A stretch of 64,000 nt of DNA, from the NCBI GenBank assembly GCA_963695095.1, contig CAVOFT010000001.1:2784001-2848000 (forward strand), given 5' to 3'. The DNA is from an uncultured bacterium. Its GTDB lineage: Bacteria > Krumholzibacteriota > Krumholzibacteriia > JACNKJ01. The notes below the pieces were generated by a model, which did no database searches, was not told the DNA's origin, and saw only the letters and a list, made by a program, of their open reading frames with translations. This document shows positions 1 to 64,000 of the stretch, one piece after another. The position numbers were made by a program, and so were the translations under genes. Position 1 is the first letter of the stretch, and every line of letters begins with the position of its first letter.

Positions 1-393
1 CTCTGCCAGGCGGCCGCGCAGCGGATGGCCGCGGCCGGCGGCGGGCGCATCGTCAACATCTCCAGCCGCGGCGCCTGGCGCGGTGAGCCGACGGCTCCAG
101 CCTACGGCGCCAGCAAAGCGGGGCTGAACGCGCTCGGACAGTCCCTGGCACTGGCCCTCGCGCCGGCCGGGGTCTTGGTTTTCACCGTGGCACCGGGTTG
201 GGTGGACACGGACATGGCCGGGGACTACCTTGGTGGTCCCGGCGGCGATGCGGTGCGCGCCCAGAGCCCGCTGGGGCGGGTGGCGACGCCGGCCGAGATC
301 GCCGCCACCGTGCTGTGGCTGGCCACCGAAGCGCCGGCCTTCGCCACCGGGGCCATCGTGGACGTCAACGGGGCCTCGTACTTGCGCAGCTAG
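1..393 (+). CDS. SDR family NAD(P)-dependent oxidoreductase (5' truncated by window edge)
   Basis: GRIVNISS, catalytic YGASK (YxxxK), [20 protein letters not shown] and TGAIVDVNG motifs. Confidence 0.9.
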
Positions 394-478
394 GCGGAGG
401 AGCCGGCCACCCGGCCATTGAACTTGATTGAGCAGAGCGGGGCGGGGGCTCCGCCGAAACCGAACCCAAGAGGTGAAC

Positions 479-1159
479 ATGAAGCGTCGTATCATTTCCT
501 CCCTGGTCGTGCTGTGTCTGGTGCCCCTGCTCGTCGGCCCCACGGGCTGCGCGAGCATGTCGCGTCAGGAAAAGGGCGCCGCCATCGGCGGCACCGCGGG
601 CGCCGTCATCGGCGGCATCATCGGCAAGCACAACAAGAACACGGCGGCCGGCGTCATCATCGGCGCGGCCGTGGGCGGCGCCGCTGGCGCCGTCATCGGC
701 GATTACATGGACGATCAGGCTGCCGAGCTGGAGCAGGATCTCGAAGGCGCCCGCATCGAGCGCGTGGGCGAGGGCATCATGATCACCTTCGACTCGGGCA
801 TCCTCTTCGCCGTCAACAAGGCCGATCTCAGCAGCCAGGCGCGGGAGAATCTCGTCAAGATGGCGGAGATCCTGAACAAGTACGAGGACACGAACGTGCT
901 CATCGAGGGGCACACCGATTCCGACGGCAGCGAGCAGCACAACCTCGAGCTTTCGGATCGGCGCGCCGCCTCCGTCAAGCAGTTCCTGGCGGCGAACCAG
1001 GTGATGAACGCCCGCATGAGTACCATGGGCTATGGCGAGAGCAAGCCCGTCGCCGACAACGGCACTACCACCGGCAAGGCAGCCAATCGCCGCGTCGAGG
1101 TGGCGATCATGGCCAACGAGAAGCTCAAGAAGGCCGCCGAGTCCCAGGCCGGCGGTTGA
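479..1159 (+). CDS. OmpA family lipoprotein with glycine zipper (YiaD-like)
   Basis: GAGGT RBS; signal peptide ending TGC; GAAIGG repeats; IEGHTDSDG, NLELSDRRA and NRRVEV OmpA C-terminal motifs. Confidence 0.92.
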   Translation: MKRRIISSLVVLCLVPLLVGPTGCASMSRQEKGAAIGGTAGAVIGGIIGKHNKNTAAGVIIGAAVGGAAGAVIGDYMDDQAAELEQDLEGARIERVGEGIMITFDSGILFAVNKADLSSQARENLVKMAEILNKYEDTNVLIEGHTDSDGSEQHNLELSDRRAASVKQFLAANQVMNARMSTMGYGESKPVADNGTTTGKAANRRVEVAIMANEKLKKAAESQAGG

Positions 1160-1177
1160 TGCACTGAGCGCCCCGCC

Positions 1178-1220
1178 GCGCAGTGGGGAGCCCCGGCCGG
1201 CCGGGAACTCCCCGCTGCGC
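1178..1220. terminator. Long GC-rich hairpin after the OmpA gene
   Basis: GCGCAGTGGGGAG pairs with CTCCCCGCTGCGC (one G-U) around an inner CCCGG/CCGGG stem; no U-tract. Confidence 0.45.
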
Positions 1221-1285
1221 AGCGCGTTGGCGAGCGGGTCCCGGCGGCTTCCCCACCCTGTCCCCACCAGATTGGAGGCTGCGCC

Positions 1286-2596
1286 ATGTCCCTCCGCGAT
1301 CGCCTGCCTGTTCCCCTCCGCCCTTGCCTGGCCCTGCTCCTCTTGCCGCTCCTGGTCCTGCCGGCCGGCGCCGCCTGGCAGGGCAGCGTGGGCAGCGAGA
1401 ACGGCGTCGAAAGGGTCCAGAACCCGGCGGCGCCCGCTGCCGGCGAACTCACGCTCGCGCCTACCCAGCTCTGGCACCTGGGCGCCGATGAGGACGCCGA
1501 CGAGAGCGAGCTCTTCGGCCGCGTGAGCGAAGCCCTCGTCGATGCGGCCGGCAACAGCTACCTGCTCGACACCCAGCTCCACGAGATCCGCGTCTTCTCA
1601 CCCACGGGCGAGTTCCTCAAGAGCCTGGGCCGCAACGGCGAAGGGCCAGGGGAGTTCGTCAACGGCATGCACCTGTTCTTCCTGCCCGGGGACAAGATCG
1701 GCGTGGCCCAGATGATGCCCTCGCGCATCGCCGTGCTCGGCACCGGCGGCGAGGGCTACTCGGACTTGCACATCCCCGGCACCGAGGGCGGCTCCTTCTC
1801 GATGATACAGGGCGCCCGGGGCGCCGACGGCCACTGCGTCCTCGCCCTGGTCACGCCCGTGCCCGGGCCCGAGCGTTCGGAGACGCGGCGGCGGCTGATC
1901 GCCGTCGACGCCGACGGCAAGCTGCTGGCCACCTACAGCCAGCTCTCCGAGTTCCACGAGGGCGGCGGCATGGTCTTTCGCTTCGGTGCGGACGAGGGCG
2001 GCGCCGAGGATTTCATCGGCCAGTGGGACATCGACGGCGCGGGCCGCGTCACCACGGCGCCCCTCTACGACGAGTACCTGCTGCGCGTCTACGCGCCAGA
2101 CGGCCGGCTCCAGCGTCTGATCCGCCGCGACTACGAGCGCGTCAAGCGCAGCCGCGCGCAGATCGCGGAGATCGAGGAGAACTACGAGGGCATGCCGGCG
2201 GGCTTGCCCAGGCCTCCGATCAATCCCTACCACCGCGCTATCCAGGGCATCACCGTGCGGCCGGATGGGAGCGTCTGGGTGAGCACCGGCGCCGGCCGCC
2301 AGGAGCGGCAGGCCGGCAGGGTCGGCCCCTTCGACCGCTTCGACGCCCAGGGCCGCTTCCAGCAGCGCCTCTGGCTGACGGCCGACTTCGACCCCGAGCG
2401 GGACGACGCGGTCATCTGCGGAGACCGCCTGTTCGTCATCAAGGAGGCGCAGATGGTCACCAGCGCCTTCTCCGCCAGCTCCGGCAACATGGCGATGGAG
2501 ATTCGCATGGGCGGCCGCGAGGAAGACGACGCGGAGGACGAGGGCGAGGTCGCCCCCCTGTCCGTGATCAGCTATCGTCTGCCGGCGGGCTACTGA
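1286..2596 (+). CDS. Secreted 6-bladed beta-propeller (NHL-like) protein
   Basis: GGAGG RBS; signal peptide; VDAAGNSYLLD, IRVFSPTGEFLKSLGRNGEGPGEF and similar blade repeats. Confidence 0.8.
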   Translation: MSLRDRLPVPLRPCLALLLLPLLVLPAGAAWQGSVGSENGVERVQNPAAPAAGELTLAPTQLWHLGADEDADESELFGRVSEALVDAAGNSYLLDTQLHEIRVFSPTGEFLKSLGRNGEGPGEFVNGMHLFFLPGDKIGVAQMMPSRIAVLGTGGEGYSDLHIPGTEGGSFSMIQGARGADGHCVLALVTPVPGPERSETRRRLIAVDADGKLLATYSQLSEFHEGGGMVFRFGADEGGAEDFIGQWDIDGAGRVTTAPLYDEYLLRVYAPDGRLQRLIRRDYERVKRSRAQIAEIEENYEGMPAGLPRPPINPYHRAIQGITVRPDGSVWVSTGAGRQERQAGRVGPFDRFDAQGRFQQRLWLTADFDPERDDAVICGDRLFVIKEAQMVTSAFSASSGNMAMEIRMGGREEDDAEDEGEVAPLSVISYRLPAGY

Positions 2597-5500
2597 CGAG
2601 CCAGAAATCCCGCGGAGCGAGGCGCTCCACGACGGTGGGCGCCTCCTCCGCAGCGATCAGCGCCTCCAGGGCCGCGAACTGCGCTTCGGGCCCGATCAGG
2701 AAGAACACTCCCTCCGCGCTTTCCGCCAGCGGCCGCCCGAGGCCGATCAGCACCTGCCCGTAGACCCGCCGCAGCCGCGCCGCCAGCGTGGCCGCCAGGC
2801 CCGGCTCGTCCCTGAGCGCGAGCAGAGCCCGCCGGCAGGCGCGCACGCGCTCGGGCTCGAGGCCGTCGGCGAGGTCGGCGGCCATCGCCTCGCCCCGCTG
2901 CTCGAAGGGGCCGGCGGCGCGCGACTCGTTGAAGGCCACGGCCAGGGCATAGGGCAGCAGCGCCTCGTCCACCTGCCCCGCGCGGATCACGGAAGCCGCG
3001 AAGCGCAGGGTCTCGGCGACGTCCGGGCAGCGCTCGGCGAAGTAACTCGCCAGGCCGCTGCGGGGGCGGTAGCGATAGCCGTTGCTGTAGGCGAGCCCCG
3101 CGGCCCAGGTGCGCATGAAGAGCCCGTGCCCGCCTCCCCCGCCGAAGAGATTCCCCGCCAGCGCATCGAGCAGCTGCTCCCGCTCCGCGCTCCAGGGTTC
3201 TCCGGCACAGGCGCTGAATAGCAGGGTGCCGCTCCTCGTGTTGGCATCGAGGAGCCCGACGTAGACCGGCGACTTCGCCTCGGGCCGCCGCTCCTGGAGC
3301 CGAGCCAGGATGTGCGGGGTCTCCCCATGGCAGACCCGCTGCGAGGGTGAATCGTCCAGCGTGGCGGCCCAGGCCTTCAGCGCCGGCAGCAGGGCCGCGC
3401 AGTCGTCGCCACCGGCGATCAGGAAGGCGCGCCAGTTGTCGGCATGCGCGAGCGCTGCGAGCAGCGCGGCCAGGGCGGAGAGCGTCGCCGCAGGCGGCTT
3501 GAAAAGGTCCGCGCGCAGGGTCGCGCAGAGACTCCGCCAGTCGGCGGCCAGGCTGACCTCCGGCAATTCCGGTAGCAGTGCCCCGAGGGAGGCAAGGATC
3601 TCCTCCGCCAGGAGGGCGGCCGCGGGCGAGGCGGAGGGGGCGAGGACCGGCGGCCGCGCGCAGCGCGCCGCCAGGGCGGCGCGGCCCGAGGCGGCCGCCG
3701 GGACGAGGGCATCCAGGAAGCTCGCCAGCGCCGCTCGGTCCTGGGCGTCGCCCGGGTCGGCGAGCAGCCACTGCAGCCGGAGGGCGTGATGGAGTTCGGT
3801 CAGGAAGCAGGCCACGCTGAGGTAGAGCGGATTCGTCTGGTAGCGATAGGCCGCAACCGGTTCCACCATCCAGGCCTCCTCAGGGGCCTGCATGCGCGTG
3901 CGCAATCGGCTGAAGGCCTGGGCGGCGAGATCGCGCAGGCGGGGCAGATTGTCCGGCGCCAGGTAGCTGCGGCGGAGCGCAGCGTCCAGCCAGGGCAGCA
4001 GGCGCGCGCGCTCGGCGGGCCCGGCGGCCGCGGCCCTGAGCACCAGCTCGACGCGCCTACTGCGCGGGTTGGCGTCGAAGTAGGCGCTGTAGCCCGTCAG
4101 CTCGTGGCGCCGACGCGCCTGCATGCCCTCGGTGTCGAGCAGGGCGCCGTCCAGGGCCAGCCCGGCCCGCGTGAGCAGGTCGGGCAGGAGCGGCAGCAGA
4201 TGGAGCTGCGCCGCCGGCACGACATCGAGCCCGAAGGCGAGGCCCAGCGTGGCCGTGCTGAGGTGCTCGAAGCGCGCGACCACGAGCGGGGCTCCGCCCG
4301 CGAGCGCGATCGTCTCGACAGCGAGGTTGTCGTCCAGGCCCAGCGGGGGCGCCTTGACGAAATCGGGAATGGGCTCGGCAGCGGCCGCCGCCGCCAGGGC
4401 GGCGCCGGCGGCCTCCACCTCGCATTGGTAGGCGGCGAGGGCGACTTGCTCATCCTGACCCGGGCCGCCAAGACGGGCGCAGAGCTCGGCGCCGAAGGCG
4501 GCAAGGCGGGCCGCCTGCGCGGCGGCCCTGGCCGCAGGCAGCGCGGGGTCCGGCCGCACCGCAAGGCCGACAGGCGCTTCCAGGAGTCCCCAGCGTTCGA
4601 TGGCCTCCCGCCAGGGATTCCGCTCCTCGACGACGGCAGCGGCCAGGCGCCGGTAGCGATCCTCGAGCACGAGCGACTTGCGCGCGCCAGGCGCGCGCTC
4701 GAGCAGGCCGAGCACGCTGTGCCAGTAGTCCGCATGCCCGCGCCGAAAGCCGAACATCGGCGGACGATCCAGGGCCTCGCGCGCCTCCTTGCGCTGAGCG
4801 GCAAGACGGCTGGCCGCCTCGCGGTTGAAGGCGGCGAGGGCGGGGTCGCCATCTCGCCAGGCATGCACGCCGGCGCAGGGTGTCCCCGATCGCGCGGCGG
4901 ATGGCGGCCAAGCGCTCGCGGTCCAGCGCGTCCGGATCGAGCCCGGCCAGGCCGATCATCAGCGGATGGCCCGGCTCGTCGCTGTGATAGCCGAAGACGG
5001 CGCTCGCGCCCGTCTTGAGCACGCGCGTCCGCGAGGCGATGAGCGCCGCGTAGAGCGGCGTGCCGGGTCCGCCGGCGATGCTGTCGAGGAAGAGCTCGGC
5101 CAGGGCGATCTCGTCCGGGTCGAGATCCAAGCGCGCCGGCCAGGCAAAGACGGCCTGGCCGGGACTCGCGGCGCTCTCGCTCGCGTAGGGCCGGATCTCC
5201 AGCGCCCCCGGGCGGGCCGCAGGCGCCGGCGGCGGCAGTCGATGCGTCTGGATGCCCGGCGCTTCGCTGCGGTCGCCCCCCGGCCACAGGCGCGCGAGCA
5301 CGGCGTCGAGATGGACGAGCACCCGCTCGGCCGGGAGCGCCGCGGGCAGGCTGGCGATCAGCCCCATGCCGGCCGGATGATAGAACTCGGCGTGGAAGGC
5401 GCGCAGGTCGGCGGGGTTGAGCGCGCGCATCGCCTCCGGCCGGCCGCCGGCGTTGTTGGCCTGGACGTGGCCGGCCCCGTAGAGCAGTTCCGAGATGCCC

Positions 5501-6009
5501 GTCCACAGGGGGTAGCTCGGCCCCTCCGAGCTGCTCATCATCTCGGTGAAGACCGTGCCCTTCTCCTCGAGACCGAGGCGGCCCGTCGCCGGATCCCGGG
5601 CCACGGCGACGTGGGCCACCTCGCGGCGGATCTCCTCGTCGCTGAAGTCCGGATGCAGCAGGGCGTCCAGGCGAGCCTCGAGGTTGCGCAGGAAGCCCTC
5701 CTCGCCGGCCAGGGTGTTGAAGTGGTAGGCGGTGCTCAGCTGGCCGGTCCAGGCGCTGCTGGCAGAGAGGGTCATCTCCTCCAGCGCGGCCACGGCCCGC
5801 CCCTTGGCGCCCTTGCCGAGCAGCAGGTGCTCGCAGGCATGGGCCTCGCCGCGCTCCGTGCGGGCCAGGGTCTTCACCCAGAAGAAGCCCTGGGGCACGG
5901 ACTGGATCTCGAGCAGGTCGACGAGAAAGCCCGTGCGCGCGTGCAGGAAGCGGCTGCCCATGCCGCGACCGGCCGCGTCCTCGTAGACGTTGAGCAGGAC
6001 GAAGTCCAC
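2568..6009 (-). CDS. Insulinase/M16 family metallopeptidase (PreP-like), frameshift near 4875
   Basis: Inverted zinc motif HACEH, KGTVFTEM, GGRPEAM, FHAEFYHP in ORF 4450..6009; continues in ORF 2568..4868 (GLAYSNG); removing one base near 4875 joins them. Confidence 0.75.
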
Positions 6010-6072
6010 TCTCGGCTTCCTCCATCGCGCAGTGGACCGGCCTGCTCGGCCCGCACCGGGCGGAACGGCACT

Positions 6073-7182
6073 CTAGCAGAGGGACGGCGGGTCCGAACAG
6101 CCGCAAGCAAGCTCCTCGAGCAGGTCCACCCAGCGGCGGGCGCAGACGGCGAGCGAGAACTCCCGCTCGAGCCGGGCCCGTCCGGCCAGGCCCATCCGCC
6201 GGCGCAGGGGAGCGTCTCCCGCCAGGCGGAGCAGCGCCGCCACCCAGTCATCCTCGCTCGTGGCCAGGAGCCCGGTCTCGCCCTCGGCCACGAGCTGGGC
6301 ATTGAAGCCGACCGGGGAGACCACCACCGGTCGCGCGGCGGCCCAGTGCTGCAGGATCTTGAAGCCCGCCTTCGCCTGCGTGTAGGGATTGTCCGCCAGG
6401 GGCATCAGCCCCGCGTGACAGCTCAGCAGCAGGGCCACCTCTTCCTCAAGGGACCAGCGCCGATTGAGCACCCTCAGGCCCGCACCCGCGAAATCCCATT
6501 CGGAGACCACCAGCAGTTCACAGCCGGTCTGCTCCTGCACCCGGCGCAAGGCGGGCAGGATCTCCGCGAGATGGCGCAGGTTGCCCCCGGTGCCGAACCA
6601 ACCCAATCGCAAGGGACCCCCCGGTTCGGGAGTCGGCGCCGGGAAGCGGGCCAGGTCCACGGGGGTGGGGATCACATGGACCGGGACGGGCACATCCTGC
6701 AGGCGCGCGGCGAGGATCGCCGTGCTCGCCACGACGCCCCGGCTCATCGCCGCGATGCGGCGGATCTTGCCTGCGTCGCGCAGGCCGCCGCCCAGCGGGC
6801 GGAGCTGGGGCGGCGTGAGATCGAGCGCGTCGTCCACGTCATAGATGAGGCGGGGATTGAGCCGCGCCAGCCATCGCTCCAGCACGGGAGGGCCGAGGCT
6901 GAGCAGCTCGCGCTGCACGACGACCGCATCGGCCCGCCGGGCGGCGAGGATCTGCGCGATGCGCACGAGGGCAACGATGGCGAGGTAGAGCAGCTTCGCC
7001 GGCACGCGCAGGGGGCCACGGCGGGGGTTGAGCACCCGGGCGAGCGCGGTTGGCGCCGGCGGCCGGAAGCGAAGCTGCCAGCCCGCCGCGCGCAGGGGCA
7101 CCTGATAGGCCAGGCCCCGGCAGCGGGAGCTCGCATTGCTCGCGTCCCGCCAGGCCAGGAAGTCGATCCGCCGCGGAGACAC
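6073..7182 (-). CDS. Glycosyltransferase family 4
   Basis: YDVDDA, IPTPVD, LGWFGT, KAGFKILQHWAAARPVVVSPVG, RRRMGLAGR motifs. Confidence 0.88.
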   Translation of the reverse strand: MSPRRIDFLAWRDASNASSRCRGLAYQVPLRAAGWQLRFRPPAPTALARVLNPRRGPLRVPAKLLYLAIVALVRIAQILAARRADAVVVQRELLSLGPPVLERWLARLNPRLIYDVDDALDLTPPQLRPLGGGLRDAGKIRRIAAMSRGVVASTAILAARLQDVPVPVHVIPTPVDLARFPAPTPEPGGPLRLGWFGTGGNLRHLAEILPALRRVQEQTGCELLVVSEWDFAGAGLRVLNRRWSLEEEVALLLSCHAGLMPLADNPYTQAKAGFKILQHWAAARPVVVSPVGFNAQLVAEGETGLLATSEDDWVAALLRLAGDAPLRRRMGLAGRARLEREFSLAVCARRWVDLLEELACGCSDPPSLC

Positions 7183-7847
7183 TAGCCCCCCTTGCGCAGG
7201 AGAAAAAGATTCTGGAAGACGAAGAGGTGGCGAAACAAGCCGAGGCTGAGCGGAATCGCCACCCAGCGGTCGTAGCGAAGGCCGCGGCGCTCCCAGAGTC
7301 TGTAGTTGCGCCCTTCCCGCTCGATCGCGAAGCCGAAGGACGCCGAGAGCCGGCGGAAGCTCCCGCGCGTGAAGAAGCGCAGGTGTCCCCGGTCGAGAAT
7401 GCCGCGTTCGGCGGGGTCCCAGCGATCGCCGAGCAGCGAGAGGACGACGGAGTAGTGGGAGACATTGGGCAGGCTCACCACGACATGTCCGCCGGGCAGG
7501 AGCAGGGCCGCGGCCTGAGCGAGGATCGCGCTCGGCTCGGCGGTATGCTCCAGGATGTCGGCCATGACGATGAGATCGAAGCGGGCCCCCGCCGTCGCGA
7601 GTCGGGGCAGTTCGGAGTCGAGGCTGCCCGCGAGCACCTGATCATAGTGCCGGGAGGCCTCGGAAGCGGCTGCGGGCTCCCACTCGATGCCGGTGAGCTC
7701 GAGCTGCCCCTCTCGCGCTCGCAGCTGCCGGCCGAGTTCACCACGGCCGCAGCCCAGGTCGAGAACGCGCCGGCAGCCCTCGGGGATCAGGGCCAGCACA
7801 TCCGGTCGGGGGTAGCCGTAGTAGCCTTCTTCGCGCTTGTCGTGCAT
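7182..7847 (-). CDS. Class I SAM-dependent methyltransferase
   Basis: VLDLGCGRG motif I, FDLIVMADILEH, GILDRGHLRFFT; abuts both neighbours. Confidence 0.9.
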   Translation of the reverse strand: MHDKREEGYYGYPRPDVLALIPEGCRRVLDLGCGRGELGRQLRAREGQLELTGIEWEPAAASEASRHYDQVLAGSLDSELPRLATAGARFDLIVMADILEHTAEPSAILAQAAALLLPGGHVVVSLPNVSHYSVVLSLLGDRWDPAERGILDRGHLRFFTRGSFRRLSASFGFAIEREGRNYRLWERRGLRYDRWVAIPLSLGLFRHLFVFQNLFLLRKGG

Positions 7848-9045
7848 CAGCAGGTCCCCGGAATTGAGCCCAGCGCTCGCCGGCCAGCCAGCTCGGCGAG
7901 GCAGGCCTCGTAGGCGGTGAGCATGGCCGTCTCACTGAACAGGTCCTGCGCCCGCGCGCGCGCCGCCTGCCCGAGCCGCGCCCGCTCGGCCGGCGCCGCC
8001 AGCAGCGCGCTCAGGGCGACGGTCAAGCGATCGAGCTCGGCGCGCGGCAGCAGGACCCCTTCTTCGCCGTCGCGGACGGCCTCGCCGAGGCCGCCCCGCG
8101 CCACCGAGAGCACGGGCAGGCCGCAGGCCATGGCCTCGAGCACGCTCAGCGGCAGGCCTTCGTCGCGCAGGGTGGGCAGGGCGAGCAGGGCCGCAGCGGC
8201 GTAGTGCTCCTGCATGCGAGCGTGGGCGACTGGCCCGATCAGCTCGACCCGCTCGCTCAGGCCAAGTCGCTCGATCCGGGCACCCAGAGCGACCAGCGAT
8301 CCCCCCCCACGAAGCGCAGGCGCCAGGTGGGTTGAGCCGGGGCAATGCGCGCGAAGGCATCCAGGAGCAGGAAGACCCCCTTCTCGGCGATCACGCGACC
8401 GGCATAGAGAATGAGTCGGCTCCCTGCCGGATCCCCGAGGCGCAGGCCACTGGTATCGACGCCGTTGGGAATCACGCGCGGCGCGGCGACCCGGCCGGCA
8501 TGCTCCCTGCCGATGCTGCGCGCCACGGCCTGCGATACCGCGACCAGGGCCGCGCAGCGCGGCAGGCGGCGCCGGTCCAGCGCGTGCGAGTAGGGCGCCA
8601 GGACCGTCTTGGCCCAGGTCTTCGGATGCCAGGGCGCGCTTCGCCAGGCCGTCGCCAGCTCGCCCCCCAGATTGCCGTGGAGAACAGCCAGGCAGGGCGG
8701 GCGCTCGGTCGCCGGCAAGTCCAGCGCGCCCCAGGCGCCCGCGCTCTGCGAGAGCAGCGCGTCGAAGGGGGCCGCCGCCTGCTCGGCGGCGAAGGCCACC
8801 CGCGAACGGGACCAGTAGCCGCCGCGATAGACGCCCGGGCGCGTGCCGGCCAGGTAGCAAAAGACGAGGCCGGGTTCCTCGGCATCGGGCGCCGCGCCGG
8901 CGGCGAGGGCCGTCGTGAAGACCGTCACCGCGTGGCCCCGCCGGGCCAGGCCCCGCGCGAGCTGATCGGTGTGGCGCTCCATGCCGCCGGCCGGATGGTG
9001 GGCCGGCGTGGAGCGGCAGAAGAGAGCGATGCGCAGAGGCGACAT
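7847..9045 (-). CDS. Glycosyltransferase family 4, frameshift near the C8 run at 8301-8308
   Basis: N-part GGMERH, IPNGVD, YAGRVIAEKG in ORF 8257..9903; C-part EGLPLSVLEAMACGLPV in ORF 7847..9391; ATGA overlap at 9043-9047. Confidence 0.82.
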
Positions 9046-10259
9046 CAGCGCGGCTCCCGGGCCGGGCCGCCATCGGCCTTGCGCGCGAGCGCCTCGACCA
9101 CCGCCGACTCGATCTCGACCATGCGCGCGGGCCAGGCGTGCTCGCCGGCCTCGGCGCGTCGGGCAGCGCGGGCGGCCGGATCGGCCGCGTCCGCGAGCGC
9201 GGCGGCGATGGCGGCGGCGAAGTCCGCCGGACCGGTGGCGAAGCGGCAGAGCGCCGGTCGGTCCCGGTAGTCGGCCAGGGCAGGCAGGGGCGTCGACACG
9301 ATGGGCTTTCCGGCGGCCATGTACTCGTAGAACTTGAGCGGGAAGGAGGCCCGGGTCGAGGCGCTGAGACGGAAGGGAATGAGACAGACATCGAAGGCGC
9401 TCACGAGGGCGGGCAGTTCGGCATAGGGTCGCGGCCCGAGCAGGTGGACATTGGGCAGGCGCTCGAGCGCGGCCAGATCCGTGGCGGGATCCCCCGCGCC
9501 TCTCGGCCCGACGAGGCAAAAGCTCCAGTCCGGCCGTGCCGCCGCCACCGCTGCGAGCAGCTCGAGATCCAGCTTGTAGCCCGCGAGATTGCCGACGTAG
9601 CCGAGCAGGGGCCGCGGCAGGGCAGCCAGTTCGGCCGGCACCGGGCCGCCGGCAGCGAAGTGCTTGGCATCGGCCACGTTGGGCAGGTAGAGCGCCCGCC
9701 CCTGCGCGGGCCGCTTCTCGGCGAAGAGAGCCGGCGAGGTCGCGAAGACGAGATCGCAGCGCGCGAGCAGCCGCGCCTCCATGGCCAGGATCGCCGCTCG
9801 GTCCACGCCCGGGTTCTCGGCATAGGCGTCCACGCAGTGGTAGACGAGCAAGCGCTCGGCCAGGGCCCCTGCAAGCACTTCGCCCGTGGGCAGGAAGATC
9901 CACAGGATGGGCCGGCGCATGCCGAGCCGGCGCATCGCCCGGCGCAGGCTCGCCAGGAGCAGGCGGCGGTTCAGCGCGCGCAGCCAGCGCTTGCCGTGCC
10001 AGGGCAGGACGAGCGGCGACAGCAGCCAGACGCCCTCCGGGCTGCGGGCGAGCCCGCGCAGCCAGCCGCGCAGGCGGCGGGCAACCTTGCGCCAGTCCCC
10101 CGCACTGGCCGCCGGCGGCCGCAGACCCAGGGACTCGACGTAGAGCACGCGATTGCGCCCGGCCAGCCGCCCCATCACGTGGTGCACGTTCAGCGGCGCC
10201 TGGGTCGCCCAGAGCGCAGAGCCCACGCAGACGATATCCTGTTCCCGCAGCTCAGCCAC
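9045..10259 (-). CDS. Glycosyltransferase (GT-B, TuaH-like)
   Basis: NRVLYVE, VYHCVD, LPNVHLLGPRPY, FDVCLIPF, PLKFYEYMAAGKPIV; GTG start overlaps the flippase stop. Confidence 0.88.
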   Translation of the reverse strand: MAELREQDIVCVGSALWATQAPLNVHHVMGRLAGRNRVLYVESLGLRPPAASAGDWRKVARRLRGWLRGLARSPEGVWLLSPLVLPWHGKRWLRALNRRLLLASLRRAMRRLGMRRPILWIFLPTGEVLAGALAERLLVYHCVDAYAENPGVDRAAILAMEARLLARCDLVFATSPALFAEKRPAQGRALYLPNVADAKHFAAGGPVPAELAALPRPLLGYVGNLAGYKLDLELLAAVAAARPDWSFCLVGPRGAGDPATDLAALERLPNVHLLGPRPYAELPALVSAFDVCLIPFRLSASTRASFPLKFYEYMAAGKPIVSTPLPALADYRDRPALCRFATGPADFAAAIAAALADAADPAARAARRAEAGEHAWPARMVEIESAVVEALARKADGGPAREPR

Positions 10260-11547
10260 GGCTGCGCTCGCCGCGCATCGCCCGGCGCGCACCCCAGATG
10301 TAGAGCAGCAGCAGCAGGCCATGGGACAGGTAGACGGCGAGCACCGCCCCTTGCCAGCCCTGGCGCGGAATCAGCACCAAATTGAAGCCCAGGTTGGCCA
10401 GTGCCGCCACGAAGATGCTCGCGCTGCGGAAGCCGAAGTGGTCCGCGCCCGACAGCGCGTCGCCCAGGGGCAGGTAGAGGGCCTGGAGCAGCAGCGCCCA
10501 GACCAGGGCGCGCAGGACCTGCGGCGCCTCGGGGTACTCGGCGCCGAGGATGGACCCGAGCAGCGGGGCGGCGAGGTAGAGCAGGATGCTCACCGGCAGC
10601 GCATAGGCGAGCACGAGCGGTGCGCTGCGCCGCCAGAGGCTCAGGCTGCCGGCAAAGGAGCCCTGCCCGCGCTGGAAGAAGCGCGGATAGAGCGCCGACA
10701 TGAAGGCCTGCACGGGCAAGAGGGCGAAGGCATAGGCCCGGAAGCCGGCCGCGTACTGGCCGGCCACGACAAGCCCGGCCATGGCCGGCAGCAGCATCTT
10801 GTCGATGCCGATCAGGAAGCTGCGTCCCGAGGCCGCCAGGGCAATGTAGAGGCCGTCGCGGAAGCTGCTGCGAATCTCGGCCCAGCCCGTCGGCGCCAGC
10901 GGCCAGGCCCAGCCGCGGCCGAAGGCGGCCAGCGCGGCGATCAACCACAGGACGCTGCCGGTCAGGTGGGCGACGGCGAAGCGCGGCAGGTCCAGGCCCA
11001 CCATCAGGGCCACGCTCCCCACCGCGGCCAGGCGGCTGAGCGCCAGGCCGACCTCGATGACCGCCATGCGATCCAGGCGCTGGTCGCCCTGCATGATGCC
11101 GCTCAGCAGCGTGAGCACCGCGTAGACGACGAGTTCCGAGATGGCGAGCAGGAGCAGGGGCAGGCGCGGGAAGTCGATGTGGAGCAGCTGCGGTCCCAGG
11201 AGCGCCACGGCCAGCGAGAAGCCACCGCCCAGGACAAGGGTCACCCGCAGGCCCCCGCTCCAGATGGCGGCACGGCCGCGGGCGTCGCGGGCGACCGCCC
11301 GCAGGGCGAGGATCGGATAGCCGAGATTCGTGAAGGAGACGAGCCCCAGCAGCAGGGCCTGCAGGCCCGTGTAGCGCCCGAAATCCTCCACGCCGAGGCC
11401 CCGGGTGGTCAGGATGAAATAGGCGGACTGGATGACGATGCGCAGCAGATGGCCGGCGAGCAGGTGCAGGGAACCCCGCAGGAGCTGCTGGCCGCCCAGG
11501 CGGGCGCGCAGGCGCTCCAGTCCCTTCGGGGTTCGCATGCCGGGCAT
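10252..11547 (-). CDS. Wzx-type polysaccharide flippase
   Basis: About 12 hydrophobic segments; RGLGVEDFGRY, IDKMLL, GQYAAG, NLVLIPRQGWQGA. Confidence 0.85.
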   Translation of the reverse strand: MPGMRTPKGLERLRARLGGQQLLRGSLHLLAGHLLRIVIQSAYFILTTRGLGVEDFGRYTGLQALLLGLVSFTNLGYPILALRAVARDARGRAAIWSGGLRVTLVLGGGFSLAVALLGPQLLHIDFPRLPLLLLAISELVVYAVLTLLSGIMQGDQRLDRMAVIEVGLALSRLAAVGSVALMVGLDLPRFAVAHLTGSVLWLIAALAAFGRGWAWPLAPTGWAEIRSSFRDGLYIALAASGRSFLIGIDKMLLPAMAGLVVAGQYAAGFRAYAFALLPVQAFMSALYPRFFQRGQGSFAGSLSLWRRSAPLVLAYALPVSILLYLAAPLLGSILGAEYPEAPQVLRALVWALLLQALYLPLGDALSGADHFGFRSASIFVAALANLGFNLVLIPRQGWQGAVLAVYLSHGLLLLLYIWGARRAMRGERSRG

Positions 11548-11593
11548 TATCCCCCCTCGCCGGCCAGGCCGCAAGCGCGCCGACGCCCGCCGC

Positions 11594-11923
11594 TCATGAA
11601 CCCAGCCCGCCCAGGCGCCCGCGCAGGTGCGCCTTCAGCGCGCGTTCGGCGGCCGCGAGCAGCTCCGGCAGCCGCGGATCAGCGAGGGCATAGTAAACCC
11701 GGGTGCCCTCCTTGCGGCGGGCGAGCAGGCCCTCGCTGGCCATGCGGCCGAGCTGGCGCGAGGTGTGCGATTGGCCCAGCCCTGTCGCGGCGACGATCTC
11801 GAGTACCGAGAGCTCGCCGCCGGCAAGCAGGTCGACGATGGCCAGGCGCGCGGGTTCGGCGAGCAGGCGGAAGTAGGCCGCCAGCTCCTGGAGCACAGCC
11901 TCAGAGCGCCGGGTCGAAGCCAT
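11594..11923 (-). CDS. ArsR/SmtB family transcriptional regulator
   Basis: FRLLAEPARLAI, ELSVLEI, GQSHTSRQL, RRKEGTRVYY. Confidence 0.9.
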   Translation of the reverse strand: MASTRRSEAVLQELAAYFRLLAEPARLAIVDLLAGGELSVLEIVAATGLGQSHTSRQLGRMASEGLLARRKEGTRVYYALADPRLPELLAAAERALKAHLRGRLGGLGS

Positions 11924-12015
11924 GGCCCTCGCCGCAAGATGCCGGGAAGGGGACGGGCCCCTCCCCGGCTTTCTCTCACCATCTCCTGCATGCTGCGGGA
12001 GACGTTCCCGGGTTC

Positions 12016-12044
12016 TATATATGCCTATACAGCTATATTGTCAA
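12016..12044 (-). promoter_or_regulatory. Sigma70-type promoter for the arsR unit, with an imperfect AT-rich inverted repeat in the spacer
   Basis: Minus strand TTGACA (12044-12039), 17 nt, TATATA; ATATATGC...GCTATAT dyad overlaps it. Confidence 0.6.
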
Positions 12045-12152
12045 GTAGGCATTTTTAAGCGCAACGGCGCTGCGCGCTTGCCGCCGATGGCACCCCTTGC
12101 TAGCGTGCCCAGCGGCTGACCGATGGGCGGGACGGCCGGGAAGGATGCGTGC

Positions 12153-14192
12153 GTGGGCTTCCCCCGATTCGAGCGAATCTATGCCGATTTCCGCGCGCAC
12201 GACTACCGCTTCACCATGGTCCTGGCCCTGATCCTGGGCGTGCTCGGCGGCCTGGGCAACCTCGTCTTCCAGAGCCTGATCGACCTCTTCCGCGTTCTCG
12301 CCTGGGGCGGCGCGGACGATTTCCTCGGCCGCTTCAGCGCGGCGCCCATCTGGCTCAAGCTCGGCGTGCCCATCCTGGCGGGCTTTCTCGGCGGACTGGT
12401 CATTCACTTCATCTCACCGGAGGCCAAGGGTCACGGCGTCCCCGCGGTGATGAAGGCCGTGGCCCTGCGCGGGGGCGTCATCCCCCGGCGCACGGTGGCC
12501 GGCAAGACCCTCGCCAGCTCGCTCTGCCTGGCCGCCGGCGGCAGCGTGGGCCGCGAGGGGCCCATCGTGCAGATCGGCAGCGCGCTCGGGTCGGCCCTGG
12601 GGCAACTGCTGCGGCTCAACACGCCCCGGATGCGCACGGTCGTGGCCTGCGGCGCCACGGCGGGCATCGCCGCCACCTTCAACTCCCCCATCGCCGGCGC
12701 CTTCTTCAGCGCCGAAGTCATCCTGGGCGATTTCGGGCTGGCCAACTTCGCGCCCCTGGTGGCGGCGGCCGTGGTGGCTACCCTCGTCAGCCACATCTCG
12801 GCCGGCGGCAATGACCCGGCCTTCGCGGTGCCGGTCGAGCTGGGGCTCAGCGACGGGCGCGAGCTGATCCTCTACGCCCTGCTCGGACTGGGCGCCGCCC
12901 TCGTCGCCGTGGGCTTCATGAAGCTGCTGCACAAGACCGAGGACCTCTTCGACGGCATCCCCCTCTGGCCGCCCCTGCTCACCGCCATCGGCGGCCTGGG
13001 CTTCGGCCTCATCGGCCTCTTCGCGCCCGAGGTGCTCGGCAACGGCTACGCCTCGATCACGGCCGCCCTCCGCGGCGAGCTGGTCCTGGGCACGCTCGCC
13101 CTGCTGCTGGTCATGAAGGTCCTGGCCACCAGCATCACCCTGGGCTCGGGCAATTCGGGCGGCATCTTCGCGCCCAGCCTCTTTCTCGGCGTCATGTACG
13201 GCGGCGCGCTGGGCACGCTCTTCCACAGCTGGTTCCCCGAATGGACGGCAACCCCGGGCGCTTACGCGCTGGTCGGCATGGGCGCGGTGGTGGCGGCGGC
13301 CATCCACGCGCCGATCACGGTCATCCTCATGATCTTCGAGATGACGCGCGACTACGCCCTCATCCTGCCCCTCATGCTGGCCGTGGTGCTGGCCACGCTC
13401 ACCAGCCAGCGCCTGCAGCGGCACTCGATCTACACTTTCAAGCTGGCGCGGGAGGGCATCGATCTCCTGCGCGGCCGCGACGCCAGCGTCCTGCGCCGGC
13501 TCAAGGTCAAAGACGTGATGGACCGCCACTACGACGCCATCGAGGCGGGAGCGCCCCTGGCGGCCGTCCTCCGGCACCTGGCGCAGAGCAGCCATCAGGA
13601 GAGCCTGGTGCTGGATGCCGAAGGCCGCCTCGCGGGCATCCTCACCGTGGAGGAGATCAAGCGCGCCCTGCCCCAGCTCGAACAGCTGGGGGGACTGCTC
13701 ATCGCCCAGGACATGGCGGTGGCCGATCCACCGACCCTCGGCCCCGACGATGACCTCGACGCCGCCATGCGCGCCTTCGGCCGCCTCAACATCCAGGAGA
13801 TCCCCGTGGTGGACAGCGAGGATCTGCGGCGGCCCATCGGCCTCATCGTGCGCCACACGGTCATCAACGCCTACAACCAGGCCGTCCTCGAACTGGATCT
13901 GGCCGACGGCGCCTCCAGCCGCATGGCCAGCACCCTGGGACAGCGGGTGACGGAAACCCTGGGCGGCTACCAGCTCGTCGAGATGGAGGTGCCGCACGGC
14001 ATGCGCGGGTGCAGTCTGGGTGAGCTCGACTTCCGCGAGCGCACGGGCTGCCAGGTGCTGCTCATCCGGCGGGCCGGCCGGCTCGGCGAGGAGGCCTTCG
14101 CGCTGCCTGACGCCACTACCCCCCTGGCTCCGGACGACGGCATGCTCGTCTTCGGCAGCCGCGAGGACGTCCAGCGCCTGCGCCACGGCTGA
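12153..14192 (+). CDS. ClC family chloride channel/antiporter with CBS pair and TrkA-C domain
   Basis: GHGVP, GREGP, FSAEV, GGIFAP and SIYT motifs; VKDVM CBS repeats; C-terminal RCK_C-like segment; start may be 12123. Confidence 0.9.
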   Translation: MGFPRFERIYADFRAHDYRFTMVLALILGVLGGLGNLVFQSLIDLFRVLAWGGADDFLGRFSAAPIWLKLGVPILAGFLGGLVIHFISPEAKGHGVPAVMKAVALRGGVIPRRTVAGKTLASSLCLAAGGSVGREGPIVQIGSALGSALGQLLRLNTPRMRTVVACGATAGIAATFNSPIAGAFFSAEVILGDFGLANFAPLVAAAVVATLVSHISAGGNDPAFAVPVELGLSDGRELILYALLGLGAALVAVGFMKLLHKTEDLFDGIPLWPPLLTAIGGLGFGLIGLFAPEVLGNGYASITAALRGELVLGTLALLLVMKVLATSITLGSGNSGGIFAPSLFLGVMYGGALGTLFHSWFPEWTATPGAYALVGMGAVVAAAIHAPITVILMIFEMTRDYALILPLMLAVVLATLTSQRLQRHSIYTFKLAREGIDLLRGRDASVLRRLKVKDVMDRHYDAIEAGAPLAAVLRHLAQSSHQESLVLDAEGRLAGILTVEEIKRALPQLEQLGGLLIAQDMAVADPPTLGPDDDLDAAMRAFGRLNIQEIPVVDSEDLRRPIGLIVRHTVINAYNQAVLELDLADGASSRMASTLGQRVTETLGGYQLVEMEVPHGMRGCSLGELDFRERTGCQVLLIRRAGRLGEEAFALPDATTPLAPDDGMLVFGSREDVQRLRHG

Positions 14193-14335
14193 GGCCCTCG
14201 CTCCGCCGTCGGGGCCATCAAGCTATCCTGCAATGATTCGGCGGGAGTGGAAGCCCGTCTTACAGCCTTAGGGCGAATCGTGATTCCTCCCCGACATCGT
14301 TGCGCCATGCCCGGCGTTCGCCTATCCTGGCCGGC

Positions 14336-14815
14336 ATGGAAACCGTCCGCCTCGATGCCATGGACCGCCGGATCCTCGAGATCCTCCAGTCCGAAGGCCG
14401 CCTGCCCAACGCCCGCATCGCCGAGCGCGTGGGCCTGTCCCCCCCCAGCGTGCTCGAGCGCATCCGCAAGCTCGAGACGAAAGGCGTGATCCGCGGCTAC
14501 GCGGCGATGGTCGACGGCCCGCGCCTGGGTCTGCGCACGGAAGTCTACGTGGCCGTGGCGCTCAGCCTGCACCGGCGCGAGAGCATCGAGGAGTTCCGCG
14601 CCGCCATCCTCGCCATGCCGCAGGTGCTCGAGTGCCACCACCTGACCGGCGAAGAGGACTTCCTGCTGCGCGTGGTCGTGCCTGAGATCCGCGACTACGA
14701 GGACTTCCTCCTGCACACCCTCACCCGCGTCGAGGGCGTGAGCAAGCTCAAGAGCGCCTTCGTGCTGTCCACACTGAAGCGAGACACCCGGCTGCCGCTG
14801 CCGGAGACGACCTAG
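14336..14815 (+). CDS. Lrp/AsnC family transcriptional regulator
   Basis: LDAMDRRILEILQSEGR, VGLSPPSVLERIRKLE, ECHHLTGEEDFLL. Confidence 0.93.
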   Translation: METVRLDAMDRRILEILQSEGRLPNARIAERVGLSPPSVLERIRKLETKGVIRGYAAMVDGPRLGLRTEVYVAVALSLHRRESIEEFRAAILAMPQVLECHHLTGEEDFLLRVVVPEIRDYEDFLLHTLTRVEGVSKLKSAFVLSTLKRDTRLPLPETT

Positions 14816-14845
14816 CCGCCCGCGCGGCCCCCCTTGGAGGTTGGG

Positions 14846-15879
14846 ATGCAGAAGATCGCGATGATCGGTTTCGGGAACGTGGGCCAGGGGCTGGCCGAGA
14901 TCCTCCAGCGCAAGCAGGCCGCCCTCAAGCGCCGGCAGGGCTACGAGTACCGCGTCGTGGCGATCAGCGACGCCCGCCTGGGCGCCCTCTGCGATCCCGA
15001 GGGCCTGGACCTGGGCCGCGCCCTCAAGGTGCTCGGCGAGACGGGCAGCCTGACGGCCTACCGCGGGCAGCGGGTGCAGAAGGGCTGGGATGCCCTGCGC
15101 ACGATCCGCGAGAGCGAGGCCGACGTCGTGGTGGAGCTGGCCTGGACCGACCTCGCCACCGGCCAGCCGGCCATCCGCCACTGCGAGACGGCCCTCAAGC
15201 TGGGCAAGCACGTGGTGACCAGCAACAAGGGCCCGGCCGCCCTGGCCCAGCCGCGCCTCGCCCGCCTGGCGGCCAGGCACGGCGTCCAGTTCCGCATCGA
15301 GGGCACGGTGATGAGCGGCACGCCCGTGCTCAGCCTCGCCCTCGAGAACCTGGCCGGCAACGAGGTCCTCGCCATCCAGGGCATCCTGAACGGGACGACC
15401 AACTACATCCTCAGCGAGATGGAGGCCGGCGCCGACTACGCCGCGGCCCTGGCCAAGGCCCAGGCCCTCGGCTATGCCGAGGCCGATCCCACGGGCGACG
15501 TCGAGGGCCACGACGCGGCGGGCAAGGTGGCCATCCTCGCCAACCTGCTCATGGGCGCCTCGCTGGTGCCCGCCGACGTGAAGTGCAAGGGCATCACGGG
15601 CATCAGCGCCGCCGACGTCACCAAGGCCCGCGCCGCGGGCAAGCGCTGGAAGCTGATCGGCAGCGTCAAGCGCCTGCCCACGGGCGACCTGGACGCCCGC
15701 GTGGCGCCCGTGGCCCTGCCGCTGGCCGATCCGCTGGCCGGCGTCATGGGCCCCACCAACGCCGTCAGCTTCGAGACCGACCTGCTGGGCAAGGTGACCA
15801 TCGTCGGCCCGGGGGCGGGCCGCGTAGAGACGGGCTTCGCCATCCTCAGCGACCTCTTGGCCATCGAAAGGAGCCGCGC

Positions 15880-15883
<4 letters not shown>
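14846..15883 (+). CDS. hom: Homoserine dehydrogenase (short form, no ACT domain)
   Basis: GGAGG RBS; IGFGNVG, HVVTSNKGP, GILNGTTNYIL, GYAEADPTGDVEGHDAAGK, GPGAG. Confidence 0.93.
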
Positions 15884-16899
<1,016 letters not shown>

Positions 16900-16909
16900 G
16901 CGGCAGCCC

Positions 16910-18037
16910 GTGGCCGCGCCCGGCACCCTGGTCCTCAAGTTCGGGGGCACCAGCGTCCAGGACGCCGCGGCCCGCGCGGCCGCCCTCCGCCGCGTGCGCG
17001 CGCGCGGCGCGAGCGGCCGGCGCCTGGCCCTCGTCGTCAGCGCCATGGGCAGGAAGGGCGATCCCTACGCCACCGACACCCTGATCGGCCTGCTCGCCGC
17101 CGTCGGCGAGCCCGTCGCCCCGCGCGAGCTGGACCTGGCCATGAGCGCGGGCGAGTTGCTGACGGCCGCCCTCTTCGCCCACCTGCTCAACCTGGCCGGT
17201 CTGCCGGCCCAGGCCTTCACGGGCCCCCAGGCCGGCGTCCTCACCGACGATCGCGCCGGCGAGGCCGAGATCCTCGCCGTGGCGCCCGCCCGCGTCGCCG
17301 CCTGCCTGGCGGCGGGGCGCATCGCGGTGGTCGCCGGCTTCCAGGGGGCCGACCGCGAGGGCGAGATCCGCACCCTGGGCCGCGGCGGCAGCGACACCAG
17401 CGCCGTCGCCCTGGGCGCCGCCCTCGGCGCCGACGAGGTGGAGATCTACACGGATGTGCCCGGCGTGGCCACTGCGGATCCCCGCCGCGTGCCCGGCGCG
17501 CGCTTCCTGCCGGAGATCGGCGCCGCCGCCATGCTGGCGATGGCCGAGGAGGGGAGCCGCGTGCTGCACCCCCGCGCCATCCGGGCGGCTCAGCCCACGG
17601 CCACGCCCCTGCGCGTCCTCAGCACCTTCGACGAGGGGGAGGGCACGCTCATCCACCACCGCCCGGCGGCGGGACCGCCGCGCCCGCTGGCCCTGGCGCA
17701 GCGCGAGCGCCTGGTGCTGCTGCGCGCCGGGCGCGCGGGGCTCGAAGCCAATGATCCCGAGTTGCTCGCTCTGGGCGAGGGCCGCTACCTCGCAGCCGAC
17801 GACCTCGCTCTCGCCGCGCGGCTCGCGCGCCTCGCCGCGGCCGGCTGCCCGGCCAAGCCGGAGCGCGGCTGGGCCACGCTGTCCCTGATCTTCAGCGGTC
17901 CCGGTGGCGAGGTGCCCGAGTTCCCCGCCGGCCAGCCCATCCCCGCGCCGCCCGACCGCTGCCGCTGGCTGCTGCCCGAGGCCGCGCTCGAGGCCGCGCT
18001 CGCGACGCTCCATGCGAGCCGGCTCGCCGGCGCCTGA
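16910..18037 (+). CDS. Aspartate kinase (DapG/AK-I-like)
   Basis: LKFGGTSV, VVSAMGRKGDPYATDTL, GFQG, TLGRGGSDTSA, TADPR; C-terminal region degenerate. Confidence 0.88.
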   Translation: MAAPGTLVLKFGGTSVQDAAARAAALRRVRARGASGRRLALVVSAMGRKGDPYATDTLIGLLAAVGEPVAPRELDLAMSAGELLTAALFAHLLNLAGLPAQAFTGPQAGVLTDDRAGEAEILAVAPARVAACLAAGRIAVVAGFQGADREGEIRTLGRGGSDTSAVALGAALGADEVEIYTDVPGVATADPRRVPGARFLPEIGAAAMLAMAEEGSRVLHPRAIRAAQPTATPLRVLSTFDEGEGTLIHHRPAAGPPRPLALAQRERLVLLRAGRAGLEANDPELLALGEGRYLAADDLALAARLARLAAAGCPAKPERGWATLSLIFSGPGGEVPEFPAGQPIPAPPDRCRWLLPEAALEAALATLHASRLAGA

Positions 18038-18087
18038 GCCCGCCCGAGCCCCGCTGCGTTTTTTTTTGCCCGCCGTGCGATTCTTGC

Positions 18088-18117
18088 TTGCACCCTCCGG
18101 CGCAACGGCGCGATATT
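18088..18117 (+). promoter_or_regulatory. Candidate promoter for the small Lys-rich ORF
   Basis: TTGCAC, 18 nt, GATATT; weak -10 match. Confidence 0.35.
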
Positions 18118-18181
18118 GCGCGCCAAGAGCAAGCCGGGACCATCCCGGCAAATCCCTTCCCTACTACGCGGAGAAACTACA

Positions 18182-18241
18182 ATGGCTGGCAAGAAGAAGG
18201 CCGCTAAGAAGGCCACCAAGACCACGACCAAGAAGAAGTAA
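18182..18241 (+). CDS. 19-aa basic micropeptide MAGKKKAAKKATKTTTKKK
   Basis: GGAG RBS upstream, ATG...TAA, all nine Lys codons are AAG, followed by an intrinsic terminator. Confidence 0.6.
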   Translation: MAGKKKAAKKATKTTTKKK

Positions 18242-18279
18242 CTTCTACTGGCCGCTTGTCGGTCATGTGGCTTGATCGG

Positions 18280-18310
18280 GGGAGGGACCAGTGCCCTCCC
18301 TGTTTTTTTT
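18280..18310 (+). terminator. Intrinsic terminator
   Basis: GGGAGGG/CCCTCCC stem, 7-nt loop, then TG and T8. Confidence 0.85.
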
Positions 18311-18338
18311 GGGGGATACCCGCGGGCCCGCGCTGGGG

Positions 18339-18725
18339 CTAGCTCTCCAGGGGCGGTTCCTCGCTCGCAGCCTCGGGGGCGCGCGAAGCCCGCTCTCGGT
18401 CCCGCCGCCGGCGGCCGCCGGGCACATCGCGCTCGGCGATGAGCTCCATGTGCTCGGCGATGCGGAAGAAGACCATCACGAGCTCCACCACCACGCGAGC
18501 CAGCAGGCTGTAGACGATGAAGAGCAGCGGCGCGAGCAGGAGCGCGCCGAGGCCGGTCCAGATGCCGCGGCCGAAGCCGGCGCCGATGAAGCGCACCGCG
18601 CCGAAGAGGGCGGCCAAGAGGCCGATCGTGTACAGGAGCTTCAGCACGCCGGGCGTGACGAAGTCCGTGAAGCTGAAGTCGAAGAGGGTGGCGAGGAAGC
18701 CGCGCTGTCTGCGCTCGTCGTTCAT
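18339..18725 (-). CDS. DUF4282-like membrane protein
   Basis: LFDFSFTDFVTPGVLKLLY...RVVVELVMVFFRIAE; GGAG RBS. Confidence 0.75.
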   Translation of the reverse strand: MNDERRQRGFLATLFDFSFTDFVTPGVLKLLYTIGLLAALFGAVRFIGAGFGRGIWTGLGALLLAPLLFIVYSLLARVVVELVMVFFRIAEHMELIAERDVPGGRRRRDRERASRAPEAASEEPPLES

Positions 18726-18736
18726 GGCTACTCCCT

Positions 18737-19948
18737 TCACAGCCCCAGCCAGGTTTCGGTGACCGCCCGGGCGCGATCGCGGTCCTCCAGCGCCGTGTAG
18801 ACGGCGAAGACCGTGTGCGAGGACTCCTTCTCGGCCAGGGCCCGGGCCAGGGCCGACAGCTCGTAGAGATCCACCCGCTCGCCGTTCTTGCGCAGGATGG
18901 CCAGCTCCACTCGCTGCAGGCGGGGCTCGCTGAAGGCGAGCACGTCCACGGGCATGTCCACGAGCAGGGCGCCCGGCCCGAAGCCGCAGCGCTCGGTGAG
19001 CAGGGCCTCCACCTCGTGGCGGCTCAGTCCCGCGCTGGCCTCGACGAGGGCGCTGCGGAGCTGGCTCTCCCCGCGGCTGGCGATGCTGAAGGCCATCTTG
19101 TAGAGGTCCCGGTACTGGATCTTGTCCACCAGCAGGGCGCTCACCCCGCCGGCCAGGCGCAGGCGGGCCATCAGCTCGCCGTCGGTCAGCTCGTACCAGC
19201 CCTCGATGCTGCTGACCGCCAGTTCCATCGCCCTGAGCAGCATCGTCTCGGCGATGCGGCCCGTCCGGTGGGCGTAGACGGCCGAGTACATGTGATCGCG
19301 GGCGACCATCATCTCCTCGATGGCGTCCAGGCCCTTCTCCATGAGGTAGAGGCTGCCCCGGACCCGGTCCGCCTTGAGCGTGTGCAGGATGCGGTGCAGG
19401 TCGATGTTGCCGTGGGCGATGCCCGTGAAGTAGCTGTCGCGCAGCAGATAGTCGAGCTGGTCGGCGTCGATGGGCCCGTGGATGACATGCTGGAGAATGG
19501 CGTCCGGGTGGTCGCCGGTGACCAGATCGGCCACCTCCTCGGGATCCAGCCCGTAGCGGCGCAGGATCTCCGGAATCCAGCCCGCCCGCGGGAAGGTGTA
19601 GCGCGCCCGGCCCGTGATGATGCTGCCCGTCAGCTCCATGTGATCCTCGGGCAGCAGGCTCTCCAGGGCGTGGCTGAAGGGCGTGTGGCCCACGTCGTGG
19701 AGCATGCCGGCGGCCTGGGCCAGCCACTTCTGCTCGGGCAGCAGCTGCAGGGCCTGGGCCAGGAGACCGGCGACGTGGCTCACCCCGATCACGTGGCAGG
19801 CCCGGGTGTGCACGCCGCCCGGGTAGCTGAGGAAGCTGAGGCCCAGCTGGCGAATCCACTGCAGGCGCTGCAGCTCGGGCAGCTCGAGCAGGCCGCTCTG
19901 CAGCTCGTTCAGCTCGATGAAGCCGTGGATGGGGTCGTTGACGAACAT
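18737..19948 (-). CDS. HD domain phosphohydrolase (dNTPase/SAMHD1-like family)
   Basis: DPIHG, QRLQWIRQLG, HTRACH, LHDVGHTPFSH, DADQLDYLLRD, MYSAVYAH. Confidence 0.88.
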   Translation of the reverse strand: MFVNDPIHGFIELNELQSGLLELPELQRLQWIRQLGLSFLSYPGGVHTRACHVIGVSHVAGLLAQALQLLPEQKWLAQAAGMLHDVGHTPFSHALESLLPEDHMELTGSIITGRARYTFPRAGWIPEILRRYGLDPEEVADLVTGDHPDAILQHVIHGPIDADQLDYLLRDSYFTGIAHGNIDLHRILHTLKADRVRGSLYLMEKGLDAIEEMMVARDHMYSAVYAHRTGRIAETMLLRAMELAVSSIEGWYELTDGELMARLRLAGGVSALLVDKIQYRDLYKMAFSIASRGESQLRSALVEASAGLSRHEVEALLTERCGFGPGALLVDMPVDVLAFSEPRLQRVELAILRKNGERVDLYELSALARALAEKESSHTVFAVYTALEDRDRARAVTETWLGL

Positions 19949-19957
19949 GGCCGCCTC

Positions 19958-21394
19958 TCAGGCGTCGAAGTAGAGGGAAATCTCGTAGGGGTGCGGCCGG
20001 TTGCGCACCGCGTTGTACTCGTTCTCGATCTTGGCCTGGATCCAGGCCGCGATCAGCTCGCGGCTGAAGACCTCCCCCGCCAGCAGGAAGTCCTGATCGG
20101 CCTCCAGGGCCAGCATGGCCTCGCGCAGGCTGGTGGGCAGGCTGCCGAGCTTGGCCTTTTCGGCCTCGGGCAGGGTGAAGACGTTCACGTCGTAGGGCCC
20201 GAAGCCGAGCTGCGTCGGATCGAGCTCGCGACGGATGCCGTCCAGGCCGGCCAGGAGCTGGGCCGCCATCGCCAGGTAGATGTTGCAGGTGGCGTCCGGC
20301 GGCCGGAACTCGATGCGCTTGGTGGCCGCGGTATCGGCGTACTTGGGAATCCGCACGGAGGCGCTGCGGTTGGCCAGGCCGAAGATGGTCTTCACCGGCG
20401 CCTCGAAGCCGGGCACCAGGCGCTTGTAGCTGTTCGTGCTCGGGTTGGTGAAGGCCAAGAGCGCCGGCGCGTGGGCCAGCAGCCCGCCGATGTAGTGGAG
20501 CGCCGTGCGGCTCAGCCCGGCGTAGCCCCTGGGATCCCAGAAGAGGTTCCTCTGCCCCTTCATCAGGCGCTGGTGGAAGTGCATGCCGCTGCCCGCCTCG
20601 TTGAAGAGCGGCTTGGGCATGAAGGTGACCGTCTTCTTGTGGCGGGCCGCCGTCATCTTGACGATGTACTTGATGCGCAGGGCGTTATCGGCCGCCGCGC
20701 GCAGGGGCTGCTCGAGGATCTCGATCTCGCTCTGGCCGGGCCCGCCCACCTCGTGGTGGTGGTAGCGCACGGGGATGCCCGCGGCCTCCACCTCGGCCAC
20801 CATTTCAGCGCGCAGGTTGTAGAGCTGGTCCAGGGGCGGGCAGGCGTGGTAGCCGCCCTGGCGGGGGATCTTGTGGCCGAGGTTGTCCTCGGGGCGCACG
20901 GCGCTGTTCCAGTCCGCCTCGGCGCTGTCGATGCGATAGCTGGCCGTGTTGATGTCGTTCAGGTAGGTCACCGCATCGAAGATGTAGAACTCGAATTCGG
21001 GCGCCCAGAGGCTGCCGGTCGCCACGCCGCTGGCCGCCAGCAGGGCGTCCGCCTTGGCGAGGATGGCCCGCGGGTCGCGAGGGAAGGGCGCCTTGCTGTC
21101 CGCCTCGAAGGGCTGGGCGATCATCGAGAGCGTGGGCCGGTCCCAGAAGGGATCGCGTGCGGCCGTCGCCGGGTCGGGGATGAGCAGCATGTCGCCGGCC
21201 TCGAGGGACTTGAAGCCGGGCACGCTGGAGCCGTCGAAGGCGACGCCCTCGCTGAACAGGGCCGGCCCGACCTGGCTCAGCGGCACGCTGATGTGATGCC
21301 AGCCGCCGAAGAGGTTGACGAACTTGAAGTCGACGACTTCGATGCCCTCGCGCTTGACCTGTGCGAGGACGCGCTCCACCGCTGAGGCGGGCAT
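19958..21394 (-). CDS. glnA: Type I glutamine synthetase
   Basis: FDGSS, EFEFYIF, HHHEVG, FMPKP, GSGMHFH, NSYKRLVPGFEAP, NRSASVRIP, IEFRPPD. Confidence 0.96.
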   Translation of the reverse strand: MPASAVERVLAQVKREGIEVVDFKFVNLFGGWHHISVPLSQVGPALFSEGVAFDGSSVPGFKSLEAGDMLLIPDPATAARDPFWDRPTLSMIAQPFEADSKAPFPRDPRAILAKADALLAASGVATGSLWAPEFEFYIFDAVTYLNDINTASYRIDSAEADWNSAVRPEDNLGHKIPRQGGYHACPPLDQLYNLRAEMVAEVEAAGIPVRYHHHEVGGPGQSEIEILEQPLRAAADNALRIKYIVKMTAARHKKTVTFMPKPLFNEAGSGMHFHQRLMKGQRNLFWDPRGYAGLSRTALHYIGGLLAHAPALLAFTNPSTNSYKRLVPGFEAPVKTIFGLANRSASVRIPKYADTAATKRIEFRPPDATCNIYLAMAAQLLAGLDGIRRELDPTQLGFGPYDVNVFTLPEAEKAKLGSLPTSLREAMLALEADQDFLLAGEVFSRELIAAWIQAKIENEYNAVRNRPHPYEISLYFDA

Positions 21395-21441
21395 GGGGGC
21401 TCCTTAGTGATTCGGCAAGTTGTCGGGTAGGCGGTTCACGC

Positions 21442-21470
21442 ATTCTGCCTGAGCGCGGGCGCCGATGCAA
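21442..21470 (-). promoter_or_regulatory. Candidate glnA promoter
   Basis: Minus strand TTGCAT, 17 nt, CAGAAT. Confidence 0.4.
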
Positions 21471-21507
21471 GGGCAGCCGGCGGGGATCAGCGGGACGATC
21501 GCCGCAA

Positions 21508-21536
21508 TTGAAGCGAGCGCCTCGCTGGCCTATATT
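21508..21536 (+). promoter_or_regulatory. Candidate sigma70 promoter of the fumarase operon
   Basis: TTGAAG, 17 nt, TATATT. Confidence 0.55.
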
Positions 21537-21576
21537 GGCCCCGGGTCCGCGGCCCGGACCCGGAAGCGAGGCCGGC

Positions 21577-22458
21577 ATGAAGACCATCCCCGATCTGGAA
21601 ACCCACCTGCTCGAGCTGATTCGCCGAGCGAGCACCAAGTTGCCGGCGGACGTGACCGGCGCCCTCCGCGCCGGCCAGGCCCGCGAGGCGGCCGGTTCGG
21701 CGGCGGCGACGACGCTCGCCACCATCCTCGAAAACGTGGAGCTGTCCGCCGAGGCCGTCTCCCCGATCTGCCAGGACACGGGCACGCCGGTCTTCTACGT
21801 CAAGCACCCCTGGGACTACCCGGTGCGGCCCATTCGCGAGGCGGCCCTCGCCGCCCTGCGCCGGGCGACCCAGGAGAGCCTGCTGCGCCCCAACGCCGTC
21901 GACAGCGTGACCGGCGCCAACAGCAACGACAACACGGGGGAGGCCTTCCCCGCCTTCTACTTCGAGCAGTGGGAGGAAGCCGACACCGTCCGCTTCGACC
22001 TGCTGCTCAAGGGCGGCGGCAGCGAGAACCAGAGCGCCCAGTACAGCCTCCCCCACGGCGGGCTCAAGGCCGGCCGGGACATGGAGGGCGTCAAGCGCGT
22101 GATCCTCGACGCCGTGGTGAATGCCCAGGGTCAGGGCTGCGGCCCGGCCGTGCTGGGGGTCTGCATCGGCGGCGACCGGGCGACCAGCTACTCGCTGGCC
22201 AAGAAGCAGCACCTGCGCCCCCTCGCTGACAGGAGCCCGGACCCTCTGCTCGCCTCCATGGAGGAAGAAATCACCGAGAAGGCCAATGCCCTCGGCGTGG
22301 GGCCCATGGGCTTCGGCGGCGCCACCACCGTGCTGGCCACCAAGATCACCAAGGCGCACCGCCTGCCGGCCAGCTTCTACGTCTCCATCAGCTACCTCTG
22401 CTGGGCCTCGCGCCAGGCCGGCATGAACGTCCAGGGCGGGAGGGTCGCGCATGATTGA
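21577..22458 (+). CDS. Class I Fe-S fumarate hydratase (fumarate/tartrate family), alpha subunit
   Basis: PICQDTG, LRPNAV, KGGGSEN, QGCGP, GVGPMGFGG, CWA. Confidence 0.9.
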   Translation: MKTIPDLETHLLELIRRASTKLPADVTGALRAGQAREAAGSAAATTLATILENVELSAEAVSPICQDTGTPVFYVKHPWDYPVRPIREAALAALRRATQESLLRPNAVDSVTGANSNDNTGEAFPAFYFEQWEEADTVRFDLLLKGGGSENQSAQYSLPHGGLKAGRDMEGVKRVILDAVVNAQGQGCGPAVLGVCIGGDRATSYSLAKKQHLRPLADRSPDPLLASMEEEITEKANALGVGPMGFGGATTVLATKITKAHRLPASFYVSISYLCWASRQAGMNVQGGRVAHD

Positions 22459-23071
22459 CCTCAGCACCCCCATCAGCGAGGCCGCCATCCGCGCGCTCAA
22501 GGTGGGCGACGTGGTCTCCGTCAGCGGCGTGGCGGTGACCGCCCGCGATGCCGCCCACAAGTACATGGTCGAGCGCTGGATCGACAGCACGCCTTACCCC
22601 GACAGCGAGGACGGCAAGCTGCTGGCCACGCTGAAACCCGTGCTCGCGGGCGGGGTCATCTACCACTGCGGGCCGGTGGTGCGCCAGGACGAGACCGGGA
22701 AGTGGCATTTCGTGGCCGCCGGGCCCACCACCTCGAGCCGCGAGGAGCCCTACGAGCACAAGGTGATCGCCGCCCTCGGGGTGCGCGCGGTGATCGGCAA
22801 GGGCGGCATGGGCGAGAAGACCCTGGCCGCCTGCAAGGAGCATGGGGCCGTCTACCTGCACGCCGTGGGCGGGGCGGCCACGCTGATCGCCCAGCGGGTG
22901 CGGGAGGTCGAGGCCGTCTACAAGACCGAGTTCGGACTGCCCGAGGCCTTCTGGCAGATCCGCATCGAGGACTTCCAGTGCGTGGTGACGATGGACAGCC
23001 ACGGCGAGAGCCTGCACGCCAAGGTGCTGGCCGACAGCCGCGAGCGCTTCAACGAGATCTACGGCCTCTAG
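22451..23071 (+). CDS. Class I Fe-S fumarate hydratase, beta subunit
   Basis: LKVGD, TARDAAHK, IYHCGP, AGPTTSSR, IGKGGM, MDSHG. Confidence 0.92.
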   Translation: MIDLSTPISEAAIRALKVGDVVSVSGVAVTARDAAHKYMVERWIDSTPYPDSEDGKLLATLKPVLAGGVIYHCGPVVRQDETGKWHFVAAGPTTSSREEPYEHKVIAALGVRAVIGKGGMGEKTLAACKEHGAVYLHAVGGAATLIAQRVREVEAVYKTEFGLPEAFWQIRIEDFQCVVTMDSHGESLHAKVLADSRERFNEIYGL

Positions 23072-23090
23072 CGGCGAAGGACGGCGGCGC

Positions 23091-24044
23091 TTGATCTACG
23101 ACACTATCCTCCAGGCCGTGGGCAACACGCCGGTCGTGCGGCTGGGCCGCATCGGCGCGGGCCTGCCGGTCGAGCTCTACGGCAAGTGCGAGTTCCTCAA
23201 CCCGGGCGGCTCGCTGAAGGACCGCATCGCCGTGCGCATGGTGGAGCGGCTCGAGCGCGAGGGCGCGATCGCCCCGGGCGCCACCCTGGTCGAGCCCACC
23301 AGCGGCAACACGGGCATCGGGCTGGCCATGACGGCGGCCGTCAAGGGCTACAAGATGGTGGTCACCATCGCCCAGAAGATCAGCGAGGAGAAGGAGATCA
23401 TCCTCGAGGCCCTGGGCGCCGAGGTCCACCGCGCCGACGACGACAGCGCCCCGCACACGGACCCGCGCAGCCAGTACGGCAAGGCGGCCTGGATCCTCGA
23501 GCAGCGGCCGGGCGCCGTGATGCCCAACCAGTACAAGAACCCCGAGAACGCGGCGAGCCATTACGCCACCACGGGGGCCGAGATCTGGGCCGACTTCGGC
23601 GCCAGCCTGACGGCCATGGTGATCGGGGTGGGCACGGGCGGCAGCATCATGGGCATCTCGCGCTACCTGCGGGAGAAGAACCCGGAAATCCTCATCGTGG
23701 CGGTCGAGCCGGTAGGCTCGCTGCTGGGCGGGGGCACGCAGACGAGCCCCTACCATGTCGAGGGCATCGGCTACGACTGGATCCCGGACATCTTCGACGC
23801 CAAGGTCGCCGACCGCTTCCTCTCGGTGCACGACCGGGACAGCTTTCGCATGGCGCGCCGCCTGATCCGGGAGGAGGGCCTCCTGGTCGGCGGCAGCTCG
23901 GGCACCGTGGCCCAGGCCATGCTGGAGGTGGCGGGGACCCTGCCGCCGGGGTCCAAGATCTGCGGCATCCTGGCCGACGGCATTCGCAACTACCTGCGCA
24001 AGTTCCCCGACGACGCCTGGCTGGCCCGCCGGGATCTGCTCTAG
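23091..24044 (+). CDS. PLP-dependent cysteine synthase family protein, cystathionine beta-synthase-like catalytic core
   Basis: GNTP, NPGGSLKDR (PLP Lys), EPTSGNTG, NQY, GTGG, VEGIG, EEGLLVGGSSG, DGIRNYLRKF; TTG start. Confidence 0.88.
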   Translation: MIYDTILQAVGNTPVVRLGRIGAGLPVELYGKCEFLNPGGSLKDRIAVRMVERLEREGAIAPGATLVEPTSGNTGIGLAMTAAVKGYKMVVTIAQKISEEKEIILEALGAEVHRADDDSAPHTDPRSQYGKAAWILEQRPGAVMPNQYKNPENAASHYATTGAEIWADFGASLTAMVIGVGTGGSIMGISRYLREKNPEILIVAVEPVGSLLGGGTQTSPYHVEGIGYDWIPDIFDAKVADRFLSVHDRDSFRMARRLIREEGLLVGGSSGTVAQAMLEVAGTLPPGSKICGILADGIRNYLRKFPDDAWLARRDLL

Positions 24045-24132
24045 CGCGCGCACCCGCCCCCGGGGGCGTTTGCCACGTGGCAACTCGCGGCCGGCGACCT
24101 GTCAGGTGACAAGTCCAGCCGGCTGATCGCCG

Positions 24133-24151
24133 GCGTAACAGCCGCGTAACG
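24133..24151 (+). promoter_or_regulatory. Direct-repeat operator GCGTAAC-N4-GCGTAAC (copy 1)
   Basis: GCGTAACAGCCGCGTAACG; 11-bp period; 18/19 identical to 59837-59855. Confidence 0.6.
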
Positions 24152-24215
24152 GCCTCCCGGTTCAATGGACGCGACCCGGCCCGCCCTGGGCCAAGCCGTC
24201 CTTGGGAGGAAAGCC

Positions 24216-27081
24216 ATGCCGTCGCGCCATCTCGCCACCGCCTGCCTGCTCGCCCTCACCATCGCCCTCGGGGCCGGCTGCGGCTCGGACTCCACCGGCC
24301 CCGGCACGACCCGAGACCCCGCCACCCTATCCCGAGTCCGGAATCGGGCTGCTGCCCGCAGACAGCACGACCTTCGCCGGGGTTTGGGCCCGCTACGGTG
24401 AATTGCGCGGCGCGCAGAGCGCGGAGGCCGCCCGCGCGGCCCTGCTGGCCGAGCTGGCGAGCTGGCCGAATGTCGCCGACGCTCGCCTGGCCGGCGACGG
24501 CTGCTCCTTCACGCTGGAATTCGACGACGGCGCCATCGCCTTGCTCTTCACTGCCGAAGACGGCCGCGGGCCCGCGCCCCGCGGCGCTGCGCAGCGCGCC
24601 CCGGCGGCGACCCGGCGCGCGGCGAGCCCGCCCCCGGGGGCGGGTCGGAGCGCGCATCCGGCGGCCGCGCGCGAGGCCATCCCCTGCATCTCCTGCGGCA
24701 GCCTGCAGATTCCAAGCACGCACCGCGTGCACATCGTCAGCAGCGTTGAGGGCGCGAGCGCCCGCGCTGCGGCCATCCGCCAGGCCTTCCTGGATCTGGG
24801 CTGGGCGCCCGAGCTCATCGACATGAGCCTGCGCGACGACGCCGGCGCCACGCGCTTCGTGCCCGAGGACCTGCTCGACCAGGAGGCCTACGGGCTCGCG
24901 GTGATCCTGGGCACGGGCGGCGCCTTCGTGGACGGCACCGGGCACGAGGCGTTCGTGCTCGAGGGCTTCCGCGGCGGCGACTTCGCCGACGGCTACGCGG
25001 GCAGCATCGCGCCCGCCGACTGGGCGGACTACGAGGACTGGCTCGCCGCTGAGCAGATGATCATGGGCGCGGCCTGGAGTCCCGGGCTCGCGGCGCCCGA
25101 GTTCGGCGTCTGGATGCGCGCGGAGCTGCTCGCCGGCCAGCTCGAGGTGGCCCCCTGCGAGATGGTGGCCCTGCTCGCCGGCAACTCCCTCGGCCTCGCC
25201 GACCTGCTCACCGACGGCGGCCCCGGCAGCTTCAGCGGCTGGGACGGGCCCGTCGCGCCTGCGGACGCCGATGCCGCCTACGCGGCGCTCATCGAGGCCA
25301 TGCTCGCCGGCGGCGGCGCCACCGACGAGGAGGCGCTCGATGCCTTGCTCGACGAGGGTCTGGGCACGAGCACCGGCCCAGGCGGCAGCGTCTCGCACTT
25401 TCAGGTCGCCGACATCGAGGGCGACTACCTGCTGCCGGGCTGGGGCACGGTGGCCCTGCCCACGGAGGACTTCCCCGCGGGCACCGTGAGCGTCGAGATC
25501 GAGTTCGCCTGGTCGGCCTGCCCCGACTACACGGTGAGCGCCACGGGCACGCCCGGCGGCGAGGTCGAGGTGACGGGCCTCCTGCCCGGCACCGCCCAAG
25601 TCAGCAGCACCGCGCTCGACGGCGCCGGCAACCCCTTCGCCTTCGGCTACGACGAGCAGCCCGTGGCCGCCGGGCCCAATACCTTCGCCGCCCAGACCTG
25701 CCTGGCCGATCTCGATCTCACGATCGGCGTCTACCCGGATGACCCGGACCACGAGACCAGCCGCATCCACGTCGAGATCGACTACCTCCACGGCCCCGAC
25801 ATCGAGTACGACATGGACCCCCAGCAGCCCATCGTGCCCGACGAGCTGGCCCCCGGCGCGGCGATCATCACGACCACGGCCTACAGCGAGCACGACTCCG
25901 TGCGCGGCGTGGACCGCTCCCACGTGTCGCTCCAGTGCAACCAGATGGCCACGGTCGAGCATTGCTACGGCTGGTTGCGCGTCGTGCTGGGCCAGGTGCC
26001 GCCGGGCACGGAGGAGATCCTCGTGCGCAGCGCCACGCCTGACATCGCCGACGTGGTGCCGCTGCTCATGGTGCCGCAGACTGAGGGCACGATGACCGGC
26101 TTCACCACGGGCACCGTGCCGATCATTCGCGCCAGCGCCCACGACGCCCAGGGCGACGAGCTGGGCCACACGGACCTGCCGATCACCATCGACTGCGGCG
26201 AGCAGACGGTCACCGTGGACATCCTCGGCATCGGCATCGCCCTGCGCGCGAGCCCGCCCTTCCCCGTCGCCGACGGGACGAGCGAGGCCAGCTTCACGGC
26301 GACGGTGCGCCACTGGCAGTGGGGCGACATCAACGAACCCTCCGGCGAGACCGTGCCGGACGTGCACGTGGACTTCGAGACCGACCTCGGCACCTGGGTC
26401 GGGCCCGCCGGCGGCTACTCGGACGACGAGGGCGTCGTGACGGCCCGCCTGGTCAGCACCGAGAGCGGCACGGCCACCGTGCGCGCCCACGTCAGCCAGA
26501 CGGGCAGCCAGTCGCAGCCGGCGCAGGTGACCTTCGTCGGCGAGATCAGCGTCTGGGTAGACGGCAGCCCCGCCGCTATCGAGGACACCGGGCTGGGCGG
26601 CACCTTCACGATCTCCTGCGCCCTGCTGCGCTACTACTTCAACGGCAGCCTGCTCGTCGAGCGGCTGATCGGACCCGTGCCCGGAGGGGGCGGCTGGGGC
26701 GCTTACATGCCCGGCTGGGCCGAGCCCGGCGACATCTTCAGCCTGGAGTTCACGCCCCGCGGAGATCTCGAGCACTGCAACGAACCGGAGGCCGGCTATC
26801 ATCCTGCCGTGGGCGCGGTCTGGGTGCACACCGTGCGCGAACCGGACTTCGAGCACCAAGGGGTCTTCCTGCTCTTCGGCGGGGCAAATCCGCTGGGCGG
26901 CTCCGCGGGCGGCTCCGTCACCGTCGAGGAGATCGACTACGGGCTGCTGGGCAAGGGTGGCCCGGCAGGGGCGCCGCGGGCGCGCAGCTGGTTCGAGCCG
27001 GACGGGCGCTACATCGTCGAAATCATGCCGGCCGGCGAGCGCACGCTCGTCTGGCGGCCGTTGACGCGCCGCTACGACTAG
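24216..27081 (+). CDS. Large lipoprotein with invasin-type Ig (Big_1) domain, frameshift near 24310-24325
   Basis: GGAGG RBS; signal peptide with LGAGC lipobox in one frame, body in ORF 24202..27081; VADGTSEASFTATVR...VDFETDLG...GTATVRA Big_1-like segment. Confidence 0.7.
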
Positions 27082-27126
27082 GGCCCGACCAGGCAGGCGG
27101 CACCAAGTCCGGCGGCGGCTCTAGGG

Positions 27127-28170
27127 CTAGGCCATCACCTCGGCGAGGATGGCGAGCGCCCGCTCGATGTCGGCCATCGTCAGGCCGAAGTGCGTGACCA
27201 TGCGCAGGCGGCGACCCTGCTCGCCGAGGAAGTTGAGGCCCCGCTGCCGGCAGCGGATGACCAGCTCGTCGGCCTTGAGGCCCGGCTTGGTGATATCCAG
27301 GTAGACGATGTTCGTGCGCACGCGGGCGGGCTCGGTGGTCAGCCCCGCGATGGCCGCGATGCCCGCGGCCAGGCGCTTGGCCATGGCGTGGTCATCGGCC
27401 AGGCGCTCCACGCGGTGATCGAGGGCGTAGAGGCCGGCCGCGGCGAGCACGCCCACCTGGCGCATGCCGCCGCCCAGCTGCTTGCGCATGCGGTGGCAGC
27501 GCTTGATGAAGGCCTTGTCGCCGCAGACCATGGAGCCCACGGGCGCGCCGAGGCCCTTGGACAGGCAGAAGCTGACCGAGTCGGCGGCGGCGGCGAGGTC
27601 GCGCACGCTGACCCCTTCCGCGAGGGCGGCATTGAAGAGCCGGGCCCCGTCCAGGTGCAGCTTCAGATCGCGCTTCTCGCAGAGGGCGCCCACGGCGTCC
27701 AGGTAGCCCAGGCCGAGCGGGCTGCCCCAGCAACGGTTGTGCGTGTTCTCCAGGCAGACCAGGCGCGTGCGCGGGAAGTGGACGTCGTCGCCGCGGATGG
27801 CGCCCTCGATGCGCTCCAGGTCGAGGGTGCCGTCGGGGTTGTTGGGCACCGTGCGCGGGTGGAGGCCCCCGACCGCCGAGCTGGAGCCGGCCTCGTAGTA
27901 GAAGATGTGCGCCTGGTCGCCCACGATGAACTCGTCGCCCCGCTGGCAGTGGGCGAGCAGGCTGACCAGGTTGGCCATCGAGCCGCTGGGGACGAAGAGG
28001 GCCGCCTCCTTGCCGGTCAGGGCCGCGGCGCGGCGCTCGAGCTTGTCGACCGTGGGATCCTCGCCCCAGACGTCGTCGCCGAGCTCGGCCCTGGCCATGG
28101 CCTCGCGCATGGGTTGATCCGGCAGGGTGAAGGTGTCGCTGCGCAGTTCGATCGTGCCCACGGCTGTCAT
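27127..28170 (-). CDS. ltaE: Low-specificity L-threonine aldolase
   Basis: ELRSDT, GDDVWGEDPT, CLENTHN, HLDGARLFNA, CLSKGLGAPVGS, GGGMRQ. Confidence 0.94.
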   Translation of the reverse strand: MTAVGTIELRSDTFTLPDQPMREAMARAELGDDVWGEDPTVDKLERRAAALTGKEAALFVPSGSMANLVSLLAHCQRGDEFIVGDQAHIFYYEAGSSSAVGGLHPRTVPNNPDGTLDLERIEGAIRGDDVHFPRTRLVCLENTHNRCWGSPLGLGYLDAVGALCEKRDLKLHLDGARLFNAALAEGVSVRDLAAAADSVSFCLSKGLGAPVGSMVCGDKAFIKRCHRMRKQLGGGMRQVGVLAAAGLYALDHRVERLADDHAMAKRLAAGIAAIAGLTTEPARVRTNIVYLDITKPGLKADELVIRCRQRGLNFLGEQGRRLRMVTHFGLTMADIERALAILAEVMA

Positions 28171-28313
28171 TGGGAACCTCCCGCCAGGTGTGGCCGGGCA
28201 GTGTAGACCGCCGGCCGCCGAAAGGAAAGGGCCTGACGCGGCCGCGCGGGCTGCGCTAGACTGGGCCCCAGCCGGCTGCAGCCGGCCGCCAATCCCGCCA
28301 CGGAGGAGCGCCC

Positions 28314-30098
28314 ATGGCCATCGCCCCCCTGTTTGCACTCGCCGCCGCCCTGTGGTCGGGCGGCGACCTCGCGCCGGACAGCCTGCCCGCCGCCCGCGCC
28401 CTGCCCGCGGCCGGTCGCCCCGCCCTGACGGCCGCCCGCGCCATGGTGGCCAGCGCGCATCCCCTGGCCAGCGAGGCGGGCGCGCGCATGCTGGCCGCGG
28501 GCGGCAACGCGGCCGACGCGGCCGTCGCCGTGCAGGCCATGCTCGCCGTGGTCGAGCCCGAGAGCAGCGGGCCGGGCGGCGGCTGCTTCATTCTGCTCCA
28601 CGACATGGCCACGGACAGCCTCTACGCCATCGACGGGCGCGAGGAGAGCCCCGAGTGGGTCTGGCCGCAGATGTTCCTCGATCAATGGGGCGAGCCCTAC
28701 CCCGACGCCATGACCGGCGGCCGGCCGGTGGGCGTGCCGGGCACCCTGGCGGCGATGAGCCTGCTGCACGCGGACTTCGGGCGCCTGCCCCTGGCCGCGC
28801 TGCTCGCGCCGGCCATCGCCGTGGCCGAGACGGGCTTCGCCGTGCCGCCCGACATGGCGCGCGCGATTCGCAGCGAGGCGCCGCGCCTGGCCTTCTCGGA
28901 GGCTGCGGTGGATCTCTACTTCACCGCCGATCGCCGGCCCTACCGCGAGGGCGAGCGCTTTCGCAACCCCGACCTCGCGCGCACGCTGCGGGCCTGGGCG
29001 GCGGACTCCACGGCCGGCTTCTTCTACCGCGGCCAGCTGGCCGAGCTGATGGCGGGCGTCGTCGGCCACAGCGCCGCCCGGCCCGGGCGCCTGCAGCCCG
29101 GCGACCTCGCCAACTACCGGGCGGTCTACCGGCAGCCGATCCGCGGCAGCTTCCGCGGGACGCGGCTCGCGGTCTTCCCGCCGCCCACCTCGGGCGGCAT
29201 CACCCTGCTCGAGATCCTGGGGCTCTACGCCACGCAGCCGCGCCTGACGGGCGACCTGCGCGAGCCCAGCGTGCTGATCCCCCACCTGGACCGCCTCGCC
29301 CGCGCCTCGCGCGTGGCCTATGCCGACCGCGACGCCTGGCTGGGGGACCCCGACTGGAGTCCGCAGCTCCCCATGGCGAGACTCTGCAGCGCCGGCTGGA
29401 TGGCCGCGCGGGCCCCGATCGCCTTCGATCCGGCGGCGGATCTCGCCCTGCCGGCGGCGCCCGGCGAGCTGGAGTCGCACACCACCCACTTCTCGATCGT
29501 GGATGCCGCCGGCAGCATGCTCGCCTGCACGAGCACCATCGAGACCACCTTCGGCAGTGCCATGGTCGTGCCCGGCTGGGGCTTTCCGCTGAACAACGAG
29601 CTGACGGACTTCAACTGGGTGCCGGCGCCGGGCGACACGGCCGCGCCCAACGACATCGAGCCCAGCCGCAAGCCGCGGGCCGGCGCCCTCGATCAGCCCG
29701 CGGGCCGCGGCGGCAAGCGGCCGCGCAGCAGCATGTGCCCGGTGATCGTCTACGGAGCGGACGGCCGGCCGGCGATGGCCCTGGGCTCGCCGGGCGGGGC
29801 GAGGATCATCGGCACCGTGGCGAACGTGCTGCTCGGCGTGCTGGAGTTCGGCCTGCCGCTGCAGGAGGCGGTGGACTTCCCGCGCCTGCACTGCCGCAAC
29901 CGGCCGGTCGAGATCGAGACCTTCGGCTGGAACGCGCAGGCCGTAGGTGATTCCATGGCCGCGCGCGGCTGGCCGCTGGCGCCGCTGGCCGAATGGCCGC
30001 TCTTGCAGGGTGACCTGCACGCCGTGCGCGTGCTGCCCGACGGCCGCCGCGAGGGCGCCTGCGATCCGCGGCATGACGGCGGGGCGGCGGGATACTAG
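28314..30098 (+). CDS. ggt: Gamma-glutamyltransferase
   Basis: GGNAADAAVA, IDGRE, VGVPG, PPPTSGG, HTTHFS (Thr nucleophile), LNNELTDF, RSSM, GSPGG. Confidence 0.92.
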   Translation: MAIAPLFALAAALWSGGDLAPDSLPAARALPAAGRPALTAARAMVASAHPLASEAGARMLAAGGNAADAAVAVQAMLAVVEPESSGPGGGCFILLHDMATDSLYAIDGREESPEWVWPQMFLDQWGEPYPDAMTGGRPVGVPGTLAAMSLLHADFGRLPLAALLAPAIAVAETGFAVPPDMARAIRSEAPRLAFSEAAVDLYFTADRRPYREGERFRNPDLARTLRAWAADSTAGFFYRGQLAELMAGVVGHSAARPGRLQPGDLANYRAVYRQPIRGSFRGTRLAVFPPPTSGGITLLEILGLYATQPRLTGDLREPSVLIPHLDRLARASRVAYADRDAWLGDPDWSPQLPMARLCSAGWMAARAPIAFDPAADLALPAAPGELESHTTHFSIVDAAGSMLACTSTIETTFGSAMVVPGWGFPLNNELTDFNWVPAPGDTAAPNDIEPSRKPRAGALDQPAGRGGKRPRSSMCPVIVYGADGRPAMALGSPGGARIIGTVANVLLGVLEFGLPLQEAVDFPRLHCRNRPVEIETFGWNAQAVGDSMAARGWPLAPLAEWPLLQGDLHAVRVLPDGRREGACDPRHDGGAAGY

Positions 30099-31823
30099 GC
30101 TCTGGGAGCCCCAACCTCGAGCGCGACGCGCGCAAATGCCTCCACATCCACCAGCCCCTGGTCCGTGAGCTTGAGCTTGGGGATCACCGGCAGGGCCATG
30201 AAGCTCAGCGTCATGAAGGGTTCGGGGAACGTGCAACCTAGCCCCCGCGCAGCGGCGGCGAGGCGCTCGAGGCCGGCGGCGGTCTCCGCGATGGGCGCGT
30301 CGCTCATGAGGCCGGCCACCGGCAAGGGCAGCGCGGCGATCACGCCGTCCTCGTCCGCCACCAGCTTGCCGCCGCCCAGCTCGCGCATGGCGGCAAGCGC
30401 AACTTCCATGGCCTTGTCGCTGGCGCCCAGGATGATCAGGTTGTGCGAGTCGTGGGCCACGGTGCTGGCGAGCGCGCCGCGCGCGAGGCCGAAACCCTGA
30501 TGAACCCCAGCCCGACGTTTCCCGTGCCGCGATGGCGCTCCACCACGGCCAGCTTGAGCAGGTCGCGCGCGGGGTCGGCCACCAGGAAGCCGCCGTCGCG
30601 GCGCGGCTCCTCGATGGCCTCGCCGGTGAGAAGCTGGTCGCCCTCGGCCACGATCACGCGAACGCTGCGCGGCCCCGCGGTCGGGAATCGCGAAGGGATG
30701 CCCGGCGAGCGCGCCCAGATTCATGCCGCCCGCTGGCGGCGGCGGCCCGGCAGCGGGCTCCTCGAGCAGCGCGCCGTCTTCGACCACCAGGCGCCCGCCG
30801 TGGAAGACCTGCCGCACCTTGAAGCCGACTAGATCTTCAAGCACAACAAAGTCCGCCCGCCGGCCGGGCGCGATGGCCCCCCGGTCGGCGAGGCCGAAGT
30901 GCTCGGCGGCATTGAGCGTGGCCATCTGGAGGGCCGTCATGGCGTCGAGGCCCTCGGCCACGCAGCGGCGCAGCAAGTGATCCACGTGACCTTCGTGCAG
31001 CAGGTCCGCCGGCGTGCGGTCATCGCTGCAGAGCAGCCACTGGCGCGCATTGGCCGGCGTCACGCCGCGGACCAGCGCGGCGAGATTGCGCGCGCTCGAG
31101 CCTTCGCGGATCATCACGCGCATGCCGAGGGCGAGCTTGGCTTCCGCTTCCTCGCGCGTGGTGCACTCGTGGTCGGTCTGGATGCCGGCGGCGGCATAGG
31201 CCGCCAGATCGCGGCCGGCGAGTCCGGGCGCGTGGCCATCGATGGGCCGCGCGCCAGCGGCAGCGAGCTTGGCCAGCACCGCGGGGTCGCGGTGGATGAC
31301 ACCGGGGAAGTTCATCATCTCGGCCAGACCCAAGCACACCGGGTTCGGCGAGCAGGGCGGCAATGTCCTCGGGGCTGAGCGCGGCGCCCGCGGTCTCCAG
31401 ATGGGTGGCAGGCACGCAGCTGGGCGCCATGATCTCGATGGAAAGCGGCAGCCCGCGCGCGGCCTCCAGCATCCAGCGCACGCCGGCCGCGCCATGCACG
31501 TTGGCGATCTCGTGCGGGTCGGCCACCACCGTGCCGGTCCCCCGCGGCACCACCGCGCGCGCGAACTGGCGTGGCGTGGCCATGCTGCTCTCGATGTGGA
31601 TGTGCGCGTCGATGAAGGCCGGCGCGAGGTAGGCCCCGTGCAGGTCGATCGTGCTGCGTCCGGCGTAGCCACTCCCCAGCGCGGCGACTTCACCGCCCAC
31701 CACCGCCACCTCGCACTCCATTATAGTGCCTGTGTGCACGCTCACCACGCGCCCGCCCCTGAGGACGAGATCCGCCGGCTCGTCACCGCGGGCAACTGCA
31801 ATGCGCCGAGCGAGTTGCTCCAT
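30095..31823 (-). CDS. ade: Adenine deaminase, frameshifts near 31340, 30660 and 30495
   Basis: DAHIHIESS, DPHEIANV, EMMNFPG, DGHAP, DHEC, REGS, VVERH, VAHDSHN, LPVIPKLK spread over several frames. Confidence 0.88.
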
Positions 31824-31919
31824 GCTTTCCCCTTCCAAAACGGGACGCGCCTGGCTAGAATTCGGCCGACGCGGCGCCGTCAGGCTACTCCTCCCCAGCC
31901 CCGAGGTCAAAGGCCAGGC

Positions 31920-33335
31920 ATGAATTCCACCCAGCACCAGCTCGAACTCGAGGCGCGCATCCCCGAGATCGTGGGCGCCACCCACCCCGTGCCCCTGCTC
32001 GACGGCCGCAGGGTCGACGGCATCTACTTCGACAACGCCGCCTCCACCAAGCCCTTCGCCGAGGTGAGCGCCTTCCTCAAGTCCATCGAGCCCTACTACT
32101 CGAACATCCATCGCGGCACGGGCTTCGACTCCATCTACTGCACGCACCTCTATGAAGAGGCGCGGCGCATCATCCTCGCCTTCGTGGGTGGCGCGCCGGG
32201 CCGGCAGATCGTCATCCCCGTGCGCAACACCACCGAGGGCCTCAACCTGCTCGCGATGACCATGGACTTCGATCGTACGCGCGACGTGGTGATCACCAGC
32301 ATCCTCGAGCACCACAGCAACGACCTGCCCTGGCGCGGCAAGGCCAGGGTGGAGTACCTGCCCGCCGATGGCGAAGGCCAGCTGGACCTGGACGACCTCG
32401 AATCCCGGCTCAAGGCGCACGGCGGGGCCGTGAAGCTGGTGGCCGTCACCGGCGCGAGCAACGTGGTCGGCACGGTGACGCCCATTCACGCCATGGCCGA
32501 GCTCGCCCACGCCCACGGCGCCAAGATCTGCGTGGACGCCGCGCAGCTGCTCCCCCACCGCGCAGTGGACATGCGGCCCGAGGGAGACCCGGGCCACCTG
32601 GACTTCCTCGTCTTCAGCGCGCACAAGCTGAACTCGCCCTACGGCGAGGGCGCCGTGATCGGCGACTACAGCCACTTCCAGGCCGCGGCGCCCTACCTGC
32701 AGGGCGGCGGCACCGTCTACTCGGTGAGCCTGGACCACGTGATCTGGGCCGATCCACCGGACAAGCAGGAGGCGGGCACGCCGAACATCTTCGGCATGCT
32801 GGCCATGGCCAAGGCCCTGCAGATCATGGCCCGCTTCGGCATGGACGACCTCGTGGCTCACGAGCAGGCCCTCACGCGGCGGCTGCTCGAGGGCATCCGC
32901 GAGATTCCGCGCATCGCCGTCTACGGCAAGACGGACCCCGATGACCTCGCCGATCGCCTCGGCGTGGTCAGCTTCACCGTGGCCGGCCTCCATCACGCGC
33001 AGGTGGCGGCGATTCTCAGCTACGAGGGCGGCATCTGCGTGCGCAATGGCTGCTTCTGCGCGCACCCGCTGATCAAGCATTTGCTCAACGTGAGTCCCGA
33101 GCAGGAGGCCGACTTCGAGGCCGCCATTCGCGCGGGCGACCGGAGCGCCGTCCCCGGCGCCGTGCGCGCGAGCATCGGCCTGCACAACCGGCTCTGGGAA
33201 GTGGAGCACCTGCTGGCCATGCTGCGCCTCATCGCCGAGGAGCGCTGGCAGGGCGACTACCGGCTCGACCCCGCGACCGGGGAGTTCCGCCCCCACGGCT
33301 ATCGATTTGATTTCAGCGACTTGCCCGGATTCTAG
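31920..33335 (+). CDS. Class V PLP aminotransferase / cysteine desulfurase-like protein
   Basis: YFDNAAST, NTTEGLN, EHHSN, VDAAQ, FSAHK, EAGTPN, VRNGCFCAHP. Confidence 0.88.
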   Translation: MNSTQHQLELEARIPEIVGATHPVPLLDGRRVDGIYFDNAASTKPFAEVSAFLKSIEPYYSNIHRGTGFDSIYCTHLYEEARRIILAFVGGAPGRQIVIPVRNTTEGLNLLAMTMDFDRTRDVVITSILEHHSNDLPWRGKARVEYLPADGEGQLDLDDLESRLKAHGGAVKLVAVTGASNVVGTVTPIHAMAELAHAHGAKICVDAAQLLPHRAVDMRPEGDPGHLDFLVFSAHKLNSPYGEGAVIGDYSHFQAAAPYLQGGGTVYSVSLDHVIWADPPDKQEAGTPNIFGMLAMAKALQIMARFGMDDLVAHEQALTRRLLEGIREIPRIAVYGKTDPDDLADRLGVVSFTVAGLHHAQVAAILSYEGGICVRNGCFCAHPLIKHLLNVSPEQEADFEAAIRAGDRSAVPGAVRASIGLHNRLWEVEHLLAMLRLIAEERWQGDYRLDPATGEFRPHGYRFDFSDLPGF

Positions 33336-33420
33336 GCTTCCGATTCAGGCTGCCGGCCGGCCGGCGCGGTCCTCGGATTGCCGAGCGATTTTCCTCCAAT
33401 ACAAGAATGCGATTCGACCC

Positions 33421-33493
33421 TGTAGCACAGAAGTTACAGATTTCCAGCTTTGCAACCGCCAAGATTGTAACGGGTTTCCATAACAGCTATACT
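33421..33493 (+). promoter_or_regulatory. Sigma70 promoter with upstream 18-bp dyad
   Basis: TTGTAA (33465), 17 nt, TATACT (33488); TGTAGC-N6-GTTACA at 33421-33438. Confidence 0.6.
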
Positions 33494-33575
33494 CGGCCGG
33501 TTCCTGTCCTGCGCGCACGGCTGGCACCGTGGCGCGCGCATCCGATCAGGGTAGCTCAGCCACCGGGGGGTCGGC

Positions 33576-36500
33576 ATGTTCAGCGCCAAGCGGTGCTTCC
33601 CATTCATTGTTATTCTCGCTCTCAACCTCGCGCTCGCCGCCGGCAGCCTGGCCGCCACCTGGACCGTACCCGGCGACTTCGCGACGATCCAGGCCGCCAT
33701 CGACGGCGCGGCCGCGGGCGACCTCATCAACGTGGCCGCCGGCCACTACGAGGAACAGCTCCACATCGCGAAGAGCAATCTGACGATCGCCGGCGCCGGG
33801 GTCGGCCAGACCTTCATCGATTCCCCGGCCAGCCTGGCGCTCTTCTACACGACCAGCGAGCCCAACTACCCGATCGTCTACATCGAGCACTGCTCCGGGG
33901 TCCTGCTGCAGCAGCTCACCGTGGACGGCCTCGGCCGCGGCAACGCCAACTACCGCTTCCAGGGCGTGGCCTTCCACAACGCGGGCGGCACGCTGAGCAA
34001 CGTGAACGTCGACAACATCATGGACACCCCCTTCAGCGGGGCCCAGCACGGCGTCGGCGTCTTTGCCTACAAGGACAACCTCGTCGCCCGCACGATCACC
34101 CTCACCCAGGTCACGGTGAACGACTTCCAGAAGACCGGCGTCGTCATCGCCGGCGAGGAAGTCCATGCCACGCTCACCAGCGTGGCCACCTACGGCCAGG
34201 GCCCGACGAGCGTGACCGCGCAGAACGGCATCCAGGCCAGCTACGGCGCCACGGTCAGCGCCACGAACTGCACGGTGGCCGACATCGACTACCTCGGCAC
34301 GAGCTGGGCCGCCTCCGGCTACCTGGGCTACCAGGCCGAGAGCTTCGAGCTGACCGGCTGCACGGCCGACGCCTGCATGGTCGGCCTCTACATGCAGGAC
34401 ACGAGCGGCAGCTTCAGCGCGGGCGGCGTCACGAATCCCACGCTGGACGGCCTCTACGTCTACGAGACCGGCGCCGGCCCGGCGCCCCAGCCTCTTCTCG
34501 GCAAGCTGCCCCTGCCCGCGCAGATCCTCACCGAGAACCTCAGCTACCAGCGCCGCGGCACCGTGAGCTTCAGCGTGGACGCGAGCAGCTTCGTCGGCGT
34601 GGACCTCGTCGACAGCTGGGGCGTGGCGGCCTTCGGCTCCGGCACGGTCGGCCTCACGGTGAGCAACTGCCTCGTCTCCCACTGGGACTACGGCGTGCTC
34701 GCCTACGACTACGGCGGGGCCAGCATCACGACGACGGTGAACAACAACCGCCTGCTGGACAACCTGAGCCTCGGCATGTACGCGAACACGCCCAACGTCC
34801 AGAACGCGACCCGCAACTGGTGGGGCGACACGGATCCCAGCGATCAGGTGGGCGAAGCCGGCCTCGTGGACTTCAGCCCCTGGTGGAACGCGCCGCCCGG
34901 CACCAGCCCGATGCCCCTGGGCACGAACGACTCGATCCAGGCCGCGATCAACCTGGCCACCCCCGGGGCCACGATCAGCGTCGCGGCGGGCAGCTACGAA
35001 GAGCAGCTCGACATCGCCAAGAACCTGACGATCCAGGGCGCGGGCGAGGCCCTGACGACCGTGCTTTCCCCGTCCACGCTGCCGCTCTTCTTCACGACCG
35101 GCGCCGACAACCACCCCGTGGTCTATGTCCACGACGCCGAAGTGCATTTGAGCGCGCTCACCGTGGATGGCGCCGGGCGCGGCAACGGCAACGCCCGTTT
35201 CATGGGCATCGCCTTCTGGAACGCGGACGGCTCGCTCACGGACATCACCGTGACCGGCGTGCGCGAGACCCCCTTCAGCGGCGCGCAGCATGGCGTGGCG
35301 GTCTACGCCTACAACGATACGGGCGGGCCCTACGCCATCGCCTGCACGGACCTCACCGCGCTCGACTACCAGAAGAACGGCGTCACCTTGCTGGGCGCCG
35401 GCCTCGACGTGGACTTGCTGCGCGTGAGCTGCGCGGGCGCCGGCGCGTCGGGCGTCATCGCCCAGAACGGCATCGAGCTGGGCGATGGCGCCGCGGCGAC
35501 GCTCACCGATTGCGCGACCAGCGGCCACCACTGGACCGGCGCGAGCTGGACCTCGGCAGGGCTCTTGCTCATCGACGCCTCCCCGGTAGTCGCCACCGGC
35601 TTCGCCTCCAGCGAGGATCAGGTCTGCGTCTACGCCTATGACAGCGACCTGGAGCTCGACGGCGCCACGCTGCTGCACACGGGGAGCGACCCCGCCTACG
35701 ATGGCATCACGATGTGGAGCAGCAGCGACTACCCCGGCCCCGGCCAGCCGCGCGTGTTGCCGCAGCCTCTGAGCGAAATCGCGGCCGGCGGCGGGCGCGC
35801 CGCCATGGCCGTGACCATCACGAACAGCACGCTCACCGGCCAGAACCGGCCAGGCAGCTGGGGCGTGGATGCCTACGCCGAGAACGATCCCATCGCCTTC
35901 ACGATGCACGGCTCGACGATCACGGGCTTCGAGACCGGCGCCTGGCTCGAGGAGGCCGGCAGCACGCTCACGGCCGACCTCACGGGCAACGAGATCTACG
36001 GCAACGGCGACGGCGCCTGGTCCAACACCGCCACGCCGGCGGACGCGCGCCAGTGCTGGTGGGGCCATCACACGGGGCCCTTCCACGCCACCCTGAACAC
36101 GGTGGGCCAGGGCAACGCGGTGAGCGACAACGTCCTCTTCGACCCCTGGGCCGGCATGGCCGCGCTCTCGCTGACGCCGCCGGCGAGCGGGCCCATCACC
36201 TGCAGCCAGACGCAGCCTGCTCACCGTGCACTACGCGCCGGATTCGCTGACCCCGCCCTTGCGCGGCTACGAGATCACGCTGGACGCGAGTGACGAGCTG
36301 AGCTTCGGCACCGGCGACATCGTCGACCTGGGCGCGCTCGACGGCCTGGGCATGGGCCGACTACTTCGACGTGGTCGACAATCTCGACGGCACGATCACG
36401 GTGTCGGCGGCCATCCTCGGCGCCACGGCGGGGCTCACCAGCGCCGACGGACCTCTTCACGGTCACGGTGCACGGCGCGCAGACGGGCGCGGGCAGCCTG

Positions 36501-38741
36501 GACGTCATCGACTACAAGCTGCGCGATCTCGACAATGCCGACTTCTACGCGACGCTCGCGGGCGCGACGGTGGACGTGGACTGCACGCCGCCGGATGTGC
36601 CCGGACTCGACCCGGAGCCGGCCTACACCCAGGGCACCGAGAACACGCTGTACTGGAGCGACATGGCGGCCAGCGGCGCCATCGGGTATCTCATCGAGCG
36701 GGCCGAGGACGCGGCCTTCACGCTCGGCCTCGCCGACAGCGGCTGGATTCCGGGCACGGATCACACGTTCACGGGGCTCGCAGACGGCCAGATCTACCAC
36801 TACCGCGTCAAGACCCGCGACGCGCTGCTGAACGAGTCCGCCTGGTCGGCGAGCGAGTTCTCCACCCAGGACGACACCGCGCCGGACACCAGCGTCGACG
36901 CCCTCGGCACCTATCAGGGCGCTGCCACCTGGGACGTGGCCTACACGGCCAGCGATGCCACCAGCGGCGTAGCCACCGTGGAGCTGTTCTACCAGTTCGA
37001 TGGCGGCGGCTGGCAATCGCTGGGCCTGGTCGGCGCGAGCCCGGTGAGCTTCACGGCGCCCGACGGCGACGGCCTCTACGGCTTCTACACCGTGGGCACG
37101 GACGGCGTGGGCAACGCGGAGACGGCGCCCGGCGCGGCCGATGCCGAGACCACCCTGGACACGACGCCGCCGGCGGGCAGCTTCGCGATCAATGCCGCGG
37201 CCGCCTACACGAACAGCCTGGCCGTTGCGCTGAACAGCGGCGTCTCGGATCTGCACCCGCCGCTGGAGATGCGCTTCAGCAATGACGGCAGCAACTGGGA
37301 CCCCTGGCTGGCCTACGCGGCTAGCGCCGCCTGGAACCTGACGGCGGGCGCCGACGGGCCGCGCACGGTCTGGGCCGAGTACCGCGACACGGTCGGTAAC
37401 GTTTTCGCCGTGCAGGACGACATCGTCTACGACGCCACGGCGCCGGGCGGCATCGGCGGCCTCGCGCTGGAGACCGGCCACCACAAGGTGACCGTGACCT
37501 GGTCCGACCCGGGCGATGCGGATCTCAGCTTCCTCGAGGTCTATCGCGGCGTTTGGCACGACGGCGCCAATGTCTCGGCCTACCCCGAGTACGACGACAT
37601 CGCGGGCAACAGCATGCCGACCCGGCCGGCGGATCGGGCCGCGGCCGATGCCAGCCCCGAGTGGGAGCTGGCCGGCACGGCCTTGCCCGGCGACGAGCTC
37701 TTCGTGGACACGGGCGCGCCCCGCGGCGTCTACGTCTACCAGGTCTTCGCCGTGGACGTGGCCCTGAACTACGGCCCGGCCCAGGCCGGTCCGGCCTACC
37801 TCCCCACGGACGGCGTGGCCAACTACTGGCTGGGCGACGTGGACGACTACGGCACCGGCGACGGCGACTACGACGGCCTCGTCAACATCGGCGACATCAC
37901 GGTGATGGCCGCGACCTTCGGCCTCTGCGACGGCGCGGGCCTCTACAACAACGAGGTGGACGTCGGGCCCACCAGCGACAACAGCGTGCTGGGCATCCCG
38001 ACGACGGACAGCTGCATCGACTTCGAGGACCTGATCATCATCGCCATCAACTACGGCATGGTGGCGCCGCTGGCGACGCCGCCGGCGGGGTCGGGCCAGC
38101 CCACCTTCAGCTGGTACCGCATCGACGAGAGCACCTGGGGCTTCGGCTTGCTCGAAGCCGGTGCCGATCTGCAGGGCTTGCGCCTGAGCGCCGCGCTGCC
38201 TGCCGGCGTGACCCCGCAGGTCACGGCCGGGCGGGCGCTGCTGGATGCGGGTCCTTACTTCTTGGCGAACATCGACGCCCAGGGCTTCGATGCGAGCCTG
38301 GCGCTCCTGGGCACGGGTCGCGCGTTCACGGCAGCCGGCGAACTCCTGCGCGTGACCCTGCCCATGGGCGTTGAGCCCGGCGAGCTCTCGATCGCGGCGC
38401 GCAGCACGCGCAATGCGGCCATCGAGTTCGCGCTGGACGACACGGCGATTCCTGAACTGCCCGCGGCCTACCGCGTGGCCCAGAACTACCCGAATCCCTT
38501 CAATCCCAAGACGGAGATCCGCTTCGATCTGCCCGAGGCGCAGATGGCGCGGGTGGCCGTCTACGGTGCGGACGGCCGGTTCGTGAGGCTGCTCCTCGAC
38601 GAGCTGCGCCCCGCGGGCTTCCACCGGGTGGTCTGGGACGGCAGGGACAGCCGCGGCGATCAGGTCGCCTCCGGCGTCTACTTCTTCAGCGTGCAGGCAG
38701 GCCCGCTCAGCGAGACCCGCAAGATGCTGCTGCTGAAGTAG
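33576..38741 (+). CDS. Large secreted protein: two right-handed beta-helix modules, cohesin-like, Fn3/Ig, dockerin-like and FlgD-Ig C-terminal domains; frameshifts near 36215, 36355 and 36448
   Basis: Signal peptide; VPGDFATIQAAID, NWWG; DGLVNIGD...IDFEDL; QNYPNPFNP...WDGRD...SGVYF...KMLLLK. Confidence 0.78.
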
Positions 38742-38749
38742 CTGCTTCC

Positions 38750-38790
38750 GGCCGCGGACCCCGCTCTGCAGGCGGGGTCTGCGGCCTTTT
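38750..38790 (+). terminator. Intrinsic terminator
   Basis: GGCCGCGGACCCCGC/GCGGGGTCTGCGGCC stem followed by TTTT. Confidence 0.75.
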
Positions 38791-38821
38791 CGTGTTCCTG
38801 GGGTGAGAGAGCAAGCATGGG

Positions 38822-38842
38822 CGAAGCCCCCTCGGGGCTTCG
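38822..38842. other. Perfect 9-bp hairpin in the 5' region of the next gene
   Basis: CGAAGCCCC-CTC-GGGGCTTCG. Confidence 0.5.
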
Positions 38843-38874
38843 TGTGGTGGTGGACTCACTCAAGGGGAGAAACG

Positions 38875-41800
38875 ATGAAGACGAGGCTTACCCTCAGTGT
38901 TCTTCTGATCGCGCTGCTGGCCTGGCCGGCACTGGCGGCACCGCCGCTGGACCGTCCGGGACCGGCGAGCCATGACGCCCTCAGCCTCACCGGCCGGAGT
39001 ACGGCCGCGAGCACGGCTGTTCAGCCAGTTTACCTCGATCGCGGCGTCGTATCGGATGCCTACCTCTTCGGGGCCGACCGGCTGGAGGCGCTCCAGAACG
39101 ATGACGGCGGCTGGGACTGGGAGCTCGACGATGGCAATCCTGCCAATGTCAGCCCGTTGAACACGATCGGTCCGATCGGCAAGGGCTTGGCAAGGGCCTA
39201 TCTGCATACTCTCGACGGGGACCACCTGGCCGCGCTCGCGCAGACCGGCACCCTGCTCCTGAGCAAGACCAACAACTTCTCGCCCTCGGACGGCTACCTG
39301 GCCGCGCAGCTCGACGCCATCTTCGGCGGCACGACCTACGTGGACCATATGACTGCGAGTTTCTATGACTTCCTGGCCGCCGGCACCTACAACCGGAATG
39401 GCCTCGGCACGCTCTACACGACAGCCGCCTATGTCCAGCTCATCCGCGACAGCCGGACGGGCAGTCAGGCAAACTTGGCTGCCTGGGATTTCGGCATGGG
39501 CCTGGTTGGCGCTCTCGCGGCCGGCGCGCCTACCGCAGCCTGGATCGCCGGCGTCGAGGCCGAGATCGATGAGCTGGACGGCGCTGACTCCTACGACGTC
39601 ATCGGCCTTGCGGGCGCTCTTTATGGCCTCGCTGCCGCCGGCGTCGAGTTCGATCCCACGGCGGGCGAGCATGCCGCCGCATCGAGCCTGGCCGACCTCG
39701 CCGCGATCCTGGCGAGCTACCAGATCGACCTCGGCGGCTTCGCCTGGAACTCCGACTACGTGATCCCCAACGACAGCAACGAGACCATCCAGGAGACGGC
39801 CTACGCGATCCTGGCCCTTGCGGAGGTCGCACGCCCAGAGGACGCCGACAACATCTTCGGAGCCAGCGTCTACCTGCTGAGCGTCCAGCTTGCCACGGGT
39901 GGCTGGGAGAACTACCCCACCAGTGGCGAGAACAACGAAGTCACCGCCGAGGCGCTCTGGGGCCTCGATGCGGCGGGCGCGGAGATCAGCGAAGTCTGGG
40001 TCGACGACGACTTCACCAGCGCCACACCCGGCTGGGGCATCACCCACTTCGCCAGCATTCAGGACGGCATCGATGCGGTGGACGGCAGCACAGTGCATGT
40101 CGCTGCCGGCACCTATGAAGAGCAACTCAACATTGACAAGGTCATCGAGATCGCAGGCGCAGGCAAGGCATTGACCACCATCCTTTCGCCGGTGACCTTG
40201 ACTGATTACTACACGACAAGCGCCGACAACTACCCTGTGGTTTTCGTGCATGACACCGACGGGGTGAACATCCACGATCTCACCGTGGATGGCGCCGGTC
40301 GCGGCAATGCAAACTATCGTTTCATGGGCGTTGCCTTCTACAATGCCGGAGGCACGCTGCAGGACTGCGATGTTGTCGGCATCGAAGACACTCCCTTCAG
40401 CGGCAGCCAGCACGGAAACGCCATCTACGCATGGGACGATATCGCCCCGGCGCACACCGTGAACGTAATCGATTGCGCGGTGAGCGACTTCCAGAAGAAC
40501 GGCATCACCCTGAATGGCTCGCAGTGCACGGGGCATGTCGAGGGTTGTACGGTGACGGGCAAGGGCCCGACGCCCATCACTGCCCAGAACGGCATTCAAC
40601 TCGCCTACGGCGTGACTGCAGCCGTACTCGACTGCGACGTCATGGGCCTCAACTACACCGGCGGCGGCTATGCGGCTGCGGGCATCCTGATCTATCAATC
40701 TCCGTCGGTCACGCTCTCCGGTGACTGGACGGCCACCGACAACTACGTCGGCATCCTCTGTGAGGATAGCAATGCCGACATCAGCGGCGGCTTCATCTCC
40801 AACCAGGACCCCGACAGCTGGGACGGAATCTACGCGCGCAACTTCGGCACTCGCTCCAGCGGCCATGATGGTCGCGGCAGCGCCTCTCCCGTCGAGGAGG
40901 CGAGCAGCTACCAGCCTGGGCGTGCCAATCAGAGCGTGAGCATCTCCGGCGTGACCATTGACGGTCATGATCGTGCGGATAGCTGGGGCATCAACCTGTA
41001 CGCTGCCAGCGAGCAACTCGACGTCGAGATCCAGAACGTCCAGGTAACGGACTTCGACATCGGCATCCGCGCCGTGGAGAATGGCGGCACGGTCACCAGC
41101 AGCACGGGGCAGAGCGTGATCGCCAGCAATGGCACCTTCGGCTTCTATGCCAGCGGCCTGACCTTCCAGGAGGCCACCGGCAACTGGTGGGGTGATGTCA
41201 CGGGACCTTACCACGCCACTAGCAACGCGGGCGGGCTTGCGAATCCCGTCAGCGACTTCGTTGACTTCGACCCCTGGCTCGGCGGCAACGTGGTCTTCGA
41301 CCCGGATCCGCAGGTGATCAACCTGGACGACGCCCCCGGCTACGCGGGCGAGGTGGTGCTGAGCTACCTGGGCGGCGGCTCGGGGCTGGTCTACGGCTAC
41401 TCGATCGACATCGTCTGGGATCCGGCGGTGATCACCAGCGTGGTCGTGGACCTGCCCGACACGGGTCCCTTCGCGATTGCGCCTGTCGTCGGCAGCACTG
41501 CGATCACGAACGGCCGGCGCTTCGACGCTGCGCTCGGCAACACGTCGATCGGGACGAGCATGGCCCCGTTGCTAAAGATCACCTATGTGGCCAACGGCAG
41601 CTTGGACGATGCCGAGTCACCCCTGACGCTCACGCTCAACAATTTCCGCGGCTACCCGAATCAGCCCCTCACCGGCTTCGTCGGAGATGACGGGTTGGTT
41701 ATCGTGGATATCGTGGCGCCTTCCGTGACGGGCGTTGCCATCGTGAACGACACCGTCAGCCCCGTTACCGGTTCGAACGACTTCGTGAAGGACACGGACA

Positions 41801-43313
41801 ACCTCACGGTGACGGCGACGGTCAGCGATGGTAGCGTGCTCACGGCCGCCAACATCAAGGCCGACCTTTCGGACCTTGGTGGCGGCGCGGCGGTCACTCC
41901 GGCGACCTACCTTGGCAACGTGGCAACCTGGAGCATCGCCTCCGCTGCCTGCACGCCTGCCGATGGGGCCCTGAGCGTGGTGGTGACGGTCACCGATCCC
42001 AGCGACAATGTTTCGATGGCCAGCGATGGCATCACGGCCGACAACACACTGCCGACCGTGGTCAGTGGCCTCGTCGTGACGCCGGGACACAACGAAGTCA
42101 ATGCCGTCTGGAACGAGGCCTCCGGTAATGATCTCAACTACTACCGGACCCTGCTCATGACGACGACCTGGGGCGACTATCCCCACTACGCGACGGCGGC
42201 TCCGGCCTATCCCGGCGCCGGGGCGCTCCCCGCCGCCTGGTCAGGCACCGGCACGACGACGACCCTCGCCTACGCGGCTGACGGCAGCGCGCGCGACCTC
42301 GTCTACGTCGGCGCCTTCGTCGTGGACATGGCCCTCAACTTCAGCGCTGCCGACGCGGGCGGTCAGGACCGGGCCACGAACTACTGGCTCGGCGATGTCC
42401 AGCCCGTCAGCTCGCCCCTGGGCGATGGCGACGTGGACGCCCTGGATGTCTCTCAGCTGGGCACAAGCTATGGCCTGGCGGAAGGCGCCGGAGGCTTCAA
42501 CGCCCACTGCGACGTCGGTCCCGACGGACGACTGGAGCGGCACGCGGCGTCCCCGCGCACCGACAACCTCGTCGGCTTCGAGGATCTGATGATCTTCGCG
42601 CTGAACTACGGCGACGTCGGCCCGCGCCGCGTTGCCCAGGGCAGCGAGATCGCGCAGCTCGAGCTGGTTCGCAGACGGCAGGACGGCGATTGGAGCCTCG
42701 TGCTCACCGAGCCCTGCGCCAACCTGAAGGCCCTGCACCTGACGGCCGCGCTGCCCGCGGGCGTCAAGGCCGATGCTGATCCCGGGCGGCAGCTGCTCGA
42801 GCAGCAGGCCGGCCCGGTCTTCCTGCAGCAGATTCCCGGCCAGGGCCTGGATGTGAGCCTCGCGTTCTCGGCCGATGCGGCCTGGTCATCTCGCGGCCAG
42901 GGCGCTGCTCTTCAGCGTGCGCCTGCCGGCGGGGGTCACTCCCGGCGACATCGAGCTCGGCGATCGCGATGCGGCGAATGCCGCTCAGCTCGGCCTTCGA
43001 GCTCGAGCGAGACCACCGACGTGGCCGACCTGCCCACGGTCTACCGTCTCGCGGGCAACTACCCCAACCCCTTCAACCCGAAGACCGCGATCAGCTTCGA
43101 TCTGCCCGAAGTCGCAGTTCGTGACGCTGGCGGTCTTCGGCGCCGACGGCCGGCGCATCGCCACCCTGCTCGACGAGCGGATGGCGGCCGGCCGTCACAG
43201 CGCGATCTGGGACGGCCGCGACGACACGGCAAGCCGGTCGCCACGGGTGTCTACTTCGCGCGCATCGAGGCGGGTCCGCTCGCGGAGACCCACAAGATGC
43301 TGCTCTGAAGTAG
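38875..43313 (+). CDS. Large secreted paralog: prenyltransferase/squalene-cyclase-like alpha-alpha toroid, beta-helix, cohesin-like, Ig, dockerin-like and FlgD-Ig domains; several indels in 42520-43310
   Basis: AAGGGGAG RBS; signal peptide; LQNDDGGW, YQIDLGGF, VQLATGGW repeats; DGDVDALD...VGFEDL; GNYPNPFNP; the ORF track ends at 43308, the paralog-like end (MLLK) would be 43313. Confidence 0.75.
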
Positions 43314-43336
43314 CGTGCCGGTACACTACTAGTCCC

Positions 43337-43362
43337 GAGGGGGGCCGGCTACGGCCCCCCTC
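43337..43362. terminator. 11-bp hairpin between secreted-protein genes
   Basis: GAGGGGGGCCG-GCTA-CGGCCCCCCTC; no U-tract. Confidence 0.55.
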
Positions 43363-43381
43363 CATCGTCCAGGAGATCGCC

Positions 43382-44165
43382 ATGCGCCGTCTCCTCTTCG
43401 CCTCGCTGCTTGATCCTCTGGCGCCACGGCCAGCCAGGCCAAGCGTCGAGCTGCGCTTCGATCCTGCCGACCAGCACGTCGACCACCGGCGCGAACGGCA
43501 CGCTCTCGGTCATGGTCGACGATGCGCTGGACATCCGCACGATCGAGCTCACCGTCACCTACGACCCAGCCATCCTCACCAGCCTCGCCGGCATCCCCGG
43601 GCAGCTCTTGACCGCTCGGGCTGCTCGCTGTTCCACGACTTCCAGCATGGCACGGCCGGCCAGTGGTATGGCGCCTGCGTGGCGCTCGGCTTCGACTGCT
43701 GGGTGACCGGCCCCGGCGAGCTCTATCGCTGGACCTTCAACGGCGACGCATCCCGGCACCAGCCCCATCGACGGTCGTCGCAGGTGCGTCTCTACGATCC
43801 CGCAGGCGAACATCATCGCGGACGTCACCCTGCCCGGCACGACGGTGCTCGTCGGCGAGGGCACGGCGAGCCCGCCGCCGCCGGCGCCGGGCCTCGAGCT
43901 GGGCATCGCGCCCAACCCCTTCAATCCGGGCTGCCGGATCACGCTCGCCGCCTCGGCGCCCGGCCCCGCCAGCCTCGAGGTCTTCGACCTCGCCGGTCAT
44001 CGCGTGGCAAGGCCCTGGCAGGGCATCCTGGACGCGGGAGCTACGAGTCTCGACTGGCAGGCCGTCGACAGCGCCGGCCGCCCGCTGGCCAGCGGTGTCT
44101 ACCTTTTCCGCCTCACGGACGCCGCCGGCCGCTCCCTCACCCGCCGGGGCACCCTGCTCAAGTAA
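43382..44165 (+). CDS. Small secreted protein, cohesin-like domain plus FlgD-Ig C-terminal domain; multiple frameshifts
   Basis: AGGAG RBS, MRRLLFASLL; LSVMVDDALDIRTIELTVTYDPAIL; GPGELYRWTF; APNPFNP...SGVYLFRL...GTLLK. Confidence 0.65.
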
Positions 44166-44258
44166 GCCCCCCTATTGCGCGGCCCCGGCTCGGCTGCTAG
44201 CTTATCCGCGTTCCCTATCCGCTTTTCCCGCTTCACCCAATGCCCAGGACGGATGACC

Positions 44259-45380
44259 ATGGCAGACAAGACCGCCGATCTCGCCGGACCCGGCGTCAGC
44301 ACCTACGAGGAAGTCGCGAAGGCGCTCCCCGTCGGCTACAAGTCCGTGCTCACTCCCAACGAGACGCAGAAGGCCCTCTACGCCGTGAAGCGCGCGATCG
44401 AGGACGGGCTGGCCCGCGAGCTCAACGTGATGCTGGTGCAGTGCCCGCTGATCCTCGACAAGCACAGCGGCATGAACGACTACCTGGACCGCGACGGCTC
44501 GCGCACGCCGGTGGACTTCCTGGCCGGCCTCGGCCTGCCCCAGCGCATGGAAGCGCAGGTGGTGCAGGCGGCCACCAAGTGGAAGCGCTTCGCGCTGAAG
44601 CAGTACGGCTGCCAGGTCGGCGAGGGCATCAACACGGACATGCGCGCCGTGCGCAAGGACTACTTCCTGGACCACGACCACAGCAGCTACGTGGACCAGT
44701 GGGACTGGGAGCGCGTGATCACGGCCAAGGACCGCAACCTCGAGTTCCTCACCATGATCGTCAAGAAGATCTGGAAGGTGCTCGTCGAGGCCGAGGATCT
44801 CGCCCACGACATGTACCCGCAGCTGGACAAGTACGAGAAGATGCCCCGCGAGCTGGTCTTCCTGCACGCCGAGGAGATCCTCGAGCGCTATCCCGACCTG
44901 CCGCGCAAGCAGCGCGAGACGAACATCATCCAGGAGCACCCGGCGATCTTCATCTACGGTATCGGCCACACGCTGGCCGACGGCTACCCCCACGAGATGC
45001 GCGCCGCCGACTACGACGACTGGGTCACGCCCAGCGTGGTCAAGAAGGGCGTGCAGATGCACGGCCTCAACGGCGACATCCTGGTGTGGAACAAGATCAC
45101 GCATCGGCGCCACGAGCTGAGCAGCATGGGCATCCGCGTCACCAAGGAAACGCTCAAGGAGCAGCTCAAGATCACCGGGCAGGAGCACTTCCTCAAGATG
45201 CCCTACCACAAGATGATCCTGAACGACGAGATCCCGCTGAGCATCGGCGGCGGGCTCGGCCAGAGCCGCATCTACAGCTACATCCTCAAGAAGGCCGCCC
45301 TCGGCGAGGTGAGCGTGACGATCTGGCCCGAGCAGCTGCACAAGATCTGCGCGGAGAAGAACATCCACCTGCTGCGCTAG
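44259..45380 (+). CDS. asnA: Aspartate--ammonia ligase (asparagine synthetase A)
   Basis: VVQAATKWKR, TDMRAVR, HSSYVDQWDWE, RAADYDDW, GLNGDILVWN, ELSSMGIRV, SIGGGLGQSR. Confidence 0.94.
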   Translation: MADKTADLAGPGVSTYEEVAKALPVGYKSVLTPNETQKALYAVKRAIEDGLARELNVMLVQCPLILDKHSGMNDYLDRDGSRTPVDFLAGLGLPQRMEAQVVQAATKWKRFALKQYGCQVGEGINTDMRAVRKDYFLDHDHSSYVDQWDWERVITAKDRNLEFLTMIVKKIWKVLVEAEDLAHDMYPQLDKYEKMPRELVFLHAEEILERYPDLPRKQRETNIIQEHPAIFIYGIGHTLADGYPHEMRAADYDDWVTPSVVKKGVQMHGLNGDILVWNKITHRRHELSSMGIRVTKETLKEQLKITGQEHFLKMPYHKMILNDEIPLSIGGGLGQSRIYSYILKKAALGEVSVTIWPEQLHKICAEKNIHLLR

Positions 45381-45411
45381 GCGCGCCGACAACGCAGGAC
45401 CGGCAACGAAA

Positions 45412-45459
45412 GGCCCTTCCGCTCGACTCCGCACTGCGTGAGTCGCTCGCGGAAGGGCT
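45412..45459. terminator. Long hairpin between convergent asnA and gatD
   Basis: GGCCCTTCCGC...CGACTC / GAGTCG...GCGGAAGGGCT. Confidence 0.55.
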
Positions 45460-45521
45460 CTCTGCCGTCTGCCCCGCACGGCGCCGCCGCCTAGCGCAGC
45501 GCGCGGGCGAGGCGGCTCGTT

Positions 45522-45537
45522 GTGTACACGTGTACAC
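45522..45537. repeat. Perfect 16-bp palindrome GTGTACACGTGTACAC
   Basis: Self-complementary, also a tandem of GTGTACAC. Confidence 0.7.
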
Positions 45538-45659
45538 TTCGCCTCGACGGAGGCATGAGTGCTGCCGTGGCCGCATCGCGGTGCAGCCGGCGGCGCATCA
45601 GGCGGGCGGCCTGCCTGCCACCTGCCCCCGGGGGCGACTCCCCCACGCAGCCCCGAGGA

Positions 45660-47114
45660 TCACTTCCGGTGATCGCGCACGAAGGCCTCGAGCTCGGGCA
45701 GCCCGCCCTGGAAGACCAGGTAGCCGTCGTGCGTCTCCCGCTCGGTGATGTCGTCGGCCACCGGCGTCGTCATGATGCGGCGGACCTCCTCGAGCTCATC
45801 GCTCTGCCCCAGGGCCCAGCCCAGCTTCATGTAGGCCACCTCGGGCAGCATGTTGGCCAGCGGCGTCACTCCCATCTCCATGATCTCGCGGCCGGTCTCG
45901 TAGACGTACATCTGCACGTAACCCCAGAGCGTCTGCACGGTCATGAAGACGCCCACCCCGGCCGCCCGCGCCCGCTCGATCGCCGGGTAGATGGGCCGGT
46001 TCACGTGCCCCAGCCCCGTGCCCGCGATGACGATGCCACGGTAGCCATGCTCGACGAGCGCGTCGATGACGTCCGCCTTCATCCCCGGGTAGTAGTAGAC
46101 GATCGCTGCCCGGTCGTCGAAGACGGGCGTCACCCGGAATTCCGCGAGCGCGGACGCCTTGGCCTCCGGGCGCCGCCCCTCCACGGCCGTGCGGAAGCGG
46201 CGCGGGTTGTAGTCCTGCCGGATGGGATGCACGCCCTCGCGGCTCACGGTGGCCAGCGGCGTGTCGCTCAGCGAGCGAAAGGTGCTGCGGTAGCTCGAGT
46301 GCATCTTGCGCACGCGGGTGCCCCGGTGGAGCAGGCCGTACTGGTCGCTGGTCGGCCCGAACATGCAGACCATCACCTCGGCGATGTCGCCCTGCCCCGC
46401 GGTCACCGCCGCGTGGATCAGGTTCAGCGCGGCGTCGGAGCTGGGGCGGTCGCTGCTGCGCTGGCTGCCCACCATCACGATGGGCACGGGCGGGTTCTGC
46501 AGCATGAAGCTGAGCACGGCCGCCGTGTGGGACATCGTGTCCGTGCCGTGGCCGATGACGATGCCGTCGGCCCCCGCGCGAATCGCGCTCTCCACGGCCA
46601 GCGCGGTGCCGATCCACTGCTCGGGGCCCATGTTCTCGCTGAAGACGCCGTAGAGCTTCTCGGTCTCCAGGTTGCAGACGTCCGCCAGCTCGGGCACGGA
46701 GCCGTAGAGCTCGCCCGGCGTGAAGGCGGGAATCACGGCCCCCGTGCGGTAGTCCAGGCGGCTGGCGATGGTGCCGCCCGTGCCGAAGAGCTTCACGAAG
46801 GGCTTGCCGGCGTCGCGCGGGAAGGCCTGCTCGGGAATCTTGTAGCGCGCCTCCTTGCGGCCCAGCTCGGTCAGGCGAATCACCGTGTCCGCATGGAGGC
46901 CCACGTTGTAGCCGCTGGCGAGCTTGAGCACGAGGTGATCGGCATCCGCGGTCACGCTGCGGGGCAGGATGATGCCGCGGAAGCGGCCCTGGCTGGTCTC
47001 GGCATCCACATCGCTCCAGACGCCGACGCCTTCCCGCTCGAGCAGGGCGCGGCCCGCCCCGCGATAGCCCTTGAAGCGCTCCTCGCTCGCGTTGGGATTC
47101 ACGGGCTCGCTCAT
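45660..47114 (-). CDS. gatD: Glutamyl-tRNA(Gln) amidotransferase subunit D
   Basis: GatD N-domain LVLKLASGYNVG; TGGTIASRLDYRTGAV, FSENM, HGTDTM, GSQRSSDRPSSD, RKMHSSYRSTF, GTGLGHV, VYETGR, MLPEVAYMKL. Confidence 0.93.
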   Translation of the reverse strand: MSEPVNPNASEERFKGYRGAGRALLEREGVGVWSDVDAETSQGRFRGIILPRSVTADADHLVLKLASGYNVGLHADTVIRLTELGRKEARYKIPEQAFPRDAGKPFVKLFGTGGTIASRLDYRTGAVIPAFTPGELYGSVPELADVCNLETEKLYGVFSENMGPEQWIGTALAVESAIRAGADGIVIGHGTDTMSHTAAVLSFMLQNPPVPIVMVGSQRSSDRPSSDAALNLIHAAVTAGQGDIAEVMVCMFGPTSDQYGLLHRGTRVRKMHSSYRSTFRSLSDTPLATVSREGVHPIRQDYNPRRFRTAVEGRRPEAKASALAEFRVTPVFDDRAAIVYYYPGMKADVIDALVEHGYRGIVIAGTGLGHVNRPIYPAIERARAAGVGVFMTVQTLWGYVQMYVYETGREIMEMGVTPLANMLPEVAYMKLGWALGQSDELEEVRRIMTTPVADDITERETHDGYLVFQGGLPELEAFVRDHRK

Positions 47115-49051
47115 CGCCGCTCCTTTCCCGGCGCCGATCCGGTGGTCACCGTCTGCAGCGCGAGCTGCGCGGCCAGGCGCGCGCCCGCGCAGCTCACGCC
47201 GAGGCTCTCGCGCAGGCGACCGAGGCGATAGCGCCCCAGGCTCCCCTCTGCGAGCGGCCGCGCGGGGGGCGACATCGCGGCAAGGGCCGCGGCCACCCGC
47301 GCCGCCAGGGCGGCGTCGTCCAGGGGCGGCGGCGGCACGGGCCGCTCCTGGCCGCCGCTCCGCGCCCAGCGGGCGAGGGCGCCGCGGTCCGCCTCGCGCG
47401 GCGCGCGGGCGAGAAAGTCGGGCAGCCAGACCAGGCCGGCCGGATCGGGCATGGCCAGACCCTCGCGCTCGAGCGCCCGCCAGTGAGCGGTGAGGAGGAT
47501 GGCCAGGCGCCGGAGGCCGGGGCCGTCCGGCGCCAGCGCTTCGGCCAGGGCGAGGAAGGCCTTGGCCCGGCCCTGGCGCTGGAGCTGGCCGGCCAGCTCG
47601 GCGCCCAGGCCGGTGGCAGCGAGAGCCGCCTCCTCCTCCCAGGGACGCGGGGGCAGCGCGGCGCCGATGCTGTTCCAGTCCGCGATGGGCAGCGGCAGGG
47701 GCGGCAGATCCGTGTCCGGGTACATGCGATCCGGGCCGGGCAGCACGCGCTCGAAGCGCGTGGTGCCGTCCGGCTGCGACTGCCTCGTCTCGCGGGGCAC
47801 ACCGGTCAGGGCTTCCTGGGCGCGCAGCTCGATCTCGCCGAGCGCCGTCTCCAGGTCGCGGGCGCCGCCCCAGACCATGAGGATGGGCGGGTCCTCGCCG
47901 ATGCCCAGCACCTGCCGCACGCGCTGCCACTCGCTCCAGGTGGGCCCGTCGTCGAGCTGCTCGCTGGAGACGAGGTTGGGATTGCGGTCCAGGCAGGCGA
48001 CCACGCGCACGCGGTCGCGGAACTCGCTCAGGAAGCGTACGCCCGGCTGCACCTCGCGGCGCAGCACCCCCTCGAAGCCGGGCAGGGCGATGGCGCCCAG
48101 GCGGTCGCCTCGCGCCAGGGCCTTCTGCACCGGGCGATACTGGCAGGTCTTGAACAGCCCCGACACCTCGGCGCGCAGGCCCTGGTAGCCCAGGGCGGGC
48201 AGGCCGCGCTCGACGAGCAGCTCGCGAATGTCCAGCAGGCTCTTCTGGCGCAGGGCCTCGTTGTGCACCAGGCGGCCGATGACGGGGATGCGGCTCACGC
48301 CCTTGATCTCGATGCGCGTGCCGCCGCGCACGCTGACGTTGACATCCTGCCGCGAAGCGCCCGCCCCGCGGCGCACCTTGCCCGTGATGCGGGTGAGGCG
48401 CCGCACCGCCTGGGCGGCGGCCTCCACCTCGGCGGGCGTGGCCAGCTCGGGAGCGGTGACCACCTCGATCAGGGGCATGCCCAGACGGTCGGTGCGGTAG
48501 CAGCGCAGGTGGCCCTGGTCCGAGAGCTCGCGGCTGGAGTCCTCCTCGATGCTGAGCTGCAGCACGCCCAGCGGGCGGCCGCTGGCGGGCAGGCTGCCCT
48601 GCACGCCGAGAATCGCCGTGCGCTGGAAGCCCGCCGGGATCGAGCCGTCCAGGTACTGCTTGCGCATCACGTGCAGCTCGCCCACGGGCTGCAGGCCCAG
48701 CAGCAGGGTGATCTCCATGGCGATGGCCAGGGCCTCGGGGTCGATGGCGAAGGGCGGCGCGTCGTCCATCTCGTAGGTGCAGACGCTGGCCTTGTTCAGC
48801 CGGTAGAGGATCTCCTTGCGCGTCTTGAATTCCATGAGCGCCGTGCCGTCGTACTCGCCAAGCTCGGAGAGCGTGGGCCGCATGTGGCGCAGGATCTCGG
48901 CGTCGAAGGCGTCGCTGTAGAGCCCGGCCGGGCAGCGGCAGAAGAGCTTGCGCCGGGTCAGGAGCTGGACGTGCACCTCCAGGCCGGCCACGAGGCCCAG
49001 GGCGGCATAGTCGTCGGCACTGAGCGTGCCGTACTCGGGCAGTTGCGACAT
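47111..49051 (-). CDS. gatE: Glutamyl-tRNA(Gln) amidotransferase subunit E
   Basis: GLEVHVQL, KLFCRCP, RPTLSELGEYD, MRK..LDGS...GFQRT, IEEDS, DRLGMPLIEV, VRRGAGASRQDVNVSV, IEIKGV, GAD-like insertion, VPRETR, RVLPGPDRMYPDTDLPP; ATGA overlap with gatD. Confidence 0.93.
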   Translation of the reverse strand: MSQLPEYGTLSADDYAALGLVAGLEVHVQLLTRRKLFCRCPAGLYSDAFDAEILRHMRPTLSELGEYDGTALMEFKTRKEILYRLNKASVCTYEMDDAPPFAIDPEALAIAMEITLLLGLQPVGELHVMRKQYLDGSIPAGFQRTAILGVQGSLPASGRPLGVLQLSIEEDSSRELSDQGHLRCYRTDRLGMPLIEVVTAPELATPAEVEAAAQAVRRLTRITGKVRRGAGASRQDVNVSVRGGTRIEIKGVSRIPVIGRLVHNEALRQKSLLDIRELLVERGLPALGYQGLRAEVSGLFKTCQYRPVQKALARGDRLGAIALPGFEGVLRREVQPGVRFLSEFRDRVRVVACLDRNPNLVSSEQLDDGPTWSEWQRVRQVLGIGEDPPILMVWGGARDLETALGEIELRAQEALTGVPRETRQSQPDGTTRFERVLPGPDRMYPDTDLPPLPLPIADWNSIGAALPPRPWEEEAALAATGLGAELAGQLQRQGRAKAFLALAEALAPDGPGLRRLAILLTAHWRALEREGLAMPDPAGLVWLPDFLARAPREADRGALARWARSGGQERPVPPPPLDDAALAARVAAALAAMSPPARPLAEGSLGRYRLGRLRESLGVSCAGARLAAQLALQTVTTGSAPGKERR

Positions 49052-49256
49052 CGGGGGCTCCGGAAAAGAGGGAAGCGCTGCAGCCCCGCAAGGTACAGGA
49101 CCCGACCGGGCTTTTCCAGCCTCCTGCCGACCGGAGTTTCGCTTGCCTCGCAAACTCATGGGGGGGAGCCACATGGCTCCCACTTCGCGCTTCCGGCCGC
49201 GACTTTCGGATGACGACGGAGCGCCGCCCTGCTAGGCTGCGCGCGGGAGGATTATC

Positions 49257-50045
49257 GTGCGCAGCCTGAACCTGTCCCCCTTCTGGCGCTGGGCCATCGC
49301 CCTCGTGCTCGCTCTCGCCGGGCTCTTCGCCCAGCGCATGCTCTCCAGCAAGCTGCCCCTCGCCGTGCTCGTCGACTGGGAAGGCCGCCAGGTGACTGCC
49401 GAGCTCGCCCGCAGCCACGTCGGCCCGGGCGGCCAGCGCTTGAGCGTCCAGGGCCTCGATGCCAACTGGACGGGCGAGCTGATCTGGCGGCCGGCCGGCG
49501 AGGGCAACTTCACGCGCATGGCCCTGCGCAATCTGGGCAGCCTCATCACGGGCGAAATCCCGGCGCAAGCGCGGGGCGCGCAGGTGGAGTACCGGATCGA
49601 GATCACGACACCGCGCGGGCTGCTGCGGCTGCCTGCCCACGGCACCGTGATCACGCAGTTCCGGGGCGCGGCGCCGCTGTGGGTGAGCCTGCCGCATATC
49701 GTGTTGCTCGCGTTGGGCTTGCTGCTGGCGATGCGCGCGGGCATGGAGGCCCTCGCCCTGGGCGATCACGCGCTGGGTTTCGCCAGCGGCAGCCTGCTGG
49801 CCTTCCTCGGCGGCGGCCTCATCCTGGGCCCGCTGATGAAGCACCATGCCTATGGGTTCCTCTGGGCGGGGCCGCCGCAAGGCCTGGACAGCACCGACAC
49901 CAAGACCCTGATCCTGGTGCTCGCCTGGCTGCTGCCGTTCCTGCTCCGGGCCCGCGGCCGGCGCGTGCGGCGCTGGATCCTTCTCGCCGCTGCTCTGAGC
50001 CTGGCCGCCTTCCTCATCCCCCATAGCAGCTTCGGCCCGGCCTGA
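49257..50045 (+). CDS. Hypothetical membrane protein (N-terminal TM, soluble beta domain, about 4 TM)
   Basis: GGAGG RBS, GTG start, hydrophobicity pattern. Confidence 0.7.
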   Translation: MRSLNLSPFWRWAIALVLALAGLFAQRMLSSKLPLAVLVDWEGRQVTAELARSHVGPGGQRLSVQGLDANWTGELIWRPAGEGNFTRMALRNLGSLITGEIPAQARGAQVEYRIEITTPRGLLRLPAHGTVITQFRGAAPLWVSLPHIVLLALGLLLAMRAGMEALALGDHALGFASGSLLAFLGGGLILGPLMKHHAYGFLWAGPPQGLDSTDTKTLILVLAWLLPFLLRARGRRVRRWILLAAALSLAAFLIPHSSFGPA

Positions 50046-50072
50046 GTCCGGCCTGCCGCCCAAGGAGTCGCC

Positions 50073-50474
50073 GTGAAGGACATGCTCGAGGAGATCTTCG
50101 CGATGCAGCGGGAGCTGAACCGCTACACGCTGGCCCAGAACGGGCAGGGCGACTACGAGGCCATTCCCGGCGATCGCGGGCTGCAGAACACCTGGGTGCG
50201 CAACTATGCGCTCGCCATGAACCAGGAGATCGCCGAGCTCGTCGATTCCACGAACTGGAAGTGGTGGCGCACGAAGGTGGACCTCTTCGACGAGCAGAAC
50301 CTGCGCGTCGAGCTGGTGGACATCCTCCATTTCTGGGTGAGCGCCTGCCAGGTGATGGGCCTCTCGGCCGCCGACGTCCACCGCATGTACCTGCAGAAGA
50401 ATGCCGTCAACCGGCGCCGCCAGGATGCGGGCTATCTCGAGAAGGACGAGGCGGACAACCGCGGCATCGGCTAG
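50073..50474 (+). CDS. Dimeric all-alpha dUTP diphosphatase
   Basis: AAGGAG RBS; QEIAELVDSTNWKWW, ELVDILHF, YLQKNAVNRRRQDAGY. Confidence 0.85.
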   Translation: MKDMLEEIFAMQRELNRYTLAQNGQGDYEAIPGDRGLQNTWVRNYALAMNQEIAELVDSTNWKWWRTKVDLFDEQNLRVELVDILHFWVSACQVMGLSAADVHRMYLQKNAVNRRRQDAGYLEKDEADNRGIG

Positions 50475-50989
50475 TGCGTCCTGACGACGATGTAGACGGC
50501 GATGCCCATGCCCACCGAGACCTTGAACAGGCTGGCCAGCAGCTTGCCGAGGAAGGCGCCCCAGCCCGCGCGCAGGGCCTCGGCGTCCACGCGCCGGCGA
50601 TGCCAGGCCTCCAGCAAGACGGCGCCCGCGCCCGCGCCGAGAAAGGCCCCGACCAGGGTGCCGACCAGGGGCAGGATGGCCGAGCCGATCAGCGAGCCGG
50701 CGATCCCGCCCAGGAAAGCCCCACCGACGCCCCACCAGGAGGCGCCGTAGCGCTTGACCATCGCCGCGCCGAGCAGGGACTCCACCAGCTCGGCCAGCAA
50801 CACCGCGCCCAGCATCGCGAGCAGGGCCACCCAGCCGATCGCCGCGAAGTGCCCCAGCCAGGCCGCGAGCAGGGCCAGCCCGAGCAGGATGAAATTGCCC
50901 GGCAGGCCCAAGGGCACGAGGATCAGGCAAGTCAGGAGCCCCAGGTCCAGCAGGACCAGGCCCAGGATCTTCAGCGACGCATCCCACAT
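50471..50989 (-). CDS. DUF456 family membrane protein
   Basis: PLGLPG, KRYGASWWG, glycine-rich TMs, ALRAGWGAFLGK. Confidence 0.82.
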   Translation of the reverse strand: MWDASLKILGLVLLDLGLLTCLILVPLGLPGNFILLGLALLAAWLGHFAAIGWVALLAMLGAVLLAELVESLLGAAMVKRYGASWWGVGGAFLGGIAGSLIGSAILPLVGTLVGAFLGAGAGAVLLEAWHRRRVDAEALRAGWGAFLGKLLASLFKVSVGMGIAVYIVVRTH

Positions 50990-51116
50990 GGCCATCTCCC
51001 GGCAGGGTGTCGGTGGGCAGTCTAGCGGGCGCGGGCGCCGGGCTCAAGCCGAGCACCCTTGCCCTGCCGGAGATGACCTGCTTGACTGAGCCCTGTCCCC
51101 GCCCTCGGAGGTATCC

Positions 51117-51554
51117 ATGCCTCGCCTCACGCTCGCGCCGCTGCCCGCCTACGACTTCGCCTGCACCCTCGCCGTGCGCACGACGGATCTGAACTATGGC
51201 GGCCACCTGGGCAACGATCGCCTCCTGGCCCTCGTCCAGGAGGCGCGCGTGGCCTTCCTCGCCGCGCGCGCGCTGAGCGAGCTCGACGCCGGCGGGCCCA
51301 GCCTCATCATGGCCGACGCCGCCATCGTCTATCAGGGCGAGGCCTTTGCCGGCGACCTGCTGCGCTTCGAAGTGGCGGCACGCGAGCCCGGGCGAGTCGG
51401 GTTTCGCCTCTTCACCCGCGTCACGCGGCCGGCCGACGGCGCCGCCATCGCTCTCGTGGAAATCGGCATGGTCTGCTTCGACTATCGCTCGCGCCGAGCT
51501 CAGCCCCTCACCCCGGCCCTCCATGCCCTCTGCGCAGCCCCAGCCGGGACCTGA
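51117..51554 (+). CDS. Hotdog-fold thioesterase family protein
   Basis: VRTTDLNYGGHLGND, QEAR, YQGEAFAGD; GGAGG RBS. Confidence 0.87.
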   Translation: MPRLTLAPLPAYDFACTLAVRTTDLNYGGHLGNDRLLALVQEARVAFLAARALSELDAGGPSLIMADAAIVYQGEAFAGDLLRFEVAAREPGRVGFRLFTRVTRPADGAAIALVEIGMVCFDYRSRRAQPLTPALHALCAAPAGT

Positions 51555-51625
51555 GCCGAGCATTTTTCCAGGCCTCGTGACAGAGCAGTGACAACGAGTT
51601 AGGGCGTATTTCCTACTATTTCGCC

Positions 51626-53635
51626 ATGAATACTCAGTTTCCCGCTCGAGCTCGAGAGCGGCAAGCGACCCCGGCCCTCCGCGCGCTCCTCCTCGCCCTC
51701 GCCCTCGGCGCCGCCCTGCCCTGCACCGCCGAGGAGGCGCCGGCCCCCGTCCCCCAGTACATCGCCCTGGATGACAGCACCTATGTGAAGGTCTACGCCC
51801 TCGACGCGATGGTGGTGACCGGCTCGCGCACCGAGCAGCGCCTGGCCGACGTCACCGTGGCCACCGAGCTCATCCAGCGCGAGGACCTGGAGCGCTCGGG
51901 TGCGCCCGATCTGGCCGAGTTTCTCGAGAAGCAGGCCGGCGTCGTGGTCAACCACAGCCTCTTCGGCAGCGGTATCCAGCTGCAGGGCCTGGGCAGCGAG
52001 TACGTGCTCGTGCTCGTCAACGGCGAGCGGGCGCTGGGGCGCAAGGGCGGCGTCATCGACCTCTCGCGCTATGCCACGGACAACATCGAACGCGTCGAGG
52101 TGGTGAAGGGCAACCAGTCGGCGCTCTACGGCGCCGACGCCATCGGGGGCGTCATCAACATCATCACCCGCGCCAGCCGGCAGCCCCTGGAGATGGACCT
52201 GCGCGGGGATTTCGGCGACGGCGGCGCCCGCGACCTCGGCGCCAGCCTGGGCTACCGCGGCAAGCTGTGGACGAGCCGCACGACCGGCAGCTGGGACGAG
52301 GCCGCCGCCTACGATCTGGCGCCGGCGGACCCCGAGACGAGCGTCGACGCCTTCGAGGAGCTGAGCCTGGCCAACCACAGCGAGTGGCGCCTGGCCGAGC
52401 GGCTGCAGCTCAAGGGCGACGCCAGCTACATCTCGCGCGATCAGATAGGCGTGGACGGCGGCACCGTCGCCTCGCCCGCCGTCTTCGACCGCACGGCGAA
52501 GACCGAGATCGTCTCCTTCGCCGCCGGGCCCGACCACCACGGCGCCGACGGCAGTCGCAGCAAGGGCAGCCTGCAGTTCAGCTACTACCTGGACCAGTAT
52601 CTCGCCGACCAGCGCGGCTCCACGGCCCTGGACCAGTACCAGGAAACCCGCCAGCGGCTCCTGCACGCCTCGGCCCAGCACGATCGCCTGCTGCCGGGCC
52701 GCCATCTGCTCTCGGGCGGCGCCGAGGCCTTCCAGGAGTGGATCGAGACGGAGCGACTGGTGGGCGGCGAGGGCGATCGCGAGCGGCTCGGACTCTTCCT
52801 GCAAGATCAATGGGAGCAGGGGCCCCAGGGCCGCCTGAAGCTGATCGGCGGCCTGCGCCTGGACAGCGACTCCCAGTTCGGCAGCCATCTGACGCCCAAG
52901 CTCAGCTTGCGCCGGGACATCGGGGAGACGCTCATCCTCCGCGCCGGGCTGGGCTCGGGCTACCGAGCGCCGGACTTCAAGGAGCTGTACATCTACTTCG
53001 CCCACCCGGCCGTGGGCTACGTGGTCTACGGCAACCCGGAGCTGCAGCCGGAGATCTCGCGCAGCGCGAACCTGGGCCTGGAGTGGCGCAGCCGCCAGGG
53101 CTTCTGGTTCTCGGTGAACGCCTTCCACCACGACTTCGAGAACCTGATCCAGGGCCTCATCACGGACGAGATGGTGGGCGGTCTCAGCAAGGCCATCTAC
53201 GTGAACGTCGCGTCGGCGACGATCCAGGGCATCGAGGCCAGCCTGCGCCTGAGGCCGCTGCCGGCCCTCGACTGCGAGCTGGGCTACGCCTTCCTCGACA
53301 GTCGCGACGAGGAGACGGGCGGCATCCTGGACGGCCGGCCGCGTCACCGCGGCACGCTCAACCTGGACTATCGCTTCGTGCGGCTCGCAGCCAACCTCTC
53401 TCTGCGCGCCTCGCTGGTCGGCGAGCGCAGCTTCACGCAGGAGACCAGCGGCCTGGCCTCCACGACGGCCGATCCCTATGCCCTGATCGACCTGCGCGCC
53501 AGCAAGGAAGTGGGCGCCCACCTGGGCCTGTCCCTGGGCGTCAAGAACATCCTCGACGCCGGCGACCACGACTACCTGCGCGTGGCGCCGCGCCGCGTCG
53601 TCGCCGGCTTCAATCTCCGCCACGGCAAGAACTAG
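51626..53635 (+). CDS. TonB-dependent outer membrane receptor (HmuR-like)
   Basis: MVVTGSRTE, LVLVNG, IERVEVVKG..SALYGADAIGGVINIIT plug; YRAPDFKELY, GNPELQPE. Confidence 0.93.
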   Translation: MNTQFPARARERQATPALRALLLALALGAALPCTAEEAPAPVPQYIALDDSTYVKVYALDAMVVTGSRTEQRLADVTVATELIQREDLERSGAPDLAEFLEKQAGVVVNHSLFGSGIQLQGLGSEYVLVLVNGERALGRKGGVIDLSRYATDNIERVEVVKGNQSALYGADAIGGVINIITRASRQPLEMDLRGDFGDGGARDLGASLGYRGKLWTSRTTGSWDEAAAYDLAPADPETSVDAFEELSLANHSEWRLAERLQLKGDASYISRDQIGVDGGTVASPAVFDRTAKTEIVSFAAGPDHHGADGSRSKGSLQFSYYLDQYLADQRGSTALDQYQETRQRLLHASAQHDRLLPGRHLLSGGAEAFQEWIETERLVGGEGDRERLGLFLQDQWEQGPQGRLKLIGGLRLDSDSQFGSHLTPKLSLRRDIGETLILRAGLGSGYRAPDFKELYIYFAHPAVGYVVYGNPELQPEISRSANLGLEWRSRQGFWFSVNAFHHDFENLIQGLITDEMVGGLSKAIYVNVASATIQGIEASLRLRPLPALDCELGYAFLDSRDEETGGILDGRPRHRGTLNLDYRFVRLAANLSLRASLVGERSFTQETSGLASTTADPYALIDLRASKEVGAHLGLSLGVKNILDAGDHDYLRVAPRRVVAGFNLRHGKN

Positions 53636-53665
53636 GCCCACCCCTCACCCCGAAAGGAACCACCG

Positions 53666-54763
53666 ATGCACAAGCTTCGCCTCCTGCCCATGCTGCTGGC
53701 CCTCGCCCTGGCGGTCGGCGCCTGCAGCGACGACGATCTCAGCCCCACCGGCAACGATGAAGAAACCGCCACGGTCGAGACCACCGACAACGGCGATGGC
53801 AGCTTCACCACGGTCGTCGACGCCGGCTACCTGGGCGCCACGGATTGGGTCTACGTCAGCCTCGAGGACGGCTCCGAGGTGACGCCCGCCGGTCGCGCCG
53901 CCGGCGCTTGGGACCTGGCTTTCCAGTTCGCCAACATCATCGTCAACGGCGGCGCCAACGGCACGGGCGGCGTGGCCGTCCACGCCTACGACGACGGGGG
54001 CTTCGCGGCCCTCACCGCTGCACCGAATACCGTCTATGTCACGGACACCGGCATGGACGATGCCGGCCAGTGCTTCACGACGGGCACCGGCTGGTACAAC
54101 TACAACCCGATCAGCCACGCCTTCTCGATTCGCGCGGATCGCTACTATGCCATTCGCCTCAGCGACGGCAGCTACGTGAAGCTGCGCATGAGCGACTTCG
54201 TCGACGGCGCGGGCACCCCGGGCTTCCCCACCTTCGTCTGGGCGCCCATCGCGGGCGACTTCGCGGTATCGACCGCCGCCGCCGGCGCGGCCCGCGAGTC
54301 CGCCATCGAGGCGCCGCCCATGGGCAGCAGCGACTGGGTCTACTTCTCCTTGGCCACCGGACTCGAAGCGACGCCGGCGAATCCGGCCGACGCGGACGAC
54401 TACGATCTCGCCTTCAACTTCGCGAACATCGCACTGAACGGCGGCGCCAACGGCACCGGCGGCGTGAGCCTGCGCGCCTTCGACGACGGCGCCTACGACG
54501 CGCTGGCCGCCGCCCCGGCCGGCGGCTACAGCAGCGACACCGGCACCGGCGACAGCGAGCTGGTCTTCAACACGGGCAGCGGCTGGTATACCTACGACTC
54601 CATGACCCACGCGCTGAGCGTGAACTCCGATCGCTACTATGTGATCGCCGCCGCCGACGGCAGCTATTACAAGCTGCGCGTGACGGCCTTCGACTTCGAG
54701 CCGGGTGTCGCCGCCTACCTGGGCTGTGACTGGGAGCCCATCGCGCCCCCCGTTCTGCCCTGA
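53666..54763 (+). CDS. HmuY family lipoprotein with two tandem HmuY domains
   Basis: VGAC lipobox; two copies of WVY.SL..G / (W/Y)DLAF / NGG / GWY.Y....H / YY.I...DGSY.KLR. Confidence 0.85.
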   Translation: MHKLRLLPMLLALALAVGACSDDDLSPTGNDEETATVETTDNGDGSFTTVVDAGYLGATDWVYVSLEDGSEVTPAGRAAGAWDLAFQFANIIVNGGANGTGGVAVHAYDDGGFAALTAAPNTVYVTDTGMDDAGQCFTTGTGWYNYNPISHAFSIRADRYYAIRLSDGSYVKLRMSDFVDGAGTPGFPTFVWAPIAGDFAVSTAAAGAARESAIEAPPMGSSDWVYFSLATGLEATPANPADADDYDLAFNFANIALNGGANGTGGVSLRAFDDGAYDALAAAPAGGYSSDTGTGDSELVFNTGSGWYTYDSMTHALSVNSDRYYVIAAADGSYYKLRVTAFDFEPGVAAYLGCDWEPIAPPVLP

Positions 54764-54796
54764 GTGGGGACCGCCATCCCGCTCGCTGCCGCCTGA

Positions 54797-54821
54797 GGGG
54801 CCCCGCATCCGGGGCCCTTTT
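54797..54821 (+). terminator. Intrinsic terminator
   Basis: GGGCCCC/GGGGCCC stem followed by TTTT. Confidence 0.7.
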
Positions 54822-55398
54822 AGTTGCCCCGGGACTCGGATGCCAGCGCGGCCAGCAGCGCGCGCAGCGCGGGCATCAGGCGCCGCCCGGCTCCGGCGAC
54901 CCCATAGCGAACCGCCGGCGGATGCTCGACCCCGACTTGCCGGCTGATGAGCCGGGCGCTTGCGAGGGCTCTGAGCGCCAGGGCGAGGGCCCGCGGACTC
55001 GCGCCTGGCAGGCGGCCGGCCAGCTCGGCGTAGCGCAGCTCGCCGTCGTCCAGGACGGCGAGGATGGGCAGTGTCCACTTGCGGGCGATCAGCTCGCGGG
55101 CGGCCGGGGGCGTGGCGGCCACCAGCGCGGCGGCGGCGCCCGCCAGACCGCTCCGCCGGGGGCCAAGCTGGTATTCGGGGCGGAGCGGATGGCCGTGGCC
55201 GGCAACGGCCGCCACGTGGCCGGCGGCCAGTAGCGCGTCCAGGCTCTCGCGCAGGGGGCGCGCGCTGACGCCCAGGGCCTGCTGCAGCTCGACGAAGCGC
55301 GCGCCGTCGCGACCGGCCAGGGCGGCCAGCAGGTCCAGCGCCCAGCGGCGGTGGCTGAGCGCGAGCAGGCCGGCAATGGCGACAGGCGATGTGGGCAT
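54820..55398 (-). CDS. HxlR family regulator with two tandem winged-helix domains
   Basis: RRWALDLL...RFVELQQAL.VSARPL and RKWTLPIL...RYAELAGRLPGASPRAL...PPAVRY. Confidence 0.82.
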   Translation of the reverse strand: MPTSPVAIAGLLALSHRRWALDLLAALAGRDGARFVELQQALGVSARPLRESLDALLAAGHVAAVAGHGHPLRPEYQLGPRRSGLAGAAAALVAATPPAARELIARKWTLPILAVLDDGELRYAELAGRLPGASPRALALALRALASARLISRQVGVEHPPAVRYGVAGAGRRLMPALRALLAALASESRGN

Positions 55399-55408
55399 GG
55401 CTCGGCAC

Positions 55409-55436
55409 TTGACCTTGTTTTTATAGCTGCTATACT
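55409..55436 (+). promoter_or_regulatory. Promoter of the VOC gene with overlapping palindromic operator
   Basis: TTGACC, 16 nt, TG-n-TATACT; TATAGC-T-GCTATA at 55422-55434. Confidence 0.7.
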
Positions 55437-55490
55437 AATCATACACACGCGCCGCTGGATCGGCCAGCGGAAACCCCTCAAGGAGCAATC

Positions 55491-55871
55491 ATGAGCACCG
55501 CCATCCACTACAAGGGCGACGTCACCCTGTCCTTCGGCGTGAGCGACCTGGATGCTGCCATCCGCTGGTACCAGGAGCGCCTGGGCTTCACCCTCCTCTA
55601 CCGCCTGGATGACATGGCTTGGTGCGAGCTCCAGGGGCCCGGCGCCGCGATCAGCGTCGGTCTCGGCCAGCGCGAGCAGGTGGCCCAGGGCGGCGGCTGC
55701 GTGCCGGTCTGGGGCGTCAAGGACATCGCCGCCGCGCGCGCAACCCTCGAGGCGGCGGGTGTGCGCTTCGACGGCCCGACCCGGGAGATCCCGGGGATGG
55801 TCATGCTGGCCACCTTTTACGACCCCGACGGCAACGCCATGATGTTCGTCCAGAGCCTCGGCGCTTCCTAG
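55491..55871 (+). CDS. VOC/glyoxalase family protein
   Basis: AAGGAG RBS; VSDLDAAIRWYQERLG, VKDIAAARATLEAAGVRF, FYDPDGN. Confidence 0.92.
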   Translation: MSTAIHYKGDVTLSFGVSDLDAAIRWYQERLGFTLLYRLDDMAWCELQGPGAAISVGLGQREQVAQGGGCVPVWGVKDIAAARATLEAAGVRFDGPTREIPGMVMLATFYDPDGNAMMFVQSLGAS

Positions 55872-55884
55872 GCCCACAAGAACA

Positions 55885-55912
55885 GCGCCCTCGCTCACGA
55901 GAGCGAGGGCGC
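55885..55912. terminator. 12-bp perfect hairpin between convergent genes
   Basis: GCGCCCTCGCTC-ACGA-GAGCGAGGGCGC. Confidence 0.7.
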
Positions 55913-55940
55913 CGGCCTCTCCACTACCCAGGCGCCGGGC

Positions 55941-57140
55941 TCAGCGGCGCGAGGGTCGGGCTTCGGACTTCGCGGCGGGTTTGGACTCGGACTTGGAGTT
56001 CTCCCGCTGCTTGCGCGAGGGCCGCTCTTCCGGCTTCGCCGCCGGCTTGGACTCACCGCTCGGCTTGCGCTCCTCCGCGCGGGGCGGCGCGGGCGCCGCC
56101 TCGGGCCGGTTCGCCGGCTTGTCTTCGCGCACGGCCGGGCGATCGTCGCGCTGCGGCCGGTCGTCGTTGCGAGCAGGTCGATCCTCGCGCTGCGGTCTGT
56201 CCTCACTGCGGGTGGGCCGATCGTCGACCCGGGTCGAGCGCTGGTCGGGGCGATCCGGAAGATAAAGATCGCGGCCCGGCTTCGGTGCACGGCGCACGTC
56301 GCGCACGGCAACCGGCGGCCGCCCGGGCTTGTCCCGCTTCCAGTCGCCGGGCTTGACGTCGTGGTAGACGTTCTTCCAGCGCAGCTGCGGCCCGTTGTGG
56401 CGATCGCGATACCAGTAGTCGTACTGGGGCCGATGGCCCCAGTGCCAGTAGTTGCGATGGCACCAGTGGTGATCCCAGCGCCAGTCCACCCAGAGGTTCA
56501 CGCTGACGTAGGGATCCCAGAAAGGGTCCCAGTAGCGGTCGGGGTACCATTCGTAGATCAAGTAGCGCGGGTAGGGCACCTCGGCGCGGACATAGAACCA
56601 GGCCACGTCGCTGGCATAGCCTTCGGGCCCGCGGTCGTTGCCGTCCCAGGCGAGCCGTTCGTTGACATCCCAGATCGCCTGCGACGGATCGCCGCTGATG
56701 CGACCGCCCACGCTCGCCGAGCGATACCAGTACTCGCTGCTGGACTCGAGCGTGTTGAGACGCAGCGGATAGGGCGAGGCCACGGCCACCACGTACTCGA
56801 TGCCCTTGGGTCCGTCGACGATGAGATCGTAGTTTTCGCGCGGGCCGGGAATGCTGTAGATGCGCCCGGCTTCGACCCACTGCGGATCGCCGTAGCGCGG
56901 GTAGAGCAGGCCCAGATAGCCGTCGCTGTCCACATTGTAGATGGCGACGTAGCTGTCCGCCTCGGTGCGGAAGCGGATGGTCAGCGCTTGGCCATAGTCA
57001 TAGACGCTGCCATCGGCCCGATCCAGCCAGACGTCGACATCCACGGGGCCGACGGCAGGCTGCTCGTGCGGCGTCACCGTGGCGGCAGTTGCCAGCGCCG
57101 GCATGAGGATCGCCGCGAGAATGGCAATGCTGGTTTTCAT
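55941..57140 (-). CDS. Secreted DUF4384 domain protein with W/Y/H-rich segment and low-complexity tail
   Basis: Signal peptide; VWLDR....Y..G..L.IRF....SYVAIYNVDSDG...LLYP...GIEYVVAVAS; (D/E)DRP repeats. Confidence 0.78.
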   Translation of the reverse strand: MKTSIAILAAILMPALATAATVTPHEQPAVGPVDVDVWLDRADGSVYDYGQALTIRFRTEADSYVAIYNVDSDGYLGLLYPRYGDPQWVEAGRIYSIPGPRENYDLIVDGPKGIEYVVAVASPYPLRLNTLESSSEYWYRSASVGGRISGDPSQAIWDVNERLAWDGNDRGPEGYASDVAWFYVRAEVPYPRYLIYEWYPDRYWDPFWDPYVSVNLWVDWRWDHHWCHRNYWHWGHRPQYDYWYRDRHNGPQLRWKNVYHDVKPGDWKRDKPGRPPVAVRDVRRAPKPGRDLYLPDRPDQRSTRVDDRPTRSEDRPQREDRPARNDDRPQRDDRPAVREDKPANRPEAAPAPPRAEERKPSGESKPAAKPEERPSRKQRENSKSESKPAAKSEARPSRR

Positions 57141-57154
57141 GTCTCCCTCCTTGC

Positions 57155-58060
57155 CTAGCGGCCGCCGGCCGCGGGACGCGTCCGGCTGCTGCGCTGCATG
57201 ATGCGGTCGGCCGCGACGGCCCGGGGCGCCTTGCCCGGGGCCGCGGCGCCGGCGTCGCCGATCACCGTGAGTTCAGGATTGCCTTCATCCACCTGGAAGG
57301 CCCAGTCGAGGACGACGAAGTCCTGGCCGAGCTCCCGCACGCGGAATTTCGCGAAGTGGTTTTCCCAGGTCCAGACCAGGTAGGCGTGACCCGGGTAGAG
57401 CCGCACCACGTCCGCTTCATCGAGCGTCCAGCCGCCTTCGGGCGCCCAGTCGATCTCATCGAGAGACTCCACCCAGCCGGCGCTCTGCAGGTCGGTGCCG
57501 TAGACCTGGTTGCCCACCAGCACGTCGGTGCTCTGCATCGCGTAGCGATCGCCGTCCCAGAACAGGTACATGTCCGCGTAGGGGTCGTCCCAGGGAATCA
57601 CCATGTGCTGATAGAAGCCCGAGAAATCCACGCCGGCCCGCGCGTCCTCGTCGTAGACGGTGATGCGGCCGGCCGGGCGGGGCGTGTCGTGCACGGTCTC
57701 GTAGCTGAGATCGCTCTCGCGGCCGTGCCAGTCGCGAGCCGCCACGGCGTAGAAGTAGGTGATGCCGTTGCTGACCTGCGTGTCGCGGTAGAACTCGTCC
57801 ACGCTGTAGCCGCGGACGGCATAGGGGCCCCCGGCGCTCAGGCTGCGGTAGATGGTGTAGGTCTCCAGGTCGACGTCCTGGACGGGGTTCCAGTACAGCT
57901 CCACGCTGCCGTCCCCGGTCACCGAGAAGACGCCGGAGGGAGCGGGCAGCCGCGGCTCGTCCCACCAGGAGCGCGAGCTGCGGCAGGCACCCAGGCCTAG
58001 CCCAAGTCCAAGAATGAGCGCCGGCAGCAGCAGGCTTCGGATGAGCAGCGCTGTCTTCAT
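57155..58060 (-). CDS. Lipoprotein with fibronectin type III domain
   Basis: LGAC lipobox; TGDGSVELYWNP, YTIYRS, NGITYFYAVAARD. Confidence 0.78.
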   Translation of the reverse strand: MKTALLIRSLLLPALILGLGLGLGACRSSRSWWDEPRLPAPSGVFSVTGDGSVELYWNPVQDVDLETYTIYRSLSAGGPYAVRGYSVDEFYRDTQVSNGITYFYAVAARDWHGRESDLSYETVHDTPRPAGRITVYDEDARAGVDFSGFYQHMVIPWDDPYADMYLFWDGDRYAMQSTDVLVGNQVYGTDLQSAGWVESLDEIDWAPEGGWTLDEADVVRLYPGHAYLVWTWENHFAKFRVRELGQDFVVLDWAFQVDEGNPELTVIGDAGAAAPGKAPRAVAADRIMQRSSRTRPAAGGR

Positions 58061-58100
58061 GTCTGTGACCTCCTGATCCCGGAAACGTGTCATCAGCCGG

Positions 58101-58616
58101 CTAACGGCGACCCTGCGGCTTGCGCTTGGCCTTCTCGTCGTCGCTCTGGTCGCTCTGCTTGCGAATGTCCTTGATCATCTCCCGCAGGCGGGCGTTGAAG
58201 CGCTTCTCGAACAGCTCGAAGCGCGCCTGCTGCTCCAGGTTGAGCAGGGGAAAGGCCCGGCGCCGGAAGTTGTTCTCGTCGACCTGCAGCCTTTCGTCGA
58301 GCCTGCGCAGATCCTCCATGACGCTGCGGATCTGGTCGGCATTGCGGCTCGAGTCCTTGACGAGCAGCTCCAGCGTCGCCTCCAGGCTCTTGCGCTCCTG
58401 GCGGTGGCGGCTGCGCGCGCGATCGTAGTCGTCGTAGAGCGGCACGAATTCCCGTGCCGTCTGCTGATCGAGACCCAGTTCCCGCACCAGCTCCCAGGCC
58501 TTGACGTTGCGGATCTGTTCGCGCAACTCCTCCCGCTCCCGCTCCTGCAGCGCAGAGGACGGGCTGACCGCCAGCACCAGCATCAAGCTGCCAAGGATGA
58601 TTGCCTGCCTGCGCAT
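58101..58616 (-). CDS. Periplasmic helical Spy/CpxP-like protein
   Basis: Signal peptide; ELGLDQQ...; LNLEQQARF (LTxxQ-like). Confidence 0.65.
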   Translation of the reverse strand: MRRQAIILGSLMLVLAVSPSSALQEREREELREQIRNVKAWELVRELGLDQQTAREFVPLYDDYDRARSRHRQERKSLEATLELLVKDSSRNADQIRSVMEDLRRLDERLQVDENNFRRRAFPLLNLEQQARFELFEKRFNARLREMIKDIRKQSDQSDDEKAKRKPQGRR

Positions 58617-58642
58617 CGCCTTTCCTCCGGTTTCGTGCCTGC

Positions 58643-59233
58643 TCAACCGCGGAGGCCGTCCAGGCGTTCGGCCAGTTCCGCCAGTTCCGCCACGCTCAGC
58701 TGTTCGAGAAGCAGATCGGGATCCTCTTCCATCGCCAGGACCTGTCCCTCGTCGATCAGTGCTTCGAGCTGGCCCGCGTTCGCCGCCAGCTCGGCGCTCA
58801 AGTCCTGAAGAGCCGGCTGCTCGGCTGCCAGGCGCGGGCTCTGTCCGCCTGCGGGGTCGGGCCGCCGCTCACCCCAGAAGGCCAGGGCGAGGAGCAGCAG
58901 CCCCGCGGCCGCCAGGCCGCCCCAGGCCAGGCGCGGCAGCAGGGGCGAGCGGCGAGGGGCGTCCTCGGGCTGACCCGCCAGGCCCCGCAGCACCTGCGCG
59001 CGCAGCGAGGGCCAGTACTCCGCCGGCGGCGCCGGCGGCTGGTAATCCGCCAGCCGCGCCAGCGTGCGGCGCAGGGCCGCCAGCTCGCTGGCGCAGCCGG
59101 GGCAATGCTGCAGATGGGCGGCCAGCGCCGCCTGGCTGGCCGCGTCCTCCCCGCCCGACCGCTCGGCGTCCAGGGCGCCGAGGAGGCGATCCCGCCAGGG
59201 GCGGCAGGCTTCAGTCGTCGAGCGCGTCTTCAT
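58643..59233 (-). CDS. Zinc-binding anti-sigma factor (zf-HC2) with one TM
   Basis: HLQHCPGC (HxxxCxxC), downstream hydrophobic helix, overlaps the sigma gene. Confidence 0.85.
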   Translation of the reverse strand: MKTRSTTEACRPWRDRLLGALDAERSGGEDAASQAALAAHLQHCPGCASELAALRRTLARLADYQPPAPPAEYWPSLRAQVLRGLAGQPEDAPRRSPLLPRLAWGGLAAAGLLLLALAFWGERRPDPAGGQSPRLAAEQPALQDLSAELAANAGQLEALIDEGQVLAMEEDPDLLLEQLSVAELAELAERLDGLRG

Positions 59234-59780
59234 GACTGAGCTCCCGTTTCAGCTTCTGCAGGGCCTGGAAGTAGTTGGCCCGCACGCCGCCCTCGCTGCG
59301 TTCCAGCGCGGCGGCGATCTCCCCGTAGTCCAGTCCCTCGCGGTGCCGGAGCAGAAAGACCGCCCGTTGCTTGGGCGGCAGCGCCGCCACCGCCCGCTCG
59401 ATGCGCGCGGCCAGATCCTTGCGCGCCAGTTCCCGCTCCGGGCGTCCCCGTCCCGAGCGCAGGCGTCTGACCACGTCGCCCAGGGCCACCAGCGGATGCC
59501 GCCGCGCGCTGCGCAGCTGGCTCAGGCAGAGGTTGATGGCGATGCGGTGCAGCCAGGTGCCGAAGCTCGATCGGAATTCGAAGGTCGGCAGGGCACGGAA
59601 GGCCCGGATGAAGGTCTCCTGCGTCACGTCGGCCGCTGCCTCGGGATCCCCCAGCATGCCCAGGACGAGGCGATGGATCCTCTGTTCGTGTCGCGCCATG
59701 AGTCCATCGAAGGTCCATCGCTCACCTGCCAGGAATCGCCGAACGAGCTCGCGGTCATCCACGCCATCGAATCGGCTCAC
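59211..59780 (-). CDS. ECF RNA polymerase sigma factor
   Basis: AADVTQETFIRAF, SSFGTWLHRIAIN, LPPKQRAVFLLR, YGEIA. Confidence 0.93.
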   Translation of the reverse strand: MSRFDGVDDRELVRRFLAGERWTFDGLMARHEQRIHRLVLGMLGDPEAAADVTQETFIRAFRALPTFEFRSSFGTWLHRIAINLCLSQLRSARRHPLVALGDVVRRLRSGRGRPERELARKDLAARIERAVAALPPKQRAVFLLRHREGLDYGEIAAALERSEGGVRANYFQALQKLKRELSHEDALDD

Positions 59781-59800
59781 CGTGTGTCTCCGGATGCTTG

Positions 59801-59825
59801 GACGCCGACAGGGCGCTTGCGTTTA
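59801..59825 (-). promoter_or_regulatory. ECF-type (probably autoregulatory) promoter
   Basis: Minus strand TAAAC, 16 nt, CGTC, about 20 nt before the sigma start. Confidence 0.65.
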
Positions 59826-59836
59826 AGGGCATTCCC

Positions 59837-59855
59837 GCGTAACCGCCGCGTAACG
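59837..59855 (+). promoter_or_regulatory. Direct-repeat operator GCGTAAC-N4-GCGTAAC (copy 2)
   Basis: GCGTAACCGCCGCGTAACG; 11-bp period. Confidence 0.6.
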
Positions 59856-59924
59856 ACCGGGTGCGATGCTCCCTTCCGGACAGTCGGCCGGAGGCCGGCG
59901 CAAGCACTGGGAAAGGAGACCGGC

Positions 59925-60134
59925 ATGTCCACCTTCGTGGTCAGCTTCGTCGGCGATCCACCGCGCAGCTTCCGCGGCCGCGTCCGGCATGTAGCCTCGG
60001 GCGAGGAAGCCGTCTTCACCTCCGTCACCGATCTGCTCCTTTTTTTCGAGGAGATGGCGGCCCTGCCGGGGCCCCAGCGCGTGGAAGCGGCGCCGGAGCG
60101 GCCGGAGAGCTCGGAGGGGGCTCCGGACGACTGA
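59925..60134 (+). CDS. Small hypothetical protein (69 aa), MSTFVVSFVGDPPRSFRGRVRHVASGEEAVF...
   Basis: AAAGGAG RBS; ordered beta-beta-beta-alpha-like pattern; 3' part of ORF 59064..60134. Confidence 0.7.
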   Translation: MSTFVVSFVGDPPRSFRGRVRHVASGEEAVFTSVTDLLLFFEEMAALPGPQRVEAAPERPESSEGAPDD

Positions 60135-63100
60135 TCCGCTCGGCCAGGGTCCGCAGGCGGGGCGAGGGCGGCAGATCCAGCTCCTGGATCATCAAGCGCT
60201 CGTAGCGCTGGTAGTCGGCGAGGGCCTCTCGTCGCTGCCCCAGCTGGAATTCGGCCTGGACCAGATGCCAGTGGAGGCCTTCGGCGAAGGGGTCTTGCTG
60301 CAGCCCTTGCCGGCAGAGCGGGGGCAACTCGCTCCAGCGCGCCGCTCGGGCGAGCTGCGCAAGAAGGCGCTCCAGGGCCCGTAGATAGCGGTCCCGGAGG
60401 CCCTCGCGCTCCAGCACCGCCAGCTCCTCGTAGGGGCTCTCCATCAGAAAATCCCCCCGGTAGAGTGCCAGGGCGGCGCGGAGCGAGGATTCCGCCGCCG
60501 CCTCATCCTGTCGGCGGGCGGATTCGGCCGCGGCCAAGGCGGCCTCGAACCCGAAGACGTCATAGCGGTGTCCGGCGCCCGGATCCAGCCGGCAGGCCTC
60601 TTGCCGGTGTTGAACGTGGGACGGGCCGGCGCCGGCATCGAGGAATCGCCGCAGCTGGAATATACTCTGGCGCAGGCTGCCCCGGCTGCGCTGGGGATCC
60701 CCGCCGGGCCACAGGGCTTCCAGGACCTGCTCCTGGGGAACCCAGCGGAAGCGGTGGACGAGCAGAAGCTGGAAGAGCCGCAGGGCACGGCGGGAAGGCC
60801 AATCCTCCAGTCGGAGCCGGTCGCCGGCCCGCTCGATCTCCAGGGGTCCCAGAGCGCTGATGCCGAGGGGCTGGCTGGGGGTAGCGCCCAGTTCGTCGGC
60901 GGCGGCTCGGGCGGCGCCCCCGCGGCGGCTGCGGGCCATCCTGGCCAGCAGCTCGCGGGCTGCATCGCCCCCCAGGCGGCCGAGCAGGCCCACGAGCCGC
61001 AGCCGGCACCCCTCGTCTGGGCTCTCGGCCAGGGGGGAGAGCGCGCTCAGCGCGCTCTCCCCCATCTCCTCGAGGCGACGGGACGCATGCTCGGCCTCCA
61101 GGCCGCGAGCCAGCGCCGCGGCCCAGAGGCCCGCGCAGGCCGCGGGCTGCTGCACCTGCAGGGCCTGCTCGTGCTCGGAGGCGGCCAGGCCCGAGAGGAA
61201 GGCCACGAGCTGGGCGTCCTCGAGGCGCCCGGTGGCGAGGGCGCGGTCGAGGCGAAGCGCGCCCAGCCGGCGCAGCTCGAAGCCGGCGCCGGCCTTGGCC
61301 AGCAGACGCTCCGCGCGCGCCCAGTGCGGCCCCTCGCGGCCGGGTGCCGCGGCCTGGCCGAGGAGGGTCTCGCAGCGACCCTCGAGCAGGCGGTGACCGA
61401 GGCTCTGCACGACCGCCAGGGCGTGGCGCAGGCGCCGGCGGGCGATCTGGCGGTTGCCCTCGGCCAGGTCGAGCTCGGCGAGGGCGATGTGCGGAATCGA
61501 CTGCTGCTCGGCCTCCCCCACCTGCTCGCCCAGCTCGCGGGCCCGCTCCAGGTGTTCGCGGGCGGCGGCGTGGTCGCCTTCGAGCCGGCGCAGGCGGCCG
61601 AGGCTGTAGTGAACGATGCCGAGCATCGTGCCGTACTCCAGGCGTTCGGCCAGCCGCAGGGCCTCCTCGCAGCAGTCGCCGCCCTCCTTGAGCTCTCCCA
61701 TTTCGACGAGTACCCAGCCGAGCACGCCCAGGCTGTGGCAGATCCGGCGCGGATCGCCCAGCTCTCGAAAGATGGCCAGGGAGCGCCGGCCCGCCCGCTT
61801 GGCCTCGCGAAACTCCCCGCGGGGGCCGTAGACATTGCCGACGAGCAGGTAGAGCACGCGGCCCTCGCCCAGGGCGTCCTTGCGCCGCCGGAAGATGCGG
61901 CCGGCCTGGATCAGTGCCGCCGCCCCCTCGTCCAGGCGACCCAGGTCGCAGGCCGAGACGCCGCGCAGGCCAAGCAGTCGGCCCTCGGTCGCCGGACGCA
62001 GGCCGGGTGCGGCCAGAGCCTGGTCACAGAGGCGCAGGCAGGCTCGGTAGCGGCCCTGGCGCATGGCGAGCTGGGCGAGCAGACTCTGCAGCTCCACTCG
62101 CAGGTGCCCCGCTTCCGCCCGGCGCAGGGCCCGCCGATACGCGCGCTCGGCTTCCCCGAAGCGGCCCTGGACCTCGTGAACGCGGCCGAGCAGGTAGAGC
62201 GCGGCCGGGCTGGCGGCCAGGCGCGCGGTGGGCAGCGCCTCGAGCAAGCTGCGCAGCTGGCCATACTGACCCGTGGCGAGCAACTCGTCGCCATGGCGCT
62301 CGCAAAGGGTGAGAAGGCCGTCGCTATCGGCCGCCTGGGCGCTGGCAGCGGCTGCTGCCAGCCAGTCGCCGCGCTTGCGCAGCAGGGCGGCCGCGCGGCG
62401 CTGGAGGCTGCGCCGCCGCTCCTCGCCCGCATGGCGCGCAAGCTGTTCGCGCAGGCATTCGCGGAAGAGCGCATGAAGTCGATAAGCGCCGGTCCCGTCG
62501 GCGCTCAGGAAGCAGTTGCGCCGCGCCAGTTCGGCGAGCAGCGAGGCGGCGTCCTCGCGCTCGAGCAGGGCATCGCAGAGGCCGGGTTCCAGGCGGGGAA
62601 GGATGGCGCAGGCGCGCAGGAAGTCCCGACTGGCGGGAGGCAGTCCGGACAGCACCTCTTCGGCGAAGTAGGCGAACCAGCCCTCGCGCGCAGCGAGCAC
62701 GCCCGCCAGTGCGCTCGCCAGGGCCGCTGGTGTGGGCTCGGCCAGGCCCTGGAACAGGATGCCGATGCCCGCCGGCCAGCCCTCCGTGAGGGCCGCGATG
62801 TGCGCAGCCTCCGCTGCGGGCAGCACCGCGCCCGGGAAGCGCAGGGCGTAGAGGGCCGTGATCTCCTCGGCGTCGAAGGCGAGCTCGGCTGGGCCCACGG
62901 TCGCCAGCTCTCCGGCTGCCTTGAGGCGAGCGGCGCCCAGCCCCAGGGCTTCGCGCGAGAGCAGCGCCAGTGTCACGCCCGCGGGCAGATGGCGCAACAG
63001 GCGCTCGATCAGCTCCCGGACCGCGGGCGCGGCGGCAGCCAGGTGCACATCATCCAGGACGAGCAGGCAGGGCTCCCGAGCAGCGCGCAGGAGGGCCAGG

Positions 63101-63423
63101 GCCGCGGCGAGCTGCTGCTCCGGCCCGGTGCCCGCCGGCGGCGCGTCGCCGCCGCAGGCTCGCCCAAGGGCCTCGTGCAGGTGCAGGACAAAGCTGGCCG
63201 GCTCGGCATCTCCCTCGTCGAGGGAGAGCCAGGCGAGCGGGCCCCCGTGTCGGGCGGCGGCGCTGATGAGAAAGGCCGTCTTGCCGAAGCCCGCCCCCGC
63301 CGTGACGAGCAGCAGGCGCCGGCCCCGACAGGCCTCCCACAGCGCGTCCAGACGCGGCCGCTCCAGGTGCAGGGCAGGCAGCCGCGGCGGATCCAGCTTG
63401 CTGACGATGAGCGCAGGCGGCAT
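60025..63423 (-). CDS. MalT-like STAND ATPase-TPR regulator with C-terminal OmpR-type wHTH and BTAD (SARP) domains
   Basis: SKLDPP, AGAGFGKT, LVLDDVH, TEGWPAG, YRLHALFRE, TPRs, LGPLEI, EQVLEALWP, ALALYRGDFL, DPFAE, ELDLPPS. Confidence 0.9.
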   Translation of the reverse strand: MPPALIVSKLDPPRLPALHLERPRLDALWEACRGRRLLLVTAGAGFGKTAFLISAAARHGGPLAWLSLDEGDAEPASFVLHLHEALGRACGGDAPPAGTGPEQQLAAALALLRAAREPCLLVLDDVHLAAAAPAVRELIERLLRHLPAGVTLALLSREALGLGAARLKAAGELATVGPAELAFDAEEITALYALRFPGAVLPAAEAAHIAALTEGWPAGIGILFQGLAEPTPAALASALAGVLAAREGWFAYFAEEVLSGLPPASRDFLRACAILPRLEPGLCDALLEREDAASLLAELARRNCFLSADGTGAYRLHALFRECLREQLARHAGEERRRSLQRRAAALLRKRGDWLAAAAASAQAADSDGLLTLCERHGDELLATGQYGQLRSLLEALPTARLAASPAALYLLGRVHEVQGRFGEAERAYRRALRRAEAGHLRVELQSLLAQLAMRQGRYRACLRLCDQALAAPGLRPATEGRLLGLRGVSACDLGRLDEGAAALIQAGRIFRRRKDALGEGRVLYLLVGNVYGPRGEFREAKRAGRRSLAIFRELGDPRRICHSLGVLGWVLVEMGELKEGGDCCEEALRLAERLEYGTMLGIVHYSLGRLRRLEGDHAAAREHLERARELGEQVGEAEQQSIPHIALAELDLAEGNRQIARRRLRHALAVVQSLGHRLLEGRCETLLGQAAAPGREGPHWARAERLLAKAGAGFELRRLGALRLDRALATGRLEDAQLVAFLSGLAASEHEQALQVQQPAACAGLWAAALARGLEAEHASRRLEEMGESALSALSPLAESPDEGCRLRLVGLLGRLGGDAARELLARMARSRRGGAARAAADELGATPSQPLGISALGPLEIERAGDRLRLEDWPSRRALRLFQLLLVHRFRWVPQEQVLEALWPGGDPQRSRGSLRQSIFQLRRFLDAGAGPSHVQHRQEACRLDPGAGHRYDVFGFEAALAAAESARRQDEAAAESSLRAALALYRGDFLMESPYEELAVLEREGLRDRYLRALERLLAQLARAARWSELPPLCRQGLQQDPFAEGLHWHLVQAEFQLGQRREALADYQRYERLMIQELDLPPSPRLRTLAERISRPEPPPSSPAAPAPLPRAGAPAGPPSPRKKGADR

Positions 63424-63621
63424 GGCGAAAGCACCCGGCGGGCTGGCGGTGGCGTTTCAGTATGCCCCTTCCCGTCGTTGCGCTCAAGGACGCGCGGCAG
63501 GACAGCGCCCGGGGCCCTCTGCTTCCCTGGCGCTGCCGGCAGGGGACCGCGGGCGGGCATGGGCGTTGCCCCTGCGGAGAGGTCGACCGCTGCACCGCCA
63601 TCGCGAACGGAGAGGACTGCC

Positions 63622-64000
63622 ATGACCCCCTCGGACGGCAAGCGCCAGGTTTGGATCATCCCGGGCGATCCCGGGCCGGAATCACCGCCCCCGCCCGCCG
63701 TGGAGGCCCCGGGACACCGCATCGTCGCCGCGCCGCTGGCGCGGCGGCGGCGGCCGGAACCCAAGCCCCTGCGCCTGCTGGCCCGGGTCTATGGACTGGG
63801 ACCGCTGGGGACCCTGCTCGGCGGTGCGGCCCGCTGGGAGCAGACCCTCGCCGTGCTCGCGCTCATGGCCGGCCTCTTCTGGGTGCTGCTGCAGTTGCCG
63901 CCGGTCGCGGCGGGCCTGCCCGCAGCGCCCCGGCTCAGCATGGCACTCCTGTGCGGCGTGTTCCTGCTCGGGGCCTGGTGCCGCGAGCTGTCGCTCATCG
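63622..64000 (+). CDS. Hypothetical membrane protein (3' truncated by window edge)
   Basis: GAGAGG RBS; MTPSDGKRQVWIIPG... open to the window end with hydrophobic segments. Confidence 0.55.
   Translation, partial: MTPSDGKRQVWIIPGDPGPESPPPPAVEAPGHRIVAAPLARRRRPEPKPLRLLARVYGLGPLGTLLGGAARWEQTLAVLALMAGLFWVLLQLPPVAAGLPAAPRLSMALLCGVFLLGAWCRELSLI

Follow-up and report, generated by a model that had tools for sequence, protein, structure and literature searches.

An intact GatDE-family operon in a bacterial genome of the Krumholzibacteriia

GatDE has been called an archaea-only enzyme in reviews (PMC2330236; PMC9499178). A gatE–gatD pair was nevertheless found in the window, a 64,000-nt stretch of DNA from a genome of the bacterial class Krumholzibacteriia, which raises the questions of whether the pair is truly GatDE, whether it belongs to this genome, and what it would do there. 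The window supplies one more intact bacterial GatDE copy and by itself adds little; the wider context is that no genome sampled here depends on bacterial GatDE alone for Gln-tRNA, GlnRS being nearly always encoded as well, that GatDE and GatCAB replace one another within one class, and that bacterial GatE nests beside Asgard enzymes in the GatE tree. Bacterial GatE and GatD homologues are abundant and routinely labelled in public databases, and no paper discussing or assaying bacterial GatDE was found in the literature searched. The copy analysed here is an ordinary member of this under-discussed bacterial clade.

Organization and identity of gatE and gatD

The locus is a two-gene operon encoding a bacterial member of the GatDE family, with gatE first and gatD second, both on the minus strand. 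gatE (49051..47111) encodes a kinase/amidotransferase subunit of 646 aa and gatD (47114..45660) an asparaginase-type glutaminase subunit, 484 aa long, that begins with the N-terminal domain typical of GatD. The TGA stop of gatE and the ATG start of gatD overlap as ATGA (47111..47114, minus strand), which suggests translational coupling. A GGAG with resemblance to the Shine-Dalgarno consensus precedes the start codon of gatE by 6 nt (49058..49061, minus strand). A consensus scan also returned a sigma-70-like promoter candidate ~200 nt upstream of gatE (GGGACA, 16 nt spacer, GATAAT; 49251..49278, minus strand), one site against 0.1 expected in shuffles, a figure that describes likeness and is no evidence of function. 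The first-pass annotation of the window had described two intact genes coupled by an ATGA overlap and had quoted GatD and GatE motifs; both reading frames and the overlap were confirmed in the sequence, and all of the quoted motifs were located in the two proteins. It had also proposed HMM comparison against AnsA and GatB, by which the pair was identified, with scores well outside chance expectation, as GatD and GatE and as neither of the other two.

GatD scored 480 bits on TIGR02153 gatD_arch (cut-off 324) versus 363 on the type I asparaginase model, and 477.8 bits on NF003217 (cut-off 310). Pfam domains GatD_N, Asparaginase and Asparaginase_C were detected, with GatD_N (PF18195) ahead of the asparaginase fold at residues 39-77 (38.7 bits, cut-off 25.7). 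The best PDB match was 1zq1_A (E 2.1e-113), the top plain asparaginase reaching 1e-38. The motifs KLASGYNVG, TGGTIAS, HGTDT, SQRSSDRPSSD and RKMH start at residues 64, 112, 189, 217 and 269, and in a motif-level comparison TGGTIAS, HGTDT and RKMH align with Pyrococcus abyssi GatD. GatD catalysis is described as using a Thr nucleophile and a Thr-Lys-Asp triad (PMC2330236); the host protein has the corresponding Thr, Thr-Asp and Lys motifs and, judging from the sequence, its catalytic residues are intact.

GatE scored 383.3 bits on TIGR00134 gatE_arch (cut-off 319.55), the match covering only profile positions 3-509 of 622, and only 101.5 bits on the gatB model; on NF003107 its 452.9 bits fell just below the cut-off of 456. 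Best PDB matches were 1zq1_C (E 4.4e-91) and 2d6f_C (E 3.3e-86), and identity to archaeal GatE chains was 33-37% (Foldseek). The motifs SELGEYD, GFQRT, RQDVNVS and RMYPDTD start at residues 62, 141, 234 and 442. The Mg ligands of Methanothermobacter thermautotrophicus GatE are His15, Glu157 and Glu184 (PMC2330236); their aligned counterparts, H27, E169 and E196, are invariant among 54 bacterial and archaeal GatE sequences, and archaeal GatE likewise shares without change the motifs for catalysis and for the tRNA CCA pocket. The bacterial and archaeal consensus sequences differ at only five positions (residues 70, 92, 97, 173 and 446), which would need coordinates of the tRNA complex for their interpretation.

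An AF2 model of GatE (pLDDT 90.4) was aligned to 2d6f_D with Z 39.0 over residues 13-562 (VIA-align), and its residues 17-645 superposed on complete GatB chains together with their tail. The model comprises a cradle, an AspRS-like insertion (residues ~286-417) and, at ~470-640, a tail with a helical and a YqeY-like part. The GAD-like insertion reported in the first-pass annotation is non-significant by Pfam alone (E 0.037), though clear in the predicted structure, in which residues 286-417 resemble the AspRS insertion domain (Z 12-13). The tail, which would be the part to touch the tRNA D-loop, is too diverged for Pfam, and a search with the tail alone stayed empty with the E threshold raised to 10; G611 and G623 of its motif are conserved and the remaining motif positions altered. 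It was modelled with pLDDT 76-94 to about residue 630 and overlays a YqeY protein with Z 6.9. As modelled, GatE retains the full four-domain architecture.

The archaeal enzymes from M. thermautotrophicus (2D6F) and P. abyssi (1ZQ1) are the top sequence and fold matches of the pair and resemble it in their two subunits, domain set, Mg ligands and asparaginase-type triad motifs. Apart from the tail, what differs is the setting, namely a bacterium that has GlnRS and GatCAB besides, and whose tRNA(Gln) carries U1-A72 instead of A1-U72. In bacterial GatCAB, GatB is a paralogue of GatE with common kinase and amidation chemistry and a YqeY-like tail, whereas ammonia is released by the amidase-type GatA rather than by an asparaginase-type GatD; GatDE lacks a GatC, and its GatE bears the AspRS-like insertion.

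Residence in the host genome and coexisting routes to Gln-tRNA

The archaea-only description given in the reviews would favour an origin of the pair by recent transfer or chimeric assembly, or its being a remnant in decay, but this explanation is highly improbable. The two genes have unbroken reading frames and invariant catalytic residues; GC3 is 0.953 for gatD and 0.946 for gatE, like that of eight other host genes (0.925-0.975); the window sits within a contig of 3.61 Mb; both borders of the locus are bridged by relatives' contigs from independent metagenome studies; and 30 of the 41 class genomes carry the pair, with an asnA neighbour shared at family level. The gatE–gatD pair is a native, old resident of the genome. 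These observations agree with the first-pass annotation, which had placed the locus in a bacterial chromosome next to a TonB receptor gene (confirmed at 51626-53635 as a bacterial flank) and had judged the codon style uniform and the pair ameliorated (GC3 ~0.95 is fully host-like); a chimera at the locus borders, which it had named as a possible refutation, was not borne out, given the bridging contigs and the host-like GC3. Among the public runs searched for this sequence none contained more than 0.10 of the sampled words, and four runs yielded only fragments of relatives at 88-99% likeness, of use for their bridging contigs but not for depth or coverage.

The host genome (3.64 Mb) also encodes GlnRS (711 bits), a gatC-like ORF (44 bits against a cut-off of 47.1) that immediately precedes gatA-gatB, AsnRS and two bacterial-type GluRS. 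Because of these genes, GatDE is not the sole route to host Gln-tRNA, and the earlier suggestion that the lineage makes Gln-tRNA by an archaeal pathway in place of GlnRS or GatCAB is not supported.

Both host tRNA(Gln) genes (UUG and CUG) specify U1-A72 and short D-loops of 7-8 nt, and host tRNA(Glu) has G1-C72 or G1-U72 with D-loops of 10-11 nt; U1-A72 is common to host tRNA(Asn) and tRNA(Gln). Archaeal GatDE is reported to read A1-U72 (PMC2330236), so that either recognition must have changed in the host enzyme or its substrate differs.

Distribution and descent of bacterial GatDE

Among 41 Krumholzibacteriia genomes, GatD was found above cut-off in 30 and GatE-type matches in 31. Both amidotransferases were present in 22 genomes, GatDE only in nine and GatCAB only in ten; at least one was kept in all 41. 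Across 54 distinct GatDE-bearing bacterial genomes, GlnRS was encoded by 51 and GatB by the other three, none being without both, and GatDE was the only route in none of the genomes examined. Six genomes of the class lack GlnRS, and five of these also lack GatDE and rely on GatCAB; the genomes with the greatest need of GatDE show no enrichment for it. The class does contain a non-discriminating GluRS: three genomes (G015, G020 and G025) have a single GluRS and no GlnRS. GluRS copy number was considered as a marker of GatDE and rejected, since GatDE occurs in 20 of the 25 genomes with two copies and in 10 of the 15 with one.

NCBI-annotated GatE and GatD occur in Krumholzibacteriota, Ignavibacteriota, Bacteroidota, Aminicenantes, Myxococcota, Gemmatimonadota and other phyla. 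The closest database matches showed 78-91% identity, and named ones, at 57-78%, were labelled Krumholzibacteria. Of the 76 loci having both genes, 75 carry them on one strand, and the gatE-then-gatD order of the bacterial clade is that of the host. The host copy differs from the clade in nothing of substance; peculiar to its family are a convergent asnA neighbour and a tail that has diverged further. Among 29 loci of relatives asnA adjoins gatD in 5, every one of them from this family, and in 0 of 80 loci of other lineages; as a conserved neighbour of GatDE it was rejected. Excluding GatE, GatD and ORFs overlapping them in other frames or on the opposite strand, no neighbour cluster was present in more than 10 of 81 loci, and glutamine synthetase was not found among the 21 annotated of 22 recurrent neighbour clusters.

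The first-pass annotation had called for a phylogeny with archaeal homologues. In the GatE tree all bacterial sequences form one clade (support 100/100), which includes the host GatE, adjoins Heimdallarchaeota GatE and is nested inside archaeal GatE; by this tree, the nearest relatives of the bacterial GatDE clade outside it appear to be Asgard archaeal enzymes.

Proposed function and competing explanations

We infer that GatDE, an old resident from one large bacterial clade, is one of three host routes to Gln-tRNA(Gln), beside GlnRS and GatCAB, and amidates Glu-tRNA(Gln) (probability roughly 0.6). By analogy with the solved archaeal enzymes, Glu-tRNA(Gln), most likely the product of a GluRS tolerant of tRNA(Gln), would be bound by GatE, at whose Mg site (H27, E169, E196) the glutamate side chain would be phosphorylated with ATP; ammonia freed by GatD from Gln or Asn would pass through an internal tunnel to GatE for the amidation. 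Amidation of Glu-tRNA(Gln) is the known activity of both GatDE and GatCAB (PMC2330236), and the interchange of the two across the class speaks for a shared function. If host Glu-tRNA(Gln) is the substrate, the enzyme must accept the bacterial U1-A72 tRNA(Gln) rather than the archaeal A1-U72 form. Such activity, if confirmed, would require revisiting the account of tRNA recognition by GatDE, the idea that archaeal tRNA(Gln) was its only partner in co-evolution, and the view that the indirect pathway becomes redundant once GlnRS is acquired.

The shared U1-A72 pair allows another substrate to be considered, since a GatE retuned to it could see both tRNA(Asn) and tRNA(Gln); bacterial GatDE would then be an Asp-tRNA(Asn) or dual-specificity amidotransferase replacing GatCAB in tRNA-dependent asparagine synthesis. 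The GatDE/GatCAB swap across the class would fit such a role, as would asnA adjoining gatD in the host's family and the tie of GatCAB to asparagine synthesis in bacteria with GlnRS and AsnRS (PMC4206432). An AsnA or AsnB-family synthetase was nevertheless detected in all nine GatDE-only genomes of the class, so that none of them would need tRNA-dependent asparagine synthesis, with the reservation that AsnB-family matches include paralogues of other function. In four genomes (G010, G014, G015 and G024) both AsnA and AsnB fell short of the threshold, and all four have GatB; AsnRS is encoded by 41 of 41 genomes, and archaeal GatDE rejects Asp-tRNA(Asn) according to PMC2330236. We consider an asparagine-forming role improbable. 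Slightly less so, but still unlikely, is that GatDE no longer feeds translation and has another role, such as the amidation of a different aminoacyl-tRNA or carrier towards a non-translational product, or amide-nitrogen sensing. The presence of GlnRS in 51 of 54 GatDE-bearing genomes, the diverged tail of GatE and the finding that GatDE is never the sole route are what such a change of role might leave behind. Against it stand the catalytic and CCA-pocket motifs kept invariant with archaeal GatE, the complete four-domain architecture, the mere five positions dividing the two consensus sequences, and the lack, at the more-than-10-of-81 level, of any neighbour cluster pointing to another pathway.

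Amidation of Glu-tRNA(Gln) remains the preferred function, and a broader history may be attached to it, though only tentatively: bacterial GatDE as a regular companion of GlnRS, which many phyla owe to one ancient transfer whose donor was a Heimdall-like Asgard archaeon, and which was later retuned to U1-A72 in place of A1-U72 and kept interchangeably with GatCAB. It would then have been retained because a GluRS still charges tRNA(Gln) despite the presence of GlnRS, and for these lineages the coexistence of two parallel routes to Gln-tRNA would be a regular condition rather than a passing stage.

Two minor observations concern the partners of the proposed route. A tRNA-Gln gene lies directly upstream of gatE in one of 109 loci (L105), and as a recurrent arrangement this was dismissed. 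Arg358 of Thermus thermophilus GluRS is a site used to judge tRNA discrimination (PMC2978374); when the first host GluRS was compared with the PDB, the T. thermophilus enzyme ranked seventh, and the three alignments examined were all to Thermotoga maritima GluRS2.

The gatE-gatD operon and its products

Both genes lie on the minus strand of the window, gatE (protein P0002, 646 residues) at 49051..47111 and gatD (protein P0001, 484 residues) at 47114..45660. By sequence inspection, the gatE stop and gatD start overlap as ATGA and a GGAG is located 6 nt 5' of the gatE ATG; a single sigma-70-like candidate site (n = 1) lies ~200 nt upstream of gatE. The first-pass annotation had read the locus as an archaeal-type GatDE amidotransferase; all of the GatD and GatE motifs it quoted were found, in the order it gave, and the identity of both proteins was borne out by HMM and structure-sequence scores, in which no grouping with GatB and AnsA was seen. 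P0001 reached 480 bits with the NCBIfam gatD_arch model (cut-off 324) versus 363 with type I asparaginase, and its GatD N-terminal domain was recovered by domain search. P0002 scored 383 bits on gatE_arch (cut-off 319.6) versus 101 on gatB, and 452.9 on NF003107, slightly below the cut-off of 456. The best matches among sequences of solved structures were archaeal GatD for P0001 (1zq1_A, E = 2.1e-113; 2d6f_A) and archaeal GatE for P0002 (1zq1_C, E = 4.4e-91; 2d6f_C, E = 3.3e-86), versus E = 1e-38 for the best asparaginase structure and E = 4.2e-21 for the best GatB structure.

PMC2330236 gives His15, Glu157 and Glu184 as the residues that bind Mg in M. thermautotrophicus GatE; these align pairwise to H27, E169 and E196 of P0002, which are invariant in a 54-sequence GatE alignment taking in Asgard, Thermoprotei and DPANN members. 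The P0002 HMM match ends at profile position 509 of 622, and in Pfam searches of P0002 no match to the YqeY-like tail and no significant match to the GAD insertion was obtained; PF02637 and PF02938 are present in many close homologues. The 54-sequence alignment was used to build a confident AlphaFold2 model (mean pLDDT 90.4), which was overlaid with VIA-align on 2d6f_D (Z 39.0, residues 13-562), full-length GatB 3ip4_B (Z 29.7, residues 17-645), AspRS insertion domains (Z about 13, residues 286-417) and the YqeY protein 8xje_C (Z 6.9, residues 493-634). Because of these overlays, all four GatE domains appear to be present in the modelled protein. The archaeal GatE tail motif LMGxxMKxxRGKxDGK is replaced in P0002 by RLGRLRESLGVSCAGAR, and the alignment shows this motif to be eroded in the family of P0002.

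A gene for an AsnA-type aspartate-ammonia ligase (44259-45380, +; 283.6 bits on TIGR00669, cut-off 292.8; 266.9 on Pfam AsnA) is oriented convergently with gatD and lies 280 bp from the gatD stop. This neighbourhood was found in 5 of 29 relatives' loci, all from the window's own family, and in none of 80 loci of other lineages. A supply link from AsnA to GatD, though not a general one, is conceivable because Asn is among the amide donors that archaeal GatD accepts (PMC2330236). Further along, a 1501-residue ORF (38803-43308, +) with only a weak beta-helix match shifts frame at its tail into a short ORF (43845-44165, +) carrying a FlgD-Ig-like sorting-type C-terminal domain; these may represent a single large secreted protein interrupted by the frame change, or two genes.

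Residence of the locus in its host

A 3.61 Mb contig holds the window, at 2.78 Mb; the genome's estimated completeness is 93.5%. A codon style like that of the host, previously judged by eye, was confirmed by GC3 values of 0.953 for gatD and 0.946 for gatE, within the 0.925-0.975 of eight host genes. The closest homologues are named by their sources as Candidatus Krumholzibacteriia, and GatD was above cut-off in 30 of 41 genomes of the class, the window's genome included, with one more cut by a contig end; the same 31 genomes give GatE-type sub-threshold matches to the gatB model. Public sequencing runs each hold at most a tenth of the locus's words. Contigs of relatives nevertheless bridge the asnA/gatD border (run X2, record 11) and the border between gatE and its upstream neighbour (run X2, record 14), and the gatD-gatE junction is bridged by one contig from an RNA library (run X20, record 18), a library type that may contain DNA. 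A chimera or recent island was ruled out by the GC3 agreement, the deep contig position, the presence across the class and the relatives' bridging contigs. This bacterial GatDE operon is genuine and intact and has been resident for a long time.

Routes to Gln-tRNA(Gln) and the likely substrate

The window's genome encodes a full direct set and both amidotransferases: GlnRS (711 bits), AsnRS (446 bits), two copies of GluRS, and gatC-gatA-gatB as consecutive genes (gatC at 44 bits, cut-off 47.1). The earlier suggestion that this lineage may make Gln-tRNA by an archaeal pathway thus stands as to the genes themselves but not as to their being the route; GatDE is predicted to be a third, parallel route in this genome. 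Outside the window, GluRS, tRNA-Gln(CUG) and tRNA-Glu(CUC), with GlnRS ~2 kb on, are encoded on one strand of the main contig, C1 (C1:3413737-3419037).

Across the class, AsnRS was found in 41/41 genomes, GlnRS in 34 (and, truncated at a contig end, in one more) and GatB in 32; GatDE and GatB occur together in 22 genomes, GatDE only in 9, GatB only in 10 and neither in 0. All nine GatDE-only genomes (93-100% complete) have GlnRS, and all six GlnRS-less genomes (86-97% complete) have GatB, with GatDE also in G024 only. Among 24 GatE-bearing genomes of other lineages, GlnRS was found in 22, the remaining 2 having GatB, and GatB in 10. With G043 recognized as the same genome as G027 (identical coordinates and scores), there are 54 distinct GatDE-bearing genomes, of which 51 have GlnRS and the other 3 GatB. 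Sole dependence on GatDE was seen in 0 of these 54. As the genomes are related, the counts within the class and beyond it are descriptive and not a test, and the three GlnRS-less cases are too few to support the statement that GatDE could not meet the demand by itself. One member of the window's family (G010; 2.2 Mb, 96% complete) is without GatDE, GlnRS, AsnA and AsnB, keeps GatCAB, AsnRS and two GluRS, and appears to have reverted to purely indirect pathways.

If GatDE instead replaced GatCAB in tRNA-dependent asparagine synthesis, GatDE-only genomes would be expected to lack asparagine synthetases. However, all nine have an AsnA or AsnB-family protein above or at cut-off, a count clouded by AsnB-family paralogues; GatB is kept in all four genomes with neither AsnA nor AsnB (G010, G014, G015 and G024), and also in G029, whose only match is an AsnB-like one below cut-off. 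This distribution is consistent with a Glu-specific GatDE. In the indirect pathway, a GluRS must charge tRNA(Gln) where GlnRS is absent; G015, G020 and G025 lack GlnRS and encode one GluRS each, so the class does include a non-discriminating GluRS. Some amidotransferase is found in every class genome, with or without GlnRS, as expected if Glu-tRNA(Gln) is made class-wide and needs conversion. In the window's genome the sole AsnB-family match (C1:3367166-3368859, outside the window) is split over two frames (profile positions 1-309 and 307-517) and is one frame in close relatives; either a frameshift or a misassembly could account for the split.

The first pair is U1-A72 in both host tRNA(Gln) genes and in tRNA(Asn), and G1-C72 or G1-U72 in the tRNA(Glu) genes; the D-loop measures 7-8 nt in tRNA(Gln) and 10-11 nt in tRNA(Glu). 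According to PMC2330236, archaeal GatDE recognises A1-U72 and rejects tRNA(Glu) via extra D-loop bases, and U1-A72 is the first pair recognised by bacterial GatCAB. The D-loop rule would be workable in this host; the first-pair rule would need reversal. Only 5 alignment positions cleanly split the bacterial from the archaeal GatE consensus. Activity of this GatDE on a bacterial-type tRNA(Gln) would be a reasonable expectation. ARAGORN also reported an 88-nt tRNA-like gene outside the window (C1:736525-736612; four-base anticodon gcat, Cys or Met, 76% GC).

Origin and distribution of bacterial GatE

Searched exhaustively with HMMER, 1.84 billion cluster representatives yielded 585 proteins with E ≤ 1e-30. 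A FastTree phylogeny of 121 of the best 150 representatives (560-720 residues), the window's GatE and the genome's own GatB gave a three-way split into a 38-row group with the window, a 78-row group and a few basal rows. An IQ-TREE analysis (LG+G4, 78 rows, 632 columns) comprised 32 of 80 loci (≤3 per phylum label, full-length ORFs only), 44 of the 150 representatives, the window's GatE and the GatB of the same genome. The 32 labelled bacterial rows all grouped with the window and 5 representatives (ultrafast bootstrap/SH-aLRT 98/98), 2 of the representatives inside this clade bearing bacterial names; 5 unnamed representatives joined next (100/100, stem length 0.31), then a Heimdallarchaeota-labelled cluster as sister (100/97) and a Thorarchaeota and Odinarchaeota group (100/97). 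This bacterial and Asgard assemblage nests inside Thermoprotei-, Parvarchaeota-, Aenigmarchaeota- and Methanofastidiosa-labelled sequences. The topology favours a single ancient transfer of GatE from archaea to bacteria over inheritance from a common ancestor, within the limits of a root that depends on the single long GatB branch, composition that varies among rows, labels that come from metagenome bins and for some rows belong to another member of the 90%-identity cluster, and representatives that are mostly unnamed.

When one genome per prokaryotic species was scanned, at least 585 stretches encoding a relative came up; the top 80 all belong to bacterial records, spread over many phylum labels. 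Such bacterial proteins are already named GatE in NCBI and JGI annotation. GatDE was termed an "archaeal signature protein" in a 2008 review (PMC2330236), and no paper treating bacterial GatDE was found in the mostly open-access literature searched. Within a large clade that databases label and the searched papers leave undiscussed, the window's GatDE is an unexceptional member. In the neighbourhood set of 81 loci (the 80 plus the window), gatD is beside gatE in 76, on the same strand in 75 and mostly directly adjacent. Once GatE, GatD and the out-of-frame or opposite-strand ORFs that overlap them are set aside, no neighbour recurs in more than 10 of the 81, and the annotated neighbour clusters are unrelated housekeeping or regulatory genes. 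In one GatE locus of an Acidobacteriota-labelled genome, a tRNA-Gln(CUG) lies directly upstream of gatE (L105:5860-5934), the sole case in 109 loci.
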